The position numbers and the translations under genes were made by a program. From an uncultured Nitrososphaerota archaeon (GTDB lineage: Archaea > Thermoproteota > Nitrososphaeria > Nitrososphaerales > Gagatemarchaeaceae): 64,000 nucleotides of DNA. Location of the stretch: assembly GCA_963838925.1 (NCBI GenBank), contig CAWISW010000002.1, positions 352,001-416,000 on the forward strand. Reading direction: 5' to 3'. The notes under the pieces are model-generated. The model was not told the origin of the DNA, searched no databases, and was given only the letters and a program-made list of their open reading frames with translations. Shown here piece after piece: positions 1-64,000 of this stretch (position 1 is the first letter of the stretch; every line of letters begins with the position of its first letter).

Positions 1-114
1 AGCTTCCGGCTGTAGTGGTCGGCCTTGGTCGACCCGTCCAGCCTATTCAGGCCACAGAAACCGGAGTGTCGTCGGCTCAAAAGCGCGATTGCGCTGGAAT
101 TCCGACCCGCGGGA
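1..114 (+). tRNA. tRNA-Tyr(GTA), 5' end cut off by the window edge; two introns: 16-59 (canonical 37/38) and 82-100 (59/60, T-loop)
   Basis: Anticodon stem TCCGG(5-9)/CCGGA(61-65), loop CT-GTA-G|A. T stem GTCGG(71-75)/CCGAC(102-106). Acceptor 3' strand CCGCGGG-A. Both introns fold as bulge-helix-bulge motifs. Confidence 0.9.
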
Positions 115-174
115 CCTTCACGCTCATTCCCTCAAGGAGATTCTTAATAACGGGAGGCGGCGCGACGCGGCAGG

Positions 175-360
175 ATGTCTGCTAAGGGTCCTTCCCTAGC
201 CAGGTTGCTCGTTGTGATCCTGGTCCTTGCCGTGGCTGAGACGGGCTGGGCATACTACTGCGCTGAGGCGGGAGTCAACCTCCTCCTCTTCTACGTCGTC
301 CTGGTTGCTGCGTCGGCGGTGTTCTGGATTCCGGGGGTCGCCGAGAAGCGCGGCGCCTAG
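175..360 (+). CDS. Small two-TM membrane protein
   Basis: 61-aa hydrophobic ORF with a TATA-like TTAATAA about 30 bp upstream; first gene of the heme A cluster. Confidence 0.6.
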   Translation: MSAKGPSLARLLVVILVLAVAETGWAYYCAEAGVNLLLFYVVLVAASAVFWIPGVAEKRGA

Positions 361-403
361 TGGGACCGAGGGGCCGCAGCTACAAAGTCAAGGGAGGCCG
401 CGC

Positions 404-1300
404 ATGAAAGAGCCACACGCGCCGAGGTCCTCCTTCACCGGAAAGGCCGCGTTGGTGTCGATGGCCCTCGGGACGTCAGTCGCCGTCTTCAACATGTTCT
501 ACTGGGATCGCGACCAGTACTACTTCGCTCTCCCGGGGAGCTCCCCCGACTCTATCCTTTCCTTCTTCCTCGCCCAGTCCATCTCCATATTCCTCCTGCT
601 GCTGGGCTTCTATCTGGCCTATCGGTACCTGACGCTGTCCGCGGCGTCGCCCGTCGTCTCCCTCCTGGGGATAATCGGCAGCGCCATCTCTGATCGGAAG
701 CTCGCTCGTGTCGCCGTCGCCACGACGGTCCTCTACGGCCTGCTCTACGCCCTCGCGTCCAGCATCGTCGTCTTCCAGCCCGGGGTCGACTTCGCCTCGG
801 CGTACGGCGTGACCACCCCGACCTCGTGGAGCTCGGTCCCTTGCTGCGGCGACGTCGGCACCCTCCCCAAGCTCATCCTGTACCTCTCCCCCGCCCACCT
901 CGCGGTCCAGCTGGTCCCGCTGAGCGTCCTGCTCCTTTTCATCGTCCCGCCGCTCGTGGGGCTCAACCTCTCCATCGCGCTTTTCTCGGTCCGGAGGACG
1001 GTCGCCAAGGTCACAGGGAGGTGGATGGTGGCGTGCGGGGCGGCGGTCGGGCTCTTCACGGCCTGCCCCACATGCGCGGGCTTCTTCCTCGCAGAGTCCA
1101 TAGGGGGAATCGGGGCGACCACGCTCGCGGTCGCCCTGGCTCCCTACCAGGCTCTCTTCATAGCGGTCAGCATCCCGCTGCTCTTGGCGATGCCTTTCAT
1201 CTTCGCGAGCCGCGTCCGGAGGTCCACGATGACCGTCGCCCCCAACCCCACGTCGTCCGGGGCGACCCGAGATTCGGCCGTCTCGGCCGGAAACCGTTAA
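404..1300 (+). CDS. Multi-TM membrane protein with PCCG and CPTC motifs
   Basis: About 6 TM segments and Cys motifs; directly upstream of ctaB. Start moved to ATG 404 because the upstream part of the long ORF overlaps 175-360. Confidence 0.8.
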   Translation: MKEPHAPRSSFTGKAALVSMALGTSVAVFNMFYWDRDQYYFALPGSSPDSILSFFLAQSISIFLLLLGFYLAYRYLTLSAASPVVSLLGIIGSAISDRKLARVAVATTVLYGLLYALASSIVVFQPGVDFASAYGVTTPTSWSSVPCCGDVGTLPKLILYLSPAHLAVQLVPLSVLLLFIVPPLVGLNLSIALFSVRRTVAKVTGRWMVACGAAVGLFTACPTCAGFFLAESIGGIGATTLAVALAPYQALFIAVSIPLLLAMPFIFASRVRRSTMTVAPNPTSSGATRDSAVSAGNR

Positions 1301-1341
1301 ATGGCGAGAGAAAGGCGCGCCGAAAGGAGGATTTTCCTTAG

Positions 1342-2205
1342 TTGAGCATGAGGGACTACGTGGCCCTGACGAAGCCGAAGATCGTCTGGCTCCTCCTGCT
1401 CGTCGCCCTCGCCTCGGCTGTAATCGCTGCGCGCGGGCTCCCCTCGCTGGTCGTCCTAGGCGGCCTCTTCCTCGCCGGGAGCTTCTCGTCCCTCGGCTCG
1501 CTCGCTCTCAACAGCTACCTCGAGATGGACATCGACGCCAAGATGAAGAGGACCCGGAACAGGCCCCTCCCGGGGCAGCGCATCGTCCAGCCCAAGAGGG
1601 CGCTCGCCTTCGGGCTTTCGCTCATCGCCCTCGGATTGGTGATTTCCTACATCACGTTGACACCCCTGGCGACCCTCTTCATCGGGTTGGGTGCCCTGGT
1701 GTACGTCCAAGTCTACACCGTCTGGCTGAAGCCGAGGACGAGCTGGAACATCGTCCTAGGGGGATTCGCGGGCAGCTGCTGCGCGCTCGCGGGGTGGTAC
1801 GCCGTCACCACAGCCGACCCCTTGATCGCCTGGGTGCTCGCGGCTCTGGTATTCGTCTGGACACCCAGCCACTTCTGGAGCCTCGCGGTGATAACAGAGG
1901 AGGACTATTCTGCGGCGGGGATTCCAATGCTCCCCTCTGTGGTCGGGGAGAAGAAGGCCGCCAAGTTCATCGTGGTGAACACGCTCCTCCTGATCCCGAT
2001 AAGCCTCCTCTTCTTCCTCTACCTCACGGGGACCGGAGAGATCGTCTACCTCGTCGGGGCGATCGTCTTCGACCTGCTCTTGCTGGCGACCAACATCAAG
2101 CTGCTCATCGAGCCCAACAAGAGCAACGCTCTCCTTGCGTTCAAGGCGTCGAGCCCTTTCCTCGCCGTGATCTTCGTGCTGGCGTGCGTCAGCGTCGTGC
2201 TCTGA
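1342..2205 (+). CDS. ctaB: Protoheme IX farnesyltransferase (heme O synthase)
   Basis: LTKPKI, NSYLEMDIDAKMKRTRNRPLP, YTVWLK, WTPSHFWSLA, DYSAAGIPMLP. Confidence 0.96.
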   Translation: MSMRDYVALTKPKIVWLLLLVALASAVIAARGLPSLVVLGGLFLAGSFSSLGSLALNSYLEMDIDAKMKRTRNRPLPGQRIVQPKRALAFGLSLIALGLVISYITLTPLATLFIGLGALVYVQVYTVWLKPRTSWNIVLGGFAGSCCALAGWYAVTTADPLIAWVLAALVFVWTPSHFWSLAVITEEDYSAAGIPMLPSVVGEKKAAKFIVVNTLLLIPISLLFFLYLTGTGEIVYLVGAIVFDLLLLATNIKLLIEPNKSNALLAFKASSPFLAVIFVLACVSVVL

Positions 2206-2267
2206 CGCCATCATCCAACGGCCTCTCCAGAAACTCTTAACTAAGTTACACTGCGCGCCCTCGGTCC

Positions 2268-2757
2268 TTGAGCGCCGGAAGGTACCTCGTCTACGCGACC
2301 ATCGTCACGACCTTCGTGCTGATAGTGTGGGGAGGCTATCTGACCGCGGGCAACTACGGCGGCGATTGCGGCACTCCGAGCAACAACGCCATCAGCTCCG
2401 ACTGGCCGTACTGCAACGGCTCGCTCAACATCCCGAACCCTTACAACTCGGCAAGCTACGGCGCCTTCGTCGAGTACGTCCACAGGACCCTCAGCGTCCT
2501 CGTCGCTGTAGTCCTGCTGGCGACGGTTGCGGCCGTCTCGAGGATGAAGCCCAGGCCGGCAGGGGCCTACAGGGCACTCCTCATATCTCGGGGTCCTGCT
2601 CCTCATCCAAATCGGGCTGGGCAACATCGTCGTCAACTCCAACCTGAACGCCGTGTACTTGGCGGTCCATCTGGCGAACGCGACCGCCCTCTTCGGAGTG
2701 ATGATAGTCGCTGGCATCCGCATTCGTTCTGAAGAGCGCCCCGGCGGCTACTACTAG
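2268..2757 (+). CDS. ctaA: Short (4-TM) heme A synthase CtaA/COX15, with a frameshift near 2586-2593
   Basis: C..DWPYCNG and EYVHR. After the frame change it reads GVLLLIQIGLG...AVHLANA to a stop at 2757. Confidence 0.8.
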
Positions 2758-2817
2758 CGCCTGCCGAGGGCAGAAAGCTAAGTGCGCGCGGGTCGCACGT
2801 CTGGGAAGAAGCCCACC

Positions 2818-3315
2818 GTGAAGCGCCCTCCAAGGTTCGTCGCCGATGCCATGCTGGGGAGCCTGGCGAGGAAGCTCCGCATCTTCGGCTTCGACACACT
2901 CTACTTCAAGGCTGGGGCGGACGCAGAGCTTGAGGCCCTCGCTAAGCGAGAGGCGCGGACCCTCCTCACCTCCGACAAGCCACTTTTCGTCCACGCGCGG
3001 AGCAAGGGGATACGGTCGTTCCTCGTCGAGGGCGGCTCCGACAAGGAAAGGCTCGTTTCCGTCTTGCAACAGGCTGGACCAGAAATGGAGCTGGGCCTGG
3101 GAGGAAGACGGGCGAGCAGGTGCGCAGTTTGCAACGGAGAGCTCGAGGTCATCTCCAAGAAGGAGGCGGCCGACGCCAAGGTCCCGCCGAAGGTGCTCTC
3201 GAGGCACCGGCTCTTCTACCGATGCACCGACTGTTCGAGGTGCTTCTGGCACGGCGGGCACTGGGAGAGGCTGAGGCGGCTCGCCTACTCCCTCGAAAGA
3301 AAGGATTTAACCTGA
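2818..3315 (+). CDS. Mut7-C (DUF82) RNase domain protein with Zn ribbon
   Basis: FVADAMLGSLARKLRIFGFDT, LLTSD, RCAVCNG, CTDC..FWHGGHW. Confidence 0.9.
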   Translation: MKRPPRFVADAMLGSLARKLRIFGFDTLYFKAGADAELEALAKREARTLLTSDKPLFVHARSKGIRSFLVEGGSDKERLVSVLQQAGPEMELGLGGRRASRCAVCNGELEVISKKEAADAKVPPKVLSRHRLFYRCTDCSRCFWHGGHWERLRRLAYSLERKDLT

Positions 3316-3352
3316 ACGCGGCTCGCGGGCAATCACATCGCTGGAGCGGCCC

Positions 3353-4531
3353 TTGAAAGTGTACCTCGCGGCCTTCGGTTCTGGGATGGGTCACGCCTCG
3401 AGGATGGCGGCCCTCGCCGACGAGCTCGTGGCTTCCGGCGACGAGGTGATGTTCTCGAGCTCAGGGGAGGTGACTCGCTGGCTGAGGGGAAGAGGGTTCG
3501 TCTGCAACGACCTCCCCCTCGTCGACGTGGAGTTCACCGAAGCCGGCTCCTTCTCCGCCAGAAAGACCCTGAAGTTCTACCCGAGGCTGATGGCCCGGCT
3601 CTGCAAGCAGGTGCAGCGCGAAGTGGGGAACATGCAGAGGTTCGCGCCCGCGGTCGTGCTGAGCGACTCTGTGGCCTCGACCGTCATCGCCTCGCGGCTC
3701 CTCGGGATAAGGTCGGTCGTCGTACTGAACCAGCTCAGGCTCATCTCCTCGCCCAGGACCCCCCCGGCCATCGCCAAGATGCTGTCCGCGGCGAGCATCA
3801 CGGTCGGCAGCCTCTTCTGGGGGTTCTGCGACGAGATCCTGATCCCCGACCTCCCACCTCCCTACACGATAAGCGAGCGGAACCTATTGAACGCGGGCGG
3901 CGCCTCGGCGAGGGCGAGGTTCATCGGGCTGCTCACCCCCAGGTCGGCAGCGGTCCCTGCGGGGGACGAGACCCTAGAGGCCTGGCGTGGAGAGACGAGC
4001 AGGCGGAGGGTCTTCTGGCAGATCTCAGGCCCTCCCGCGACAAGGGGGCGCTTCCTGGCGAAGGCCCTCGAGACCGCCGAGGCGCTGCGGGAAGACCATC
4101 TCTTCGTCATCACCGCGGGCAACCCTGGAGGGAGCAGAGACCCTCTCCCCGTCCCGGGAGGGTATCTCTACCAGTGGTGCGGCTTCTCAAGCGCGTTCGT
4201 CGACTCGTGCGACGCCGTCGTCTCGCGCGCAGGCCACGTCAGCATTTCAGACTACATACAGCGCGCCAAACCTTCGATCCTCGTTCCCATACAGGCCCAG
4301 ACGGAGCAGATGGGAAACGCGAACAAGGCGCAGACGCTCGGCATCGCGATCGCGATGGACGAGCGGGACCTCGGCCCTGGTAAGATTAGGGGTGCCCTCG
4401 ACGCGCTGCGCGGCGGAAGCTACGCAAGCAGGGCGCAGGAGATGAAGAGGGTCGCCGAGGGCTACGACGCCGTCGGCTCCATCCTGGGAGTGTTGGAAGG
4501 CGCTAGCCGCGCCGCTTCATCGCGTCGATGA
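3353..4531 (+). CDS. GT-B glycosyltransferase (GT28/MurG-like)
   Basis: GSGMGHASR, VVSRAGH, P...QTEQMGNA. Confidence 0.88.
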   Translation: MKVYLAAFGSGMGHASRMAALADELVASGDEVMFSSSGEVTRWLRGRGFVCNDLPLVDVEFTEAGSFSARKTLKFYPRLMARLCKQVQREVGNMQRFAPAVVLSDSVASTVIASRLLGIRSVVVLNQLRLISSPRTPPAIAKMLSAASITVGSLFWGFCDEILIPDLPPPYTISERNLLNAGGASARARFIGLLTPRSAAVPAGDETLEAWRGETSRRRVFWQISGPPATRGRFLAKALETAEALREDHLFVITAGNPGGSRDPLPVPGGYLYQWCGFSSAFVDSCDAVVSRAGHVSISDYIQRAKPSILVPIQAQTEQMGNANKAQTLGIAIAMDERDLGPGKIRGALDALRGGSYASRAQEMKRVAEGYDAVGSILGVLEGASRAASSRR

Positions 4532-5507
4532 CCGCGTTCGAGTCGGCCTCGACCCCGCCGAACCTCCTCTCAGTGTACGGGCTCCCGGCCCGGAGGGCCT
4601 TTGACGTGAAGCCGCCTCTCATGCCGCCCTTCGACGCCCGCCCCAAGCCCAGAGAGCGATAGGTCGTGGCGACCTCGTCGTCCCGGACGAGCACGAGCGG
4701 GAGCGCGAGGCTGGGGAAGCGCTTCGCGAGCCCGGCCTGAGACCCCGAGGGACCGGGCCGCATGCCTGCGAACACCTCGCCCCTCTGGCCCTCGAGCCAT
4801 CTTCCTATCCTGCCCGCCGCATCCCCTCCTCCCCCCAAGACGAGCAGCTCCAGGCAGCGGGGGTCCATCCTGTGGGAGAGCTCAGAGTAGAGCCTCGCCA
4901 CGTGACGGAGCGCGACCTCGTCGGTCGTCGAGTGGACGAGCCTCAGAGAGAACCCCGAGAGCGCCGCCATCCAGGCCATGGACGAGCTCCGCTCCCCTCC
5001 GGAGACGAGGCACGAGACCCAGTCGCCCCCGGACGGAGCACCGCCAGGGCCGCTCCTGACCTCGGCGCCGCAGGCCCCCCTCGCCCCTTCAAGGCACACG
5101 CGGAACCTGACCCTGGGCTTCCTCTCGTCCACCCTGACGCCGGGTATCAAGGACAGCAGCTCCGAATTCCCGGCGAGGACCGCGTCGCCAGCGGTCTGCT
5201 TCGACCGGGTCACCTTCGCAGAGATCTTGAACGTCTTCCCCTTCGAGAGGTAGCGCTTCGCGAGCCGTCCGAGGTTCTCGAGGTACCCCTGGCCACCTCT
5301 GAAACGGAACCCCACCGCAATCCATCCTACCCCCGGAAGAAGCGCGAGCCTCCTCGCGACCTCCACGGGGTCTTCCGAGGCGACGAGCAGAGTGTCGTCG
5401 ATGCGGTCGACTTCACCGGCCCTCGCGGAGAGCTTCCCTACGACCGTCCTCTCGAGGTCCTCGAGCCTGCCCGACCCGCTCCAGCCGACCATCGCGACAG
5501 CCTTCAA
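4503..5507 (-). CDS. THUMP-domain ThiI-like protein with a degenerate PP-loop
   Basis: THUMP-like TFKISAK and VDERKP, then GPGGAPSG...CLVSGGERSS (ThiI has GGLP.G...LLSGG.DS). Confidence 0.7.
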   Translation of the reverse strand: MKAVAMVGWSGSGRLEDLERTVVGKLSARAGEVDRIDDTLLVASEDPVEVARRLALLPGVGWIAVGFRFRGGQGYLENLGRLAKRYLSKGKTFKISAKVTRSKQTAGDAVLAGNSELLSLIPGVRVDERKPRVRFRVCLEGARGACGAEVRSGPGGAPSGGDWVSCLVSGGERSSSMAWMAALSGFSLRLVHSTTDEVALRHVARLYSELSHRMDPRCLELLVLGGGGDAAGRIGRWLEGQRGEVFAGMRPGPSGSQAGLAKRFPSLALPLVLVRDDEVATTYRSLGLGRASKGGMRGGFTSKALRAGSPYTERRFGGVEADSNAVIDAMKRRG

Positions 5508-5626
5508 CAGCCGACGAGCAATGCCCGAGGTTTTTAAGCGGAAGGGGGCGGCCGCATCTTCGGGGCCCCGAGCGCACCGTCAAGTCTTAAAGGCAGGAAT
5601 CGCCCAACCGATGCTCCATCAGCATA

Positions 5627-6958
5627 ATGACAGAGAAGCCCATCGAGGAGGCAATTGCCGACGGCTCAGCACCGTGGCTCTCAATCAAGGAGGTCATGTC
5701 GAGGCGGTCCGTCCCCAGGGCCGGCCTGCGCGGGTGGGTCGCAGGAAAGGCGGGGATAGGCGGCATAGTGTTCATCGTCCTAAGGGACGGCACCGGGTAT
5801 CTCCAGGTGTCGGCAAAGAAGGGGGTCGCCCCCACGTCGGTGGTCGAGACGATGCGCGGGGTGCCGAGGGAATCCGTGGTGGCCGTGAAGGGCACCGCGC
5901 GCGAGGACAGGAGGGCCCCGGGAGGGGTGGAGCTCGCCGCCGAGGAGTTCGAGGTGGTCTCGAAGGCCGAGCCCTGGCCGATCACGAAGACCGCCGTGAA
6001 GTCCGCGTCATTCCTCTACGACATGCGCCACCTCAGCATCAGGGGCAGGAAGTCCATCGCGACGATGAAGATCAGGGCGGACGTGATGGGCGCGTGCTCC
6101 GACTTCTTCAGGGAGCGAGGGTTCACCCTGATTAGCGCCCCGACGTTCGTGCAGGCCGCGGTCGAGGGAGGCTCCACTCTGTTCGAGGTCGAGTACTTTG
6201 GGAAGAAGGCGTACCTGAGCCAGAGCGCCCAGTTCTACGAGGAGGCCGCCCTAGCGGGGCTCGAAAAGGTCTGGATCTGTCAGCCCGCCTTCAGGGCGGA
6301 GAAGTCCAGGACCGCGAAGCACCTCACGGAGTTCTGGATGATAGAGGCGGAGCGCGCGTTCGCCGATCAGGCAGAGAACATGAGGCTCCAAGAGTCCCTC
6401 GTCGCATTCGTGGTCGAAAGGATCCTCGAGAGGAGGGCCGACGAGCTGGCGACCCTTGGGAGGAAGCTCATCAAGCCCGAGCTGCCCCTTGAGCGCATCT
6501 CGTACGACGAGCTCAGGGAGACCTCGAGCGCCGGCGGGAACCCGTTCGAGTGGGGTGAGGACGTCCCGACCGAGGCTGAGAGGCAGTTCTCCCTCCTGAA
6601 GAACGCCCCGTTCTTCGTCACAGACTTCCCGCTCTCGGCCCGCTCGTTCTACCACATGACCTACGAGGACCGGCCGCACGTCACCAAGTCGGCAGACCTC
6701 ATAGCCCCGGAGGGCTTCGGCGAGCTGGCGACGGGAGGGCAGAGGATCTCGGAGTACTATCCTCTCCTCCAGAGGATAAAGAGCCAGGACCTCCCTCCCG
6801 AGGCGTTCTCGTGGTACCTCGACCTGCGGAAGTTCGGGATGCCCTACCACTCGGGCTTCGGCATGGGCGTCGAGAGGCTGACCAGGTGGATAGCGGGCCT
6901 CAAGAACATCAGGTCAGCGAGCCTCTTCCCGCGGACGACGACCAGAATCTCGCCCTGA
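5627..6958 (+). CDS. asnS: Asparagine--tRNA ligase
   Basis: OB-fold LRGWV/LRDGTG, YLSQSAQFY, FRAEKSRT.KHLTEFWMIEAE, HSGFGMGVER; closer to archaeal AsnRS than to AspRS. Confidence 0.82.
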   Translation: MTEKPIEEAIADGSAPWLSIKEVMSRRSVPRAGLRGWVAGKAGIGGIVFIVLRDGTGYLQVSAKKGVAPTSVVETMRGVPRESVVAVKGTAREDRRAPGGVELAAEEFEVVSKAEPWPITKTAVKSASFLYDMRHLSIRGRKSIATMKIRADVMGACSDFFRERGFTLISAPTFVQAAVEGGSTLFEVEYFGKKAYLSQSAQFYEEAALAGLEKVWICQPAFRAEKSRTAKHLTEFWMIEAERAFADQAENMRLQESLVAFVVERILERRADELATLGRKLIKPELPLERISYDELRETSSAGGNPFEWGEDVPTEAERQFSLLKNAPFFVTDFPLSARSFYHMTYEDRPHVTKSADLIAPEGFGELATGGQRISEYYPLLQRIKSQDLPPEAFSWYLDLRKFGMPYHSGFGMGVERLTRWIAGLKNIRSASLFPRTTTRISP

Positions 6959-7033
6959 TGCCCTTAGAAGTAATACTTTCACTCTCCCCCACGCTAACGC
7001 TTTTAAGCCCGCGGAAGGTCGTTCGAAATCATC

Positions 7034-8051
7034 TTGGTTGAAGCAGAGACGGAAGAGGTAGAGGAAGAGAACGAGGAGATGATAGTAACCGCCCTCGCCG
7101 GGGTGGGGCCGGCTACGAAGACGAAGCTGAACGACGCGGGGATTTTCACGATTCTAGACCTTGCGACGGCGGGGCCTGCAGACATCGCCGAGGCGATCGA
7201 CGTCGACATCACAAAGGCCGTCGACCTGAACAACAAGGCGAGGAAGAAGCTCGTCGAGATGGGGAGACTGGAGCCTGACTTTATCTGCGCCTCGGAGCTC
7301 CTCACCAAGCGCAAGAACATCAGCCGCCTCTCCACTGGCTCCGCCGAACCTGGACGAGCTCCTCGCTGGGGGCATCGAGACGTGGGCGATGACCGAGTTC
7401 TACGGAGAGTTCGGCTCGGGGAAGACCCAGATATGCCACACGCTCTGCGCCATGGTGCAGCTCCCCCTGGACCAGGGAGGCCTCGACGGGGGCGCGATAT
7501 ACATCGACACCGAGGGGACCTTCAGGCCGGAGAGGCTTGCCCAGATCGCCGAGGCGAGGGGCATGGACCCCGAGGCCGTCCTCTCCAAGGTGATGGTCGC
7601 CAGGGCGTACAACAGCGCCCACCAGGAGCTGATCGCCAAGGACCTTGGGAGGATAATCGAGAAGAACAACATCAAGCTCGTAATCGTCGACAGCGCCGTA
7701 GCGCACTACAGGGCCGAGTTCCTGGGCAGGGGGACGCTCGCCGAGAGGCAGCAGAGGCTCAACCGGTTCATGCACCAGCTCCTGAGGACGGCCGAGATTT
7801 ACAACATCGCGATAATACTCACGAACCAGGTGCAGTCTGCCCCTGACAGCTTCTTCGGCGACCCCACCAGGGCGACGGGAGGGCACGTCGTGGCGCACAC
7901 CAGCACCTACCGCATCTACCTGCGCAAAGCGGGGAAGAACCGCATCGCGAGGATGATCGACAGCCCGTACCACCCCGAGAGGGACGCGGTCTTCATGCTC
8001 GACGAGAAGGGGGTTGACGACCCGCCCGAGGAAGGCACGAAGAGAAGATAG
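7034..8051 (+). CDS. radA: DNA repair and recombination protein RadA, with a +1 frameshift near 7343
   Basis: N-terminal HhH (GVGPAT) and ...STGS. It continues in the next frame as NLDELLAGGIETWAMTEFYGEFGSGKTQ, YIDTEGTFRPER, LAERQQRL. Confidence 0.93.
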
Positions 8052-8101
8052 GCCCCGGGCAACTGTTTTAATATCTTAGACTGTGGGCTTGGAGAGTCTT
8101 C

Positions 8102-10867
8102 ATGAAGTCACGGTCATTACTAGTCTTCATACTGATTCTCTCGCTGGCGGTAGTCCCCAGCATGCAGCTGGCCCTAGCGGCGTCCAGCACGTCCTCGACC
8201 ACCTCGTCCTCGACCACGACGTCGACTACGAGCACGGCCGCGTCGGCGCCGACGGGCTCGTACTCCCAGAGGGTCGACGTCTACCTCGCGGGGACCAACG
8301 ACTACTGGCGGGTCACCCTGACGGACGTCAACGCCACCAAGCCGTCTGTGGTTGCAGCGGAGGCGGTGCCGGGCGCGACCGCCTACGAGCTCACCGCCGT
8401 CAAGACGACCTCTTCGGTCGCGAGCTCTCAGCTCTTCTGGGCGGGGGGCTACAAGGTGCTCGACCTTCCGTTCATGCCTGACTCGGGCGTCTTCCTCAAC
8501 GTGACAGCGACGAGCCAGTCCGCCGCGCAATCGGTCGCCTCCGACATGGGGACCTACGTCGGCGCGAACTTCCAGCAGGTTGGCTCGGGCGGCGGCAACT
8601 ACACCTTCTTCAGCCCGGGTGACTTCACCGTCGCTGGAGAGATCTTGTACACCTCCACGGTCCCGACCGCCGAGAAGGGGCTGGCAGACATCACGTCGGC
8701 GTTCAGCCTTGCCACTGACCCAAACCCGACCGCGACCCTAACGGGCGTGCTCTCCGGCTCCTCGTATTCCCACACCTTCAGCTTCGGCTCGACCGCCACC
8801 AACGTGGTCGCTTCTAACGGGAGCCTGACCCTCGGTAAGGCGCTCAGCGTGGGCAACGACTCCTTCACCTCGGCGCTGAACGCGACCTCCACGAAGGTGG
8901 TCATCCACTCCTTAGACGGGCTGATAAGCAGCAGCGACGCAGCGACCATCGTCAACCACCAATCGAACTTCAGCGCCAGCTACACCTACAGCGTCCCGAA
9001 CAACACGAAGTTCAGGCCGAACATCACCATGCTCTCCGACCCGCCCGTCCTCAGCGCGACGCGGCTGGTGGGAACCGGCTCGCAGATCTCGGGCGGCTTC
9101 ATCACCGTCACCCTGCTCTTTAGGAACACGGCCGCCGCCGGAACAATCGACAACATCGCCTTGAACGACAACTGGTATGCTTCTTACCCGTCGCTCTTCT
9201 CCCTCTCCGCAGGAAACTCGAGCTTCACCGTCCCGACCCTCGCCGCCGGCCAGAACTTCTCGCAAGTCTACGTCCTGAAGGTGATTTCGTCTGCAAGCCA
9301 GGACTTGGTGGTGCCGGCCGTTCACGTCACGTACTCCTACTCGACGGGTGGCGTGACCGTCAACGCGGGCACAGAGACGAACCAGCTCGAGATCCGCACG
9401 AACGACCCCGGTCCAGCCCTGCAGATAACAGCGGGCGCCGACATCTCGTCGGGCTCGCCCATCGGAATGGCGGGGCACTATGTCGTGACCGTCACCAACA
9501 CAGGGAACGACGCAGCCCTCAGCCTGAAGGTCGGGAACTTCACGGACGAGAGCCTTGTGCAGGGTGGCGGAGTGTGGAAGTTCAACACGACCCTCCCGCT
9601 CAACAGCATCCTCGACCGCAACCTCACCCAGATGTTCACGCTCCAGTGGACGGCCCCCGACGGGACCCAGGGCACGCTGCAGTCGAACCCCGACGACCTC
9701 GTCCTGTCCCACTCAGGGATCCTGCTCCCCCTCATGCAGTTCAACGTAGCCGCGACCCTCTCGCCCGGGATTCTCGCCTCCGGAAGGGCCAACGCGACCT
9801 ACACCCTGACCAACGTCGGCAACGCAGCCCCAGCGAGCGTGACTGTCAACCAGGCGTTTGCGAACGGAATGGAGTGCAACAGCGTGCTGAAGGGCAACGC
9901 GACCTGCACGGCCAACGGCCTCTCATTCTCGGCCTCTGCCTTGGCTCCGGGCTCCAACGTCGGAGGTACCCTCGACATGGCCTTCTCGACCGACAACTAC
10001 ATCAGCGAGCCAGCGACCATCACGACGACCTACGCGGGCATCACACTCTACACCGGAGGCGCGGGGTTCGTCGTCCCGGCAGGCGTAATCGTGACCCGGG
10101 TCGACACGCCCAACCCCGTCTTCCAAGGGCAGAACGACACGGTGGTGATCAACGTGGCGAACCACGGTTCGCTGCCTGTCTACAACGTCACCCTCCTCAC
10201 CCAGCCTGACGTCTTCGACGTGGGAATCTCGGGAGCGCTTCACGCCGAGTACACGAACATAGCGGCCGACACCACGGAGTCGTTCAACTACACGGTGGGA
10301 ATCGTCACCCCAGGAAACCACACGACCTCCTCGATAACTCTCTCCTACGGGTTCGGGGGCTTCGCGGCCTCCTACACGGTGTTCCCCGGGACGGTCTTGG
10401 TGTACCACTCTGTGCAGGCCACCACGACGACGAAGCCGTCCACCCCGACCGAGGGGTCTGACTTCAAACTGATGGTCAACGTGCAGAACCCGTCGACGGC
10501 GAACGTGACCAACGTCGCCCTCGCCATCCATATTCCGCAGGGCCTGACGATAGTGAACGCGTCATCGGGACTCAGGGTGATCGGAAGAACCGTGACCATG
10601 GGTCTTTCTTCGCTCGGCGCGGGCTCGACCACGACGGGCACGCTGACGGTGGTGGCGGGCGCTGACGGCAGCATAAGCCTCGGGACAGGGACGCTCACCT
10701 TCGACTACGCCGGGTCGACAGTGACGGGCATCGTGAACACCCCTGCGATAGTTGTGGGCGTAGACCTGCTGGTGCGCTACGAGCTGCCCATCGGAGTCGC
10801 CGTCCTCCTGAGCCTCGTGGTCGCCGTCTACATGCACAGGAAGCTCACCGTGCCCCAAGTCAAGTGA
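8102..10867 (+). CDS. Large secreted Ig/CARDB-repeat surface glycoprotein with a C-terminal membrane anchor
   Basis: Signal peptide, Ser/Thr linker, repeated V.V.N.G motifs, many N-x-S/T sequons, C-terminal TM plus basic tail. Confidence 0.8.
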   Translation: MKSRSLLVFILILSLAVVPSMQLALAASSTSSTTSSSTTTSTTSTAASAPTGSYSQRVDVYLAGTNDYWRVTLTDVNATKPSVVAAEAVPGATAYELTAVKTTSSVASSQLFWAGGYKVLDLPFMPDSGVFLNVTATSQSAAQSVASDMGTYVGANFQQVGSGGGNYTFFSPGDFTVAGEILYTSTVPTAEKGLADITSAFSLATDPNPTATLTGVLSGSSYSHTFSFGSTATNVVASNGSLTLGKALSVGNDSFTSALNATSTKVVIHSLDGLISSSDAATIVNHQSNFSASYTYSVPNNTKFRPNITMLSDPPVLSATRLVGTGSQISGGFITVTLLFRNTAAAGTIDNIALNDNWYASYPSLFSLSAGNSSFTVPTLAAGQNFSQVYVLKVISSASQDLVVPAVHVTYSYSTGGVTVNAGTETNQLEIRTNDPGPALQITAGADISSGSPIGMAGHYVVTVTNTGNDAALSLKVGNFTDESLVQGGGVWKFNTTLPLNSILDRNLTQMFTLQWTAPDGTQGTLQSNPDDLVLSHSGILLPLMQFNVAATLSPGILASGRANATYTLTNVGNAAPASVTVNQAFANGMECNSVLKGNATCTANGLSFSASALAPGSNVGGTLDMAFSTDNYISEPATITTTYAGITLYTGGAGFVVPAGVIVTRVDTPNPVFQGQNDTVVINVANHGSLPVYNVTLLTQPDVFDVGISGALHAEYTNIAADTTESFNYTVGIVTPGNHTTSSITLSYGFGGFAASYTVFPGTVLVYHSVQATTTTKPSTPTEGSDFKLMVNVQNPSTANVTNVALAIHIPQGLTIVNASSGLRVIGRTVTMGLSSLGAGSTTTGTLTVVAGADGSISLGTGTLTFDYAGSTVTGIVNTPAIVVGVDLLVRYELPIGVAVLLSLVVAVYMHRKLTVPQVK

Positions 10868-10874
10868 CCACCTA

Positions 10875-11390
10875 GTGGCTGACGCAAGACCTAGTCGCCG
10901 TCAGCCGTCATCGCCCTCTCCAGGCTCCAGACCAGGCTTGGAGGAGAGGTCTGCAGGAGCGGTCGTCTTCCGGCGCGACTCAGGGTCGCCGCGTTACCTG
11001 CTCCTGAAGTATCCGGCGGGGCACTGGGACCTCCCGAAGGGGAACATCGAGAAGGGCGAGGAGCCCCTGCAGACGATGGCCAGGGAGGTCAGGGAGGAGA
11101 CGGGGATAGTCGACCTCGTGGTCATCCCGGGCTTTGAGAGGAAGATCGAGTACTTCTACAGGCGCGAAGGCAGGAAGGTCCACAAGACCGTTGTCTTCTT
11201 CCTGGCCGAGACCCAGTCTGAGAAGGTGACCATCTCATTCGAGCACCAAGCGTACGGCTGGTACGGCTTCGAGGAGGCGCTGAAGGCTGTGACCTATCCG
11301 AACGCTAAGAGGCTGATCAGGGAGGCCGAGTCGCTCGTCGGCGAGGGAAGGGCTGCCTCGACTAGGCGGGCCGACGGACCCACTCGCTGA
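10875..11390 (+). CDS. NUDIX hydrolase, Ap4A hydrolase-like
   Basis: SAGAVVF, HWDLPKGNIEKGE...REVREETG, ISFEH. Confidence 0.9.
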   Translation: MADARPSRRQPSSPSPGSRPGLEERSAGAVVFRRDSGSPRYLLLKYPAGHWDLPKGNIEKGEEPLQTMAREVREETGIVDLVVIPGFERKIEYFYRREGRKVHKTVVFFLAETQSEKVTISFEHQAYGWYGFEEALKAVTYPNAKRLIREAESLVGEGRAASTRRADGPTR

Positions 11391-12447
11391 CCCTCTCCAT
11401 CGCGACCTCGTCGGTCAGAGAAACGGGCGGGTGCTTCATCAGCCAAGCGCTCGCCTCGATGAGGGGGCCTCCCACATTCTTGTCCATCGCGATCTTGCAG
11501 TACCTTATCGCGTCGACCACGACTCCCGCGGAGTTCGCCTTGTCGTCAACCTCGAGCCGGAGCTCCATGTTGAACGGGACGCCGGGGAACATCGTCCCCT
11601 CGATCCTGATGAACGCAAGCTTCGTGTTCCCGAGGTACGGGATGAAGTCGCTCGGCCCCACGTAGATCCTCTCGCTGGGCAAGCGCTCCCTCAGCTGGCT
11701 CTGGACGGCCTCCGTCTTGGAGATCCTCTTCGACTCGAGGCGCTGCTGCTCCTTCATGTTGAGGAAGTCGGTGTTGCCTCCCACGTTGATCTGGTACGTC
11801 CTGTCCACCCTGACCGACCTGTCCGAGCAGAGCCTCGCGAGCGTCCTGTGGACTATGGTCGCCCCCACGACGCCCTTCACGTCGTCCCCGACGATCGGGA
11901 GGCGGCTCTTCGAGAACCTCTTCGCCCAGCCGGCGTTCGAAGCGATGAAGACGGGGATGCAGTTGACGAACCCCACGCCCGCCTGCAGGGCGACGTCCGC
12001 CCAGAACTTCGTCGCCTTCTGGCTGCCCACTGGCAGGTAGTTGACCAGCAGCTGGGTCTTCGACTCTTTCAGCTCGTCAAGCACCTCGTCCCTGATGGCG
12101 GAGACCGCCCTCCCGCTCTTGAGCGGCTTGATCTTCTCCCCCACGTATATCCCAACCCCGTCCAGGACCGGGGACTCGCCCACTATCGCGTCGCAGCCTG
12201 AGACGCTGTCGGTCCACCTCACCATGTTCGGCCCGAGGTATATCGCCTTCGAGAGGGGCTTCCCGACCTTGTTCGCCCCCACGTCGTAGGCGGCCACGAA
12301 GTCGATGTCCTCTATGCGGTAGGCCCCTATCTTGGTGTTGCCTAGGGCCTTCGCGTCCTTGTCCCCCCTCTTGCAGAGCTCTATTCCCTGGATTATTCCG
12401 GAGGCGCAGTTTCCCACCCCCACGATTCCCGCGCGTATCTTGGACAA
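11362..12447 (-). CDS. ino1: Myo-inositol-1-phosphate synthase
   Basis: GVGNCAS, NYLPVGS, GDDVKG.VGATIVHR, NVGGNTDFLNM, SKRISKT, NSAGVVVDA. Confidence 0.95.
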   Translation of the reverse strand: MSKIRAGIVGVGNCASGIIQGIELCKRGDKDAKALGNTKIGAYRIEDIDFVAAYDVGANKVGKPLSKAIYLGPNMVRWTDSVSGCDAIVGESPVLDGVGIYVGEKIKPLKSGRAVSAIRDEVLDELKESKTQLLVNYLPVGSQKATKFWADVALQAGVGFVNCIPVFIASNAGWAKRFSKSRLPIVGDDVKGVVGATIVHRTLARLCSDRSVRVDRTYQINVGGNTDFLNMKEQQRLESKRISKTEAVQSQLRERLPSERIYVGPSDFIPYLGNTKLAFIRIEGTMFPGVPFNMELRLEVDDKANSAGVVVDAIRYCKIAMDKNVGGPLIEASAWLMKHPPVSLTDEVAMERVSEWVRRPA

Positions 12448-12522
12448 GCGGATTACTGCAGCCCGACCTGAGACGTGATTATAAACTGCTTTCTTCTTGA
12501 GCGAAGAGTCCGGCAGGCGCCC

Positions 12523-13257
12523 CTAGGCGTCGAGCTCGCGGTTGAGCGCCTCGACCTTCCTCACCGGGTCCTTCGAGTCGACGATCGAGCGGCCGACTAT
12601 GAGGTAGTCCGCCCCTGCTGCCAGCGCCTTCTTCGCGTCGCCGCCCTGGAATCCTACGCCCGGGCTGAGGATCACCTGGTCCTTGCTTAGGGTCGACCTC
12701 ACCTGGCGGATGATCGAGGGGGACTTGGACGAGACGACCGCCCCGTCAGCCCCCCACTCCTTGGTCTTGCGAGCGAACCTGAGGTACAGCGGCTCCTTCC
12801 CGACCTTCAGGCCGTAGCCCTCCTTCGCGCCGGTGTGGCTCATGTAGACCAGCAGTATGATGCCCTTTCGCATCTCCCTGCTCTTGGCGATGAGGTCCTC
12901 GATGCCGTCCTTGTATCCCACGAAGGGGTTCGCGATGAGCGCGTCGAACCCGTTCGAGAACAGGGTCTCGGCCGCCTCGACGTTGGTGGATCCTATGTCG
13001 TTCAGCTTCATGTCCGCGATGAGGGGGAGCGCCCCGTCCTCGCAGCGCTCGGTGAGCTCTCTCAGCCCGAGCGCGCCGTACGGGAGCAAGAGGTGCCAGT
13101 TGACCTTGACCGCGACGATGCGCTCCCTCATCCCCGAGACGAGGGACACCGCCCTGTCGAGCCTCGTCTCGAACGGGCCACCCACGTCGGCGGCGAGGAT
13201 GATTCTGCTGCCTGACTTGCGCGAGTTTGATTCTAGCCAATCCCTGAGGAGTTTCAC
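12523..13257 (-). CDS. pyrF: Orotidine-5'-phosphate decarboxylase
   Basis: IILAAD, DMKLNDIGST, SPGVGFQGG, IVGRSI. The GTG start overlaps the upstream stop (GTGA). Confidence 0.93.
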   Translation of the reverse strand: MKLLRDWLESNSRKSGSRIILAADVGGPFETRLDRAVSLVSGMRERIVAVKVNWHLLLPYGALGLRELTERCEDGALPLIADMKLNDIGSTNVEAAETLFSNGFDALIANPFVGYKDGIEDLIAKSREMRKGIILLVYMSHTGAKEGYGLKVGKEPLYLRFARKTKEWGADGAVVSSKSPSIIRQVRSTLSKDQVILSPGVGFQGGDAKKALAAGADYLIVGRSIVDSKDPVRKVEALNRELDA

Positions 13258-13967
13258 TTGAACTCCACCAAGGGGTGCTTCTCCTTCAGCTTTACCACCT
13301 TCACGTAGATCGAGCCGTGCTCGTCTATCCTCTTGCTGAAGCCCGTGTCGACGAGCCTCGAGGCAGAATACCTCACGAATCCCGAGGTGGGCTCCTTGTC
13401 CAGGCGGGCGTAGAAGAAGAGCGAGGCCTCCTCGAAGTCGTCGAGCCTCGCGAAGCAGCCGGTTATCCAGCTCGTCCCGTTCTTGAACGTGTAGAGAGGC
13501 AGCGGGGGCTCCTCGTAGAGCATCTTGTAGGAGGCGATCTTCATGAGGTTGGCCAGGTCGGACACCTGCGCGGCGAGGAACCTCGCCTTGAAGCCCGACC
13601 GCCTCTCGAGGACCCGCGGCAGCTTGAGGATGTGGACTATGGGCGCGTACATGTACGAGGGGTTGAGCGCGGCCTCGACCAGCTGTGCGTCCTCGGTCTC
13701 TCCCGAGCTCTTGTAGGCAAGGAACTCCCCTCCCTTCTCGACCTCGATGTGGTAGAAGATCGGGATGCCCATGAAGAGGTCGGTCTGGACGGCGAGCCTG
13801 AACTTGCTGCCCTCCTTCGACATGAATATCGGGAACGGCGCCCTCTCGAACGCGCACGCCAGCCGAGCTAGATCTGTGAGACTCTCGAGCTCGACGAAGC
13901 AGGCTCCGACTATCCGCTTCTGTCCAGCGTCGGTCCTGGCTTTTGTCGACAAACTCTGCGCTCGCAA
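13254..13967 (-). CDS. Hypothetical protein with an internal duplication
   Basis: Two similar halves (ELESLTDLARL / QVSDLANLMKI ... IVHI / YVKVV); translationally coupled to pyrF. Confidence 0.75.
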   Translation of the reverse strand: MRAQSLSTKARTDAGQKRIVGACFVELESLTDLARLACAFERAPFPIFMSKEGSKFRLAVQTDLFMGIPIFYHIEVEKGGEFLAYKSSGETEDAQLVEAALNPSYMYAPIVHILKLPRVLERRSGFKARFLAAQVSDLANLMKIASYKMLYEEPPLPLYTFKNGTSWITGCFARLDDFEEASLFFYARLDKEPTSGFVRYSASRLVDTGFSKRIDEHGSIYVKVVKLKEKHPLVEFK

Positions 13968-14050
13968 TTCCTGCTCTTTAATAATGTTCGCAATTTCGTA
14001 GCCCTCGGTCTTCTGTTTTGGCCCCTCCGCGCGTCGAAAGAGGTGGGAAG

Positions 14051-14443
14051 ATGGAGCCGGTCGACGTGGAGAGGTACAGTGCGGAGGCTGGAGCGCTCGA
14101 GTCTAAGCTGGCCGGCGCGCTCTCCCAGTCTCAGTCCGGCCCCGACGAGCAGGCCGTGTGGGAGGCTTACGCGGGGACCGAGAAGCTCATAGCCGTGATG
14201 AAGATGAGGCTGGACTACGAGACACCCGGCGTCTTCACCAAGCTCCCGGAAGCGAGCGACCCGGCCAAGCTGCTCGCGGATGCCCGCGAGCTGCTCTCGA
14301 GGGCGGCGGGGGAGATCTCCGCTGACAGGGGCACCAAGGCGATAGAGACGCTGCGGATGGCGAGAAACGACCTCCGGAGCTACCTGACCGACAAGAGAAA
14401 GTCAGCCACGAAGCGGGCGCGCAGCCGGCCGGCTCAGCACTGA
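14051..14443 (+). CDS. Hypothetical helical protein
   Basis: Coding-like ORF with an SD-like GGTGGG upstream. Confidence 0.7.
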   Translation: MEPVDVERYSAEAGALESKLAGALSQSQSGPDEQAVWEAYAGTEKLIAVMKMRLDYETPGVFTKLPEASDPAKLLADARELLSRAAGEISADRGTKAIETLRMARNDLRSYLTDKRKSATKRARSRPAQH

Positions 14444-14447
14444 GTGC

Positions 14448-14837
14448 CTAGGCTGGGACGGGCTTTTCATTGGCGGGGGCTTCGGCCGCTGCCGGGGCCT
14501 TCTCCTTCTCCTCGGCCTTCTCGGCGGGTTTCTCCTCCTTCTTCTCCTTGCTCTTCTTCACTTCCTTCTCCTCCTCTTCCTCCTTCGTGCCCTCGAGCTC
14601 GACCAGCCTCAGCTCGCCCTCCTCCACCAGGACCCTGTAATCGTCACGGACCTTCTCGATGCTGAGGAACCTCTTGATGTACGTCTTCACGTGCCTTGAG
14701 CGGATTCCCTTCTTCAGCGACTTGTCTTCGATGTCCAGCTCGTCGCCGCTCACTTCAGGCTTCGCGCCTATACGAGGCTCGAGAAACTTTGCGAGCTCGT
14801 CCCCCTTGTCCTTCAGGGTGCCCAGGAGTATCTTCAT
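14448..14837 (-). CDS. Putative ribosomal protein eL22 (L22e) homologue with an acidic/Lys-rich tail
   Basis: ELAKFLEPRI...RHVKTYIKRFL..EKVRDDYRVLV resembles the eL22 core (YLKYLTKKYL...LRDWLRVV). Confidence 0.6.
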   Translation of the reverse strand: MKILLGTLKDKGDELAKFLEPRIGAKPEVSGDELDIEDKSLKKGIRSRHVKTYIKRFLSIEKVRDDYRVLVEEGELRLVELEGTKEEEEEKEVKKSKEKKEEKPAEKAEEKEKAPAAAEAPANEKPVPA

Positions 14838-14877
14838 TCTTGTTCAGCGAACCTCCTTCTGGGTGTCATTATAACGA

Positions 14878-15660
14878 TTATCGTCCCAGCCTCCTCTGCC
14901 TCCGCTGGTAGGTCCTTATCGCCCTGAGGAGGTCTATCTTGCGGAAGGCGGGCCAGTACACGTCGAGGAAGACGAGCTCGCTGTATGCGCCCTGCCAGAG
15001 GAGGAAGCCGCTCATCCTCTCCTCGCCCGACGTCCTGATGATTAGGTCTGGCTCGGGGTTGGGAAGGTGCGAGGTGTACAGCCGCCTCGATATGGTATCC
15101 TCCGTGATGTCCTCGGGGGAGAGTGTCCCCTTCCTCACCTCCATCGCGATGTCCTTGACCGAGTCGGTGATCTCCGCCCTCCCTCCGTACGCCACGGCGA
15201 TGTTGAGGAAGTGCCCGTCGAATTCGGCGGTCTTCTTCTCAACCTCGTCAAGTATGTCCCTCATCTCCTGCGGTAGGAGGTCGAACTTCCCTATCCCCTT
15301 CACCCTCACCTTGTACCTGTAGATCCTCTCGTCGGTGAGCAGCCTCCTCAGCCTCTCCTCGATGAGCCTGAAGAGCTCTGCGACCTCCTCCGAGGTCCTC
15401 TGGAGGTTCTCGGTCGAGAGGACGTAGAGCGTTATCGACTTTATCCCTATCTCGTGGCACCAGTCGAGGAGCCTCTCCACGACGTCGGCGCCCTGCGTGT
15501 GGCCGAGGTCGACTGTGAGCCTGTGGTTCTGCGCCCACCTCCTGTTGCCGTCGAGGATGATGCCGATGTGCCCGGGTATCGGACCGCCCTCTATCTCGGA
15601 GTTGAGCCTGCTCTCGTAGAGCCGGTATACTCCTATGGACTGGAGGATCTCGTCAAGCAC
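14878..15660 (-). CDS. uppS: cis-polyprenyl diphosphate synthase
   Basis: HIGIILDGNRRWA, LSTENLQR, AYGGRAEI, DLIIRTSGEERMSGFLLWQ. Confidence 0.96.
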   Translation of the reverse strand: MLDEILQSIGVYRLYESRLNSEIEGGPIPGHIGIILDGNRRWAQNHRLTVDLGHTQGADVVERLLDWCHEIGIKSITLYVLSTENLQRTSEEVAELFRLIEERLRRLLTDERIYRYKVRVKGIGKFDLLPQEMRDILDEVEKKTAEFDGHFLNIAVAYGGRAEITDSVKDIAMEVRKGTLSPEDITEDTISRRLYTSHLPNPEPDLIIRTSGEERMSGFLLWQGAYSELVFLDVYWPAFRKIDLLRAIRTYQRRQRRLGR

Positions 15661-15665
15661 AGCCG

Positions 15666-16874
15666 TCAGTCCTGGTGGTCTTCGCTCGGTTCGTGGTCCT
15701 CGTCATGGGCCGTGGGGGGCTCGCTGGAGGGCAGCGAGGGCCCGGGGGTCGCCGTCGTATGCACGGACGGCCTCCCCCTGAGGCGGGTGTACAGCGTGAT
15801 TACCACGCCGAAGACGGCCGCGAGGCCAACGAGCACGTAGGTGATCAGGAGCACCGATGAGCCCGTCCCGCCCGTGATCAGGTACGTGCTGAACTGGTCC
15901 ACTGGGAGGTACAGCAGGGCGAGGACGACGATGCCCGTGACGCTCCTCCACGTCCTGTGGCTGCCTCGGAGGAACTGGGTGAGGAGGGTCCCCGCCAGGT
16001 AGATGCCTATCGCCGTCCATATGAGGAGGAGGGATCCTTGTATGTAGTAGCCTACCAGGGTCCCGCCGTACTGGAAGAAGTGGGAGGGCGAGGCGGTCAC
16101 GTCGGTCATGAGGGCTGCCGCGTTGTCCGCCATGTTGGAGTATCCGCTCGAGAGCCCGACGATCAGTATGAGGATGCTCGTCGGGATGGTGAAGAGCCTG
16201 ATGTACCCGAACGGCTTCTGGCTAAGCATCCCCGCCACGAACCTGTCGATGTTGAAGCCCCGCACGAGGAACGCGCCTCCGATGATGATCAGCACTGCGA
16301 AGGTCGCCAGGGTGGCCTCACCGGCAAGCACCAATACGCCCGCGAACAGCAAGATGATGCCCGGGACCCCTATGGCCCACTTCGAGTACCTCGGCTCGAA
16401 GACCAGCATCCTGAGGTACCGCCCCAGGACCATGTAGTTCTCCTCGACCGACCTGCTGTGCTTGACGACGACGCGCCTCACTGAGACTATCGGCTTGAGG
16501 GTCTGTAAGATCGGAACGACGAGCTCGTCCTCGGCACCGTCGCTGATGAGCACTATCCCGGAGTACTGCTGCTTCGCGAGGAGCGCCTCGACCTCGCGGC
16601 GAATCTTCTTGTCCGCGGTGTAGTCGCTCTCCTCTAGGCCGCAGACTGCCCCCACGTCGCACTGCACCTCCTGCGCCCTGAGCTCGTCGTACTCCTTCAC
16701 GGCCGCGAAGAGCGCGTTGGCGTCAGCCTCCTCGGGGTCGGCCACGGCTAGGCTCGTCGCCGCAGCCATCACCGCCTCCCTCCCGAAGACCGGGGAGCGC
16801 GTCCCTGTCTTTCGCTCCAGGTCGCCGTCCCTGTCGACCGAGAGTACCAGGACGCGCTCTTGCGGTGCGGACAT
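15666..16874 (-). CDS. DUF373 family membrane protein
   Basis: LSVDRDGDL, ADPEEADANALF, SDGAEDE, VVVKHSRSVE; typical neighbour of uppS. Confidence 0.9.
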   Translation of the reverse strand: MSAPQERVLVLSVDRDGDLERKTGTRSPVFGREAVMAAATSLAVADPEEADANALFAAVKEYDELRAQEVQCDVGAVCGLEESDYTADKKIRREVEALLAKQQYSGIVLISDGAEDELVVPILQTLKPIVSVRRVVVKHSRSVEENYMVLGRYLRMLVFEPRYSKWAIGVPGIILLFAGVLVLAGEATLATFAVLIIIGGAFLVRGFNIDRFVAGMLSQKPFGYIRLFTIPTSILILIVGLSSGYSNMADNAAALMTDVTASPSHFFQYGGTLVGYYIQGSLLLIWTAIGIYLAGTLLTQFLRGSHRTWRSVTGIVVLALLYLPVDQFSTYLITGGTGSSVLLITYVLVGLAAVFGVVITLYTRLRGRPSVHTTATPGPSLPSSEPPTAHDEDHEPSEDHQD

Positions 16875-16983
16875 GCTCGCTTTCGCCCTAAACTACGCCC
16901 CTCGCTACTTAAGGGCTACTCCGGCGCTCGGCTCCGCCCCTCGCGGAAAGACAAAATAGCCGCCCCGCTAGCTGCAAGACGTC

Positions 16984-18699
16984 TTGCTGGTCGAGCGCCC
17001 CTGGAGGAAGGCTTGGGCCAAGCACGTGATAGAGAGCAGCGCCGCGCCGCCGGAGCCGAAGCCTCTCTTCGAGCTCCTCTCCGCGACCGCCGCCCGCGAC
17101 CCGGGGAAGGTCTGTCTGAGGTTCCAGGGAGCGAGCCTCACCTACGCCCAGGCCGACGACGTCTCCTCGAGGTTCGCCAGCGCGCTCATCTCCCTCGGGG
17201 TGAAGAAGGGCGACAGGGTCGCCATATTCATGCCTAACATGCCGCAGTTCGTCTTCGCCTACTTCGGCATCCTCAAGGCGGGAGGGATCGTCGTGCCGTG
17301 CTCCCCCCTCTACAAGGCGAAGGAGCTCGAGTTCCAGCTCAGGGACTCGGGCGCATCCGTCGTCGTCGCGGCGAACGACGTCGTGAAGGGTAGCGACCTC
17401 TTCGCGAGCCTGGAGGCCTGCAGAAAAGACCTGTCTATCAAGATAGTCACGGCCAGCCTCACGGACTACCTCCCTCCCGCGAAGCGCGCCCTCGCAGGGC
17501 TCGCAGGTGTCAAGAACGTGAAGAGGGAGGGGACCGCGGGCGCGTTCAGAGACCTCGTCTCAAAGAGCCAGCCCCTCACGAAGTTCGGAGACGTCGCGCC
17601 AAAGACCGACGTCGCGGTCCTCCAGTACACGGGAGGGACGACGGGCGTCGCGAAGGGCGCGATGCTGACCCACGCAAACCTGTACCTCAACGCGGCGGTG
17701 ATAGCTGCTTGGTTCCCGCTCGCCAAGGACGACATCGCCCTAGGCGTGCTCCCGTTCTTCCACATCTACGGGATGACGGCCGCGATGAACGCCCCGCTCT
17801 ACGCCGGCGGATCCATCGTCCTCCTGCCAAGGTTCGACGTCGAGGCCGTGATGGAGACCATACAGAAGGAGAAGGTCACGTCGTTCTGCGGGGTGCCCAC
17901 GATGTACATCGCGGTCATCCACCATCCCGACGTCAAGAAGTTCAGCCTCAGGACCGTCCGAGGCTGCATCTCTGGGGGGGCTGCCCTCCCCATCTCGGTC
18001 ATCAAGGCCTTCGGCGAGCTGACAGGCGGGACGCTGGTCGAGGGGTACGGCCTTAGCGAGGCAAGCCCCGTCACGCACTGCAACCCGCTTGGAGAGGGCG
18101 CCTCGCTCCGTGAGGGCTCGATAGGGATCCCGATCCCGTTCACAGACGCGGCGGTCGTCGACATGGACGACCCCTCGAAGGTCCTCGGCGTCGGCGAGTC
18201 TGGAGAGCTCGCGGTCAAAGGCCCGCAGGTGATGCTGGGCTACTGGAACAACGAGGCGGAGACAGAGAACGTGCTCACCAAGGACGGCTGGCTGCTCACC
18301 GGCGACGTCGCGAGGATGGACGCGGACGGATACTTCTACATCGTCGACAGAAAGAAGGACATGATCGACGTCTCCGGGCTCAAGGTCTACCCGCGCGAGG
18401 TCGAAGAGCTCCTCTTCACCCACCCCGGGGTGAAGGAGGCCGCGGTGGTGGGGATGCCCGACGACTATCGGGGCGAAGCCGTGAGCGCTTACGTCGTCCT
18501 CAAGCCGGAGAGCAAGGGGAAGGTGACCGCGGAGGACATCATCCAGTTCTGCAGGACCAACCTCGCGACCTACAAGGCTCCGAGGAAGGTCACGTTCGTG
18601 GACGAGCTGCCGAAGACTCTCATCGGCAAGGTCCTTCGGAGGAGGCTCAGGGAGTCAGGCGGCGGGGAGCCGACCCAGCCTGCTAGCGCCGCTCGATGA
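16984..18699 (+). CDS. Long-chain fatty acid--CoA ligase (FadD-like)
   Basis: YTGGTTGVAKG, EGYGLSEASP, TGD, IVDRKKDMI, LPKTLIGKVLRR. Confidence 0.93.
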   Translation: MLVERPWRKAWAKHVIESSAAPPEPKPLFELLSATAARDPGKVCLRFQGASLTYAQADDVSSRFASALISLGVKKGDRVAIFMPNMPQFVFAYFGILKAGGIVVPCSPLYKAKELEFQLRDSGASVVVAANDVVKGSDLFASLEACRKDLSIKIVTASLTDYLPPAKRALAGLAGVKNVKREGTAGAFRDLVSKSQPLTKFGDVAPKTDVAVLQYTGGTTGVAKGAMLTHANLYLNAAVIAAWFPLAKDDIALGVLPFFHIYGMTAAMNAPLYAGGSIVLLPRFDVEAVMETIQKEKVTSFCGVPTMYIAVIHHPDVKKFSLRTVRGCISGGAALPISVIKAFGELTGGTLVEGYGLSEASPVTHCNPLGEGASLREGSIGIPIPFTDAAVVDMDDPSKVLGVGESGELAVKGPQVMLGYWNNEAETENVLTKDGWLLTGDVARMDADGYFYIVDRKKDMIDVSGLKVYPREVEELLFTHPGVKEAAVVGMPDDYRGEAVSAYVVLKPESKGKVTAEDIIQFCRTNLATYKAPRKVTFVDELPKTLIGKVLRRRLRESGGGEPTQPASAAR

Positions 18700-19861
18700 T
18701 CATGGCCAAGGCGTTGCCCCCGCCCAGGCAGAGGGTGGCCATGCCCCGCTTCTTTCCCGCCCTCCTCATCTCGTAGATCAGCGTCGTGAGTATCCTTGCC
18801 CCGCTGCACCCGATGGGGTGCCCTAGCGCGACTGCGCCGCCGTTGACGTTGAACCTCTCCGCCGATATGCCGAGCTCGTCCCTCACCACTATCGACGAAG
18901 CCGAGTACGCTTCGTTGTACTCCACCAGGTCGATGTCGTCGACGGCGAGGCCAGTCCTTCTGAGCAGCGCTCTCACTGTCGGGATGGGAGCCTCCATCAC
19001 GTCCTCGGGCTTCGCTCCCCCCGCGGCGTATGCCACTATCTCCGCGATCGGCTTGAGCTTCATCCTCCTCGCGGCCTCCTCGCTCGTCACCACGAGGGCG
19101 CTCGCCCCATCGCTCAGCTGAGAGGAATTGCCGGCGGTCAGGATGCCGTCCGGAGCGAACGCCGGCCTCAGCCTCGCCAGCTTGTCTGGCGTGGTGTCCG
19201 CCCTTATGCACTCGTCGAGCCTGAAGCTGGCACTCTTCCCTTCTCGCTCCACGGCCACGGGCACCACCTCGTCGTCGAACCTCCCGTCCTTCTGAGCCTT
19301 CGCCGCCCTCATGTGGCTCTCGTAGGCGTAGTCGTCTGCTTGCCTCCTCGTCACCTTGTACTTCCTGGCGATCCTCTCCCCTGTCACGCCCATGTGGTAG
19401 TGGTTGTAGACGTCCCAGAGGCCGTCGACGATCATCGCGTCCTCCAGCTTCGTGTCGCCGTACCTGTTCCCCCAGCGCATCTGCCTCACGAGGTACGGCG
19501 CGTCGCTCATGTTCTCCGTCCCGCCTGCCACGACCACCTCCTGGTCCTCGGCCTTGACCGCCTGCGCCGCGAGCATCACGGACTTCATCCCCGAGCCGCA
19601 GACCATGTTGGCGCTCATGGAGCCCACATGGACGGGGACGCCCGCGTAGATCGCAGCCTGCCTCGCGACGTTCTGCCCCAGCCCTGCGGAGATCACGTTC
19701 CCGATGATGACCTCGCCCACTTCCTTCGGCTTGAGCCCGGCCCTGGAGATGGCCTCCTTCACCACTGAGGCCCCGAGCCGCGACGCGTGGACGCCAACGA
19801 GGCTCTTCCCGAACTTGCCCACCGGCGTCCTGCAGGCAGATACGATGACCGGGTTCTTCAC
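18683..19861 (-). CDS. Acetyl-CoA C-acetyltransferase (bacterial-type thiolase)
   Basis: Complete catalytic set: NMVCGSG, NEA, GGAVALGHPIGCSG, CLGGG. Confidence 0.94.
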   Translation of the reverse strand: MKNPVIVSACRTPVGKFGKSLVGVHASRLGASVVKEAISRAGLKPKEVGEVIIGNVISAGLGQNVARQAAIYAGVPVHVGSMSANMVCGSGMKSVMLAAQAVKAEDQEVVVAGGTENMSDAPYLVRQMRWGNRYGDTKLEDAMIVDGLWDVYNHYHMGVTGERIARKYKVTRRQADDYAYESHMRAAKAQKDGRFDDEVVPVAVEREGKSASFRLDECIRADTTPDKLARLRPAFAPDGILTAGNSSQLSDGASALVVTSEEAARRMKLKPIAEIVAYAAGGAKPEDVMEAPIPTVRALLRRTGLAVDDIDLVEYNEAYSASSIVVRDELGISAERFNVNGGAVALGHPIGCSGARILTTLIYEMRRAGKKRGMATLCLGGGNALAMIIERR

Positions 19862-19945
19862 TGCTCTCCCATTGACCGGCTTCCTTTATAATGAAACTGC
19901 CGCGCGAGCGTTTGCTGGACGAAAATCCGGCGAAAACGAAGGGAA

Positions 19946-20506
19946 CTAGGGCTCGCCCGCGAGGGCGCGCGACCTCCAGTGCTGCGACGCGTAGAAGATT
20001 ATCAGGGGCGCGAGAATCGCGCCCGTCACGAGGTCGCTCAGCTCGTGCGCCATCATGAACGGCACCCCCAGCACCTCCGTGGTCAGGAGCTTCTGCACCG
20101 TCACCCCTGGCCAGAAGGCGACCAGCGCGCTCCCGGCGTTCGTCTCGATGTCCCACAGGAACGCGCAGAGCGCGAGCACAGCGCCGAGGTACAGGTTTCT
20201 GGGCGAAAGGCGTGCGCTCTGTCCTCTCCATATCCGCGACGCCCCCCACCCCGCGAGCGCGTAGACGACCTCCCCCGCCACCAGGAACGGGATGATGTAT
20301 CCCCCGAAGCCGTACGGGCTCAGCAATCCCCAGATCACCTCTGACATGACCCCGACGTAGACCCCCATCTCGAGCCCGAAGACGAACGCCACGGAGAACA
20401 CGATGGGGTCGACGAGCTTAACGTTGGGGATGTCGACCAGCGCAAAGTCCGAGGCGACGGCTAGCGCAGTGAATGCCCCGACCAGCGCCAGGCCTCTCGT
20501 GTTCAT
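19946..20506 (-). CDS. ECF transporter S-component-like membrane protein
   Basis: About 5 TM; FTALAVA...IPNVK.VD.IVF...FG...G. Confidence 0.75.
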   Translation of the reverse strand: MNTRGLALVGAFTALAVASDFALVDIPNVKLVDPIVFSVAFVFGLEMGVYVGVMSEVIWGLLSPYGFGGYIIPFLVAGEVVYALAGWGASRIWRGQSARLSPRNLYLGAVLALCAFLWDIETNAGSALVAFWPGVTVQKLLTTEVLGVPFMMAHELSDLVTGAILAPLIIFYASQHWRSRALAGEP

Positions 20507-20540
20507 CCGGTCTCGATGGCTGGACAAACCAGCCAGCGCT

Positions 20541-21026
20541 TTAATCGTTTCCGCGGGGCGTCCGAGCGGCGGTCTTGAACCCAGCGAGGTCGAGGATTGA
20601 GCCCTTCCTCTGCCCGACGGGGACGAACGAGGGCATGACGGCCTCGCCCACATGCGGCGCTCTCCTGCCCTCGTGAAGTATCTTGTGCAACAACCCGCCC
20701 GCGACGCCCTGGAAAACCACGAACCCGAACGTGGACGGAGGCGTCGCCCCATGGGCGCCCGGACTCACCCTCGAGATCGCCACTATCATACCAGAGTGGA
20801 GTAGCTCGACGTCGGTCCTTGTGCGCGCGCCGCACTCAAGGCAGTACGCCCTCGGCGGGACCCTCAACTCGCCGCAGGTGGTGCACTTGCTGGCGATTAT
20901 GCGCCCGTCCCTGAGCCCCCTGAGGAAGGCCTCGCCCGCGGTCCCCGCGGTGTACTCGTAGTGGAGCGGGATGCTGTCCTTCCACGCCATGATCCTTCCC
21001 GTCCCCTCCTCGACGACGACGCTCAT
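20541..21026 (-). CDS. DUF35/ChsH2-like Zn-ribbon OB-fold protein
   Basis: YTAG.AG..FL.GLRDG, KCTTCG...PPRAYCLEC. Confidence 0.88.
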   Translation of the reverse strand: MSVVVEEGTGRIMAWKDSIPLHYEYTAGTAGEAFLRGLRDGRIIASKCTTCGELRVPPRAYCLECGARTRTDVELLHSGMIVAISRVSPGAHGATPPSTFGFVVFQGVAGGLLHKILHEGRRAPHVGEAVMPSFVPVGQRKGSILDLAGFKTAARTPRGND

Positions 21027-21556
21027 CCCTGCCTCGTCCCTCCCCTGAACGGCCTGAAGTAGCGGATGTCCGTGATCGCGCCCTGCCTCTCGCCCTTTGG
21101 CTTCCATGCGGCCTTTACCTTCATCCCCACCGTCACCTTCTCCGGGGCGACCTCGCCCAGCAGGTGGAGCATCCCCATCATCGGCGACGCGCCGTCAATC
21201 TCGACCACAGCCACGAGTATGGGCTCCTCGCCTTCCCTCCTGCTCGCGTCCGCGTTGACGTAGCTGACCGAGTACGTGACGACCCTGCCCGTGTCGCCGA
21301 GCCTGACCCACTCGTCGGTGGGGCGGAAGCACGCCTCGCAGTACATGCGGGGCGGGACCATCGTCCTCCCGCAGCCGCCGCACCTCCTCCCCCACAGCTC
21401 GCCCTCCCTCATCCCGGCCAAGAACCTCGACGTCGCACTCCCGGTGCTCCAAGAGTACCTCAGCTCGGTCTCGTATCGCGTGACGAGGTATCTCCCCGCC
21501 CTAGCCTCGTCCGAGGATATCTCCGTCCCGGGGTAGCGCCTGAACCTGCTGCTCAT
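21023..21556 (-). CDS. DUF35/ChsH2-like Zn-ribbon OB-fold protein
   Basis: RCGGCG..MVPPRMYCEAC, GMKVKAAWKP..ERQGAITDI.YF. Confidence 0.9.
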   Translation of the reverse strand: MSSRFRRYPGTEISSDEARAGRYLVTRYETELRYSWSTGSATSRFLAGMREGELWGRRCGGCGRTMVPPRMYCEACFRPTDEWVRLGDTGRVVTYSVSYVNADASRREGEEPILVAVVEIDGASPMMGMLHLLGEVAPEKVTVGMKVKAAWKPKGERQGAITDIRYFRPFRGGTRQG

Positions 21557-23517
21557 CCGGACGCCCCCGTCTTCGTCCGATAGTCTACGAAGAACTTGAT
21601 CGAGTCGGGGTTCTTCAGCGAGCCTTCGCTGAGCGCCTCGCCAGGGTCAGCGCCCATCAGGATGCGCTTGATTGGTACCTCGACCTTCTTCCCGTTTATC
21701 GTCCTGGGGACCTCCTCTATCTGGACTACGTCGTCCGGGACCAGCTTGGGCGACAGGTCCTCGCCCAACTTCTGCCTGATCCTCTGGCGCAGAGCCTCGT
21801 CCAGCACAACGCCGCGCCTGAGGACGACGAAGAGTGGCATGAACGCCCTCCCGCCCGGGAACTCCAGGTCGACCACGAGCGAGTCCCCCACCTCGGGCAC
21901 CGACTCCACGACCCTGTAGACCTCGCTCGTCCCAGCCCTCACCCCGCGCCTCTTGATCGTCGCGTCGGACCTTCCTTGGATCACGCAAGTCCCGTCTGCG
22001 TCGATGCGTATCCAGTCCCCGTGCGTCCAGGCGCCCTTGAATAAGGAGAAGTAGCTCTCCGCGTACTTGGAGCCGTCCCTGTCGCCCCAGAAGAAGAGGG
22101 GCATCGACGGCATCGGCTCTCTCACGACCAGCTCGCCCACCTGTCCCAATACCGGGTTTCCCGACTCGTCGTAGGCGGCGACCGACGCGCCGAGGTACCT
22201 GCACTGGATCTTGCCCGACAACACGGGCAGCGTCGGGTTCCCGCCCACGAACGCGGTGCAGACGTCGGTGCCCCCGCTTATCGACGCCACCCAGAGGTCG
22301 TCCTTCACCTTCGAGTAGAGCCACTCGAAGCTCTCAGGAGAGAGGGGCGAGCCGGTCGACCCGAAGCCCCGGAGATTCCGAAGGAAGTGCCCCCTGGGGT
22401 CGAACCCGCTCTTCGCAACCGCGTCGAAATAAGACGCGCCAGCGCCGAAGAAGGTCGTCCTCGTCCTCTGGGCTAGGTCCCAAAGCGCTCCCGGGCCGGG
22501 GTGGAGCGGGTCACCGTCGTAGAGCACCACCTTGCTCCCCAGCAACAGCGCGCCGAGGAGGTAGTTCCACATCATCCAGCCCGCTGAGGTGTACCAGAAC
22601 ATAGTGTCGCCCCTCCTCACGTCGTTGTGGAGCGAGAGCGCCTTCAGCTGCTCGAGAAGAATCCCTCCGTGCCCGTGGACTATGGCCTTCGGCAGGCCGG
22701 TCGTCCCCGACGTGTACAGCACCCAGAGCGGGTGGTCGAAGGGAACCTTCGCGAACTCGAGCCTCTCGCTCCTGTCGGCGAGCTCGACCCAGTCCTCCGC
22801 CCCCGCGACGCCCTCCTTCTCCCGCGTGTCGGTGACTATCGTCGTGGTTATGCTCGGGATCGAGTCCCTCACGGCCTCGATCACTCCCTGCTTCTCGAAC
22901 CACTTCCCGCCGTAGCCGTAGCCCTCGACCCCGATGAACACCTTGGGCGCTATCTGCTCGAACCTGTCGACGACGCTCTTCGCCCCAAAGTCCGGGGAGA
23001 CGCAGGACCAGACCGCCCCCAAGCTCGCCGAGGCCAGGAAGCCCACGACCGCCTCCGGGCAGTTGGGGAGGTAGCCCGCCACCCTGTCGCCCGGGACCAC
23101 GCCCTCCTCCCTCAGGAACGCGGCGAGAGAGGCGGTCTCCGCCCTCAGCTCGCCCCACGTGACGTCAGAGTCTTCCTCGTCCTCGCCTGCGGCTATCAGC
23201 GCGACATCGTCGTCGTACCTGTTCCTGAAGATGTGCTCCGCGTAGTTGAGCCGCGCCCCGTCGAACCACTTCGCGCCCGGCATCTTCCTCTCGGGCAGCA
23301 CCGCGCGGTAGGGCGTCGTCGACCAGATCTCGAAGTGCTCCCAGATGCTCTCCCAGAACGCCTCGATGTCCTCGGTCGACCAGCGCCAGAGCGAATTGTA
23401 GTCGGGGAAAGACCTTCCGGTCCTCTTCTCAAGCCAGCGCGTGTACTTTGTGATGTTTGCGCCATCGACCTGCTCCCTGCTCGGCTTCCAGAGCACTTTG
23501 CCCTCCATCTCCATCAT
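21553..23517 (-). CDS. Acetoacetate--CoA ligase
   Basis: LW.PS, LNYAEH, PFDHPLWVLYTSGTTGLPKAIVHGHGG, WMMWN, SISGGTDVC, GRSDAT, NGKKVE. Confidence 0.92.
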   Translation of the reverse strand: MMEMEGKVLWKPSREQVDGANITKYTRWLEKRTGRSFPDYNSLWRWSTEDIEAFWESIWEHFEIWSTTPYRAVLPERKMPGAKWFDGARLNYAEHIFRNRYDDDVALIAAGEDEEDSDVTWGELRAETASLAAFLREEGVVPGDRVAGYLPNCPEAVVGFLASASLGAVWSCVSPDFGAKSVVDRFEQIAPKVFIGVEGYGYGGKWFEKQGVIEAVRDSIPSITTTIVTDTREKEGVAGAEDWVELADRSERLEFAKVPFDHPLWVLYTSGTTGLPKAIVHGHGGILLEQLKALSLHNDVRRGDTMFWYTSAGWMMWNYLLGALLLGSKVVLYDGDPLHPGPGALWDLAQRTRTTFFGAGASYFDAVAKSGFDPRGHFLRNLRGFGSTGSPLSPESFEWLYSKVKDDLWVASISGGTDVCTAFVGGNPTLPVLSGKIQCRYLGASVAAYDESGNPVLGQVGELVVREPMPSMPLFFWGDRDGSKYAESYFSLFKGAWTHGDWIRIDADGTCVIQGRSDATIKRRGVRAGTSEVYRVVESVPEVGDSLVVDLEFPGGRAFMPLFVVLRRGVVLDEALRQRIRQKLGEDLSPKLVPDDVVQIEEVPRTINGKKVEVPIKRILMGADPGEALSEGSLKNPDSIKFFVDYRTKTGASG

Positions 23518-23659
23518 CGCTGGAGGGTCCTGCGGGGGGGTTGCCTAGTCCGGACCGGTGGCAGATTACCCAACAGCGCTCTACTAGACTGGCAAAAGGA
23601 ATAGGCGGTTATATTCTCTTCAGAGATTTTCCGTTCTGCCATGCGGAGCACGCTGTCGC

Positions 23660-24823
23660 CTACCTCCGCATCGTGATGACGGTACCTACTTGTAGCAGAT
23701 CTCCCCAAGCTTGTGCCAGTCCGCGGTTTACCTCCTTCTTCACTTGCCTCTTCCCGGCCTCGCCTCTGAGCTGCCAGAAGACCTCGCACACCTTCATTAG
23801 GCCTGCGGCGGCGATCGGGTTTCCCACACCCAGCAGCCCGCCCGAAGGATTGACTGGAAAGTCCCCGTCTCTCTGAGTGACGCCATCCTTCGTGAGCTTG
23901 GGCGCTCCGCCCTTGTCCGCGAGCATGAGCCCCTCCATGTGGTGGAGCTCCTTGTAGTCGAAGGGGTCGTAGACCTCGGCAAAGTCCAGGTCCTTCCTGG
24001 GGTCCTCGATTTTCGCCATCTTGTATGCCATCCTCGCGGCGCGCTCGAGGTACTCCGGGTAGCAGAGGTCCCTGTTCGTCCAATATTGAGTGTCGACGTT
24101 CCAGCCCACACCGTCAATCCAGATGGGGTCGTCGGTGTACTTTCTCGCTACGTCCTCGGACGCAAGGACCACCGCGGCCGCACCGTCCGATGGCGGGGAA
24201 ACATCGAGGCGCTTTACCGGAGACACAATCCTTTCACTTCTCATCACGTCGTCCACGGTGATCTTAGCACCGAGCTGCGCGCAGGGGTGGTCGAGCGCGT
24301 TGAGCTTGTTCTTGACCGCGACCAGCGCGATGTCCTCCTCCTTTATCCCGTAGACGTGCATGTACCGCCTCATCTCGAGGGCGAATATCCAGAGGAGCGT
24401 CACGCCCAGCGGCCTCTCGAGCGTGTGGTCGAATATGCTCCAGAACGCGTACTGGGGATGCGGGTGGAGCGGCGACATCTTCTCCTCCGCGACGACCATG
24501 CACGTGTCGAAGAGCCCGGAAGCGACGTGCCACCACCCGCCGATGGGCGAGAAGACGCCCGTCCCTCCGCCGACGTAGACCCTGCTCGTTGGCAACCCCA
24601 CGCCTCCCGCCCCCTCGAGGAGGTATTCGCCCTTCATGTGGATCCCGTCGAACGCGTCCGGGGCCGTGCCGATCACCACGGACTCGATGTCCTTCCGTTC
24701 CATCCCTGCCGCTTCGAGCGCCATCCTGCTCGCCTCGTAGGAGAGCTCCCTTCCAGTCTCGAGGAGCCTCCTCCTGAACAGCGTCATCCCTGCGCCGATG
24801 ATGGCGACCCTTTGCTTCGTCAT
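23660..24823 (-). CDS. Thiolase-fold protein lacking the catalytic Cys (Ltp3-like)
   Basis: VVIGTAPDAFDG; VGGGTG where thiolases carry the nucleophilic Cys; AEVYDPF; NPSGGLL.VGNPI. Confidence 0.85.
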   Translation of the reverse strand: MTKQRVAIIGAGMTLFRRRLLETGRELSYEASRMALEAAGMERKDIESVVIGTAPDAFDGIHMKGEYLLEGAGGVGLPTSRVYVGGGTGVFSPIGGWWHVASGLFDTCMVVAEEKMSPLHPHPQYAFWSIFDHTLERPLGVTLLWIFALEMRRYMHVYGIKEEDIALVAVKNKLNALDHPCAQLGAKITVDDVMRSERIVSPVKRLDVSPPSDGAAAVVLASEDVARKYTDDPIWIDGVGWNVDTQYWTNRDLCYPEYLERAARMAYKMAKIEDPRKDLDFAEVYDPFDYKELHHMEGLMLADKGGAPKLTKDGVTQRDGDFPVNPSGGLLGVGNPIAAAGLMKVCEVFWQLRGEAGKRQVKKEVNRGLAQAWGDLLQVGTVITMRR

Positions 24824-25962
24824 GAGCCCACCGAGAGTATCGCCACGCCGCCGGTCGCTGTGGGGACGCCCCTCCACGACTGGACCAGCGCGCTCTTCGC
24901 GCCCTTCACCTGCCTTGCCCCGCCCTCGCCCCTGAGCTGGAGCACCGCCTCATAGACGCGATGGAGCGCCGACGCCTCGAGCAGGTTGCCAACCGCAAGC
25001 GAGCCGCCGGAGGGGTTCAGCGCCGGACCCCGCCCGCCCAGGATGGCAGAAGCCCGCTTCGCGTCCCCCGCGAGAGACACGAGGTGCTGAAGCAGCTTGA
25101 ACGAGTACGTGTCGTCTATCTCGATGAGGTCGAGCGCCCCGAGGCCTCCATCCAGCTCGGCCTGCCTACCAGCGCGCTCGAACGAAGCGCGCGCGTAGCC
25201 AGCGTATCCCGCGTCGCCTCCGTCGAACCAGGGGAGCGAGGAGTTCCACGCGACGCCGTCGATGCTGACAGCCTCCTTCTTGCGCCTCCTCGCCCACTTT
25301 GTGGAGGCCAGCACGACGACCACTGCTGCGTCAGCGTAGGGCGCCTTGTCCGCCACCCTTAGTGGCGAGGAGATCACGCCGGACCGCGGAGAAGCTCCTC
25401 CTCGCCGCTTCTTCGAGCCGTAGCTCGCGAGCGGGTTCGCAGCGCCCCTCCTCCTGGAGTTCTCTATCGCCAAATCGCACTCCTCAATCCCAAAGCCAGC
25501 ACGGTCTAGGAACGCCCCCATCTCTAGGGCCGCAAGCGTATCAGCGCCCATCCCCAGCGGGCGCATCAAAGAAGGCTCCTGCGCGAGGTCCTCGACCGCC
25601 TCCTTGTCCAGGACGTCCGAGGCCTTGCTGTGCGCTTCGAGGACCACGACCTGAGCAACGCCCGACTCGATTTGCATCACAGCGTTCCCGAGGCCGGTGA
25701 CGCCGTCCCCGGGGATCGTGCAGACCGGCCGCCCCGCGCCCCCGAGCTGGTCCGGGACCATCTCGTCGGTGATGCTCCAGCCCTCCCAGAGGTCCTCGCT
25801 GGTCGTGATGAACGAGTCCACCTCCGTCCTCGGGTCGATGCCCGCGTCCCTGTAGGCGAGGGCAGCGGCCTCGAACATGAGTTCGCGGGTCGAGATGTCT
25901 GGCAACGCAGCCTTGAAGCCCGCCGCGCCGACCCCGATTATTCCGACCTCAGGTCGCCTCAT
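24820..25962 (-). CDS. Second thiolase-fold protein (Ltp4-like)
   Basis: SCPx-like fold motifs (EIDDTYSF, NPSGGSL, AVLQLRGEGG); ATGA-coupled to the Ltp3-like gene. Confidence 0.82.
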   Translation of the reverse strand: MRRPEVGIIGVGAAGFKAALPDISTRELMFEAAALAYRDAGIDPRTEVDSFITTSEDLWEGWSITDEMVPDQLGGAGRPVCTIPGDGVTGLGNAVMQIESGVAQVVVLEAHSKASDVLDKEAVEDLAQEPSLMRPLGMGADTLAALEMGAFLDRAGFGIEECDLAIENSRRRGAANPLASYGSKKRRGGASPRSGVISSPLRVADKAPYADAAVVVVLASTKWARRRKKEAVSIDGVAWNSSLPWFDGGDAGYAGYARASFERAGRQAELDGGLGALDLIEIDDTYSFKLLQHLVSLAGDAKRASAILGGRGPALNPSGGSLAVGNLLEASALHRVYEAVLQLRGEGGARQVKGAKSALVQSWRGVPTATGGVAILSVGS

Positions 25963-26048
25963 TCGAAAGCAAGAATCCCTTCGTCGCTACATAAGTTTGG
26001 CTACCCCGAGAGCAACTCATTTACCACCCGGTCCCGTGCACACCGCCC

Positions 26049-26828
26049 ATGGAGGAGGTCGAAAGCGAGCTTCGCGACAAGTTCGGGCTCAACTCCTACG
26101 AGTCCCGCGCCTACCTCGTGCTGGTCTCCTCGCCCATGAAGACGAAGGACATCGCGGCCGCCGCGAACATCCCCATGCCGAGGATATACGACACCCTCCG
26201 CGCCCTCGAGATGAAGGGGTTCGTCCACCAGAGCGGCGAGAGCTACGCGGCGGAGTCCCCAAGCGTCGCGCTCAAGACCTACCTCCTCGGACACCAGAGG
26301 TCCTTCGAGAAGGCCAGGGAGTCGAAGGAAGCCTCGATGAAGCGCATCGTGGAGCTCCTCCAGCCGGTCATGGCCTCCAAGGACGAGCTCTCCCAGGAGC
26401 CCGTCCTGCTCAGGGGGATAGACGCCATCGCAGGCAGGTTCTTCGAGATACTCAGCACATCCAAGGACATCACGCTCATGGTAAGGAAGGCGCTGAAGGT
26501 CAAGGGAGTCTTCAGAGAGTACCTGGAGGCCCTCCCGCTCTCGGGAAAGCGCATCCGCCTTCTGCTCCCGTCGAAACCGCCCATCAACGAGCGCGATGCC
26601 AGGCTCCTCTCGCGCCTCAGGATCGAGGCGAGGTATTACGACCACCCCGTCCTGGACATGATGGTCGCGGACGAGCTTGACGTCGTCCTCGGCGTCCCGG
26701 AGAGGACAAACGACGAGCCCTTCAGCGCTGTCGCGCTATGGGTGAGGAACCCTTCGTTCGCCAGGTCGACCAGGGCCGCCATCGACGAGATATGGGACGA
26801 GAGCTCCAAGCGAAAGGGGAGGGCCTAG
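26049..26828 (+). CDS. TrmB family transcriptional regulator
   Basis: FGLNSYESRAY, IPMPRIYDTLRALEMKGFV; divergent from the thiolase-fold operon. Confidence 0.9.
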   Translation: MEEVESELRDKFGLNSYESRAYLVLVSSPMKTKDIAAAANIPMPRIYDTLRALEMKGFVHQSGESYAAESPSVALKTYLLGHQRSFEKARESKEASMKRIVELLQPVMASKDELSQEPVLLRGIDAIAGRFFEILSTSKDITLMVRKALKVKGVFREYLEALPLSGKRIRLLLPSKPPINERDARLLSRLRIEARYYDHPVLDMMVADELDVVLGVPERTNDEPFSAVALWVRNPSFARSTRAAIDEIWDESSKRKGRA

Positions 26829-26830
26829 GG

Positions 26831-27478
26831 ATGGCGAAGGCCAGGCCACAGCACCCCTCACTCGCCGACAAGCGCTCCTTCAAGGCAGGATACGCTCACG
26901 TGAGGAAGCAAGACATCAAGCTCAGGCCAACGTTGGACGCCCTCGGAGTCATCGAGTTCCATCCGGAGGGCGAGCCCTTCGAGTCCCTCGTCGAGTCCAT
27001 CCTGTCGCAGCAGCTCGCAGGCTCCGCTGCCTCCGCGATCATCAAGAAGGTGAGGGCGCTCTTCCCCGGAGGAGTGCTCGAGGCGAAGCGGATGCACCGA
27101 ATCGACGGCGCGAAGCTCCGGGGCGCGGGCGTCTCGCCCCAGAAGCTGACCTACCTCAAGGACCTCGCAACGCGCGTCGTGGACGGGAGGCTCGACCTCG
27201 ACACCCTCAGATCCATGTCGGACGAAGAGATAATCGAGGTCCTCGACGAGGTGAAGGGGGTCGGGCCGTGGACGGTCCACATGTTCCTCATCTTCACGCT
27301 GGGAAGGCCCAACGTCCTCCCCGTGGACGACTACGGGATCAGGACGAGCGTCCAGCGCATCTACGGCTTCAACGAGCTCCCCAAGAAGGCGGACATCGAG
27401 AAGCTCGCCGAGAAGTGGCGCCCTTACTCCACGGTCGCCTCGTTGTACCTTTGGCACGCGAAAGACAACGAAAGCTAA
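26831..27478 (+). CDS. DNA-3-methyladenine glycosylase (AlkA/HhH-GPD)
   Basis: SILSQQL, VKGVGPWTV.MFLIF.LGRP.VLPVDD, WRPY. Confidence 0.92.
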   Translation: MAKARPQHPSLADKRSFKAGYAHVRKQDIKLRPTLDALGVIEFHPEGEPFESLVESILSQQLAGSAASAIIKKVRALFPGGVLEAKRMHRIDGAKLRGAGVSPQKLTYLKDLATRVVDGRLDLDTLRSMSDEEIIEVLDEVKGVGPWTVHMFLIFTLGRPNVLPVDDYGIRTSVQRIYGFNELPKKADIEKLAEKWRPYSTVASLYLWHAKDNES

Positions 27479-27505
27479 AATGAGCGCTCAGAGGGTGCAG
27501 TCGTC

Positions 27506-28684
27506 TTGAAGCTCTTCGGCCCCGAGCACGAGCACCTCCTTCTCTCGCTCTACGAGGCGGAAGGGGCCGAGACCTACGCAAGCCTTCTCCGCAGCCTCTC
27601 GGCCGTCCTCGAGGAAAAGGTGCTCCCTCTCTCGCTTTCGCTCGACCAGGGCAGGGGCGACATCAAGAAGACCAGGGGCGTCCTCTTCGACCAAGGCGTC
27701 TGCAAGCTCTCTCACCAGGGAGGCTACGGGGGAATGGGCCTTCCCTTCGGCGTGTACGCCCTCGCCATGGAGCTCGCCGGCGCGGCGGACGCGAGCACAG
27801 CGATGAGCCTCGGGATACACAACACGGTAGCCGACGCCATAGCACAGTTTGGGTCGGGGGAGCAGAAACGACGATACCTCCCTTCCCTCTTGTCAGGCGA
27901 GAAGCTCGCCGCCTTCGCGCTCACCGAGCCGTCCTCCGGCTCCGACGCGCGCTCAATGCGGACGAAGGCCTCGAAGGAGGGCAAGCACTACGTCATCGAG
28001 GGGTCGAAGATGTACATCACCAACGCGGGCGAGGCAGACATCTACCTGGTGTTCGCCTCGACGGGCAGCGGGCACGGCGCGTTCATCGTGGAGGCGACCA
28101 ACCCTGGCCTTATCTTCGGCTCCCAACTGGATGAGAAACTTGGGATGAGGGGGTCTCGCACCGCGGAAGTCAAGCTCGCAAAGTGTCGCGTGGACGCCGA
28201 GGACTCCCTGATTGGGAGCGACGGCCTCGGGTTCGAGCACGCCAAAGTCCTCCTAGACTCCAGCCGCATCATCATGGGAATAATCTGCGTTGGAATCGCA
28301 CGGACTGCCTACGGCAAGGCGCTCGCGTACGCTAAGGAAAGGGAGCTTTTCGGCAAGAAGCTCTCCGACATGCAGCTCACCAGGGAGAAGCTAGCGAACG
28401 CCGCGATCGAGATAAACGCCGCCCGCCTCCTCTGCGTGCACGCCTCGAGGCTCAAGGAACTGGGGCTGCAGTTCACGTCCGAGGCCGCCCAAGCCAAGGT
28501 CCTCGCGACGGAGATGGCCGTAAGGACGTGCGACTCGGCGGTCCAGCTCCTGGGGGGCTACGGCTACACCAGCGACGACGCCCACCGCCACCTGAGGGAC
28601 GCGAGGCTCCTCACGATAGGCGAGGGCGCCTCCGAAGTCCTGCGGATGCTCATCGCCTCCCAAGAGCTGGAGCGCGAGATTTGA
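27506..28684 (+). CDS. Acyl-CoA dehydrogenase
   Basis: FALTEPSSGSD, GSKMYITNA, KLGMRGS, QLLGGYGY, TIGEGASE. Confidence 0.93.
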   Translation: MKLFGPEHEHLLLSLYEAEGAETYASLLRSLSAVLEEKVLPLSLSLDQGRGDIKKTRGVLFDQGVCKLSHQGGYGGMGLPFGVYALAMELAGAADASTAMSLGIHNTVADAIAQFGSGEQKRRYLPSLLSGEKLAAFALTEPSSGSDARSMRTKASKEGKHYVIEGSKMYITNAGEADIYLVFASTGSGHGAFIVEATNPGLIFGSQLDEKLGMRGSRTAEVKLAKCRVDAEDSLIGSDGLGFEHAKVLLDSSRIIMGIICVGIARTAYGKALAYAKERELFGKKLSDMQLTREKLANAAIEINAARLLCVHASRLKELGLQFTSEAAQAKVLATEMAVRTCDSAVQLLGGYGYTSDDAHRHLRDARLLTIGEGASEVLRMLIASQELEREI

Positions 28685-29448
28685 ACATCGTAGTGCTTGT
28701 GAAGAGCGCTGTCAACGAGGCGGAGTTGCGGGCCGACCAGGCGGGGCACCCAGTCCTCAAGGGCGCGGCCACCAAGATGAGCAACTTCGACATGAACGGG
28801 GTCGAAGAGGCGGTAAAGCTAAAGGAGAAGAACGGCGGGACCGTGATTGTCGTCACGCTCGGGGACACCGACGCGAAGAAGGCGATCAGGGAGGCGATGG
28901 CGATGGGAGGGACGAGGGCCGTGCACGTGGTCTCCGATCCTTCGGGCGCCCCCGACTCGCTCGGCACGGCATACCTGCTCGCTAAGGCCGTCAAGCACTT
29001 GGGAGAGGTGGACATAGTCGTCTGCTCCGAGGGCGCCTCGGACACCTACCAAGGGCAGGTCGGCGCGATGGTGGCGGAGTTCCTGGGAATGCCTCTTCTC
29101 GCGTTCGCAAAGAAGGTCGAAGCCGGGGAGGGGAAGGTCAAGTGCGAGCAGAGCTCTGAGAGGGGAGTCGAGGTCATAGAGGCGAAGCTACCTGCTGTCG
29201 TCTCGGTTGTGAGCGAGGCGAACGTGCCCCGGTATCCCACGCTGCTGCAGGTCATGGTCGCGGGCAGGAAGGCAATCGAGGACATCCCCCTTGCGTCTCT
29301 GAAGGACGCGGGCTACCCGGAGACCGGTATGGAGGTGCTCGACGTCGCCTTGCAGCCAAACAACAGGAAGAAGGTGCTCCTCGAGGGGTCCCCCGAGGAG
29401 GCCGCGAAGAAGCTCGTCGATGCGCTGAAGCAGGAGGGCGTGATCTAG
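28681..29448 (+). CDS. etfB: Electron transfer flavoprotein beta subunit
   Basis: IVVLVK, FDMNGVEEAVKLKE, GQVGAMVAE.LG, NVPRYPTL. Confidence 0.92.
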   Translation: MNIVVLVKSAVNEAELRADQAGHPVLKGAATKMSNFDMNGVEEAVKLKEKNGGTVIVVTLGDTDAKKAIREAMAMGGTRAVHVVSDPSGAPDSLGTAYLLAKAVKHLGEVDIVVCSEGASDTYQGQVGAMVAEFLGMPLLAFAKKVEAGEGKVKCEQSSERGVEVIEAKLPAVVSVVSEANVPRYPTLLQVMVAGRKAIEDIPLASLKDAGYPETGMEVLDVALQPNNRKKVLLEGSPEEAAKKLVDALKQEGVI

Positions 29449-30374
29449 TGACGACCGTCATCTCGTACTCCGACAGCCCAGACCTCGCGGGAGAGGTCGC
29501 CGCGGCGGGCATCGGCGTGGCGAAGGAGCTAGGCGCGGAAGCGGTGACATTGGTGCTCGACGAGTTGAGCGCCCGCTTGCGGACGGGCGGGAAGATCGTG
29601 GTGGTCAAGGGAGAAAGGAGACTTGAGGACGACGCGGACGCCGCCGCCGTCGCAATCGTCGAAGTCGCAAAGGCGAAGAGCGCCCAGGTCGTCCTAGTGG
29701 GGGAGACGCGTTTCGGGACTGTGGTGGCCGGAAAAGTGGCCGCGCGCCTAAGGATGGGCTCATTGGGCATGGGGAAGAAACTGCGCGTCGATGGAGGCAG
29801 GCTCGTCCTCGAGAGGGACGTCTACGGGGGCAAGTTCGTAGCGACGGTCGCCGCCAAGATGCCTTGCGTGGCCATGGTCCAAGCTGGCTCCTACGCGGCT
29901 GTTGACGGGTCGACCGGGCCTTCCGAGACTGTCGCCGTGACTGCAGGGGTGCAGAGGGTGGCGCTGGTGGACACAAGGCAGAGCACGAGGGGGGCGAGCG
30001 ACATAAAGTCGGCCCGCATCGTCGTATCCGCGGGAAGGGGATTCGCGAAGAAGGAAGACCTGGCGCTCGCTCAAGACCTGGCTGACACGACGGGGGCAGC
30101 CCTTGGATGCTCTCGCCCTCTCTCTTCAGACCTCGGATGGATGGGGGAAGAGGCGCACATCGGGCTGACGGGCGCGTATGTGCACCCGCAGCTCTATCTG
30201 GCGATCGGGATCTCCGGCCAGCTGCAGCACATCGCAGGGATCAAGGACTCCAAGATCATCGTCGCGATTAACAAGGACGCGCAGGCGCCGATATTCCAGG
30301 TCGCGGACTATGGCATCGTCGGCGACCTCTACGACGTCGTGCCGGCGCTCACCAAGATTCTGAAGCAGGGGTAG
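29448..30374 (+). CDS. etfA: Electron transfer flavoprotein alpha subunit
   Basis: VSAGRG, GCSRP, YLAIGISGQLQHIAG, AINKD..APIF..ADYGIVGD. Confidence 0.95.
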   Translation: MTTVISYSDSPDLAGEVAAAGIGVAKELGAEAVTLVLDELSARLRTGGKIVVVKGERRLEDDADAAAVAIVEVAKAKSAQVVLVGETRFGTVVAGKVAARLRMGSLGMGKKLRVDGGRLVLERDVYGGKFVATVAAKMPCVAMVQAGSYAAVDGSTGPSETVAVTAGVQRVALVDTRQSTRGASDIKSARIVVSAGRGFAKKEDLALAQDLADTTGAALGCSRPLSSDLGWMGEEAHIGLTGAYVHPQLYLAIGISGQLQHIAGIKDSKIIVAINKDAQAPIFQVADYGIVGDLYDVVPALTKILKQG

Positions 30375-30386
30375 CGGCGCGGACTC

Positions 30387-30878
30387 TCACTTCACCTCGC
30401 GCAGGCGCCCCGTCTTGACGTCGTAGACGAACCCGCGGATCTTGCCCTTCCTGGAGATGAAGGGGCTCGCCTTGAGTCTCGCGATGCTCTGCCGCACGTC
30501 CTCGTCGAGGTCTGAGAACGCCTCCAGGGCGAACGGTGGCCTCATGCCGGTCTCAGCCTCTATCTTCTTCTTCTCGCCGTCGTCCGTGAACGTGAGTTGG
30601 CCGCAGTCTGTGTGATGGATGAGGACTATCTCCTCGGTCCCCATCCTGCGTTGGGAGATCATGATCGAGCGAATCGCGTCGTCTGTGGCGACACCTCCTG
30701 CGTTCCTGATCACGTGCGCGTCGCCGATGTCCAGCCCGAGCGCCCTGTGAACGTCAAGCCTCGAGTCCATGCAGGCGAGGACCACCAGTTTCCTCCTCGG
30801 CGAGAGGGGTAGGCCTCCGCTCTTGAAGCCCCTGGCGGCCGCCTCGTTGTTCTTCAGCAACGAGTCTATTCGGTCCAA
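30387..30878 (-). CDS. Beta-class carbonic anhydrase
   Basis: ACMDSR, IRNAGG, HHTDCG, GFVYDV.TG.L. Confidence 0.93.
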   Translation of the reverse strand: MDRIDSLLKNNEAAARGFKSGGLPLSPRRKLVVLACMDSRLDVHRALGLDIGDAHVIRNAGGVATDDAIRSIMISQRRMGTEEIVLIHHTDCGQLTFTDDGEKKKIEAETGMRPPFALEAFSDLDEDVRQSIARLKASPFISRKGKIRGFVYDVKTGRLREVK

Positions 30879-30935
30879 CCCCGCCCCGAACCCGCACACG
30901 CGATATAACGATGGCGAAAGGCGCGGCTCTTCCGC

Positions 30936-31568
30936 TCAGTTGCTAATCGCCGGCGCTTGCCTCACGTACTTCCGGTCGCGCAAGATCTGGAGGATGAAGT
31001 CGGCGATGTCCGCGCGCGAGATGAACGAGGCCACCTCTCCCCTGCCAAGATGGCCTGCCCTGACCTTCCCGGACTTTTCCTTGTTGTTCAGCGTCGTCAT
31101 GCGAAGGATCGTCCAGTCGAGGTCGGACGCGCGGAGCGTCTCGGCTACGCTGACTATCTCTTCGTAGGCCGGGCGCATTGCGAGCTTGACGAGGAAGACC
31201 AGCGCCCTCGCCCTCAGCTCCGGCTTGTCGTCCTCGTCCTTGACGCTGAGCGTCGACGTGATGACTATCCTCTTGACCCCCAGCCTGTCCATGGCTGCCA
31301 CGATGTTCTGCATCCCCTTTGTGAGCGGCTTGTCCTTCGAGCCGCCTCTGGGCCCCAACGTGCTGACAACCGCGTCCACCCCGCCCAGGGCCTCCTCGAT
31401 CTTCTCTTGGTCGGCCAGCTCTCCCTGCACGACCTTCAAGCCCTCGTTGGTGATGCCGAGCTTCGACGGGTTGCGGACGTAGGCGACGACCTCGTCCCCT
31501 TCGGCGAGCGCCTGCGCCACAACCTCCTTCCCCGTGGGGCCCGTTGCTCCGAAGACCGCGATCTTCAA
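30936..31568 (-). CDS. NAD(P)H-binding oxidoreductase (flavin reductase/BVR-B-like)
   Basis: IAVFGATGPTG, VRNPSKL, LDWTILR, ISRADIADF. Confidence 0.9.
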   Translation of the reverse strand: MKIAVFGATGPTGKEVVAQALAEGDEVVAYVRNPSKLGITNEGLKVVQGELADQEKIEEALGGVDAVVSTLGPRGGSKDKPLTKGMQNIVAAMDRLGVKRIVITSTLSVKDEDDKPELRARALVFLVKLAMRPAYEEIVSVAETLRASDLDWTILRMTTLNNKEKSGKVRAGHLGRGEVASFISRADIADFILQILRDRKYVRQAPAISN

Positions 31569-31685
31569 TCGATGCTTCTCTCTGAGCGAAACATTCCATC
31601 ACATAAGGCTCTTCCCGAGGCGCTCCGGCTAGGCGAGTTGGCACCGCGGGCTACGATGCGGGAGGCGCTGAGCCGCTCCGCCGCT

Positions 31686-32519
31686 TCATGGATTGAGTTT
31701 GTCTTCGAGAAAGGGCTTCATCACCAAGTCCCACGGGGTGGCGATGCAATCGTCGTCGACAACCAGGCATGCGCTTGGGTCGACCACGAGGCGCTCCCAG
31801 GCCTCGTGGACGCTGATTTCGCCGTTCACCCTGTTCAGGCGCTTCGCTCGGACTCCCAGCATCTCTCCGAGGATCGAATTCAGGAAGCCGCCCGCGTCTT
31901 GGGACAGGGACTGCATGCCCTCCGATGAGAAGAAGGCTTCTATGAACTCGCGCTCAGTAAGGCCGTAGAATTCCCCGTCTCTCTTGACGACGGTCCTCCG
32001 AATCCTGTTGAGCATCATGTAGCGCAGGGAGTCCGAGAGAGGCTGCTCTTCAGAGGTGACCTTCAGCCGTGACGCGACATCCCTCACCTTCAGGGGCACC
32101 GTCATGTTTCTGAGCACCAGGCAGGGGATGATCTGGCTCAGAGAGAGGACCGCGATGGGCTCTCCGTCATCGTCGGTGATGGTCACGTCTCCGTACCTGT
32201 TTGCTGCTATCTTCTTCAGGACCGACTGGAAATCGTCTCTGTGGCTCAGATACGAGATTTCAGACACGCCCAATCCTTCGATGACTTGCCCAATGGATTG
32301 ACTCAGTCGGCTCAAGATCTCGGCGCTCGGCAAGTTCATGAGATGCGCCACCAGCTGATATCCGTAGAGCGCGCCGAGCACTTCGCTCCCGTCGGTGACG
32401 AAGACCGAGGAGACGTCCCACGACGACAACATGGTGCCCAGCTGCAGCACGCTGTCTTCCTTCGAGACAGCCACGGGCGGCCTGACCGTGGTGCCCTGGA
32501 GCAGCTCAGAGACGTTCAT
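31686..32519 (-). CDS. Multi-CBS-domain protein
   Basis: CBS-like repeats (VRDVAS...M..NRIRR.VV...G.TERE; TPWDLV). Confidence 0.75.
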   Translation of the reverse strand: MNVSELLQGTTVRPPVAVSKEDSVLQLGTMLSSWDVSSVFVTDGSEVLGALYGYQLVAHLMNLPSAEILSRLSQSIGQVIEGLGVSEISYLSHRDDFQSVLKKIAANRYGDVTITDDDGEPIAVLSLSQIIPCLVLRNMTVPLKVRDVASRLKVTSEEQPLSDSLRYMMLNRIRRTVVKRDGEFYGLTEREFIEAFFSSEGMQSLSQDAGGFLNSILGEMLGVRAKRLNRVNGEISVHEAWERLVVDPSACLVVDDDCIATPWDLVMKPFLEDKLNP

Positions 32520-32768
32520 TCCAAGGCCTGTGCTCGAAATCGTGTTTGAACCGTCTAAAAGCCATATTGTGCGCTTTCCCAATATCTTCGAGAGACTTTT
32601 GGGGAACTACCGGGCCGCGAGGCGCAGGATGAGACGCGCTTGGCTTCGACCTTCGAGCAAGCAAAGTCGACCCGTGGCGACAGGCTCTGCGCGACAATCA
32701 AGGCTCCAAACAATGTAAATATCTGCGGCGGGCTTCCGGGGAGGACATGGAAGGAAAGTTCGAGCGCC

Positions 32769-33320
32769 ATGGAGACACAATCTGACGACGCAACTTTGGT
32801 CGTGAGCAGGCGGATAAGGCCGGGGCAGGAGCAGGCCTACGAGGGCTGGCTCCGGCGAGTCATCCAAGCAGCGAGGGCGTTCCCAGGATACATGGGTGTG
32901 ACGACCCTTTCGCCCGAAGGGGTGGATTCCGACCTCAGGTATCTCATCTGGCGGTTCGACAACGCCGCGACGCTCGAGGCCTGGGAGAAGTCTGACGTGA
33001 GGAACAAGCTAGTGCAGGAAGTCCAGAACTACTCGACCCAGCACTACGAGAAGGCGACGGGGATGGAGACCTGGTTCTTGCTCCCGAGCATGAAGAAGAT
33101 CCAGGCGCCGCCCAAGTGGAAGATGTTCGCGGTGACCCTCCTCGCGGCGTACGTTGTCAGCTTCCTCGCCCGTTTCATCCTCGGCTCCTATCTGGGGTCT
33201 TGGCCGCTCTTCGCGAGCAACCTCGTCTTCTCCGGCATCCTTGTGGGGACCCTGACCTACTTCGCCATGCCGAGGCTCAGCTCTCTGCTCCGCAGCTGGC
33301 TCTACCCCAAGGACGGCTGA
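32769..33320 (+). CDS. ABM-fold protein with a C-terminal TM hairpin
   Basis: RRIRPGQE..YE.W, FPGYMG, TGMETWF, PPKWKM, YFAMP.L..LL..WL. Confidence 0.85.
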   Translation: METQSDDATLVVSRRIRPGQEQAYEGWLRRVIQAARAFPGYMGVTTLSPEGVDSDLRYLIWRFDNAATLEAWEKSDVRNKLVQEVQNYSTQHYEKATGMETWFLLPSMKKIQAPPKWKMFAVTLLAAYVVSFLARFILGSYLGSWPLFASNLVFSGILVGTLTYFAMPRLSSLLRSWLYPKDG

Positions 33321-33328
33321 GGTCGGCA

Positions 33329-35341
33329 CTATTTCGGAGGCAGCCTGTCCGCGACGATCTCGGCGATGTCGCGCACCTCGAGGCCTCCCTTCGGTCCTTT
33401 CGCCGCGTCCTCGAGCATCGTGATGCAAAAGGGGCACGCCACTGCGAGCGTCTTCGCGCCGGTCTTCACCGCCTCCTCCATGCGTATCGCGCTGATCTTC
33501 GTCTTCTCAGGAACCTGATACCAGACGTTCGCCCCGCCCCCGCCGCAGCAGAAGCTCTTCTCGCGGCTCCGCGGCATCTCGACAACCTCGAAGCCTTCCG
33601 CCGCCTTGATGACGTCCCTCGGCGCGTCGTAGACCCCGTTCACCCTCCCGAGGTTGCACGGGTCGTGGAATGTCACCGCCCCTTCGCGCTTCTCCATCTT
33701 GAGCCTCCCCTGCCCGACCAATTCGCCGATGAGCTGCGAGTGGTGGATGACCTGGAAGTCCGCACCGAACTCGGGGTACTCGTTGAGGAAGGTGTTGAAG
33801 CAGTGCGGGCAGTGGACGACCACCTTCTTCGCCCCCGAGCGCGCGATGCTCTCGATGTTCCTGAGCGCGAGCTCCTGGAAGCGCGCCTCCTCCCCCATCC
33901 TCCTGACCGGCTCTCCCGTGCACGCCTCCTCGTTCCCGAGCACTGCGTAGTTCACCTTCGCCGCGTCCAGGATCTTGACCACCGCCTGCGTGAGCCTCTT
34001 TCCCCTGGGGTCGTAGCTCCCCTGGCACCCGACCCAGTAGAGGTACTCCGGGTTGGGGTTCGTCTTGAGCGTCGGGGCCCCGGCCTCCACGAGCCAGTTC
34101 TGCCTCTCTTGCTGGGGGAGCCCGAAGGGATTGTTCGCGCGCGCGACGTTCTCGAGGAACGCGCGCTTCATCGGGTCGAGCCTGTTCTCTGCTACCAGCG
34201 TCCGCCGAAAGTCCACGATGTAGTCGACTTGGTTGATGAAGACCGGGCATGCCTCCACGCAGGCGCTGCAGGTCGTGCAAGCCCACAGCTCGCTCTCGCG
34301 TATCACGCCCCTCGCGAAGACGTCCTCCTTCGGGGCTGCCTTCGACTGCTTCCCGAGGTCCTGGATGACGTCCCGTGGCGATAGGTCCCTTCCCGCGGCA
34401 TTCGCCGGGCAGACCTCCACGCATCTCCCGCAGTTGGTGCAAGCGTCGAGGGCAAGAAGCCTCAGGGGCGGGAAGTAGTCCGCAGTGCGAGCGTTGGGCG
34501 GCGCTTCCACCTCCCCCGTCTTGAGCATCGCCGCGAGGCTGAACGGGGTGCTCAGTTGCCCGCGGGGCTTCTCGGGCGCGAGGACGATGTTCGAGGCTGA
34601 GGTGAAGACGTGGATCAGCTTCGTGTACGGAGTCGCGGCAATCAGGGCCATGACCGAGAACATGTGCGCCCACCAGAAGCCCTGGTAGACGACCTGCGCC
34701 TGCGCGACCGAGAGCGACAGAGTCCCCCCGATGAGCGCCGAGAGCGCGTCCCCCACGGGCGAGAAGATCGCCCACTGTGATGGAACGGCGACGAACCTCA
34801 GCGCCTCGATGACGAACCCGGAGACGCCTATCCAGATGAGCATGCCCAGCACTACGCGGTCGTCCCAGCCCGTCCTCAGCTTGTCCAGCCGCTGGACGTA
34901 GCGCCGGTAGACCGCTATCGCGAGCCCGATTATGAAGAGGAGGCCGAGGGTATCCCCGAGGAACTCCAACGCTAGGTAAAAGTCCCCCTTGATGAAAATC
35001 CCCCCGCCGAAGATGGGCAGTATGTCGGACTGGACGAAGATCAGGAAGGTGTAGGCGAAGAGCATTAGGAACCCGTAGAAGACGGCCCCGTGCATCACAC
35101 CGCCGGAACCACCCTCCAGGACCTTCCTCTGGCCCAGGGCGTACTTGCCGAACCTCCCGAGCTTCGTCTTGAGGTCCTCGGACGAGAGCGAGAGGAACTC
35201 CCCGAGGCCCATCCCGTAGCTCCTCAGGTGTCTGTAGAGGCCGAGGAGCATGATGAGGCCGGCGGCGAAGAAGGTGATGTAGACCAGTGCGGGCGCGTAA
35301 GAGGGGAGAAAGAGGTAGCTCTGGCGCACCGGCTCCGACAT
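33329..35341 (-). CDS. FadF-like membrane Fe-S oxidoreductase (NarI-like TM + 4Fe-4S + CCG domains), probable ETF:quinone oxidoreductase
   Basis: TM His residues, CTNCGRC..CP, CTTCSAC..CP, CPHC, HDPC, CCGGGG, ACPFC. Confidence 0.9.
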   Translation of the reverse strand: MSEPVRQSYLFLPSYAPALVYITFFAAGLIMLLGLYRHLRSYGMGLGEFLSLSSEDLKTKLGRFGKYALGQRKVLEGGSGGVMHGAVFYGFLMLFAYTFLIFVQSDILPIFGGGIFIKGDFYLALEFLGDTLGLLFIIGLAIAVYRRYVQRLDKLRTGWDDRVVLGMLIWIGVSGFVIEALRFVAVPSQWAIFSPVGDALSALIGGTLSLSVAQAQVVYQGFWWAHMFSVMALIAATPYTKLIHVFTSASNIVLAPEKPRGQLSTPFSLAAMLKTGEVEAPPNARTADYFPPLRLLALDACTNCGRCVEVCPANAAGRDLSPRDVIQDLGKQSKAAPKEDVFARGVIRESELWACTTCSACVEACPVFINQVDYIVDFRRTLVAENRLDPMKRAFLENVARANNPFGLPQQERQNWLVEAGAPTLKTNPNPEYLYWVGCQGSYDPRGKRLTQAVVKILDAAKVNYAVLGNEEACTGEPVRRMGEEARFQELALRNIESIARSGAKKVVVHCPHCFNTFLNEYPEFGADFQVIHHSQLIGELVGQGRLKMEKREGAVTFHDPCNLGRVNGVYDAPRDVIKAAEGFEVVEMPRSREKSFCCGGGGANVWYQVPEKTKISAIRMEEAVKTGAKTLAVACPFCITMLEDAAKGPKGGLEVRDIAEIVADRLPPK

Positions 35342-35541
35342 TAGATGGCTGCGTTCACCCTGATTTGGTTAATACAGCTTGCGACCCTCGGCGCCGCTAG
35401 AGCCTTCGGTGAAGACCAATCCCCTAGGTTTATCTATCGTCGCAGCGGTGGAACAGACTGAGACGGCGCAATCTCGGAGAGAAAGGCGAAGTGATGCACA
35501 TGAAGCTTACAGCGTCGATGCCCTCGGCAGAGTGACCTCGG

Positions 35542-35970
35542 ATGAGCAATCCAGACGACGAAATGAACCCGTATGAAACATTGGGACTTCCTCCAGATGC
35601 CACTTTGGAGCAGGTGAAATCAAGGTTCAGGCAAGTCAACGACGCATATCTCAAGATACTCCAGTCGTCAAAGACCGGCGTGAGGGCCGGTGCGCCCAGT
35701 CGACCTAGTCCAACAGAAGACAGCACTGTCCAACCCAAGCCACAGCCAGATGCAAGTCCAAAGCAGGGGGCCTCGCCTCCGCAACAGACTCACACGGAGC
35801 CGATAGCCAAGATCAAGGCAAGGCTCGCAAAAGGGGAAATAAAGAAAGCCCAATTTGAGAAGCTGGCAAGAGAGCGGTACAATTACCTCAAGAACAAGCC
35901 CTTCAGCGAGTTGACGGACTCTGAGTTTGAAGAGAGAACCAAGGGGTTTGAAGGATTGAAGTTTCTATGA
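35542..35970 (+). CDS. J-domain-like protein without the HPD loop
   Basis: NPYETLGL..DAT.EQVK joins directly to FRQVNDAY; Pro-rich linker; SHOCT-like RLAKGEI...F. Confidence 0.65.
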   Translation: MSNPDDEMNPYETLGLPPDATLEQVKSRFRQVNDAYLKILQSSKTGVRAGAPSRPSPTEDSTVQPKPQPDASPKQGASPPQQTHTEPIAKIKARLAKGEIKKAQFEKLARERYNYLKNKPFSELTDSEFEERTKGFEGLKFL

Positions 35971-36028
35971 CCCAGTCGCACGACTAGGATAGGAGTCTAC
36001 CAAGTCGAGTCCTTCGCCTGAGACAGAC

Positions 36029-37957
36029 TCAGGCTGCCTTTCTGTCAACCCGCCTCCTGATTATCTTTCCACCACCCGCAGGGAGCATGCGCAGCACGTC
36101 ATCCACGCCGATGCTGACGCGCGCGTCGGCATACGGCGTCAACTCATGGAGAACTCGCTTTGCCGTGTCGGACGGCTTCTCCCTGCTCGGAACAAGGGTG
36201 ACGTGCCCCTTGGCCACCTTGATGATCGCCTCCTCGGGCCCTGAGATTATTCGTCCACCATCATCGATTCCCACTGCGACCTCCACCGTGTTCCTACTGA
36301 CGAAGTTCTTTTTCCCATTTATCGCGAACGAGCCGTGGGCGAGGAACTCCCCGCTCGGCCCCGCCGTGCCCACCTGCTCCGGGTTCACCCAGTAAGCGTC
36401 CGCCGCTCCCAGCCCGGTCTTCCACGCGCTGCTGAACGTCGCGGTCGCCTTCGCCACCTCCCTGACCTCCTCCTCCGTCTGCTCCTTCCCCCCCTTGAGC
36501 ACGAAGAACGGCGAGCCGAACAGGTCTGCGTGGTAGACCGTGTCGCCCTCCTGCAAGTGCCTCCGAATCAGGGTCGAGTTTGTCTGAGCGTCGCGCCCCC
36601 CGATGGCGAGCTTCCCCCCAGTCGTGAAGAACCACCTGAACTTCTCATACCACTCCTTCTTCGCCCTGGACAGGGGAATCGCCTTCACCCGGGCGGTCTC
36701 TTCCTTCCCGCTCTCCTTCTTGAGCTTGGGCTGGAGCTTCTTGATCGCGTCATCTATGTCCTGGATGTCGCGCTCAGTCCTCTTCGCCCGGTCGAAGATG
36801 GCCGAAGAGATGGACGCCTGCCCCTTCTCCGCTGATTTGTCGAGCGAGGATTGCAGGTCGCCGGGCAGGACCTTCGCGGCCTTCGCAATCTCCACGGCCT
36901 GCTCCGTGTCCGGAGCGGCCCTCACCAGCGGCGCCAGCTTCCTAAGCTCGGCGGAGAGCTTCGCGAGCCCGGTCTTCTTCTGCTCCAGGTCGGCGATGGT
37001 GGCCTGGAGCTCAAGGGCCCGTCGTTTGTGCGCCCCGCCTTTGGACTCCTCCTCTTCCGCGCGCGAGGCGCCCTCCTCCTCCGCCGTAAGCAGCCCTGAG
37101 AAGAGCAGCTTGTCGAGCAGCGGGCTCAGCGTGGGCGAGGCCTCGACGACCTGCCACCCCTTCGGATAGATGACCATGACCTCGACCGTCCCCTCGCCGG
37201 CACCCACCAGGCAAGGCCAAGGGTGGTTCTCGATGCCGTCCAGGATCTCCTTGACCGTCGCCATGATGTCGCCCACCTCCTTGTCGGGGATGTCCGTCGG
37301 GTCTTCCTGGACGTGGGAGAGGCGGGCCAGTATCTCGTCGACGTACCTCCTGGGGATGGATAGCCCCCTCCCGAGGGCTCGGCCGAGCGTGTTCTCCTTC
37401 GCCAGGGCCTTGGTCAGGTCCTCCCGCGTGACCGTGTCGAGCGAAGCCCGTGTCTGGGCGGGCGGGACGTAGGGAAGGCCCTTCGAGATCCTCCTCGACT
37501 CGCTCCGGACTTCGCGGAGGGCGAGGGTTATCTTGCCGTCAGGGCCGGTCAGCACGAGGTTGCCGGGAGGCATCAGCTCGAGGACGAGCTTGAAGCGGTC
37601 GTCCCCCTTCCCCTCGAACCCCAGCATGAGCACCCTGTCCAGGTCGAACTGCGTGACCGACTCGAGCTTGGCCCTGAGCAGGTGAGACCGCAGCGCCGTC
37701 GTGAACTCCGTCGTCTCCACACGGGCGGGCTTCTCGGTTATCCACGCGCCGAGCTTCGGGGAGAGAACAAGGGACACTTCGACAGACTCGCCGCCCTCGG
37801 CCCCTCCTGACTTTCTCATCCTGAGAAGCTGGCTCTCTCCAATCGAATAGATGTTCGAGACGTAGGTCCCCGCGAGCGCGGCGGAGATCTCCTTGGAGAG
37901 GACCCTGAACTCGAGCCCTGAAAGCGAACCCTTCGACTTGTCCGAGACCGACGACAT
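36029..37957 (-). CDS. rqc2: Rqc2/NEMF (NFACT) ribosome quality-control protein
   Basis: LRSHL, DRVL, ELMPPGN, WYEKFRWF, GGRDAQTN, HADLFGSP, GEFL.HGSF.I.G. Confidence 0.93.
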   Translation of the reverse strand: MSSVSDKSKGSLSGLEFRVLSKEISAALAGTYVSNIYSIGESQLLRMRKSGGAEGGESVEVSLVLSPKLGAWITEKPARVETTEFTTALRSHLLRAKLESVTQFDLDRVLMLGFEGKGDDRFKLVLELMPPGNLVLTGPDGKITLALREVRSESRRISKGLPYVPPAQTRASLDTVTREDLTKALAKENTLGRALGRGLSIPRRYVDEILARLSHVQEDPTDIPDKEVGDIMATVKEILDGIENHPWPCLVGAGEGTVEVMVIYPKGWQVVEASPTLSPLLDKLLFSGLLTAEEEGASRAEEEESKGGAHKRRALELQATIADLEQKKTGLAKLSAELRKLAPLVRAAPDTEQAVEIAKAAKVLPGDLQSSLDKSAEKGQASISSAIFDRAKRTERDIQDIDDAIKKLQPKLKKESGKEETARVKAIPLSRAKKEWYEKFRWFFTTGGKLAIGGRDAQTNSTLIRRHLQEGDTVYHADLFGSPFFVLKGGKEQTEEEVREVAKATATFSSAWKTGLGAADAYWVNPEQVGTAGPSGEFLAHGSFAINGKKNFVSRNTVEVAVGIDDGGRIISGPEEAIIKVAKGHVTLVPSREKPSDTAKRVLHELTPYADARVSIGVDDVLRMLPAGGGKIIRRRVDRKAA

Positions 37958-38059
37958 CTCCTCTCAACTCGCGCCTTGGTGGCCGACTTCGTGCAAGTTT
38001 TATTAACCTACTGCGGGCTCGGGTGAATTTGCTGACCTTTCAGACACAAGTGATTATCA

Positions 38060-38404
38060 TTGCCCTTTACTGACCTCGACAAGATCTTCTGGTTCAGGGC
38101 GGGTCTGGGGGTCGTCGGTGGGGTAGGGGCGGAGCTGCTCACAGGCTGCAAGGTAGTCATCCCGGCCGTCAAGGGTGGCGGGGCCTGCGTCGGGGGGCTT
38201 ACTCCTGACTATTCGACGGGCTTGCTCCTGGGCATGTTCCTCTTCCTTCTCTCCTACTACTTCCTCAAGGTGACCATAGGCAAGAGGTTCCCGAAGGACG
38301 AGCAGAGGAAGATCTACACCACAGGAGTGGGAGCGTTCGCGCTTCTCTTTGTCTTCTGCTGGATTCTGCTCTTCACTCTGGGCGTTTCTGACTTGAATCT
38401 TTAA
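38060..38404 (+). CDS. Three-TM protein resembling the Rab5ip/EMC6/OPTI family
   Basis: LDKIFWFR...G, and a C-terminal TTGVGAFALLFVFCWILLFT. Confidence 0.6.
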   Translation: MPFTDLDKIFWFRAGLGVVGGVGAELLTGCKVVIPAVKGGGACVGGLTPDYSTGLLLGMFLFLLSYYFLKVTIGKRFPKDEQRKIYTTGVGAFALLFVFCWILLFTLGVSDLNL

Positions 38405-38690
38405 CGCGTTTCGCCCACTTGCCGAGCGTCTGGAGATATCCCTTGTCCAGGTCGTCCATCATCTGTATCTTTGGCAGCCTCTCCACCGCGCGCAGAATCT
38501 TGTCGGCGTCCGCCATCTTGTCGGGCGTCCTGTTCTCCATCACGTTGACTATCCCGTTGAGCGCAAGTAAGGCTCCCCTGCCGTACTCCGATGAGACCTG
38601 GGGCGACATGTGCGTCAGCCTCTGCCTCGCGTCCTCTAGCTTGGTGTGAACGAGCGACTCGATAATCACATCGACCTCTTCTTTGATCAT
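38373..38690 (-). CDS. Hypothetical helical protein
   Basis: Coding-like ORF (EYGRGALLALNGI, DLDKGY) with a TATA-like TTTAAA upstream. Confidence 0.7.
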   Translation of the reverse strand: MIKEEVDVIIESLVHTKLEDARQRLTHMSPQVSSEYGRGALLALNGIVNVMENRTPDKMADADKILRAVERLPKIQMMDDLDKGYLQTLGKWAKRVKDSSQKRPE

Positions 38691-38790
38691 GCTGCTTGAA
38701 AGCATAAGACGCATACGCATCGCTAATGTTTGTTTAAATGCTTATGCCATGAGATTGGACCGATTTCCGGCCCTCGACGGGCCTGTCCGT

Positions 38791-39540
38791 CTACTCGAAA
38801 CCTTTCTCGGTGAGCCTGAATTTCACGGGTTGTGCGGCATTCCGGGGCGACTCGACGTTGGCGTAGACGAAACTGCCCTGCCTTCTGAGCCGGATCGACT
38901 TGCTGACGAACCTCCCGAGGGTGAGGCCGCCCAGGTTGATGTCCTGGGTGACGCCGTTCCGGGTCACGGAGGCCACCCTGTTCGTGAGCAAGACGACCCT
39001 GCGGTGAAAGTAGGCGTCCAGCGCGATGCGGTTGAGGTACACGCCAAGAGCCCCCTGCCGCCTCCCCACCCTCTCCCTGTCGGGGAACTCGAGGGAGAAG
39101 TTCTTCGTGACCGTGTCTATGACGACAAGCTTCGCCGAGCTGACACGTGGGTCGTCGGCCATCCGCTTCAGGACGTGGGACTGCGCCTCGACGTCGCGGG
39201 CCCGAACGGAGAACACGCCCTCCAGCGTCGCCTTCGGCTCGAGCCCCCTCGCCTCCGCCATCTGGACGACCCTCTCCGGCCGGAAGGTCGACTCCGTGTC
39301 CACGTAGACCGACTTCCACCCGTTGGCCGCCGCGATGACCGTGGCCTGCATGGCGAGCTGGGTCTTGCCAGAGTTGCTCGGCCCGAAGACCTCGGTTATC
39401 TTTCCCTCCTCGTACCCGCCGCCTATCAGCCCGTCCATCCCGTCGGATCCGGTGCTCAGCTTCCCTAGAGAACGGGCGGCACCAAGCGCCTGGGCGAACG
39501 TTAGCGACCTCAGCTCGTTGCTGGGCGTCGGATCGGGCAA
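38791..39540 (-). CDS. RadA paralogue lacking the N-terminal domain (RadB/aRadC-like)
   Basis: STGS..MD.LIGGG, FGPSNSGKTQL, YVDTESTFRPER. Confidence 0.88.
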   Translation of the reverse strand: MPDPTPSNELRSLTFAQALGAARSLGKLSTGSDGMDGLIGGGYEEGKITEVFGPSNSGKTQLAMQATVIAAANGWKSVYVDTESTFRPERVVQMAEARGLEPKATLEGVFSVRARDVEAQSHVLKRMADDPRVSSAKLVVIDTVTKNFSLEFPDRERVGRRQGALGVYLNRIALDAYFHRRVVLLTNRVASVTRNGVTQDINLGGLTLGRFVSKSIRLRRQGSFVYANVESPRNAAQPVKFRLTEKGFE

Positions 39541-39544
39541 GGGG

Positions 39545-39706
39545 TCAGGCCTCTTCTCTCTCGACCGCGCGGACCATTTCTGTTATCGTCTTCGCTTCTG
39601 GGTCCATCCGTGTTAGCTTCATCACGTCGCCCGCATCGACCGAGCACTCCCGAAGCATCTTGAGGTAGAACCACGTGCGCAGCCGAACGGCCTTCAAACC
39701 CGGCAC
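39545..39706 (-). CDS. Small hypothetical protein upstream of the RadA paralogue
   Basis: Short ORF ending 4 bp before the radB-like start; AT-rich box about 25 bp upstream of the GTG; start uncertain. Confidence 0.4.
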   Translation of the reverse strand: MPGLKAVRLRTWFYLKMLRECSVDAGDVMKLTRMDPEAKTITEMVRAVEREEA

Positions 39707-39780
39707 CTTTCGGAATCCGGCTCGTGAGTTACTAAGCATATCTGTATCCTCTTCGTAGAAGGACGAGGGCGCCAGGAACC

Positions 39781-40224
39781 TTGACGCTGAGAACAAAGAG
39801 CATCTACGAGCCGGCGCAGCCCAGGGATGGGCTGAGGGTGCTGATAACGCGATATTATCCGCGCGGCGTGAAGAAGGACCGTTTCGACCGGTGGGCAAAG
39901 GAGCTCTCGCCCAGCCGCGAGCTGCTTGCCGAGTACAGGGGCGGCCAGAAGGACTGGGACCAATTCAGAGCGTCGTTCATTGAAGAGCTGAGGGCGAGTC
40001 CAGAATCCCTCCAAGCCCTCCGGTCGCTCTTCTCCCTCAGCAACGACCACGACGTCACGCTCCTGTGCTACGAAAAGGAAGGGCAGCCCTGCCATCGGCT
40101 TGTCGTCCGAGACATCCTGGCCTCCCAAGAAAGCCTCTCCAAGTTTCTCGTAGCGGGTTCGCGCGGTCACAGGAGGGAATCGACGGGGCGTAGACCTTCT
40201 CCCAAAGGCGCAAAACATTCGTGA
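39781..40224 (+). CDS. DUF488 (YeaO-like) protein
   Basis: IYEP....DG.RVLI.R.YPRGVKK, W.KELSPS.EL, VTLLC. Confidence 0.88.
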   Translation: MTLRTKSIYEPAQPRDGLRVLITRYYPRGVKKDRFDRWAKELSPSRELLAEYRGGQKDWDQFRASFIEELRASPESLQALRSLFSLSNDHDVTLLCYEKEGQPCHRLVVRDILASQESLSKFLVAGSRGHRRESTGRRPSPKGAKHS

Positions 40225-40353
40225 AGCAGCGAAGTTATTCGCGCAGGAATTTTCCCGTTCTTCAAGGCGGGCCGGCTCATAATACGGATATCTTTTTATT
40301 AGCGACGAAAGGTCGGTCGAAACAGCTCCAAAGTGAACTCTTCTCCCCCACAG

Positions 40354-40584
40354 ATGCCGAAGAGGCCTCTTGCTGTCCTGCAGAAAGCGATAAACAAGAA
40401 AGCGACCATCCGCCTCAAGACCGACGTCGAATACAAGGGAAAGGTCTCAAACGTTGACGCGTTCATGAACGTGATACTCGTCGACGCGGAGGAGTTCGAG
40501 GGCGGAGTAAAGTCAGCGAACTACGGCAAGGTAATCGTGAGAGGCGACAACGTCCTCTACGTCAAGCTCGAAAGCAACCTCTGA
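40354..40584 (+). CDS. Sm-like archaeal protein (LSm/SmAP)
   Basis: KRPL, D.FMNVIL.DAEE, VIVRGDNV. Confidence 0.93.
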   Translation: MPKRPLAVLQKAINKKATIRLKTDVEYKGKVSNVDAFMNVILVDAEEFEGGVKSANYGKVIVRGDNVLYVKLESNL

Positions 40585-40624
40585 GGCTATTGGCTTGGCA
40601 GACGCAATCCTAGGTGGCTCATAG

Positions 40625-41833
40625 GTGAACAGGTCAATCCACTCAGAGCAGCTCCCCGACTGCGTCTCCGACCTTCAGGTCGAGATCGTAGAGAGGAAGG
40701 GCATCGGGCACCCCGACAGCATAATCGACGGCGCCTGCGAAGCGGTCTCGATCGCGCTATCAAAGTACTACCTGGACAACTTTGACGTCATCTTCCACCA
40801 CAACGTCGACAAGGGCCTCTTGGTCGGCGGCAAGTCGACCGCGGTGTGGGGAGGAGGGAAGGTCACCGACCCGATCTACATCTTGGTGGCGGGCAGGGCG
40901 ACGGACTCCGTCCCCGTCGGAAACAAGATGGAGAAGGTTCCCGTGGAAGAGATCGCAAAGGAGGCCGTCGCCAACTACATCCGCGGGACCATGCGCTTCC
41001 TCGACCCCAAGAAGCACACGAAGGTAGAGACGATGATCAGGGCAGGCTCACGCGACCTCGTCGCGGTCTTCATGAGGAAGCAGGTGATGCCGGTCGCCAA
41101 CGACACCTCGATAGGCGTGGGCTTCGCGCCGCTCTCCGAGACTGAGAGGGTCGTCTTCGAGATCGAGCAGCTGCTCAACTCTTCGAAGTTCAAGACGAAG
41201 TACCCGTCTGTGGGCGAGGACGTCAAGGTCATGGGAATGAGGGTGGGCAAGAAGCTCAACGTCACGGTCGCGGCCGCCATGGTCAGCGGGCAGCTCAAGA
41301 ACGCCGGCGAGTACTCCAGCGTGATAAAGGACGTCAGGGAGGAGGTCGACGACTTCGTCGCCAAGTCCCCCCTCGACGTCCACGTCAGGCTCAACCAGGG
41401 GGACGACCCCAAGAGAGGCTCCTACTACCTCACTGTCACCGGCACGTCGGCGGAGCAGGGCGACGACGGGAACACCGGGAGGGGCAACAGGGTCAACGGC
41501 CTCATCTCGCCCATGCGCCAGTACTCGATGGAGGCGACGGCGGGGAAGAACCCGGTCAACCACACGGGCAAGCTCTACAACGCCGTGGCCGTGCACGCCG
41601 CGGAGCAGATCGCAGACGAGGTCAAGGGGGTGAGGGAGTGCTACGTCAGGATACTCAGCAGGATAGGCAGCCCAATCGACCAGCCGCAGATAGCCAGCGC
41701 GGCGGTCATCCTCGAGAAGGGGACGAAGATGAGCAGCGTGAGGGCGGAGGTCGAAGGGATACTCGACGACCAGCTGCGGGACATCCGCAACATCACGAAC
41801 CTCATCCTAGAGAAGCGCGTCATTCTGTTCTGA
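40625..41833 (+). CDS. mat: Archaeal S-adenosylmethionine synthetase
   Basis: EIVERKGIGHPD, HHNVDK, ANDTS, GEDVKVMG, GRGNR.NGLI, GKNPVNH.GK.Y. Confidence 0.96.
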   Translation: MNRSIHSEQLPDCVSDLQVEIVERKGIGHPDSIIDGACEAVSIALSKYYLDNFDVIFHHNVDKGLLVGGKSTAVWGGGKVTDPIYILVAGRATDSVPVGNKMEKVPVEEIAKEAVANYIRGTMRFLDPKKHTKVETMIRAGSRDLVAVFMRKQVMPVANDTSIGVGFAPLSETERVVFEIEQLLNSSKFKTKYPSVGEDVKVMGMRVGKKLNVTVAAAMVSGQLKNAGEYSSVIKDVREEVDDFVAKSPLDVHVRLNQGDDPKRGSYYLTVTGTSAEQGDDGNTGRGNRVNGLISPMRQYSMEATAGKNPVNHTGKLYNAVAVHAAEQIADEVKGVRECYVRILSRIGSPIDQPQIASAAVILEKGTKMSSVRAEVEGILDDQLRDIRNITNLILEKRVILF

Positions 41834-42716
41834 CGGCGGGGAAGAGGCTCCCGCCTGTCACATAGTCGACCAGGGCGTCGATGTCGGCCGAAAGCCCATA
41901 GCTCCTCTCGAAGAACTTCTCGACCGCCCCCACGTCCCGCTTCATCAGCTCCTTCGCGTTGGGGTGGTCCCTTCCCACCCACTGGGGCCAGTCGATCAGC
42001 CAAACTGACGCGCCGTCCGTCAGGATGTTGTACTCGCTGAGGTCCCCGTTGATCATGCCCGCCTTCACGTAGGCGTCGCGCACCGTATCCATTATCTGCC
42101 TGAAGACCTTCCTCGCGTCGACAAGCTCCGGGCGGTTGGTCAGCCTCACGCCGGGCAGCTCCTTGAGGAGCACCGTGTGCCTGTTCGTGGCCACCGCGAC
42201 GGGGACGTTCTTGGTGAACTCCGAGAGCTTCTCGAGGGCGTTGAACTCCCTGCGAGCCGCCTGGTAGTTGACGTCGAGCCACGTGTTGAACTGGCGGGAG
42301 GACGCGTACCTCTTGCGGGTGACGTCGCGGAAGCTCGTCCTCCCCAGCCTGAACAGCTTGAGCGCGTAGAGCTCGCCTTTCTCGGAGAGCACCTCGTAGA
42401 CGTCCGACTCCTTCCCCTTCGCTATGAGCTTCCCGAGGGCGTTCGCGTAGTCCTTGTCGGCATAGAACTTCAGCGCGAGGAGGTCGACGGCAGGGATGTA
42501 GAGCTCGTAGGTCCTCCCCGACCCGATGAGCTTCCTCTTGTTCAGCTCGTTCAGGCCGAAGTTCACGCGGTCCATAGGCTGCCCCGACACCTTCGCTATC
42601 GACTCCGCAGAGGTCGTCGCCTTACCCAGCGTGCACTTCTCCAGCGCGCGGAGGGCCTGCCACTCCTCGGGCCTGAGCTGCATGATGAGAGAGGCCGCGA
42701 TGTCGGTTGCTGACGT
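41820..42716 (-). CDS. rio2: RIO2 serine/threonine kinase (probable ACG start; first ATG at 42683)
   Basis: wHTH N-terminus, GKESDVY, K.FRLGRTSF, GDLSEYNIL, IDWPQW. Confidence 0.92.
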   Translation of the reverse strand, partial: TSATDIAASLIMQLRPEEWQALRALEKCTLGKATTSAESIAKVSGQPMDRVNFGLNELNKRKLIGSGRTYELYIPAVDLLALKFYADKDYANALGKLIAKGKESDVYEVLSEKGELYALKLFRLGRTSFRDVTRKRYASSRQFNTWLDVNYQAARREFNALEKLSEFTKNVPVAVATNRHTVLLKELPGVRLTNRPELVDARKVFRQIMDTVRDAYVKAGMINGDLSEYNILTDGASVWLIDWPQWVGRDHPNAKELMKRDVGAVEKFFERSYGLSADIDALVDYVTGGSLFPAVRTE

Positions 42717-42829
42717 GGTCGGTTCGCCTGTTCGAGGTCACGCCGCGTCTGCGCTTCTTGAACCTTTCAAGGGGAACGCAGCCGCGGCTTTCGCAAGGCT
42801 GATATAACGACGCGAAGCCTCGGCAACCA

Positions 42830-43042
42830 ATGCCGCAGAAAAGGGGAGAGAAGGTGCTGAAGCCTGAAGCTAATCAGGTCATGCCTGACATCTACGAGAA
42901 GTGGTTGAACACCAGGGTCGAGGCTAGGACCGCGTCGCTGGGAGACCAGGAAGAGGACGACGTTGACAAGGCGGAGGACGTCCACGAGAAGGCCCACCTC
43001 CGCAAGAGAGGAAGGGGCACGGCAGCCAGCAGCTCCAAGTGA
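42830..43042 (+). CDS. Small hypothetical protein
   Basis: 70-aa ORF with a TATA box (GATATAAC) about 25 bp upstream. Confidence 0.55.
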   Translation: MPQKRGEKVLKPEANQVMPDIYEKWLNTRVEARTASLGDQEEDDVDKAEDVHEKAHLRKRGRGTAASSSK

Positions 43043-43044
43043 GC

Positions 43045-44112
43045 CTAACCCAGCCCTCTAGCAACCGCTTCAGAGTACGCCTTCCAGTAGCCGTCCTGTC
43101 CCGGCGTGTGAGGCTCTGCTTTCGAGCCTCCCGAGGCCACCCATAGGCCCTTCCGCTTCCCCTTCGGGCCGATCCGTCCGATCTCGTAGCTCGCTATCCC
43201 CTCCTCGCGGAGGGCCGCAACGGCGTCTTCGACGGCCCAGGGCCTGCAGGTGATTATCAAGGTCCCCTCGCTGAGCGTGGTGAGAGGGTCCAGCCCGAAC
43301 GACTCGCAAACGGCCGCCGTCTCGTCCGAGACGTTCACCTTGTCGCGGTCCACTATCACGGAAAGCCCGCACGCGCTTGAGAGCTCGAAGAGGCCGCCTA
43401 GCACCCCGCCCTCCGTCGCGTCGTGCATCGACGTGACACTCTCGCGCAGCCCTACCGATGCCGCAGTGAGCGCGTCCTTCACGGTCGAGCAGTCGCGGAG
43501 GCGAGCCTTTGCCCTCCTTAGCAGCGCGGCTCCGGCTTTCTCCCTTACCGTCTCGGGGAAGCAGTGCGAAAGGACGGCGGTCGCCCCTATCGCGGCGCCC
43601 TTCGTGATGACAACGGCGTCTCCTGGCTTCGCCATCGCAGGGGTCACGTACGAGGCTCTGTCCGCCACGCTGAACATGGTGCCCCCGCCGACCACCGTGT
43701 AGCCAGAACCGGGGTACCTGCCCGTGTGCCCGCCCGCTATCGCGATCCCGAGCGCTCTGCACTCGTCGCCGACGGCCTTGAGATACGCCTCCACCACAGG
43801 CAGCTCCATCGCAGGCGGGAGGTTCAGGTCCAGCATCGCGAACTGCGGGCCCACGCCGCTCGTCGCCAGGTCGGAGGCGATCAGGTGGACACTGAGCCAG
43901 GCCGACTCCCTCATCCCTATGGCGGGGATGACCGAGAGCGGGTCGCTGGTGACGATGAGCACCTTCTTCCCTCCTAGCGCGATGACCGCGTTGTCCAGCC
44001 CGTGCCCCGGCTTCACGATGAGCTCGCTCCGCTTCGCGCCAAGGTTGGAGAAGACCGCGCTCTCGAGGAACTCTCGCGGGACCTTCCCCTGCTGCGTCAT
44101 CTCGCCGCTCAA
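43045..44112 (-). CDS. AIR synthase-family (HypE/ThiL-like) protein
   Basis: GLDNAV, SDP, GGHTG, MHDATEGG..GGL.E, DPL...SEGTL. Confidence 0.88.
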   Translation of the reverse strand: MSGEMTQQGKVPREFLESAVFSNLGAKRSELIVKPGHGLDNAVIALGGKKVLIVTSDPLSVIPAIGMRESAWLSVHLIASDLATSGVGPQFAMLDLNLPPAMELPVVEAYLKAVGDECRALGIAIAGGHTGRYPGSGYTVVGGGTMFSVADRASYVTPAMAKPGDAVVITKGAAIGATAVLSHCFPETVREKAGAALLRRAKARLRDCSTVKDALTAASVGLRESVTSMHDATEGGVLGGLFELSSACGLSVIVDRDKVNVSDETAAVCESFGLDPLTTLSEGTLIITCRPWAVEDAVAALREEGIASYEIGRIGPKGKRKGLWVASGGSKAEPHTPGQDGYWKAYSEAVARGLG

Positions 44113-44711
44113 CTTCTGTAGCCGAGTCGCCTGAACGTCGGGCCTGCGCCCGCGATTATCGCGAAAGCGATCGGGATGAAGGCGAGGTCAGCGAAGGTCG
44201 CGAGGTCGGGGAGCGCCAAGACCAGCCCGGAATAGAGGTCGGTGGGGCTCCCGTACCCGAAGAGGCCGTAGGTGTAAAAGAGCCAGTCTGGCACTAGGAA
44301 CGCGAAGGTCTCGTAGACCGTCGCGACCACCATTGCGAACGCGAGCGTCCTCCTGCCCTTGTTGGCTGCCCACGCGATGATGAGCACCTCCGGAGCCCTC
44401 GCCCAGACCATCCCGAATGGGTAGATGGGGGAGCCGCCCGCCTTGGTCGTGATGTTGAAGAGCTCGCCCACGAACCCGCCGACGGCGGTCGCCGCGAAGG
44501 CGTCCCACTTGTCCGCCAGCGCCGCTAGCGCGAAGTAGATCGCCGGGGCGAGCGTGATCTCGAAGACCGGCGGCGGGAGGGGTATCGAGATGATCGTGCA
44601 GACGGCGATGAGGGCGGAGAAGACGGCGACCAGCGCCAGCCTCATGTTCGTCGTGGGCGTCGACTTGCCTGAAGTCGTCTCGTGGAACGCCGACTCCGCG
44701 TAGGTTCCCAT
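44109..44711 (-). CDS. ECF S-component, possibly for thiamine or a precursor
   Basis: AVFSALIAV.T, about 5 TM; coupled to the AIRS-like gene and divergent from the ThiR-like gene. Confidence 0.75.
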   Translation of the reverse strand: MGTYAESAFHETTSGKSTPTTNMRLALVAVFSALIAVCTIISIPLPPPVFEITLAPAIYFALAALADKWDAFAATAVGGFVGELFNITTKAGGSPIYPFGMVWARAPEVLIIAWAANKGRRTLAFAMVVATVYETFAFLVPDWLFYTYGLFGYGSPTDLYSGLVLALPDLATFADLAFIPIAFAIIAGAGPTFRRLGYRS

Positions 44712-44753
44712 TGGACTTGTTACGCCCTTTCTCAGGAATCTTATAAATCACCT

Positions 44754-44768
44754 CATAAGTGACTTATG
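44754..44768. promoter_or_regulatory. Perfect palindrome CATAAGT-G-ACTTATG, candidate ThiR operator
   Basis: Lies just downstream of TTATAAAT (44741) in the divergent ECF/ThiR promoter. Confidence 0.5.
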
Positions 44769-45712
44769 CCATGCATCCCCCCTGTGAGATAATGGTCGAC
44801 TCCTTCCTGCCCTCCATGCGAGCGCTGGTCGCCAAGAGGCTGAAGGAGGACGGGCTCTCCCAGGGCAAGATCGCGAGCCTCCTCGGGATGACGCAGGCCT
44901 CGGTGAGCTCCTACCTCTCCACCTCCTCGCAGAAGCCGACGAGCGCGCTCTCGAGCCTCGGGGTCACGTCAGAGGAGGCGGAGACCTACGCCGCGCTCCT
45001 CGCCGAGGACCTGAAGAACAACCCCACTTACGCCGTCGCCACCCTCTACTCGATTTGGAGCAGGCTCATCGGAGGCGGGGACGCTTGCGCGGTTCACAGG
45101 AGCGAGCATCCCTTCCTCGCGACATGCGACGTCTGCATGAAGGTGTTCGGCCCTGAGAGGGGGCACTCGGAGGGGGCGGTCGAGCACGTGGAGGGCGCCC
45201 TCCGGTCGATAGAGGGCTCTTCGCTCTTCGTGCGCGTCATGCCCGAGGTCTCAGTGAACGTGGCCTACGCCCCGGAAGGTGCCAAGTCAGCCGAGGACGT
45301 TGTCGCGATCCCGGGAAGGATCGTGAGGGTGAGGGGGCAGGCGCGCTCCTTCATGAGGCCCGAGTACGGGGCTTCCACCCACCTGGCCGCGATACTCCTG
45401 GAGGTGGAGCGAAAGCACCGCGCCCTCAGGGCCGCGATGAACCTCAGGTACGACGAGAGGATGGCTAAGGTCCTCGCCAAGCTCGGGGTCGAGACGCTCA
45501 CCATCGGGCGCTCCTATCCGTCGGGGGGCCAGGACAAGGTCCTCGGCGCGCTCCACGCCCGCCTCTCCGCACCAGCCGGCGCAGAAGAGTTCGAGGCGGT
45601 CGTCGACGTAGGAGGCGAGGGCGTCGAGCCAAGCCTCTACCTCTTCGCCGAGGACGCGACCAGGGTCGTGAAGAGGGCGATAGAGATAGCCAGGGCCTAC
45701 GCTTCAGGCTGA
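44759..45712 (+). CDS. thiR: ThiR-like regulator (HTH + ThiN domain)
   Basis: PPCE....FLP..RA, SQ..IA.LLG.TQASVS.Y, MPEV.VN, IPGRIV, YGAS.H.A, G.EP..Y. Confidence 0.85.
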   Translation: MTYAMHPPCEIMVDSFLPSMRALVAKRLKEDGLSQGKIASLLGMTQASVSSYLSTSSQKPTSALSSLGVTSEEAETYAALLAEDLKNNPTYAVATLYSIWSRLIGGGDACAVHRSEHPFLATCDVCMKVFGPERGHSEGAVEHVEGALRSIEGSSLFVRVMPEVSVNVAYAPEGAKSAEDVVAIPGRIVRVRGQARSFMRPEYGASTHLAAILLEVERKHRALRAAMNLRYDERMAKVLAKLGVETLTIGRSYPSGGQDKVLGALHARLSAPAGAEEFEAVVDVGGEGVEPSLYLFAEDATRVVKRAIEIARAYASG

Positions 45713-47356
45713 GCGCGCGGCGACCTGGACCTTCTTCCCCTTCGTCTCGTGGGCGACCATCGCGGCCTTGAGGAAGGCCAGGAACATCGGCTCGGGGTAC
45801 TCTGGCCTGCTGCAGTACTCAGGGTGGTACTGGGTGCCCATGAAGAACGGGTGGTCCTTCAACTCTAGGATCTCGGCGCGCCTCCCCCCGTCGCTGAACG
45901 CTGAGAAGTGCATCCCCGCGTCCTCGAGCTTCTGCATGTAGGCCTGGTTGAGCTCGAACCTGTGCCTGTGCCTGCCTCTCACGCTCTTGCTCTGGTAGAT
46001 GTCAAAGGCCTTGCTCGGCTTCTCCACCGAGATGTCGTGGCCTCCCAGCCTCATCGTCCCTCCCATGTTCGAGATGCCCTTCTGCTCTGGGAGCAGGTCG
46101 ATGACAGGGTCTGGGGTGTTCTGGTTTATCTCGACGGAGTTGGCCTCCTTCAGGCCCAGCACGTTCCTAGCGAACGACACAATCGAGAGCTGGAACCCGA
46201 AGCACAGGCCGAGCAACGGCTTCTGCGTCCGTCTGGCGTAGTCGGCCGCCCACATCTTGCCCTCGGTCCCCCTCTTCCCATAGCCCTGGGGCAGGACGAC
46301 TCCATCCGCCGCGTCGATTGTCTTGCGGGCCGCGTCCACGCGGCTCGTACCCTCGAAGTCCTCGGACTCTATCCACTTGATGTCCACGCCGACGCCGTTC
46401 GCCGCGGCCGCGTGCTTCAGGGCAAGGTTGACGCTCACGTAGCTGTCCATCAGCGTCACGTACTTCCCGACCATCGCGACGGTCACCGACCGCTTCTGCC
46501 GGACGAACCTCGAGGCGACCTCGTTCCAGTCGAGGAGGTCGGTCCTCCTAACCTTGAGGCGAAGGTGCCCCACCAGGGGCTTCATGACCCCTTCCTTGAA
46601 CAGCGCTTCCGGTACCTGGTAGATGGTCTCGACGTCAGGGTTAGAGATGACGCTGTCCACCGGGACGCTCGTGAACAAGGCCAGCTTCTCCTTCGCATCA
46701 GCTGGGAGGGACCTCGTCCCCCTCACGACGATGAGGTCGGGCTGTATCCCTATGCGCCTTAGCTCCTGGACGCTGTGCTGTGTGGGCTTCGTCTTCATCT
46801 CCCCAACCGCTCCCATCTCGGGCGCGAGCGTGACGTGGACGAAGAGCGTGTTCTCCATCCCGTCCTCGAGCCGCATCTGCCTGAACGCCTCGAGGAATGG
46901 CAGGCTCTCGATGTCCCCCACCGTCCCCCCGCACTCTATCACCGCGACGCTCGAGCCGCTCTTGGTCGTCCGCTCCCTGATCCTTCGCTTGATCTCGTCG
47001 GTCACGTGCGGGATTATCTGGACGCACTTTCCGAGGTACTTGCCCTTCCGCTCGTCCTCGATCACCGCGTTGTACACCTGCCCGGTAGTGATGTTGTCCT
47101 CCTTGCTTAGGTCCTTGTTGAGGAACCTCTCGTAGTTCCCCAGGTCCATGTCGCACTCGCCGCCGTCGTCCGTGACGAAGACCTCGCCGTGGGCGATCGG
47201 GTTCATCGTCCCCGCGTCGAAGTTGATGTACGGGTCTACCTTCATGCAGGTCACCGTGAGACCGGAGCGTTGGAGGATTTTCGCGAGAGAAGAGGTCGTG
47301 ATGCCCTTCCCGAGCCCGGACATCACCCCTCCAGTTACAAAGATGTACTTCGGCAC
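45704..47356 (-). CDS. pyrG: CTP synthase
   Basis: KYIFVTGGVMSGLGKG, HGEVFVTDDG, KTKPTQHSV, GLCFG.Q, RHRHR, QYHPE. Confidence 0.97.
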   Translation of the reverse strand: MPKYIFVTGGVMSGLGKGITTSSLAKILQRSGLTVTCMKVDPYINFDAGTMNPIAHGEVFVTDDGGECDMDLGNYERFLNKDLSKEDNITTGQVYNAVIEDERKGKYLGKCVQIIPHVTDEIKRRIRERTTKSGSSVAVIECGGTVGDIESLPFLEAFRQMRLEDGMENTLFVHVTLAPEMGAVGEMKTKPTQHSVQELRRIGIQPDLIVVRGTRSLPADAKEKLALFTSVPVDSVISNPDVETIYQVPEALFKEGVMKPLVGHLRLKVRRTDLLDWNEVASRFVRQKRSVTVAMVGKYVTLMDSYVSVNLALKHAAAANGVGVDIKWIESEDFEGTSRVDAARKTIDAADGVVLPQGYGKRGTEGKMWAADYARRTQKPLLGLCFGFQLSIVSFARNVLGLKEANSVEINQNTPDPVIDLLPEQKGISNMGGTMRLGGHDISVEKPSKAFDIYQSKSVRGRHRHRFELNQAYMQKLEDAGMHFSAFSDGGRRAEILELKDHPFFMGTQYHPEYCSRPEYPEPMFLAFLKAAMVAHETKGKKVQVAARSA

Positions 47357-47430
47357 ATTGGACCTACTTCGAAGATGTATATTGGCTTTTTTGTTGTCGC
47401 GGGGGCTTGGGGCTCTTTGCGCCAGAGCTG

Positions 47431-47466
47431 TTCTCAAGACTGAGAAACATTGCTTAGGTTTATTAG
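47431..47466 (+). promoter_or_regulatory. Operator copy 1 (TTCTCA-AGAC-TGAGAA) plus TATA (TTTATTAG)
   Basis: Same palindrome and same spacing to TATA as at 47991 and 49198. Confidence 0.7.
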
Positions 47467-47497
47467 ACCAATCCGGTCTTCAAGGGATTAGAGGAAA

Positions 47498-47920
47498 TTG
47501 ACAGTGTCTGCAGAAGAAAGGAACATCGTCCTGACGGACAGGGTCTTCCAAAGGCTGCTGAGGGCCAAGGGAGAGGACGAGAGCATCTCCGACGTGATCA
47601 TGCGCCTGACATCGACGAAGCTCTTCGGCCTCCAAAGGAGAGGGGAGGAGGAGATCCAGACTTCTGACGACGTGACGCTCTCGGTGAGCGTCGATCAGGA
47701 CCTATGCATGGGCGCAGAGAGCTGCGTGTCGCTCGCCCCCGAGGTGTTCTCACTGGACGAGAGTCAGCTGGGTCGGAGGACCGGCACCGAGCCGCTGGGG
47801 ATGATCGACGTCGAGCCGATGACAGTGGACAGCGAGAGGATCATCAGGGCAGCGAAGTCTTGCCCCTACAAGGCAATCCGCGTCCGCAACACAAAGTCAG
47901 GCGACCAGCTCGTCCCATAG
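47498..47920 (+). CDS. VapB/RHH-type DNA-binding domain fused to a single-cluster ferredoxin
   Basis: N-terminal RNIVLTDRVFQRL.RAK..DES.SDVI.RL; C-terminal VDQDLCMGAESCVSLAPEVF...AAKSCPYKAI. Confidence 0.85.
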   Translation: MTVSAEERNIVLTDRVFQRLLRAKGEDESISDVIMRLTSTKLFGLQRRGEEEIQTSDDVTLSVSVDQDLCMGAESCVSLAPEVFSLDESQLGRRTGTEPLGMIDVEPMTVDSERIIRAAKSCPYKAIRVRNTKSGDQLVP

Positions 47921-47990
47921 CCGGCGAGGACGGGCCGCACCGCGCATATGGGAGTTGTCTGACGCATTCCAATCCGCGCCGACCGGGCTC

Positions 47991-48027
47991 ATTTTCATTA
48001 TTGAAAATCGCCTCCGCCCATTAAATA
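47991..48027 (+). promoter_or_regulatory. Operator copy 2 (ATTTTCA-TTAT-TGAAAAT) plus TATA (ATTAAATA)
   Basis: Perfect 7-4-7 inverted repeat; TATA starts 12 bp after the motif end. Confidence 0.75.
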
Positions 48028-48086
48028 CCACTCGAGCGCAATTCCAGAAGAAGTAGAGTTGCACTGGCACTGGCAGGTCTATCGGT

Positions 48087-49127
48087 GTGAGTGGCCCGAT
48101 AGACTCTGACAGTGCAGAATTCAAAGAGTGGGCAGCGAAGAGGCTGGCAGAAATCCGCCTTCTTGAGGAAGACGAAAAGCGCGCGGTAGAATCGCCCCCG
48201 GATGAGCTGAAGGAGATATTTCGAGTCGTCGACTACGAGGTGGCGCCCATTCTGGACGCCGGAGGCGTCCCCATCACGAGGGAAGAGCTCGACGCGATGT
48301 TTGCCGAGTGGTTCGTCCGCAGAAGGGCCACGCAGGCACAGTCCACCCAAAACTCAGCGTCGACTGCCCAGCCAACGGAGGCCAGCGTGGCGAGCCAGGT
48401 CTCGGCCTTCTTCTCTGACCTGAGGGCGAGAAGGTTCGGGCGCCCCCTCAGGAGGGCCATGAGGTTCGTCGGCATCCTCGTCATGCTTGTCCCGCTCGTC
48501 TTCGTGCCTGTTTACTTCTTCCTGTCCGTTCAGATCCCCCCTCCAGTGGCGAGCGGAGCTGTGACCATCTCGCCTGCTAACCCGCTCATCGCGCCTGGCC
48601 AGACGCAGAACTACACGGTGCTTACTCTGAGCGAGCCTGCCTCCAAAGCCCCGGTCGCCGCGACGCTCTCGGCCTTCACGCCTCAGGGACTTTCGTTCGA
48701 CATCTCACAGTCCTATGGCGCGCCGCAGGTGACGACGCTGGTCCCGGTGGTCATCCACGCTTCGCTTTCGCTCGCCGCCGGCCCCTACCAGGTGACCGTG
48801 AGAGTGCAGGAGGGGGCCGCGGTGAGGAACCAGACCTTCACGGTGACGGTCGTGCCGGCGCTGGTGGTGATGGAGCACCTCGCGTTCGTGCCCCAGTTCC
48901 TGAACGTCACGAAGGGGACGACCGTCTACTGGATGAACCTCGACTCTACAATCGGCTGCTGCGACCCAGGATACCACGACGTCGCGTTCCGCGCCGGGAT
49001 GAACATGACGTCTCCGATACTAGAAAGGCTGGACACGTGGAGCTTTACGTTCGACACGCCTGGCCAGTTCTTCTATTACTGCACGATCCACCCGTTCATG
49101 GCCGCGGAAGTAAGCGTCACCGACTAG
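48087..49127 (+). CDS. Membrane-anchored Ig-like + plastocyanin/cupredoxin protein
   Basis: Cytoplasmic N-domain, one TM, beta-rich domain, then FVP..L.V..GTTV.W.N...H and YYCTIHPFM (type-1 Cu ligands H/C/H/M). Confidence 0.88.
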   Translation: MSGPIDSDSAEFKEWAAKRLAEIRLLEEDEKRAVESPPDELKEIFRVVDYEVAPILDAGGVPITREELDAMFAEWFVRRRATQAQSTQNSASTAQPTEASVASQVSAFFSDLRARRFGRPLRRAMRFVGILVMLVPLVFVPVYFFLSVQIPPPVASGAVTISPANPLIAPGQTQNYTVLTLSEPASKAPVAATLSAFTPQGLSFDISQSYGAPQVTTLVPVVIHASLSLAAGPYQVTVRVQEGAAVRNQTFTVTVVPALVVMEHLAFVPQFLNVTKGTTVYWMNLDSTIGCCDPGYHDVAFRAGMNMTSPILERLDTWSFTFDTPGQFFYYCTIHPFMAAEVSVTD

Positions 49128-49197
49128 GGGCAGAATCCACGTTCGCACTTGTTAATATTCCGGCCTGCACGCGCTGACTTTTGAGCCCAGAACCGTC

Positions 49198-49234
49198 ATT
49201 CTCAATCGTGAGAATCGTCTCCCCCCTATAAATG
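49198..49234 (+). promoter_or_regulatory. Operator copy 3 (ATTCTCA-ATCG-TGAGAAT) plus TATA (TATAAATG)
   Basis: Perfect 7-4-7 inverted repeat; TATA 12 bp downstream; heads the 49259-55324 operon. Confidence 0.75.
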
Positions 49235-49258
49235 CCCCACGAAGGAAACTTCACGGTA

Positions 49259-50821
49259 ATGTTCACGCTTGAAAGAAGTTCAAAGGCTGCAAGGATCGGG
49301 CAGCTAGCGCTTGGCGCGCTGCTCGGCATCTCGGCGCTGGCGCTGATGTCGCCATTCTCGCCAGTCTACGGTCAGACGCAGATCGTCACGGTCACGCCTG
49401 GATCGGTCAACTTGGGACTGACGACATCGATTGCGGTAGCCGGTCCCGCTGCGGGAAGCTACACTCTAGAGGTCGTCTCGCCTAGCGGTGTGACATACTC
49501 GCAGCCCGTAACCTTTTCAGCAGTAGGGCAGACGCAGACTCTCGTCTTCGGGAACGCCACTTCGGGCTTCAACGTCGCAGTGAAGGAGGTCGGGACATAC
49601 AACGTGTTCCTGATGCAAGGCTCGACTGTGGTGGGCACGAGTTCCTTCTACTCGACCAACAAGCTCTTCATCACCATGGACATGGTGACCGGAGGAACCT
49701 GCTATTTCATCAACAACGAGCCGAGGGGATGGAAGTGGATCCCTAGGTTCTACGTGTACTATGCATCAAACCCCACTCTTCCCCTGGCAGCAATTCCGGT
49801 TGGCGCTCCGGCAGCTGGAGCAAAGGACCTCCGCACTCTCTTGATTCATGACGCGAACATCACCGTGACTTTCACGCAGCCTGACAACAAGACGGTCACG
49901 ACTGCCTCTTGGGACTCCGGGGCGCTCCTATGGAGAGGGATAGTCAATCCGGCTTGGAACTACACCTACGTCGGGTCATGGAACCCTACCGTGACGGCCA
50001 AGGACGCCGCCGGTAACTCGGGCACCTACCAGTACACGGGGTACCCCTTCGACATCACCCCAGCCACGCTCACGGCGGGCATAACCCTGATTGACTCCAA
50101 GACGGCAGCGCCGGTCGCCTCGATCTACGCTGGAGAGTCCATCACCATCAGCGCCATTGTCAAGTATCCAACCAACCCTGAGCCGACGACAGGGTTCGTG
50201 ACCGGCCTCGACTCAGTCAACCGCGGAGGCGTGGTGACTGCCATCGTGGGATGGGGCACATGGAACGCCACGACAAACACCTTCGGCGGTGGCGCCGCCA
50301 ACCCTGGCGGAGTCTTGGGCACCGTAAAGCTGACAAACACTAACGGCATCAACGGCACATGGACTGGGCCGTTCACTGTAGCCTCCACACTACCAACACT
50401 TCCAACTGGCGTGAGCTTCGCCGTGGCCATACAATCATCTGACAAGGCCAATCCACCGAATACGGGTCTTCAAGTAATGAGCTTGGGACTTGCGCCTACA
50501 CCCGCAGCAGGCGGAGGCACAGTCTCCACCACGACAGTCACAGCACCCGCCGCAACGACCACGGTCACAGGACCCGGAGCGACGACTACGGTGGTAGTAT
50601 CGGGCTCCCAGACCCTCACTCAGGCAACTAGCACAACCACCGCAACGACAACCGTAACCGCGGCCGTCAGCACCGCTGTAAGCACTGCATTCAGCACAAT
50701 GACATCGACCATCTCGCAAGTGACCCAGTCGATACCGACGATCGCATACGCCGGGATGATAGCCCTCCTAGTGGTCGGACTCGTCATCGGGCTAGTAGTG
50801 AAGATGCCAAGATCGAAGTAG
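49259..50821 (+). CDS. Secreted beta-rich glycoprotein with a Thr-rich stalk and C-terminal TM anchor
   Basis: Signal peptide, sequons, poly-Thr linker, C-terminal hydrophobic helix plus basic tail. Confidence 0.8.
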   Translation: MFTLERSSKAARIGQLALGALLGISALALMSPFSPVYGQTQIVTVTPGSVNLGLTTSIAVAGPAAGSYTLEVVSPSGVTYSQPVTFSAVGQTQTLVFGNATSGFNVAVKEVGTYNVFLMQGSTVVGTSSFYSTNKLFITMDMVTGGTCYFINNEPRGWKWIPRFYVYYASNPTLPLAAIPVGAPAAGAKDLRTLLIHDANITVTFTQPDNKTVTTASWDSGALLWRGIVNPAWNYTYVGSWNPTVTAKDAAGNSGTYQYTGYPFDITPATLTAGITLIDSKTAAPVASIYAGESITISAIVKYPTNPEPTTGFVTGLDSVNRGGVVTAIVGWGTWNATTNTFGGGAANPGGVLGTVKLTNTNGINGTWTGPFTVASTLPTLPTGVSFAVAIQSSDKANPPNTGLQVMSLGLAPTPAAGGGTVSTTTVTAPAATTTVTGPGATTTVVVSGSQTLTQATSTTTATTTVTAAVSTAVSTAFSTMTSTISQVTQSIPTIAYAGMIALLVVGLVIGLVVKMPRSK

Positions 50822-50829
50822 GTGCTAGC

Positions 50830-52626
50830 ATGGTCACAACCATGAGGCTAGCGCTGAGCATATCGCTCCTTGGCATTTGCTTCATCCTGCTGTCAGCGGG
50901 AACCGTCCATGCGGCGACAACATCGCCCTCCATCGCGATTTCGTCTTCCGCGGGGTACGTGGGGAGCAAGGTCACAGTCACGGGTGCGGGTTATCCCCCA
51001 AGCGCTACCCTCAACATCGAATGGAACTCGGCGAACGCAAACTGGAACGTCGGGAGCTCTCCTCCTCAGGTTACGGGCACCACGGTAACGCCCGACGAGA
51101 AGGTGCTCGGGTCGACGCAGACCAACTCCTCAGGCGGGTTCAGCGCCCAGATTACGCTGCCGCCTGACTTCGGCATGCAGCACTTCATACAGGCTTATGC
51201 GGCAAACGGCACCGCTTACGCCCCGAAGGCCACGTACACGCTCGAGCCCCAGTTCAGCTTCTCTCCCACGAGCGGACCGGCGGGGACCCCAATCACGGTG
51301 ACCGGGACAGGAATGGGAGACGGGCTCTACTCCACTAACTACCATGTCTCTTGGGATAACAACTACGTTGGTTACGCCACCGCCATCACCACGGGGGGAT
51401 CGACCACCTTCACCATCTACGCGTCCGGCGTGCCAGGCACGCACTATGTCGCCGTCTATCAGGGCTATCCAGGCCCGGGCTACCTGAACGCTGAGCAGAT
51501 CCCGGTTGCGAGCCAGAGCCAGTCGTACTTCCCTCCGGGATGCGTCGTGCTAGTTTCATGCACGATGCCCTACTACGCGAACTTCACCGTGACGGCACCA
51601 GACCCTCCGACTGCAGGAAGCAGTAGTGGGATGGCCATCTCTGGCGCGATAGTCTCGGTCCCTCTTCTGATCACAGCGGCCGCCATTGCGGGGAGCGCCG
51701 TCTTCGTGTCCAGGCAGGACCCTGAGCGCCGAAGGGCTATCTCCAGAAGCATGGCGGCGATCGTGGTGATAGTAGTTCTGGCTGTGGCCGGAGTAGCGTT
51801 GTTCGCCACGGCCTCGCAGGGCGCTTCGACGGTCACCTCTACAGTGACTTCAACGGTTTCGGCTGCGCCCCCGACTACATCAAGCACGTCATCGTCCTCC
51901 TCGCAGATCAGCTTCACGCCGGTCGCCACGACCGACAGGCCGAACATAGTGGTGCCGGTCTACAGCAACGCCACGACGGGCCCTCGCATCAGCGTTACGC
52001 CCACGATTGTCTCGGTGGGCGGCACGATAACCGTGACCGGCGCAGGCTTCACCCCCAACACCCAGCTGCCCCTAACGTGGTCGACTAGACAGGGGAGCAA
52101 CCTGCTTGGCTACAAGCTCGTTGCCCTGCCCCTGAAGAACGTGACCACGGACGGCAATGGGGCGTTCACCTTGACCCAGAAGGTGCACTCGGACGTCGGC
52201 GGGGTGCACTTCATTGCGGCAGGCAACCTGACCGAGAGGTCAAACGGGACAGTCTTCCTCCAGAGGTCGGGGTCCATCAGCGCGACCCAGGGTCCGGCCG
52301 GAACGAAGATAGTGATCTCGTTCGTGGGTGTGGGCTGGGACTACAACACCAACCTCATCAGCGTCGACTATGACAACTCGTATGTAGGATACGGGTGCGG
52401 GTTCAACACAGGTGGCAACACGACTATCACAATATTCGCGGCGGGCGCGCCGGGAGTGCACGACATCGACATCTACCCGTCGATCTGGTGGGGCGCTTCA
52501 GGTCCCACCGCCCAGCAGGTGACGATCTACAGGTACCCGCTCCTGACTCCGCAGGACCATCCAGAGTTGATGCCTTCGTTCCACTTCACGTTCCTTATAA
52601 CGGGCGGGAGCGCGGCGAGCGGTTAG
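50830..52626 (+). CDS. IPT/Ig-repeat membrane protein, paralogue A
   Basis: Signal peptide, 2 Ig-like repeats, TM hairpin, Ser/Thr linker, 2 Ig-like repeats; paralogous to 55358-57166. Confidence 0.82.
   Translation: MVTTMRLALSISLLGICFILLSAGTVHAATTSPSIAISSSAGYVGSKVTVTGAGYPPSATLNIEWNSANANWNVGSSPPQVTGTTVTPDEKVLGSTQTNSSGGFSAQITLPPDFGMQHFIQAYAANGTAYAPKATYTLEPQFSFSPTSGPAGTPITVTGTGMGDGLYSTNYHVSWDNNYVGYATAITTGGSTTFTIYASGVPGTHYVAVYQGYPGPGYLNAEQIPVASQSQSYFPPGCVVLVSCTMPYYANFTVTAPDPPTAGSSSGMAISGAIVSVPLLITAAAIAGSAVFVSRQDPERRRAISRSMAAIVVIVVLAVAGVALFATASQGASTVTSTVTSTVSAAPPTTSSTSSSSSQISFTPVATTDRPNIVVPVYSNATTGPRISVTPTIVSVGGTITVTGAGFTPNTQLPLTWSTRQGSNLLGYKLVALPLKNVTTDGNGAFTLTQKVHSDVGGVHFIAAGNLTERSNGTVFLQRSGSISATQGPAGTKIVISFVGVGWDYNTNLISVDYDNSYVGYGCGFNTGGNTTITIFAAGAPGVHDIDIYPSIWWGASGPTAQQVTIYRYPLLTPQDHPELMPSFHFTFLITGGSAASG
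52528..52595 (+). repeat. 68-bp direct repeat (2 mismatches), second copy at 57083-57150
   Basis: TACAGGTACCCGCTCCTGACTCCGCAGGACCATCCAGAG is identical for 39 bp at the 3' ends of both paralogues. Confidence 0.9.
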
Positions 52627-52633
52627 GGGACTG

Positions 52634-53461
52634 GTGACGTCTTTGACTCCAGAGAACGACAAGGACGAAAAGAAGGAGGCCGCCCAGCCGCAGGGGGCGT
52701 CTCCCAACGACCAGAGCATCACCCGCAGGAACCTGCTGAGGGCGGGGCTCACTTTGGGCCTGATCACCATGGTCGCAGGCATCGCCTCCGTGGCGAAGTC
52801 GCTCTTCTCCCCGGCAAACCCGCCCTCGCCGCTGGAGGCGCAGACCACCACTCCCACGGTCACCAAGACCAAGACGGTCACCTCCACGATCACACAGCAA
52901 GGAGGCAACCAGACCGGAACAGCCTCTGCGAGCGCTACCACATCAGAGGAGAGCACCTCGACGTCGACCACGTCGACCACCTCTTCTCCTTTCCCGCAGC
53001 TGATGATAGCCAACATCAGTGACCTCGTCGTGTCCACTCCGATATCGTTCAACTACCCTCTTGAGGAGACACCGAACATCCTGGTGAAGCTCGGGGTGAA
53101 GGCTGAAGGGGGCGTCGGGCCGGACGGAGACATCGTCGCGTACAGCGTGGTGTGTCAGCACCTGGGCTGCATCATGGGCTTCGTCGCGAAAGGAGATGCA
53201 CCCGCTTGCGAGTCTGACTATACGGCAGCCGGACCGATAGGGTACTGCTGCTGCCACGGGAGCGTCTACGACCTCGTAAATGGCGCGAAGGTGACGGACG
53301 GGCCGGCGCCGAGGGCTGTGCCTCAGGTGACCCTCTCAATCGACGACTCTGGGGACATATACGCGGTGGGCATGGGCCCGCCCACGATCTTCGGGCACAC
53401 CAGCGGCTCAAACAACGTCTTGCTTGACCTTCAAGGCGGCACGCTCGTGAGTGGACAATAG
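52634..53461 (+). CDS. Tat-exported Rieske [2Fe-2S] protein, SoxL/AioB-like
   Basis: TRRNLL Tat motif, FNYPL...GGVGPDGDIVAYS, CQHLGC, CCCHGS.YD, GPAPR. Confidence 0.93.
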   Translation: MTSLTPENDKDEKKEAAQPQGASPNDQSITRRNLLRAGLTLGLITMVAGIASVAKSLFSPANPPSPLEAQTTTPTVTKTKTVTSTITQQGGNQTGTASASATTSEESTSTSTTSTTSSPFPQLMIANISDLVVSTPISFNYPLEETPNILVKLGVKAEGGVGPDGDIVAYSVVCQHLGCIMGFVAKGDAPACESDYTAAGPIGYCCCHGSVYDLVNGAKVTDGPAPRAVPQVTLSIDDSGDIYAVGMGPPTIFGHTSGSNNVLLDLQGGTLVSGQ

Positions 53462-55052
53462 AATGACAGAGCAAGAAGCAGAGTCAAGTCAGCAGGAAGA
53501 AGAGAAGAAGAGCTCGAGTCGCTTCCATCCTTCCGAGGAGGCGGCCCCTCACGAACGTCTGCTCGCCAGGACAGTCCACTGGTTCGACGACAGGCTCGGG
53601 CTGTCGTACCAGATGTTCCGGCCCGCGCCGGCTTACTCTGTCAACCCTTTCTACTGGCTAGGCGCCTTGGCGGTGGTCGCCTTCGGAATCCAGGCCGTCA
53701 CCGGGATGATGATGATGATCTACTACATCCCCACTCCCGCGCAGGCATACTCCTCCACCCTCTTCATCTTCGAGAACGTGAGCTACGGCAGGTTCCTCGA
53801 GACGGTCCACCTCTATACCGCTTACGCAATGATAATGCTCGCCTTCATGCACATGATGAGGGGCTACTTCGTCTCGGTCCACAAGAAGCCGCACGAGCTG
53901 ATGTGGATAACCGGAATGATAATGGGATTCGTCACGCTGGGCTTCGGCTTCACCGGATACCTTCTCCCCTGGACGGTCGTCTCCAAGTCCGCCACGGACG
54001 TCGGGATCGGGATGATGGCCGCCCTTCCCCAGCCTCTATCGAACTTCATACAGTTCCTGATCGTAGGCGGGGGGACGGACTCCGGGACGATGCTGAGGTT
54101 CTTCGACCTGCATGTCGTGGTCCTCCCCGCCGTCCTCGTGATCCTTCTCGCCGGGAAGATGTACATGCTCGAGGCGCACGGCGTGTCCGAGCCCGTCACG
54201 GGGCCGGTCCCCGTACCTGAGAAGAAGAGGAGGCTAATCCCGATCTTCCCAGACCTGACGTTCTACCTGCTGGAGCTAGCTGCGCTGTTCGGAGTGGCGA
54301 TCTTCCTCATCTCCGTCGCCTTCCCGCTCAACCTTCCGCCCCAATACACCCCGACACTTGCAGCCCAGTCTACGCCGCAGCCTGACTGGTACTTCCTGTG
54401 GGTCTACCAGGTGCTGAAGATCGCGATCTTCGAGGGCCCCGGGCTCACCGTAGCGCTCACCCTCATATCCCTGGTCTTCATCGGGCTCATCGTACTCCCC
54501 TTCGTGGACAGGGGCACCAACCGCAGGATAGCGTCGAGGAGGAACTTCGTCACGCTCGGGCTGATCTTCGTGGCTGAGGTCGCAGTCCTGACCCTCTGGG
54601 GATACGAGACCCCCGGGAAGATCATCCCCAACGAGCAGGCCGTGCTATACCTCGGCGGGACTGCCCTTCTGGTGGCCCTGGTCTCGGCGGGCATGTACAG
54701 AGTGATCTTCAGAGGGCTGCCAAAGGGGACGACCCAGGCTGGGGGCACGACGACGACCCCCACCGGCGCCCCGTACGCGACGAGAGCGTTCAACAGCGCC
54801 GCGCTGTGGACCGCCTCCAGCTTCGTGGTGCTTCTGACGCTCGGGACGTTCGGCATCGGCGGCGCGCTATCCTCGTCGGTGCAGCTGATAGTGCAGGGCG
54901 CCAGCTTCTCAATCCTCTCGTCACTAGCGGTGTCGCTCGCAGAGCTCTCGATAGCGGTCGCGGGGACTGTCTACCTTCTCTATCGGCTTGACCTGGGCAC
55001 GGGATCGATCAGGCGCAGGGTGAAGGCGTTCGAGGTGGGGTGGAAGTCGTGA
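53451..55052 (+). CDS. Cytochrome b of a Rieske/cyt b complex (fused subunit IV, extra C-terminal TMs)
   Basis: Q.VTG....YY.P, H-x13-H in helix B, FTGYLLPW, FFDLH, PDWY Qo motif. Confidence 0.94.
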   Translation: MDNRMTEQEAESSQQEEEKKSSSRFHPSEEAAPHERLLARTVHWFDDRLGLSYQMFRPAPAYSVNPFYWLGALAVVAFGIQAVTGMMMMIYYIPTPAQAYSSTLFIFENVSYGRFLETVHLYTAYAMIMLAFMHMMRGYFVSVHKKPHELMWITGMIMGFVTLGFGFTGYLLPWTVVSKSATDVGIGMMAALPQPLSNFIQFLIVGGGTDSGTMLRFFDLHVVVLPAVLVILLAGKMYMLEAHGVSEPVTGPVPVPEKKRRLIPIFPDLTFYLLELAALFGVAIFLISVAFPLNLPPQYTPTLAAQSTPQPDWYFLWVYQVLKIAIFEGPGLTVALTLISLVFIGLIVLPFVDRGTNRRIASRRNFVTLGLIFVAEVAVLTLWGYETPGKIIPNEQAVLYLGGTALLVALVSAGMYRVIFRGLPKGTTQAGGTTTTPTGAPYATRAFNSAALWTASSFVVLLTLGTFGIGGALSSSVQLIVQGASFSILSSLAVSLAELSIAVAGTVYLLYRLDLGTGSIRRRVKAFEVGWKS

Positions 55053-55324
55053 CAGAATTGGACGAGCGGATAGGGGTCAGAATCGTGGGGCTGCTCCTCG
55101 TCGTCGCCGCTGCCGCGGTCGTCGGGCTGTGGACCCTCGACACATCGGTCGTGTCGGGCGAGTCCCTCTACGCGATCTACGTCTCGATAGACCTCATCTG
55201 CTTCTCCATGATTGCCTACATCTACAGGAAGACCAAGGTGGGCGACAGCTTCGGCCGCATCCCGATGCTCGCGGGGTGTTTCATGCTTGCCCTTCTTGTG
55301 GTCGCAGGCCTCGCAGTAATCTAG
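55049..55324 (+). CDS. Small three-TM protein, probable accessory subunit
   Basis: GTGA-coupled to cytochrome b; hydrophobic. Confidence 0.75.
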   Translation: MTELDERIGVRIVGLLLVVAAAAVVGLWTLDTSVVSGESLYAIYVSIDLICFSMIAYIYRKTKVGDSFGRIPMLAGCFMLALLVVAGLAVI

Positions 55325-55357
55325 AATCGCTCGCTTAAATCGAGCTCGAGTCGTTGA

Positions 55358-57166
55358 ATGAGCATGGGCATCCCGAGCCGACCTCTCGCAAGAGTAGGCG
55401 TACTGAACATCTCCTTGGTGGCGGCAGCGTCCTTAGCGTGCCTCCTCATGCTTGCAGCCTCGGCGAATGCCGCGAATGCCGCGACCGCCGCTCCCGCGAT
55501 CACCGTCTCGCCTACGGCGGCGATCGTCGGGGCGAGCATCACCGTCAGCGGGACCGGCTTCACGCCCAGCACCAGCCTCACCCTTCAGTGGGCCTCGGTG
55601 AACGCCTCCTGGGTGGTCTCCGGAAACCCGCCTCAAGTCACGGGAATCAAGACCGTACCGATCCAAAGGATGCTGGGCTCCGCGCAGACCAACGCCACGG
55701 GCGCCTTCACGGCTCAGATAACCGTCCCCACCGACTACGGGGCCTCCCACTTCATAGAGGCCTTCCTCACCAACGGGACCGCGCTGCCGCCGAGGGCGAC
55801 CTTCATAGTCGAGCCCTCGTTCACGTTCTCGCCCAAGAGCGGCCCCGCCGGGACGCCCATCAACGTTGTTGCGACCGGACTCGCAGACGGGCTGTATTCG
55901 ACCAGCTACCACCTCTCTTGGGACAACACGTACGTGGGCTACATGACGGCGATGGACTCTTGGGGGGCGACCAACTTCACCTTCTACGCTTCGGGGACTC
56001 CAGGGACCCACTTCATAGACATCTACCAGGGTTACCCCGGGCCGGGTTACCTCAACCCGCAGCAGGGTCCGCCGTCCTCGGAGACGCAGTCTGTCTTCGG
56101 GAGTTACATCCCGTTCCATGCTAACTTCACGATAACGCCGCTTCAGGTCAACCCGATGTCGACCTCGCAGACGAATACATCCACCATGCGCTACAGCGCG
56201 CCCGGCTCCGCAGAGTCCGGGTCCCTCGCCCTTCTTGCGGTGCTCGCAGGAGGCGCGCTCTTCGTCTCGAGGAAGGACCGCGAGCAAAGAGAGGCCATCT
56301 CACGGGTGCTTGTAGCGGTCGTGATCATCGTGCTCGTGGCAGTCGCCGGCGCAGGGCTCTACCTGACCACGGGCTCCGGCTCGACAACTACTAACACCTC
56401 GACATCGTCTTCGACCTCGAGCAGCTCGACCTCGACCTCCGTTACCTCCACCATACCTCAGGTCGGCTTCGTTCCTGTCGCTACGGCTGTGAGGCCGCAG
56501 ATCACGGTCCCGGCGCTGAACGTCGCCACCACAGGCCCGCGCATCACAATATCTCCCACGATAGCCAGCGTGGGGGACAACATCACCGTCAAGGGAGCTG
56601 GCTTCGCGCCGAACGCGTCGCTCCCTCTGACCTGGGCCACCAGGCAGGGCAGCAACCTTCTCGGTTATCAGCTCGTCAACAAGCCTCTGAGGACCGTCAC
56701 CGCGAGCAGCGGCGGCTCGTTCTCGTTCACGATGAAGGTCCCGCCAGACCTGGGAGGGCTCCACTTCATCGCCGCGAGCAACCTCACAGAGCACTCCAAC
56801 GGCACGCTCTTCATCCAGAGGAGCGCCACAATCAGTGCGACCCAAGGACCGCAGGGAACCACCATCCAAGTGATAATGCACGGGGTCGGCTGGGACTTTA
56901 ACACGAACATCGTCGCCGTGGACTATGACAACTCGTACATCGGTTACGCGTGCGGATTCAACAGCGGAGGAAACGTCACAGTCTCGATAGTCGCCAGCGG
57001 AGCGCCGGGGATCCACACGATCGACGTCTATCCGTCGATATGGTGGGGGCCGTCCGTCTTCGCCAACCAGCAGGTCGTCGAGTACAGGTACCCGCTCCTG
57101 ACTCCGCAGGACCATCCAGAGCTGATGCCGTCGTTCCACTTCACGTTCCTGATGACTCCCGGCTAG
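55358..57166 (+). CDS. IPT/Ig-repeat membrane protein, paralogue B
   Basis: Same architecture and motifs as 50830-52626 (YQGYPGPGYLN, TRQGSNLLGY, YRYPLLTPQDHPELMPSFHFTF). Confidence 0.82.
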   Translation: MSMGIPSRPLARVGVLNISLVAAASLACLLMLAASANAANAATAAPAITVSPTAAIVGASITVSGTGFTPSTSLTLQWASVNASWVVSGNPPQVTGIKTVPIQRMLGSAQTNATGAFTAQITVPTDYGASHFIEAFLTNGTALPPRATFIVEPSFTFSPKSGPAGTPINVVATGLADGLYSTSYHLSWDNTYVGYMTAMDSWGATNFTFYASGTPGTHFIDIYQGYPGPGYLNPQQGPPSSETQSVFGSYIPFHANFTITPLQVNPMSTSQTNTSTMRYSAPGSAESGSLALLAVLAGGALFVSRKDREQREAISRVLVAVVIIVLVAVAGAGLYLTTGSGSTTTNTSTSSSTSSSSTSTSVTSTIPQVGFVPVATAVRPQITVPALNVATTGPRITISPTIASVGDNITVKGAGFAPNASLPLTWATRQGSNLLGYQLVNKPLRTVTASSGGSFSFTMKVPPDLGGLHFIAASNLTEHSNGTLFIQRSATISATQGPQGTTIQVIMHGVGWDFNTNIVAVDYDNSYIGYACGFNSGGNVTVSIVASGAPGIHTIDVYPSIWWGPSVFANQQVVEYRYPLLTPQDHPELMPSFHFTFLMTPG

Positions 57167-57295
57167 GCTCAACAGCGGTCTGCCGGTTGGGAGCCCTGCC
57201 AAGGCGGGGCGCCATGGGGCTGCTCTCCCCGGCCGAACGCGAGACTCAGTCCCTGTCTCGATTTGACTTGGGACCGGTCACTGCCAGAGCTGTAA

Positions 57296-58306
57296 TCAGG
57301 CCGTGACGATTATCGTCGCGTTACCGGCTGACGTGTGAAGGGTGTCCATGTAGGTGTAGGTTCCTGGCGTGGTGAGTGTGATGCTCCAGATGCTGTAGGA
57401 GTTGATTGCGGGGGACGTCGTGCTAATTACCGAAGTGAACATTAAGGTCTTTGCCCCGCTGTCGTACACTCCGCACCAAGTGTGCGGAGGGTCAGCGTTG
57501 TAGAAGTACACGGTCGAGCCCGACTTCACGGTCAGACTGGTGGGGCTGAACTCGAAGCTCTGCAGGTACACGAGGTTCTGGACGACGCGGACCGGAAGGG
57601 GCACCGACGCCGAGAACGTTCCAGAGGTGGCCGCGACCGAGACCGTGAAGTTGCCGGGAGTCGCGGAGGCGCTCGCGAACACAGTGACCGCCTCTGCTGC
57701 AGGGAAGCCCGCCGAAAGCTTCACCGAGCTCGGGGAGATCTTCACAGTGAGGCCGTTGGACGCCGTGGCGTTGAATGTGACCGTTTCGCTCCCCGTCGCA
57801 CTTGAGGACGGGTTGAGCGTGAGCGAGATGTAGCTTGCATTGTTGCCTGGCGAGACGACCACAGAGGGCGCGTTGGCGACCATGGAGAACACGAAGGCTG
57901 GCGCGGTCGCCGTCGAGGAGGCTGACGACGTGCTGCTCGAGGTGCTGGTCGAACTACTGCTCGAGCTGCTGCTCGAGGACGTCGTGGTCGTGGTCGACGA
58001 GGTCGTAGAAGTGCTGCTTGTCGTGCTAGACGTCGAGGAAGTCGCTGAGGTTGTGCTTGGACTAGTGCTCGTCGTCGTGCTAGTGGTCGTAGTGGAGCTC
58101 GAGCTGGGCGTGGTGGTGCTCGATGTCGACGTCGTCGTCTGGGTGGTCGACGGGCTCGTCGAGCTCGTGCTGGAGCTGGACGACAGAGCCAGGTAGGCTC
58201 CCGCCCCAACCACGATCACTATCACGACTACCGCAATTGCAATGACAGAAGTGCTGACGCCCCGTCTGGCCCTAAAATTCATCAAAAACATTCCATTTTC
58301 CTCCAT
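57296..58306 (-). CDS. Membrane-anchored Ser/Thr-stalk + Ig + cupredoxin-fold protein with a degenerate Cu site (start may be 58282)
   Basis: RRGVS followed by a TM, poly-Ser/Thr, FSPTSLTVKSGSTV.F.N, TPGTYTYMDTLH (Cys replaced by Asp, no Met). Confidence 0.8.
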   Translation of the reverse strand: MEENGMFLMNFRARRGVSTSVIAIAVVVIVIVVGAGAYLALSSSSSTSSTSPSTTQTTTSTSSTTTPSSSSTTTTSTTTSTSPSTTSATSSTSSTTSSTSTTSSTTTTTSSSSSSSSSSTSTSSSTSSASSTATAPAFVFSMVANAPSVVVSPGNNASYISLTLNPSSSATGSETVTFNATASNGLTVKISPSSVKLSAGFPAAEAVTVFASASATPGNFTVSVAATSGTFSASVPLPVRVVQNLVYLQSFEFSPTSLTVKSGSTVYFYNADPPHTWCGVYDSGAKTLMFTSVISTTSPAINSYSIWSITLTTPGTYTYMDTLHTSAGNATIIVTA

Positions 58307-58421
58307 CTTAAACGTTCTTCACTAAGGATTCTGTTAACTGATTTGCACGGTAAGGTTCGGAATTTCTTCAATGACTATTCTGACTATAAGGCCTTCAATC
58401 TCAGTCACCCAATCGATAAAT

Positions 58422-59323
58422 ATGAAGGTCACCAAACGATGCCTGTTGGTCGCGCCTTTCAGCAGGAGGGCTCAATGGTGGCCCCTGATTGTAATGGGGC
58501 TCTTTTCTCTGATACTCTATTGGGGTCAGTTTCGGACGTTTCTGGGTCTCAACGCGCCGACGCTGAGCGAATTGGCCAACCTTGCGAATTTGCTTATCGT
58601 AGGGTTGATTTTTGTGGAGGCTTGGCCTTTTTTAGGCATCCACGGCTCCATCTCCGTAAGAGACAACTAGAGTATCATCGTCATCCGATTATCTACAAGC
58701 TTCCATTCATGACTCAGGAAGCTTATGATAACCCCGTTCTAGAGATATTCGCGGAAGTTCTCAATTTCAGCGGGTTTCTGCCAATAGTGCGAGCCACCGA
58801 CTGTCATGCACAAGTCATGTTCTTGGGGACGCAGAAGAACAAAGTCATAACCGCCCTTGACGACCGAATATGGGACAACGGGAAATCTTCGTTAACAATG
58901 CACACTGGCTTGCACCCAAGGTCAGTGAGGCTTTTCGCTTTGGACACCATGAGCCACATCATTGTCGAGAAGCGAGACGATGAAGATGGCGAGATTACTC
59001 CGGCGATCTTGCCAAACGGGGAATATCGGATGATTATTGTGCTTGATGCAGAGGACACTATGTCTACTGAGCAAGAGCTGGGAACCTTCAATTTTCCCGA
59101 CTCGTTCCTTGCTGAGGCTCAAGCTGAGACTTCATCTTACGATGTGTGGAAAGGAAGAGTGAGTGACACTGGCTATGCCATCTTCATAGAGAGAACTAGG
59201 GAAGGAAAGAACATAGCAAACGTGGTTGGTAAAGTTCCGGACAAGCGGTTAGCCGAACTGAAGTCAAAGGAATTGAAGGGTTTCGAGGTTAGGACATTGT
59301 GGCCCGCGCCTCCGTCATCGTAA
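58422..59323 (+). CDS. Passenger membrane-anchored hypothetical protein, frameshifted at a T6 run (58628-58633); start uncertain
   Basis: The two-TM ORF (..VEAWPF) joins the soluble ORF (FRHPRLHL..) if one T is added. Confidence 0.55.
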
Positions 59324-59372
59324 TATCCATATGGATATAGACTTAAGTAGTGGCATATCCATAGGGATATGC
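59323..59372 (+). promoter_or_regulatory. Transposase promoter with twin palindromic operators around a TATA-like box
   Basis: ATATCCATATGGATAT (59323-59338), ACTTAAGT (59341-59348), GCATATCC-ATAG-GGATATGC (59353-59372). Confidence 0.75.
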
Positions 59373-60277
59373 GTCGAATCATGCCTTGCAAATACTGCCT
59401 CTCGCAATGCGTCAAGCCTAACGGCTCGATGAAGGGAAAGAAGACGCTAAAGTGCATGGATTGCGGTAAGAGATTCACGGAGAGCGAAAGCCTTCCGAAA
59501 ATGAGGGTGAACAAGCACGCCATAGTCACGGCCCTCTCGATGTATTTCGAAGGCCTCTCTACGCGCAAGGTCTCTCGCCAGCTAGAGTCGATATTCGGAG
59601 AGAAGGTTTCGCAGGTCACGATTTGGAAATGGGTGAGGAAGTATTCGGTTCTAGTCAGCGCCTACACGAAGACGCTCTCGCCCCAAATCGGCGGAAGGTG
59701 GCACCACGACGAGACCGTGATACGATGCGAGGCTCAGAACCAATGGTTCTGGGAGATGCTAGACGAAGACACGCGCTTTATAGTCGCGTCGCACCTTTCA
59801 GAGACTAGGACGCTCAAGGACACAATCACCCAATTCAGGAAGGGGCTTGAGACGGCCAAACACAAGCCGACCGTCCTGTATGTCGATGGCTCGAACCAAT
59901 ACGACCAAGCCTTCAACACGGTCTTCTATTCGAGATACAAGGTAGCAAGGCCTGAACTAGTGAAGAACATCGGCATACGCTCCCGCGAGACAAACAACAT
60001 CATAGAGCGACTGCATGAGACCGTGAAGGAGCGCACCCGACCGATGCGCGGGTTCAAGAACCAAGACTCGGCCCGAGCGATCTTGGAGGGATATGTGGTG
60101 AATTACAATTTCGCAAGGCCTCACCTGTCCTTGAAGGGGAAGACTCCCGCACAACAGGCGGGAATCGAGGTGAAGGGATGGAAGCAATTGGTAGAAAACG
60201 CCATAAAGAAGGAGGCCTTGAACCCACAAAGTCAGGAGGGAGAGCGAATCACAATCGCTCCTTTGCAGGTGGTATGA
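59369..60277 (+). CDS. IS6-family-like DDE transposase with N-terminal Zn ribbon and HTH
   Basis: CKYC...CMDC; GLSTRKVS...VTIWKWV; WHHDET, VDG...Y, NNIIERLH; YNFARPH.SL.GKTPA. Confidence 0.92.
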   Translation: MRRIMPCKYCLSQCVKPNGSMKGKKTLKCMDCGKRFTESESLPKMRVNKHAIVTALSMYFEGLSTRKVSRQLESIFGEKVSQVTIWKWVRKYSVLVSAYTKTLSPQIGGRWHHDETVIRCEAQNQWFWEMLDEDTRFIVASHLSETRTLKDTITQFRKGLETAKHKPTVLYVDGSNQYDQAFNTVFYSRYKVARPELVKNIGIRSRETNNIIERLHETVKERTRPMRGFKNQDSARAILEGYVVNYNFARPHLSLKGKTPAQQAGIEVKGWKQLVENAIKKEALNPQSQEGERITIAPLQVV

Positions 60278-60456
60278 GCGACATGAGAAAGGCGCTGGTT
60301 GCACTACCGGAGGAAGTGTGGGCCATTATCGACCGAGACCTAGGCGACACTATGGGCCACGGCTACTCGGACACGATAAGGAGCATCGTTTTAGCATGGC
60401 TCTCGGAGAACGGATACCTAGTGAAAGGAGGAAAAGGCCACGGCAAAGAAAAGTAA
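60274..60456 (+). CDS. CopG/RHH-like protein
   Basis: RKALVALPEEVWAII...G.SDTIRSIVLAWLSE.GY; ATGA-coupled to the transposase. Confidence 0.75.
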   Translation: MSDMRKALVALPEEVWAIIDRDLGDTMGHGYSDTIRSIVLAWLSENGYLVKGGKGHGKEK

Positions 60457-60577
60457 GGACGAGGAAATCGACATACTCGACGATATGCTGACCTCCCTAG
60501 TTGACCTCTTGGAAGAGAAGGGCGTTATTACCCAAGAGGAATGGGAACAGCGCATCAAGAAGAAACTCAAAACATAG
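60440..60577 (+). CDS. 45-aa acidic helical protein with a putative ACG start
   Basis: AAGGAGG 8 nt before the ACG; reads AKKSKDEEIDILDDMLTSLVDLLEEKGVITQEEWEQRIKKKLKT. Confidence 0.65.
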   Translation, partial: TAKKSKDEEIDILDDMLTSLVDLLEEKGVITQEEWEQRIKKKLKT

Positions 60578-60616
60578 ATTCATATAAGAAGCGCCTTGGA
60601 GAATCAACCGACTAGA

Positions 60617-60727
60617 ATGTCCGGCTCCTTCGACAGCGTCGTTGAGCTGTTCGCCGCAGCGATAGCAGCGATTATTGGCCTCTATGTAATCTACATCTTG
60701 GTCAAGACACTTTTCTTCGGCGGATAG
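60617..60727 (+). CDS. 36-aa single-TM peptide
   Basis: MSGSFDSVVELFAAAIAAIIGLYVIYILVKTLFFGG; TATA-like CATATAAG about 30 bp upstream. Confidence 0.6.
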   Translation: MSGSFDSVVELFAAAIAAIIGLYVIYILVKTLFFGG

Positions 60728-60728
60728 C

Positions 60729-60869
60729 ATGAACCCATCCCTTGTCCTAGCAGGTGGAATCATGATGCTGATTGGCGTGTTCGAATTCTCGAACAATCAG
60801 CCATTGGAATTCCTGACTGTTTTGTTAGGAGGGTTTACCATGTATCAAGGGTCGAGAAGTGGTAGATAA
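60729..60869 (+). CDS. 46-aa two-TM peptide
   Basis: MNPSLVLAGGIMMLIGVFEFSNNQPLEFLTVLLGGFTMYQGSRSGR; starts 1 bp after the previous stop. Confidence 0.55.
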   Translation: MNPSLVLAGGIMMLIGVFEFSNNQPLEFLTVLLGGFTMYQGSRSGR

Positions 60870-61099
60870 CGAAGGATGAGAAAACTGGAAGGCCAACCCC
60901 TTCTAAGTATGACCGCCTTTTCGGGATGTCATTTTTTCTCGTCGCGGGCTATCTGATTTACTACTTGGTCTCTCAGCAATCGAATCTGAGTGAAGCATCA
61001 GAGGGAGTTATAGGCGCGATAACTGTGGTCTGCCTTGTACTCGCCGGAATAGTGTTCACAGGTAGAGATTTTCCCGATATCAAGGTCTTATCGGCATAG
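60866..61099 (+). CDS. 77-aa two-TM protein (putative ATA start overlapping the previous TAA)
   Basis: ITKDEKTGRPTPSKYDRLFGMSFFLVAGYLIYYLV...VIGAITVVCLVLAGIVFTG...; ends 11 bp before the right TIR. Confidence 0.5.
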   Translation: MTKDEKTGRPTPSKYDRLFGMSFFLVAGYLIYYLVSQQSNLSEASEGVIGAITVVCLVLAGIVFTGRDFPDIKVLSA

Positions 61100-61241
61100 A
61101 TTTTAGCCGTGTGCAAATCAGTTAACAGAATCTTCACTAAGAGACGACAATCTGCGATTTTGAGGGGAAAATCGGGTGCTCAGGGAGCCGCGGGGAGTCC
61201 AGCGGTTTAATATGAGCAGTAGGGCCCTCGAACCCCTGGAA

Positions 61242-61766
61242 ATGACAACTCCATTGATGGACTTGTACACGCTCGTCGGCATCGCAACCGTGGCCGTCGG
61301 GATACTGGTGGCAGAGGAGGCCCTGAGCTTCGTGGTTCGGAGGGCGGCAAGGAGGGCGAGGGCTGGCCCGACCGTCCTGCGAGACCTCGGGACTGGCATG
61401 AGGCTCATCGCGCTGGTGCTGATCCTCTCGGACGTCCTGAGCGCCTCCGGCCTCTCGTCCCTCTTCACGACCCTTACCATCTCAGGGATCCTGGCCGTCG
61501 CGGTCTCGCTCGCGCTTCAGACGACGCTCTCGAACGTGATCTCCGGGCTCCTCCTCTTCAGCGACGGGGTGCTGCGCCTGGGCGACACGGTAGAGTACAG
61601 CAGCGCGAAGGGCAAGGTGGTACGCGTCGGCCTGAGGAACACGTGGATCAAGACCGAGCACGGCCACCTGGTGGTGGTAAGCAACTCCTCGCTTTCGGGA
61701 GGCCCTCTCGTGAACCACACGGCGACAGAGCGGCTCTCGAAGAAGTACGCCTTCGAAGCGGATTGA
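61242..61766 (+). CDS. Small-conductance mechanosensitive channel (MscS), short form
   Basis: ALQTTLSNVISG, LGD.V, G.V..VGLRNT.I, V.NS. Confidence 0.88.
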   Translation: MTTPLMDLYTLVGIATVAVGILVAEEALSFVVRRAARRARAGPTVLRDLGTGMRLIALVLILSDVLSASGLSSLFTTLTISGILAVAVSLALQTTLSNVISGLLLFSDGVLRLGDTVEYSSAKGKVVRVGLRNTWIKTEHGHLVVVSNSSLSGGPLVNHTATERLSKKYAFEAD

Positions 61767-61778
61767 ATGAGGCGGCCT

Positions 61779-62780
61779 TCACTCGGGCCTGAACTGGTAG
61801 GTGGGCAGCGCGAGGTCCGATATGTCGACGAAGATGCTCGCCACCCTCTCCAGGAGCGCGAGGAGGTCGACCATCATTCCGGTGGACGTCCCCTTCATCC
61901 CGACCATCCCCTTCGAAAGCTCGCCGAGCTTCTCTCGCATCGCGGCCACCTCGGTGTGGGTGCGCCTCGGCTGTACGCGCCTCCTCGCCAGGAACGACGA
62001 TATCGCGACGTCGCCCATCTTCTCCAGCGTGCCGAGGAACTGGACCAGCTGCGCGGCCACCTCCTTGCCCAAGTCCTCGCCGGCAGCGCGCTTTGAAAAG
62101 TCGGCGACTGCGTCCCCGAGGCTCTCTAGGTAGCTCGCGAGAACGCGGTAGTCGAGGCACTCGATGGGGGCAAGCTTGTACCTCTCCGCGACCTCAGGAT
62201 CGATGGTCGCCGTCCGGATGGTCCTGACCAGGAGGAAGTAGAGCCTGTCCACCTCGTCGTCCCTCTCGCCCACCAGCGCCAGAAGGGCGCGGTCGTGCCT
62301 CGCGCCCTCCGCGGAGTCCCGAAGCATCCCGCTGATGAGGCTCGCCATCCTCCTCACTATCCTCTCCGGGTCGAGCACCGCCGGGTCGGGGAGGAACTGG
62401 AGGGTCATGCTCTTCGCGTCCTCGTCCACGATCTCGAGGCCCACCAGCCTCGTCACGGCGGCCTTGAGCCTCCCCCTGTCCTCCCTGGATATCACCGTCT
62501 TACCCTCGACCCGTATCGCGTTGCTCCCCATGAGGTAGGCGCCGGTGACGTCGTTTGTCACGTAGCTCAGGCTCTCCCTCGGGTACTCGATGACGACCTC
62601 TTGGTCCTCCTGCTTTACGCCCTTCTCGCCTATCGGCTTCACCATTAGCCTCCTCGCCGAGATCTCTTCCACGGCCACGCTCGAGCCACGCACGATGCCG
62701 TTCTTCTTTGCCCAGCTCTTCGGAAGGGAGATCAGGACGGTCCCCCCGCCCATCTCAAGGACCTTGCGGGTATCCATCAA
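61779..62780 (-). CDS. AbrB-PhoU phosphate uptake regulator
   Basis: RKV...GGGT..ISLPK.WA, RDDEVDRLYFL..R, LESLGD, LERVA. Confidence 0.92.
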   Translation of the reverse strand: MMDTRKVLEMGGGTVLISLPKSWAKKNGIVRGSSVAVEEISARRLMVKPIGEKGVKQEDQEVVIEYPRESLSYVTNDVTGAYLMGSNAIRVEGKTVISREDRGRLKAAVTRLVGLEIVDEDAKSMTLQFLPDPAVLDPERIVRRMASLISGMLRDSAEGARHDRALLALVGERDDEVDRLYFLLVRTIRTATIDPEVAERYKLAPIECLDYRVLASYLESLGDAVADFSKRAAGEDLGKEVAAQLVQFLGTLEKMGDVAISSFLARRRVQPRRTHTEVAAMREKLGELSKGMVGMKGTSTGMMVDLLALLERVASIFVDISDLALPTYQFRPE

Positions 62781-62813
62781 AATCTATAGAGTTCTATAGA
62801 TTATTTATAGATT
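62781..62813. promoter_or_regulatory. Repeated TATAGA boxes forming a 10-2-10 palindrome, candidate AbrB-PhoU operator
   Basis: AATCTATAGA-GT-TCTATAGATT plus a third TTATAGATT about 11 bp further on. Confidence 0.6.
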
Positions 62814-62826
62814 ATCTTGATAAATT

Positions 62827-63669
62827 GTGAGGCCCGCACGGGCTTCAAGCATGTTCTACGGGACCGTGCGGCCGACTGCCGCAGGCAAGGTCACTCTGAT
62901 CGCCATGACGGCCGCCCTCTACGCCGTGGCCAAGGGGCTGACCGCTTTCATCCCGACGCCCTTCGGCGTGGGCCAGTTCCTCCTCTTCATTTTCGTCCCC
63001 GCGTTCTTCGCGATAGTCGGGGACACGCTCTCTGCCGCGGTGGGAGCAGCAATAGGGACGTTCCTCGGCGACGTGATCTTCCTCACGCCCTTGGGCCAGA
63101 CCAACCCCGCGCTCTCGCTCGTCTCGGGAGTGCCCGCGAACTTCGTCGCATTCCTCCTCTTCGGCTACCTCGTGAAGAGGTACAAGTCGTGGCCGGCGTT
63201 CATCTCTAGCACCGTCCTATGCATCACCCTCGGGAACCTCATCGCCGGGGCGCTCGTCGTCGGTTTCGCCGCCCAGGTCTTCCTTCCCGCCTTCGCCAGC
63301 GTCACCGCAAAGTACGGCGTGGTCACCCTGGTGCTCGGGTACACGCTCTTCTGGACGGGGACGATGGTCCCCGCGGTGGTCATCGCCGTCCCGCTCCTGC
63401 TCAGGGCCCTCAGGCCGCTGGTGGGGCGCTCGAGCATCCTCGCCTACTATCCGGAGTGGTCAGACTACGAGGTGGGCCGCCTGCTTCCCGCCTCGCTGGC
63501 CTACGCCGTCGGGTTCATCGTGATTGGTGTCGGGTTCTTCGTGCTCCAGTTCAACGTCCTGCAGGGCTGGTCGGTGATAGGAAGCTGGATCCTGGTCGCC
63601 GGAGTCGTCCTTGCTATAGTCGGTCCGGCCGTGGGCCTGTTAGCCGGGACAAAGCGGTCGAGCTACTAG
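62827..63669 (+). CDS. ECF S-component-like transporter upstream of pantoate kinase
   Basis: MTAALYA, AVGAAIGTFLGD, about 8 TM; abuts the pantoate kinase start. Confidence 0.75.
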   Translation: MRPARASSMFYGTVRPTAAGKVTLIAMTAALYAVAKGLTAFIPTPFGVGQFLLFIFVPAFFAIVGDTLSAAVGAAIGTFLGDVIFLTPLGQTNPALSLVSGVPANFVAFLLFGYLVKRYKSWPAFISSTVLCITLGNLIAGALVVGFAAQVFLPAFASVTAKYGVVTLVLGYTLFWTGTMVPAVVIAVPLLLRALRPLVGRSSILAYYPEWSDYEVGRLLPASLAYAVGFIVIGVGFFVLQFNVLQGWSVIGSWILVAGVVLAIVGPAVGLLAGTKRSSY

Positions 63670-64000
63670 ATGCAGCCCCGGACCGCACTCGCGTTCGCCC
63701 CGGCTGTCATCTCGAACTTCTTCGTGGTCCACAACGAGGGGCTCTCGCTGAACCCCCCAGACCTCTCCAAGGTGGGCGCGACGGGCGGGGGGTTCACGCT
63801 ATCGAAGGGGGTGTACACCAACGCCTGGGTCGTCCCCAGCGCCTTTCGAGCGGTTTCAGTGGCCGTCAACGGCGACGCGAGCTACCCCGCAGAGACGACG
63901 ACCAAGGCCGTCGAGCTCCTCCTCGAGAGCGTCAGACACCCGCCGGTGCTGGTGGAGCTCGTCCAGACCGTCGAGGTCCCCATAGGCGCCGGATTCGGGA
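63670..64000 (+). CDS. Pantoate kinase (GHMP family), cut off by the window end
   Basis: AFAPAVISNFF, GATGGGFTLSKGV.T, VPIGAGFG. Confidence 0.85.
   Translation, partial: MQPRTALAFAPAVISNFFVVHNEGLSLNPPDLSKVGATGGGFTLSKGVYTNAWVVPSAFRAVSVAVNGDASYPAETTTKAVELLLESVRHPPVLVELVQTVEVPIGAGFG

Follow-up and report, generated by a model that had tools for sequence, protein, structure and literature searches.

What does a protein do that joins a VapB-type RHH module to a ferredoxin, and does it control the respiratory genes beside which it is encoded? Such a fusion gene lies within the 64,000-nucleotide stretch of archaeal DNA analyzed here (the window), and a preliminary description had proposed its product as the factor acting on a palindrome that its own promoter carries. 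To our knowledge, how uncultivated soil Nitrososphaerales control transcription is almost unexplored. Full-text searches, with subscription papers outside their scope, returned no literature on an RHH-ferredoxin fusion or on the palindrome (consensus TTYTCA-N4-TGARAA). In an archaeal-fusion study (PMC11237513), the passages matching the search terms made no mention of an RHH-ferredoxin fusion, and the promoter motifs in passages of the N. viennensis copper-limitation study (PMC7785015) differ in sequence from the palindrome. In the present work, we analyzed the protein, its promoter and its neighborhood, and surveyed 97 genomes from 10 genera of one Nitrososphaerales family, many of them incomplete.

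Architecture and distribution of the fusion

The fusion gene (47498..47920, forward strand) encodes 140 aa from a TTG start, as read from the ORF list, the sequence and the Pfam domains. An alternative GTG start at 47504 would give 138 aa, which is also the length of a database entry (P0001) that is 99% identical to the fusion protein. The Pfam scan placed VAPB_antitox (PF02697) at aa 8-41 and Fer4_15 at aa 63-129, with Fer4_13 also above its cut-off, so that the proposed joining of an antitoxin-type domain to a ferredoxin was borne out with both parts above the cut-offs. Pfam and NCBIfam scans together yielded VapB-type and ferredoxin families only, and revealed no homology to the known Fe-S transcription factors FNR, Rrf2/IscR, SoxR and WhiB.

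The VapB-type RHH module occupies aa 8-38 (47519..47611, forward strand), with a strand at about 8-13 and helices at 14-23 and 30-38. Its PF02697 match reached 33.8 bits (cut-off 27.9), and the fusion was also recovered when the whole genome was scanned with this family. The match covers positions 1-34 of the 69 in the profile; positions 35-69, which form the toxin-binding tail, are unmatched, and the ferredoxin stands in their place. In the full-length AF2 model, helices were predicted at 14-23 and 30-38, with low pLDDT at 40-45. When the RHH domain was folded alone (pLDDT 88), the helices were at 14-23 and 30-38/47, and residues 40-45 continued helix 2. RHH proteins made up the majority of the best 50 rows when the N-terminal model was compared by VIA-align, including TacA, ParD2, NikR, the PutA RHH domain and Arc (Z 4.6-5.0, the latter being the highest value), although these Z values are modest given a model of 54 residues whose strand is unpaired in the monomer. 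Foldseek with the same model gave no significant match, its top row being Arc (1myl, E 5.1). The profile match above cut-off and the resemblance of the model to RHH proteins agree with the earlier assignment of the N-terminal 40 or so residues to VapB/RHH. A two-copy homodimer prediction of the fusion returned a score of 0.12 against a mark of 0.42, with the verdict 'no answer', and is uninformative either way.

Conservation within the module was uneven in an alignment of 70 fusion sequences. The core residues A23, E28 and R36 were invariant, and basic residues occurred at positions 8, 15 and 19 in 61, 63 and 62 of the 70 sequences, respectively. This alignment shows an RHH core that is intact and held under selection. 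Variability in the domain peaked at the outward-facing residues of its beta-strand (2.50, 2.65 and 1.81 bits of entropy at positions 9, 11 and 13, versus 1.08 and 1.11 in the core). Glu occupied the central strand position in 9/70 sequences and, among the g2-type orthologues, in each of the 14 that were parsed, and an acidic strand centre is unusual in a strand that reads DNA. The module is followed by a basic linker, S-T-K-L-x-G-L-Q-R-R-G (aa 39-49; 47612..47644, forward strand), which is highly conserved: apart from position 43, column entropy stayed within 0-1.06 bits, G49 was invariant and R48 was present in 69/70 sequences.

The remainder of the protein (aa 50-140; 47645..47917, forward strand) is a single-cluster ferredoxin domain, identified by Fer4_15 (43.4 bits, cut-off 22.4), Fer4_13 (37.9 bits, cut-off 24.5), Foldseek and a PDB profile. 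Its cysteines are C70 (47705-47707), C76 (47723-47725) and C122 (47861-47863), all on the forward strand, in the motif C-M-G-A-E-S-C ... C-P (CxxAxxC...CP), with Ala73 at the usual position of the second Cys, which is what the preliminary description had noticed. Profile alignment with solved ferredoxins matched A73 to His in the [3Fe-4S] protein 4id8 and to Cys in the [4Fe-4S] protein 1dax. C70, C76, C122 and P123 were invariant in 70/70 fusion sequences and A73 was kept in at least 90%; in the g2 clade Thr replaces Ala at this fourth-ligand position and the number of cysteines remains three. No fourth conserved Cys was found in the domain among the 70 sequences. This three-cysteine pattern suggests that the cluster is most probably [3Fe-4S]. 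The best Foldseek matches of the domain were 4ov1, 1siz, 4id8, 8amp and 1fxd, with TM (target) of 0.66-0.84, and the PDB profile matched 4id8 (E 2.6e-7). Both in sequence and in fold, the domain is thereby nearest to ordinary electron-transfer ferredoxins, including the P450-type [3Fe-4S] proteins.

Full-length fusions were encoded by 29 of the 97 family genomes, spread over six of the 10 genera, and both domains were present in 103/120 homologues among those listed. A search of the ESM Atlas returned the fusion's own family only, in Nitrososphaerota. The fusion is a genuine protein with lineage-restricted conservation, rather than an assembly artefact; in it, a conserved basic linker connects a VapB-type RHH module to a single-cluster ferredoxin with three cysteines. 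The same ferredoxin type also occurs with other N-terminal modules, namely a membrane anchor (in G270) and, in the sister family, a DnaJ domain, which suggests that the ferredoxin could be the working part and that the N-terminus only places it.

These features of the ferredoxin would fit a reading that we consider possible but rather doubtful, in which the fusion is an electron carrier only: a [3Fe-4S] ferredoxin induced together with the neighboring blue-copper and Rieske/cytochrome b genes, its RHH module being used for dimerizing or docking and not for DNA. The variable, partly acidic strand residues point in the same direction. However, conservation of the RHH core, and of the basic residues on either side of the strand, extends over the whole family, and dimerization leaves the strong conservation of the L-Q-R-R-G portion of the linker unexplained. 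We also know of no characterized RHH module that is a mere dimerization handle.

The promoter palindrome and its candidate reader

The palindrome is present in three exact copies in the window, each 12 nt upstream of a T/A-rich octamer. The first copy (TTCTCA-AGAC-TGAGAA, 47431..47446) precedes the fusion gene's TATA-like box, TTTATTAG (47459..47466, forward strand). This box lies some 32 nt ahead of the TTG start, with a short leader or none. The second (TTTTCA-TTAT-TGAAAA, 47992..48007) precedes ATTAAATA (48020-48027) in the promoter of the blue-copper gene. The third (TTCTCA-ATCG-TGAGAA, 49199..49214) precedes TATAAATG (49227-49234), in a promoter that heads a row of genes on to those for the Rieske protein and cytochrome b (52634-55052). 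The presence of the palindrome in the fusion's own promoter, as described earlier, was therefore confirmed, and it is common to the promoters of the neighboring respiratory genes as well.

Even at one mismatch, only 0.25 copies would be expected in the window, and three copies were reached in none of 100 shuffles. The genome of the window (G000) contained 13 exact palindromes, compared with 0 for the reversed control, and at all 13, as read from the sequence, the T/A-rich octamer lay on one side at a distance of exactly 12 nt. An 18-nt version of the palindrome, allowing three mismatches, was not enriched in the window (4 versus 2.2 expected); the signal resides in the exact 16-nt core. Across the 97 genomes we found 335 sites versus 8 control sites, and the palindrome was invariant across genera. 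In other genomes the targets of this regulon include two genes judged by eye from translations without a Pfam scan, one for a plain ferredoxin-like protein (G257) and one for a flavodoxin-like protein (G260); such targets would also suit an electron carrier. One candidate target was rejected: katG starts 174 nt from the palindrome at C3:529996, and the TATA-like box 12 nt from this site faces an ABC-ATPase gene on the other strand. A search of G000 for AmoA (PF12942) gave no match and was uninformative, since control genomes were equally silent.

Which protein reads the palindrome? Its occurrence in the promoters of the fusion gene and of the two transcription units that follow it would suit a reading in which the fusion is itself the protein that binds TTYTCA-N4-TGARAA, either alone or jointly with an HTH_10 regulator, and gates the respiratory island by the state of its cluster. 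The order palindrome, fusion, palindrome, blue copper, palindrome recurs in G220, and the half-sites, 10 bp apart, could fit two RHH dimers. However, several observations argue against this reading. First, palindrome counts were independent of the fusion, the 29 genomes that encode it averaging 3.9 sites each and the other 68 averaging 3.3 (6.2 and 5.7, respectively, within genus g1). Five site-rich genomes had 7-13 sites (G227 9, G257 13, G217 11, G236 7 and G228 10), and a profile search for the fusion in them gave only short RHH-like stretches, none of which reached the ferredoxin. Second, among the 29 fusion promoters, an exact palindrome was found in five and one with two mismatches in four, whereas 20 had none at up to two mismatches. 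Third, the DNA-facing residues of the RHH strand vary and the palindrome does not. Finally, a site upstream of the TATA box is typical for activators, whereas RHH proteins usually repress.

A more suitable reader appears to be a regulator with a C-terminal HTH_10 domain, encoded in G000 away from the fusion locus (C2:90680-91369), with a V4R protein encoded divergently. Its N-terminal domain has no Pfam match and carries four cysteines (C31, C92, C102 and C105) that were invariant in 30/30 orthologues, in which the recognition helix was also conserved. In 28 of these 30 orthologues the HTH_10 gene itself had the palindrome, with up to two mismatches, 59-72 nt ahead of its start (7 exact, 16 with one mismatch and 5 with two). 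This site upstream of its own gene suggests that the reader is most likely the HTH_10 protein, which would then be autoregulated. The assignment is incomplete, as five genomes do not fit. G227 (95% complete, one contig) has only an HTH_10 paralogue of 27% identity with no palindrome upstream, and neither the fusion nor HTH_10 was found with the queries used in G259 (94% complete, 5 sites). The other three genomes, G220, G234 and G214, bear the fusion and 8, 8 and 5 sites, respectively, with no HTH_10 match (G220 being 76% and G234 79% complete), and would count in favor of the fusion as reader, as would the three of 29 loci in which no more than 1.5 kb separates the HTH_10 and fusion genes.

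On balance, the palindrome is independent of the presence of the fusion, and we consider it quite likely that the fusion is not its reader; that it acts on this site, alone or jointly, seems improbable. Because the palindrome is independent of the fusion, scarce at fusion promoters and fixed upstream of HTH_10, the fusion is most likely an output of the regulon. Thus, of the preliminary description, the architecture, the three-cysteine motif, the lack of a neighboring VapC and the shared palindrome stand, but its proposal of the fusion as the palindrome's factor was not supported, as the regulon is family-wide regardless of the fusion and most fusion promoters lack the site. Its caveat, according to which the site may be bound by another factor, is the better reading, with HTH_10 as the candidate.

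Neighborhood and proposed role

The fusion gene is flanked by a divergent CTP synthase gene (pyrG) and, downstream, by the gene for a membrane blue-copper protein (48087..49127, forward strand; 346 aa, Copper-bind in Pfam). In G234, G231, G220 and G223 the gene that immediately follows the fusion is a blue-copper orthologue (59-67% identity), and five of the six fusion-bearing g1 genomes had one in this position. The blue-copper gene is co-regulated with the fusion, and their synteny is kept in related genomes. Redox proteins were frequent beside the 29 fusion loci, including blue copper (4 loci), cytochrome b, flavodoxin, thioredoxin-like, hemerythrin and COX15-like proteins, and this company likewise favors the electron-carrier reading. 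For 47300-49300, a single study accounts for both of the sequencing runs listed; these are of soil-metagenome DNA, and no RNA runs are listed.

The neighborhood also bears on the possibility that the fusion is an orphan antitoxin derivative, whose RHH module would work within a VapBC-type circuit, at vapBC operators or by pairing with stand-alone VapB, and make toxin-antitoxin expression redox-dependent. G000 encodes three stand-alone PF02697 proteins whose RHH module and L-x-x-L-x-G stretch after helix 2 are much like those of the fusion, and two of their genes are followed by an ORF with a PIN-like N-terminus (judged by eye, without a Pfam scan). On the other hand, the replacement of the toxin-binding tail, and regulation and synteny that link the gene to respiratory genes, speak against it. 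No PIN-family toxin matched among 100 neighboring ORFs of the 29 orthologous loci, in a scan that may miss small genes hidden beneath spurious long ORFs (the 100 derive from 122 greedy ORFs of at least 90 aa, the other 22 being fusion ORFs or overlapping them). With neither a toxin-binding tail nor an adjacent PIN-domain toxin gene, the fusion is not a type II VapBC antitoxin, in line with the original remark that no VapC adjoins it, and a role as an antitoxin derivative appears highly unlikely.

We also searched for a DNA site of the fusion itself. An inverted repeat, AGACC-N5-GGTCT, lies between its TATA box and start codon (47465..47479), and was rejected as an operator: it was not enriched in the window, with one exact copy and 6 matches at up to one mismatch versus 3.6 expected. 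A repeat search with seed 6 in 47380-47520 gave nothing. Orthologous fusion promoters carry differing repeats or none, and the repeats differ even between close orthologues with near-identical strand residues. Inverted repeats showed no significant excess over shuffled sequence when the 50 nt preceding the start were examined in 29 orthologues (mean arm 4.31 versus 4.04 +/- 0.17; 7% of the shuffles, which were mononucleotide only, reached the observed mean). No conserved operator was found near the gene in the 29 orthologous promoters and no DNA target was found, which again would be expected of an electron carrier.

Characterized RHH modules bind DNA, and NikR and PutA join such a module to a sensor or redox domain. 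The intact RHH core of the fusion, its basic residues at positions 8, 15 and 19, and its likeness to the stand-alone PF02697 proteins, two of which precede a PIN-like ORF, likewise speak for DNA binding. For the fusion, DNA binding of any kind is in our judgment almost evenly balanced, leaning slightly towards the negative. The best explanation, which we put forward tentatively and with a little less than even confidence, is that the fusion is both an output of the regulon and a second-tier, cluster-dependent DNA-binding regulator at sites other than the palindrome. The Cys4-HTH_10 regulator would read the palindrome at about 13 promoters, in each case 12 nt ahead of the TATA box, and the fusion gene, its blue-copper neighbor and the Rieske/cytochrome b row would be switched on together. 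The fusion would then dimerize via its RHH module, and the dimer could act as a second-tier regulator whose activity is set by its cluster. Its sites would be fast-evolving and distinct from the palindrome, for example in its own or local promoters. More tentatively still, we predict that the fusion may be the first RHH transcription regulator gated by an Fe-S cluster, that is, a VapB whose tail was swapped for a [3Fe-4S] ferredoxin and which, once induced by HTH_10, feeds the redox or Fe-S state back onto its own or neighboring respiratory promoters in soil Nitrososphaerales.

In either case, a palindrome 12 nt from the TATA box marks a redox and respiratory regulon across the whole family, with HTH_10 as a concrete candidate for its reader. 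If the fusion binds DNA in a cluster-dependent manner, it would represent a new class among Fe-S transcription factors, and a toxin-antitoxin part would have been recruited for respiratory control. If it does not, it would be an example of a ferredoxin with a dimerizing or docking handle.

Comparison with known systems

The archaeal VapB antitoxins of PF02697 (COG1753 type) resemble the fusion in their N-terminal strand-helix-helix. However, the fusion retains only the first 34 of the 69 profile positions, has a ferredoxin for a tail and no PIN gene adjacent to it in the 29 loci, and its gene is under a promoter of the respiratory/redox regulon. The other half of the protein is comparable to single-cluster [3Fe-4S] ferredoxins, such as R. 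palustris HaPuxC (4id8/4ov1), M. tuberculosis Fdx (8amp), P. furiosus ferredoxin (1siz) and D. gigas FdII (1fxd), with which it shares the fold, the sequence family and the three-cysteine pattern with a non-Cys second position. These are free-standing electron carriers of 58-81 aa, whereas the fusion adds a beta-hairpin (aa 50-65) and the RHH module.

The candidate reader of the palindrome is similar to the Bat/DmsR-type HTH_10 activators of archaea in its C-terminal HTH_10 domain and in a predicted site upstream of the TATA box, as a UAS. It differs from them in its four-cysteine N-terminus without a Pfam match and in its occurrence in Nitrososphaerales, not haloarchaea. Haloarchaeal members of HTH_10 respond to oxygen or redox state.

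We know of no precedent for an RHH module joined to an Fe-S ferredoxin. The closest parallels in design are NikR and PutA, the latter a redox-switched RHH regulator, both of which combine an N-terminal RHH module with a C-terminal cofactor-binding domain and whose RHH modules were among the best structural matches to the N-terminal model of the fusion (1q5v, Z 4.9, and 2rbf, Z 4.8, respectively). Their sensor domains are not homologous to that of the fusion, which is an Fe-S ferredoxin, and DNA binding by the fusion is predicted, but the arrangement of the two parts is the same.

Architecture and spread of the fusion protein

The reading frame of the fusion gene at 47498..47920 (plus strand) comprised 140 codons when read from its TTG, and a GTG lay two codons further in. 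Pfam placed VAPB_antitox (PF02697) on residues 8-41 (33.8 bits; curated cut-off 27.9), the match covering profile positions 1-34 of 69 only, and both Fer4_15 (43.4 bits) and Fer4_13 (37.9 bits) on residues 63-129, above their cut-offs; an NCBIfam scan added nothing above threshold. The only cysteines were C70, C76 and C122, in the motif C-M-G-A-E-S-C ... C-P, and profile alignment to solved ferredoxins set Ala73 against the His of the [3Fe-4S] ferredoxin 4id8; in the [4Fe-4S] ferredoxin 1dax, the second Cys occupied this place. Thus, the preliminary description of a VapB/RHH domain joined to a three-Cys ferredoxin was correct.

Modelled with AlphaFold2 from 70 homologues (mean pLDDT 84.5), the protein had helices at 14-23 and 30-38; confidence was low for residues 40-45 and high for the ferredoxin domain (50-139), which opened with an extra hairpin. 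Foldseek related this domain to the single-cluster ferredoxins 4ov1, 1siz, 4id8, 8amp and 1fxd, several of them [3Fe-4S] (E values of about 1e-3 to 2.5e-2; TM to target 0.66-0.84). Residues 1-54, modelled alone (pLDDT 88.1), gave nothing significant in Foldseek, where the best-placed row was Arc (E 5.1). When all 48,161 chains were scanned with VIA-align, RHH proteins made up most of the 50 best rows (TacA, ParD2, NikR, PutA RHH, AmrZ, Arc, omega, ParG, FitA and VapB12 among them; Z no higher than 5.0). Z values of this size are modest even for a domain this small; the matches nevertheless agree with one another, and we accept the predicted RHH fold of the N-terminus, as first proposed.

Among the best 120 of 171 proteins matched at E <= 1e-3, 103 carried PF02697 plus a Fer4 family, and the few named homologues were from Nitrososphaerota/Thaumarchaeota. 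A search through all 50%-identity cluster representatives yielded 144 matches; just 13 had E <= 1e-10, and the remainder were plain ferredoxins. With a full-length match defined as reaching from query residue 10 or earlier to 132 or later, the fusion occurred in 29 of the 97 genomes (GTDB species representatives) of the window's own family: 6/23 in genus g1, 5/6 in g61, 2/3 in g62, 3/3 in g63, 1/1 in g65 and 12/55 in g2. None of 200 further genomes sampled from the class (among them G132, flagged as unpublished) had it in full length. The fusion is therefore genuine and no assembly artefact; it is real and conserved but narrow in spread. Since C70, C76, C122 and P123 were invariant in all 70 sequences, and the fourth position of the motif held Ala73 in at least 90% or Thr in the g2 clade (CLGTGFC), the three-Cys pattern is a conserved property.

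In the sister family f2, only the ferredoxin part matched the fusion query, and it belonged to a DnaJ-ferredoxin fusion with CxxCxxC, matched in 112 of 114 sampled f2 genomes; at loci L015-L043, frames of about 215-265 aa ran from a DnaJ (J-domain) through a linker to the CxxCxxC ferredoxin. A paralogue of the CxxAxxC...CP ferredoxin at L072 (contig C73 of G270) had a hydrophobic, probably membrane-spanning N-terminus replacing the RHH.

The palindrome and its regulon

The window contained three exact copies of the palindrome TTYTCA-N4-TGARAA, compared with 0.25 expected even at one mismatch, and none of 100 shuffles reached three. One lay in the fusion gene promoter (47431-47446, 12 nt before the TATA-like octamer TTTATTAG), where the preliminary description had placed it; the second was in the blue-copper gene promoter (47992-48007, 12 nt before the TATA-like octamer ATTAAATA) and the third in the promoter of the gene row reaching the Rieske and cytochrome b genes (49199-49214, 12 nt before TATAAATG). 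The whole assembly of this genome (G000, 1.84 Mb) held 13 palindromes versus 0 reversed-control sites (C1:180917; C2:7086, 75993, 90615, 147272, 399431, 399992 and 401199; C3:529996, 535422, 582791, 583199 and 700871). A T/A-rich octamer was found 12 nt to one side of all 13, and on both sides at C2:147272, with a TATA-like box for hemA and another for a small GlutR-dimer-like ORF on the other strand. Besides these two, the flanking genes included those for an HTH_10 regulator with a divergent V4R protein, a second V4R protein, one AllG-like, one DsrE-family and one universal stress protein, a secreted FAD flavoprotein, an ABC ATPase and an unknown protein of 293 aa. Family-wide, the palindrome was present in 85 of 97 genomes (335 sites versus 8 control sites, summed from the table). 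It is a real regulon site, positioned as typical archaeal upstream activating sequences are.

The first ATG of the 529-aa ORF (49232) fell inside the TATA-like box TATAAATG, and the ATG at 49259 (MFTLERS...) is probably the true start, which would give a leaderless or near-leaderless mRNA. Similarly, the longest pyrG ORF (minus strand) started at 47437, inside the palindrome; the GTG at 47356, directly followed by the conserved CTP-synthase N-terminus PKYIFVTGG, is a likelier start and leaves a divergent intergenic region of 141 nt. In G227, a genome without the fusion, palindromes occurred upstream of two RHH-type genes (L112 and L115). One, at a distance of 198 nt, was a stand-alone VapB-like RHH gene that no visible toxin gene followed; the other, at 97 nt, coded for a 195-aa protein whose N-terminus looked RHH-like by eye.

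Elsewhere in the window, two near-identical palindromes, ATATCCATATGGATAT (59323-59338) and ATATCCATAGGGATAT (59355-59370), preceded a DDE/IS240-type transposase gene (59369-60277). Two other regulators were an HTH-like N-terminus fused to ThiN (44759-45712; thiamine-regulator-like) and an AbrB/MazE-type domain fused to PhoU (61779-62780); the same AbrB-PhoU gene adjoined the fusion in L050 and L052.

Candidate readers of the palindrome

The preliminary description had cast the fusion as an Fe-S-gated reader of the palindrome for the respiratory island. Four results indicate that it does not read this site, and we consider that model improbable. First, site numbers were independent of the fusion, averaging 3.9 per genome with it (n=29) and 3.3 without (n=68), or 6.2 and 5.7 within g1. 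Second, site-rich genomes lacked it: a fusion-family profile search of G227 (one contig, 95% complete, 9 sites), G257 (97% complete, 13 sites), G217 (11 sites), G236 (7) and G228 (10) found short RHH-like stretches only and never reached the ferredoxin part. Third, an exact palindrome lay within 200 nt upstream of 5 of the 29 fusion genes and a two-mismatch version in 4 more, whereas the other 20 had none in that interval even at two mismatches. Fourth, the outward-facing RHH strand positions 9, 11 and 13 were the most variable (2.50, 2.65 and 1.81 bits, versus 1.08 and 1.11 bits at core positions 10 and 12), with Glu at the central strand position in 9 of 70 sequences and in 14/14 parsed g2-type orthologues, while the palindrome was unchanged across all genera.

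A better candidate is the HTH_10 protein (G000 C2:90680-91369; 229 aa), whose gene starts some 65 nt after a palindrome. Of its 30 best orthologous loci (L073-L102, several genera), 28 had a palindrome with up to two mismatches (7 exact, 16 with one, 5 with two) at 59-72 nt from the conserved MLRQ start, on its upstream side; by our own calculation, a 150-nt region should contain about 0.016 matches by chance. C31, C92, C102 and C105 were invariant in 30/30 orthologues, the recognition helix was conserved, and the N-terminal domain carrying the four cysteines had no Pfam match. The 10-bp spacing of the half-sites fits a helix-turn-helix dimer. These sequence comparisons suggest that the palindrome is likely read by the HTH_10 protein, itself autoregulated and a candidate sensor of metals or redox state. 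In G000, a gene for a Cys-rich V4R protein runs divergently from this palindrome (C2:90615). In 3 of 29 loci, the HTH_10 and fusion genes were no more than 1.5 kb apart, a hint that the two may be functionally connected. However, the assignment is incomplete: G227 had nothing closer than a paralogue (27% identical) with no upstream palindrome, G259 (94% complete, 5 sites) yielded neither protein with these queries, and G220, G234 and G214 had the fusion and 8, 8 and 5 palindromes but no HTH_10 match, many of these assemblies being incomplete.

JGI automatic names for homologues ('ferredoxin/predicted CopG family antitoxin') mean that the fusion architecture was already visible to annotation pipelines; full-text literature searches, covering mainly the main text of papers outside subscription journals, turned up neither fusion nor palindrome. 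The family-wide palindrome and its Cys4-HTH_10 candidate are arguably a more useful lead than the fusion.

Role of the fusion and relation to toxin-antitoxin systems

In G000 and its closest relatives, the fusion is a regulon output. A 346-aa blue-copper orthologue lay directly downstream in five of the six fusion-bearing g1 genomes (G000, G234, G231, G220 and G223), and the order palindrome, fusion, palindrome, blue copper, palindrome recurred in G220. At other loci the neighbours varied and were often redox proteins.

Characterised RHH modules are DNA binders, and in NikR and PutA one is linked to a sensor or redox domain. By this precedent, the fusion might be a cluster-dependent regulator that binds DNA at some non-palindrome site, a possibility that we put slightly short of even. 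Its RHH core is intact and shows selection, with A23, E28 and R36 invariant; basic residues occupy positions 8, 15 and 19 in 61-63 of 70 sequences, and conservation is very strong in the basic linker S-T-K-L-x-G-L-Q-R-R-G. On the other hand, a conserved operator was not found at the fusion loci, which would fit a plain electron carrier. The nearest relatives of the ferredoxin domain are electron carriers, the same type occurs elsewhere with a membrane anchor or DnaJ domain, and the regulon in other genomes includes ferredoxin-like and flavodoxin-like genes (by eye). We hold a role in electron transfer only to be somewhat less probable than DNA binding.

G000 has three stand-alone PF02697 genes, two of them followed by ORFs with a PIN-like N-terminus (by eye). 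The neighbours of the fusion are a divergent CTP synthase and the downstream blue-copper protein, so no VapC adjoins it, as originally noted; across the 29 orthologous loci, PIN matched none of 100 neighbouring ORFs (from 122 greedy ORFs, 22 being fusion ORFs or overlapping them). Compared with the stand-alone PF02697 proteins, the fusion RHH is closely alike, including the L-x-x-L-x-G stretch after helix 2, but its gene is without the PIN-like partner; judged from sequence and gene neighbourhood, this points to a VapB-derived module in a protein that is not a toxin-antitoxin antitoxin.
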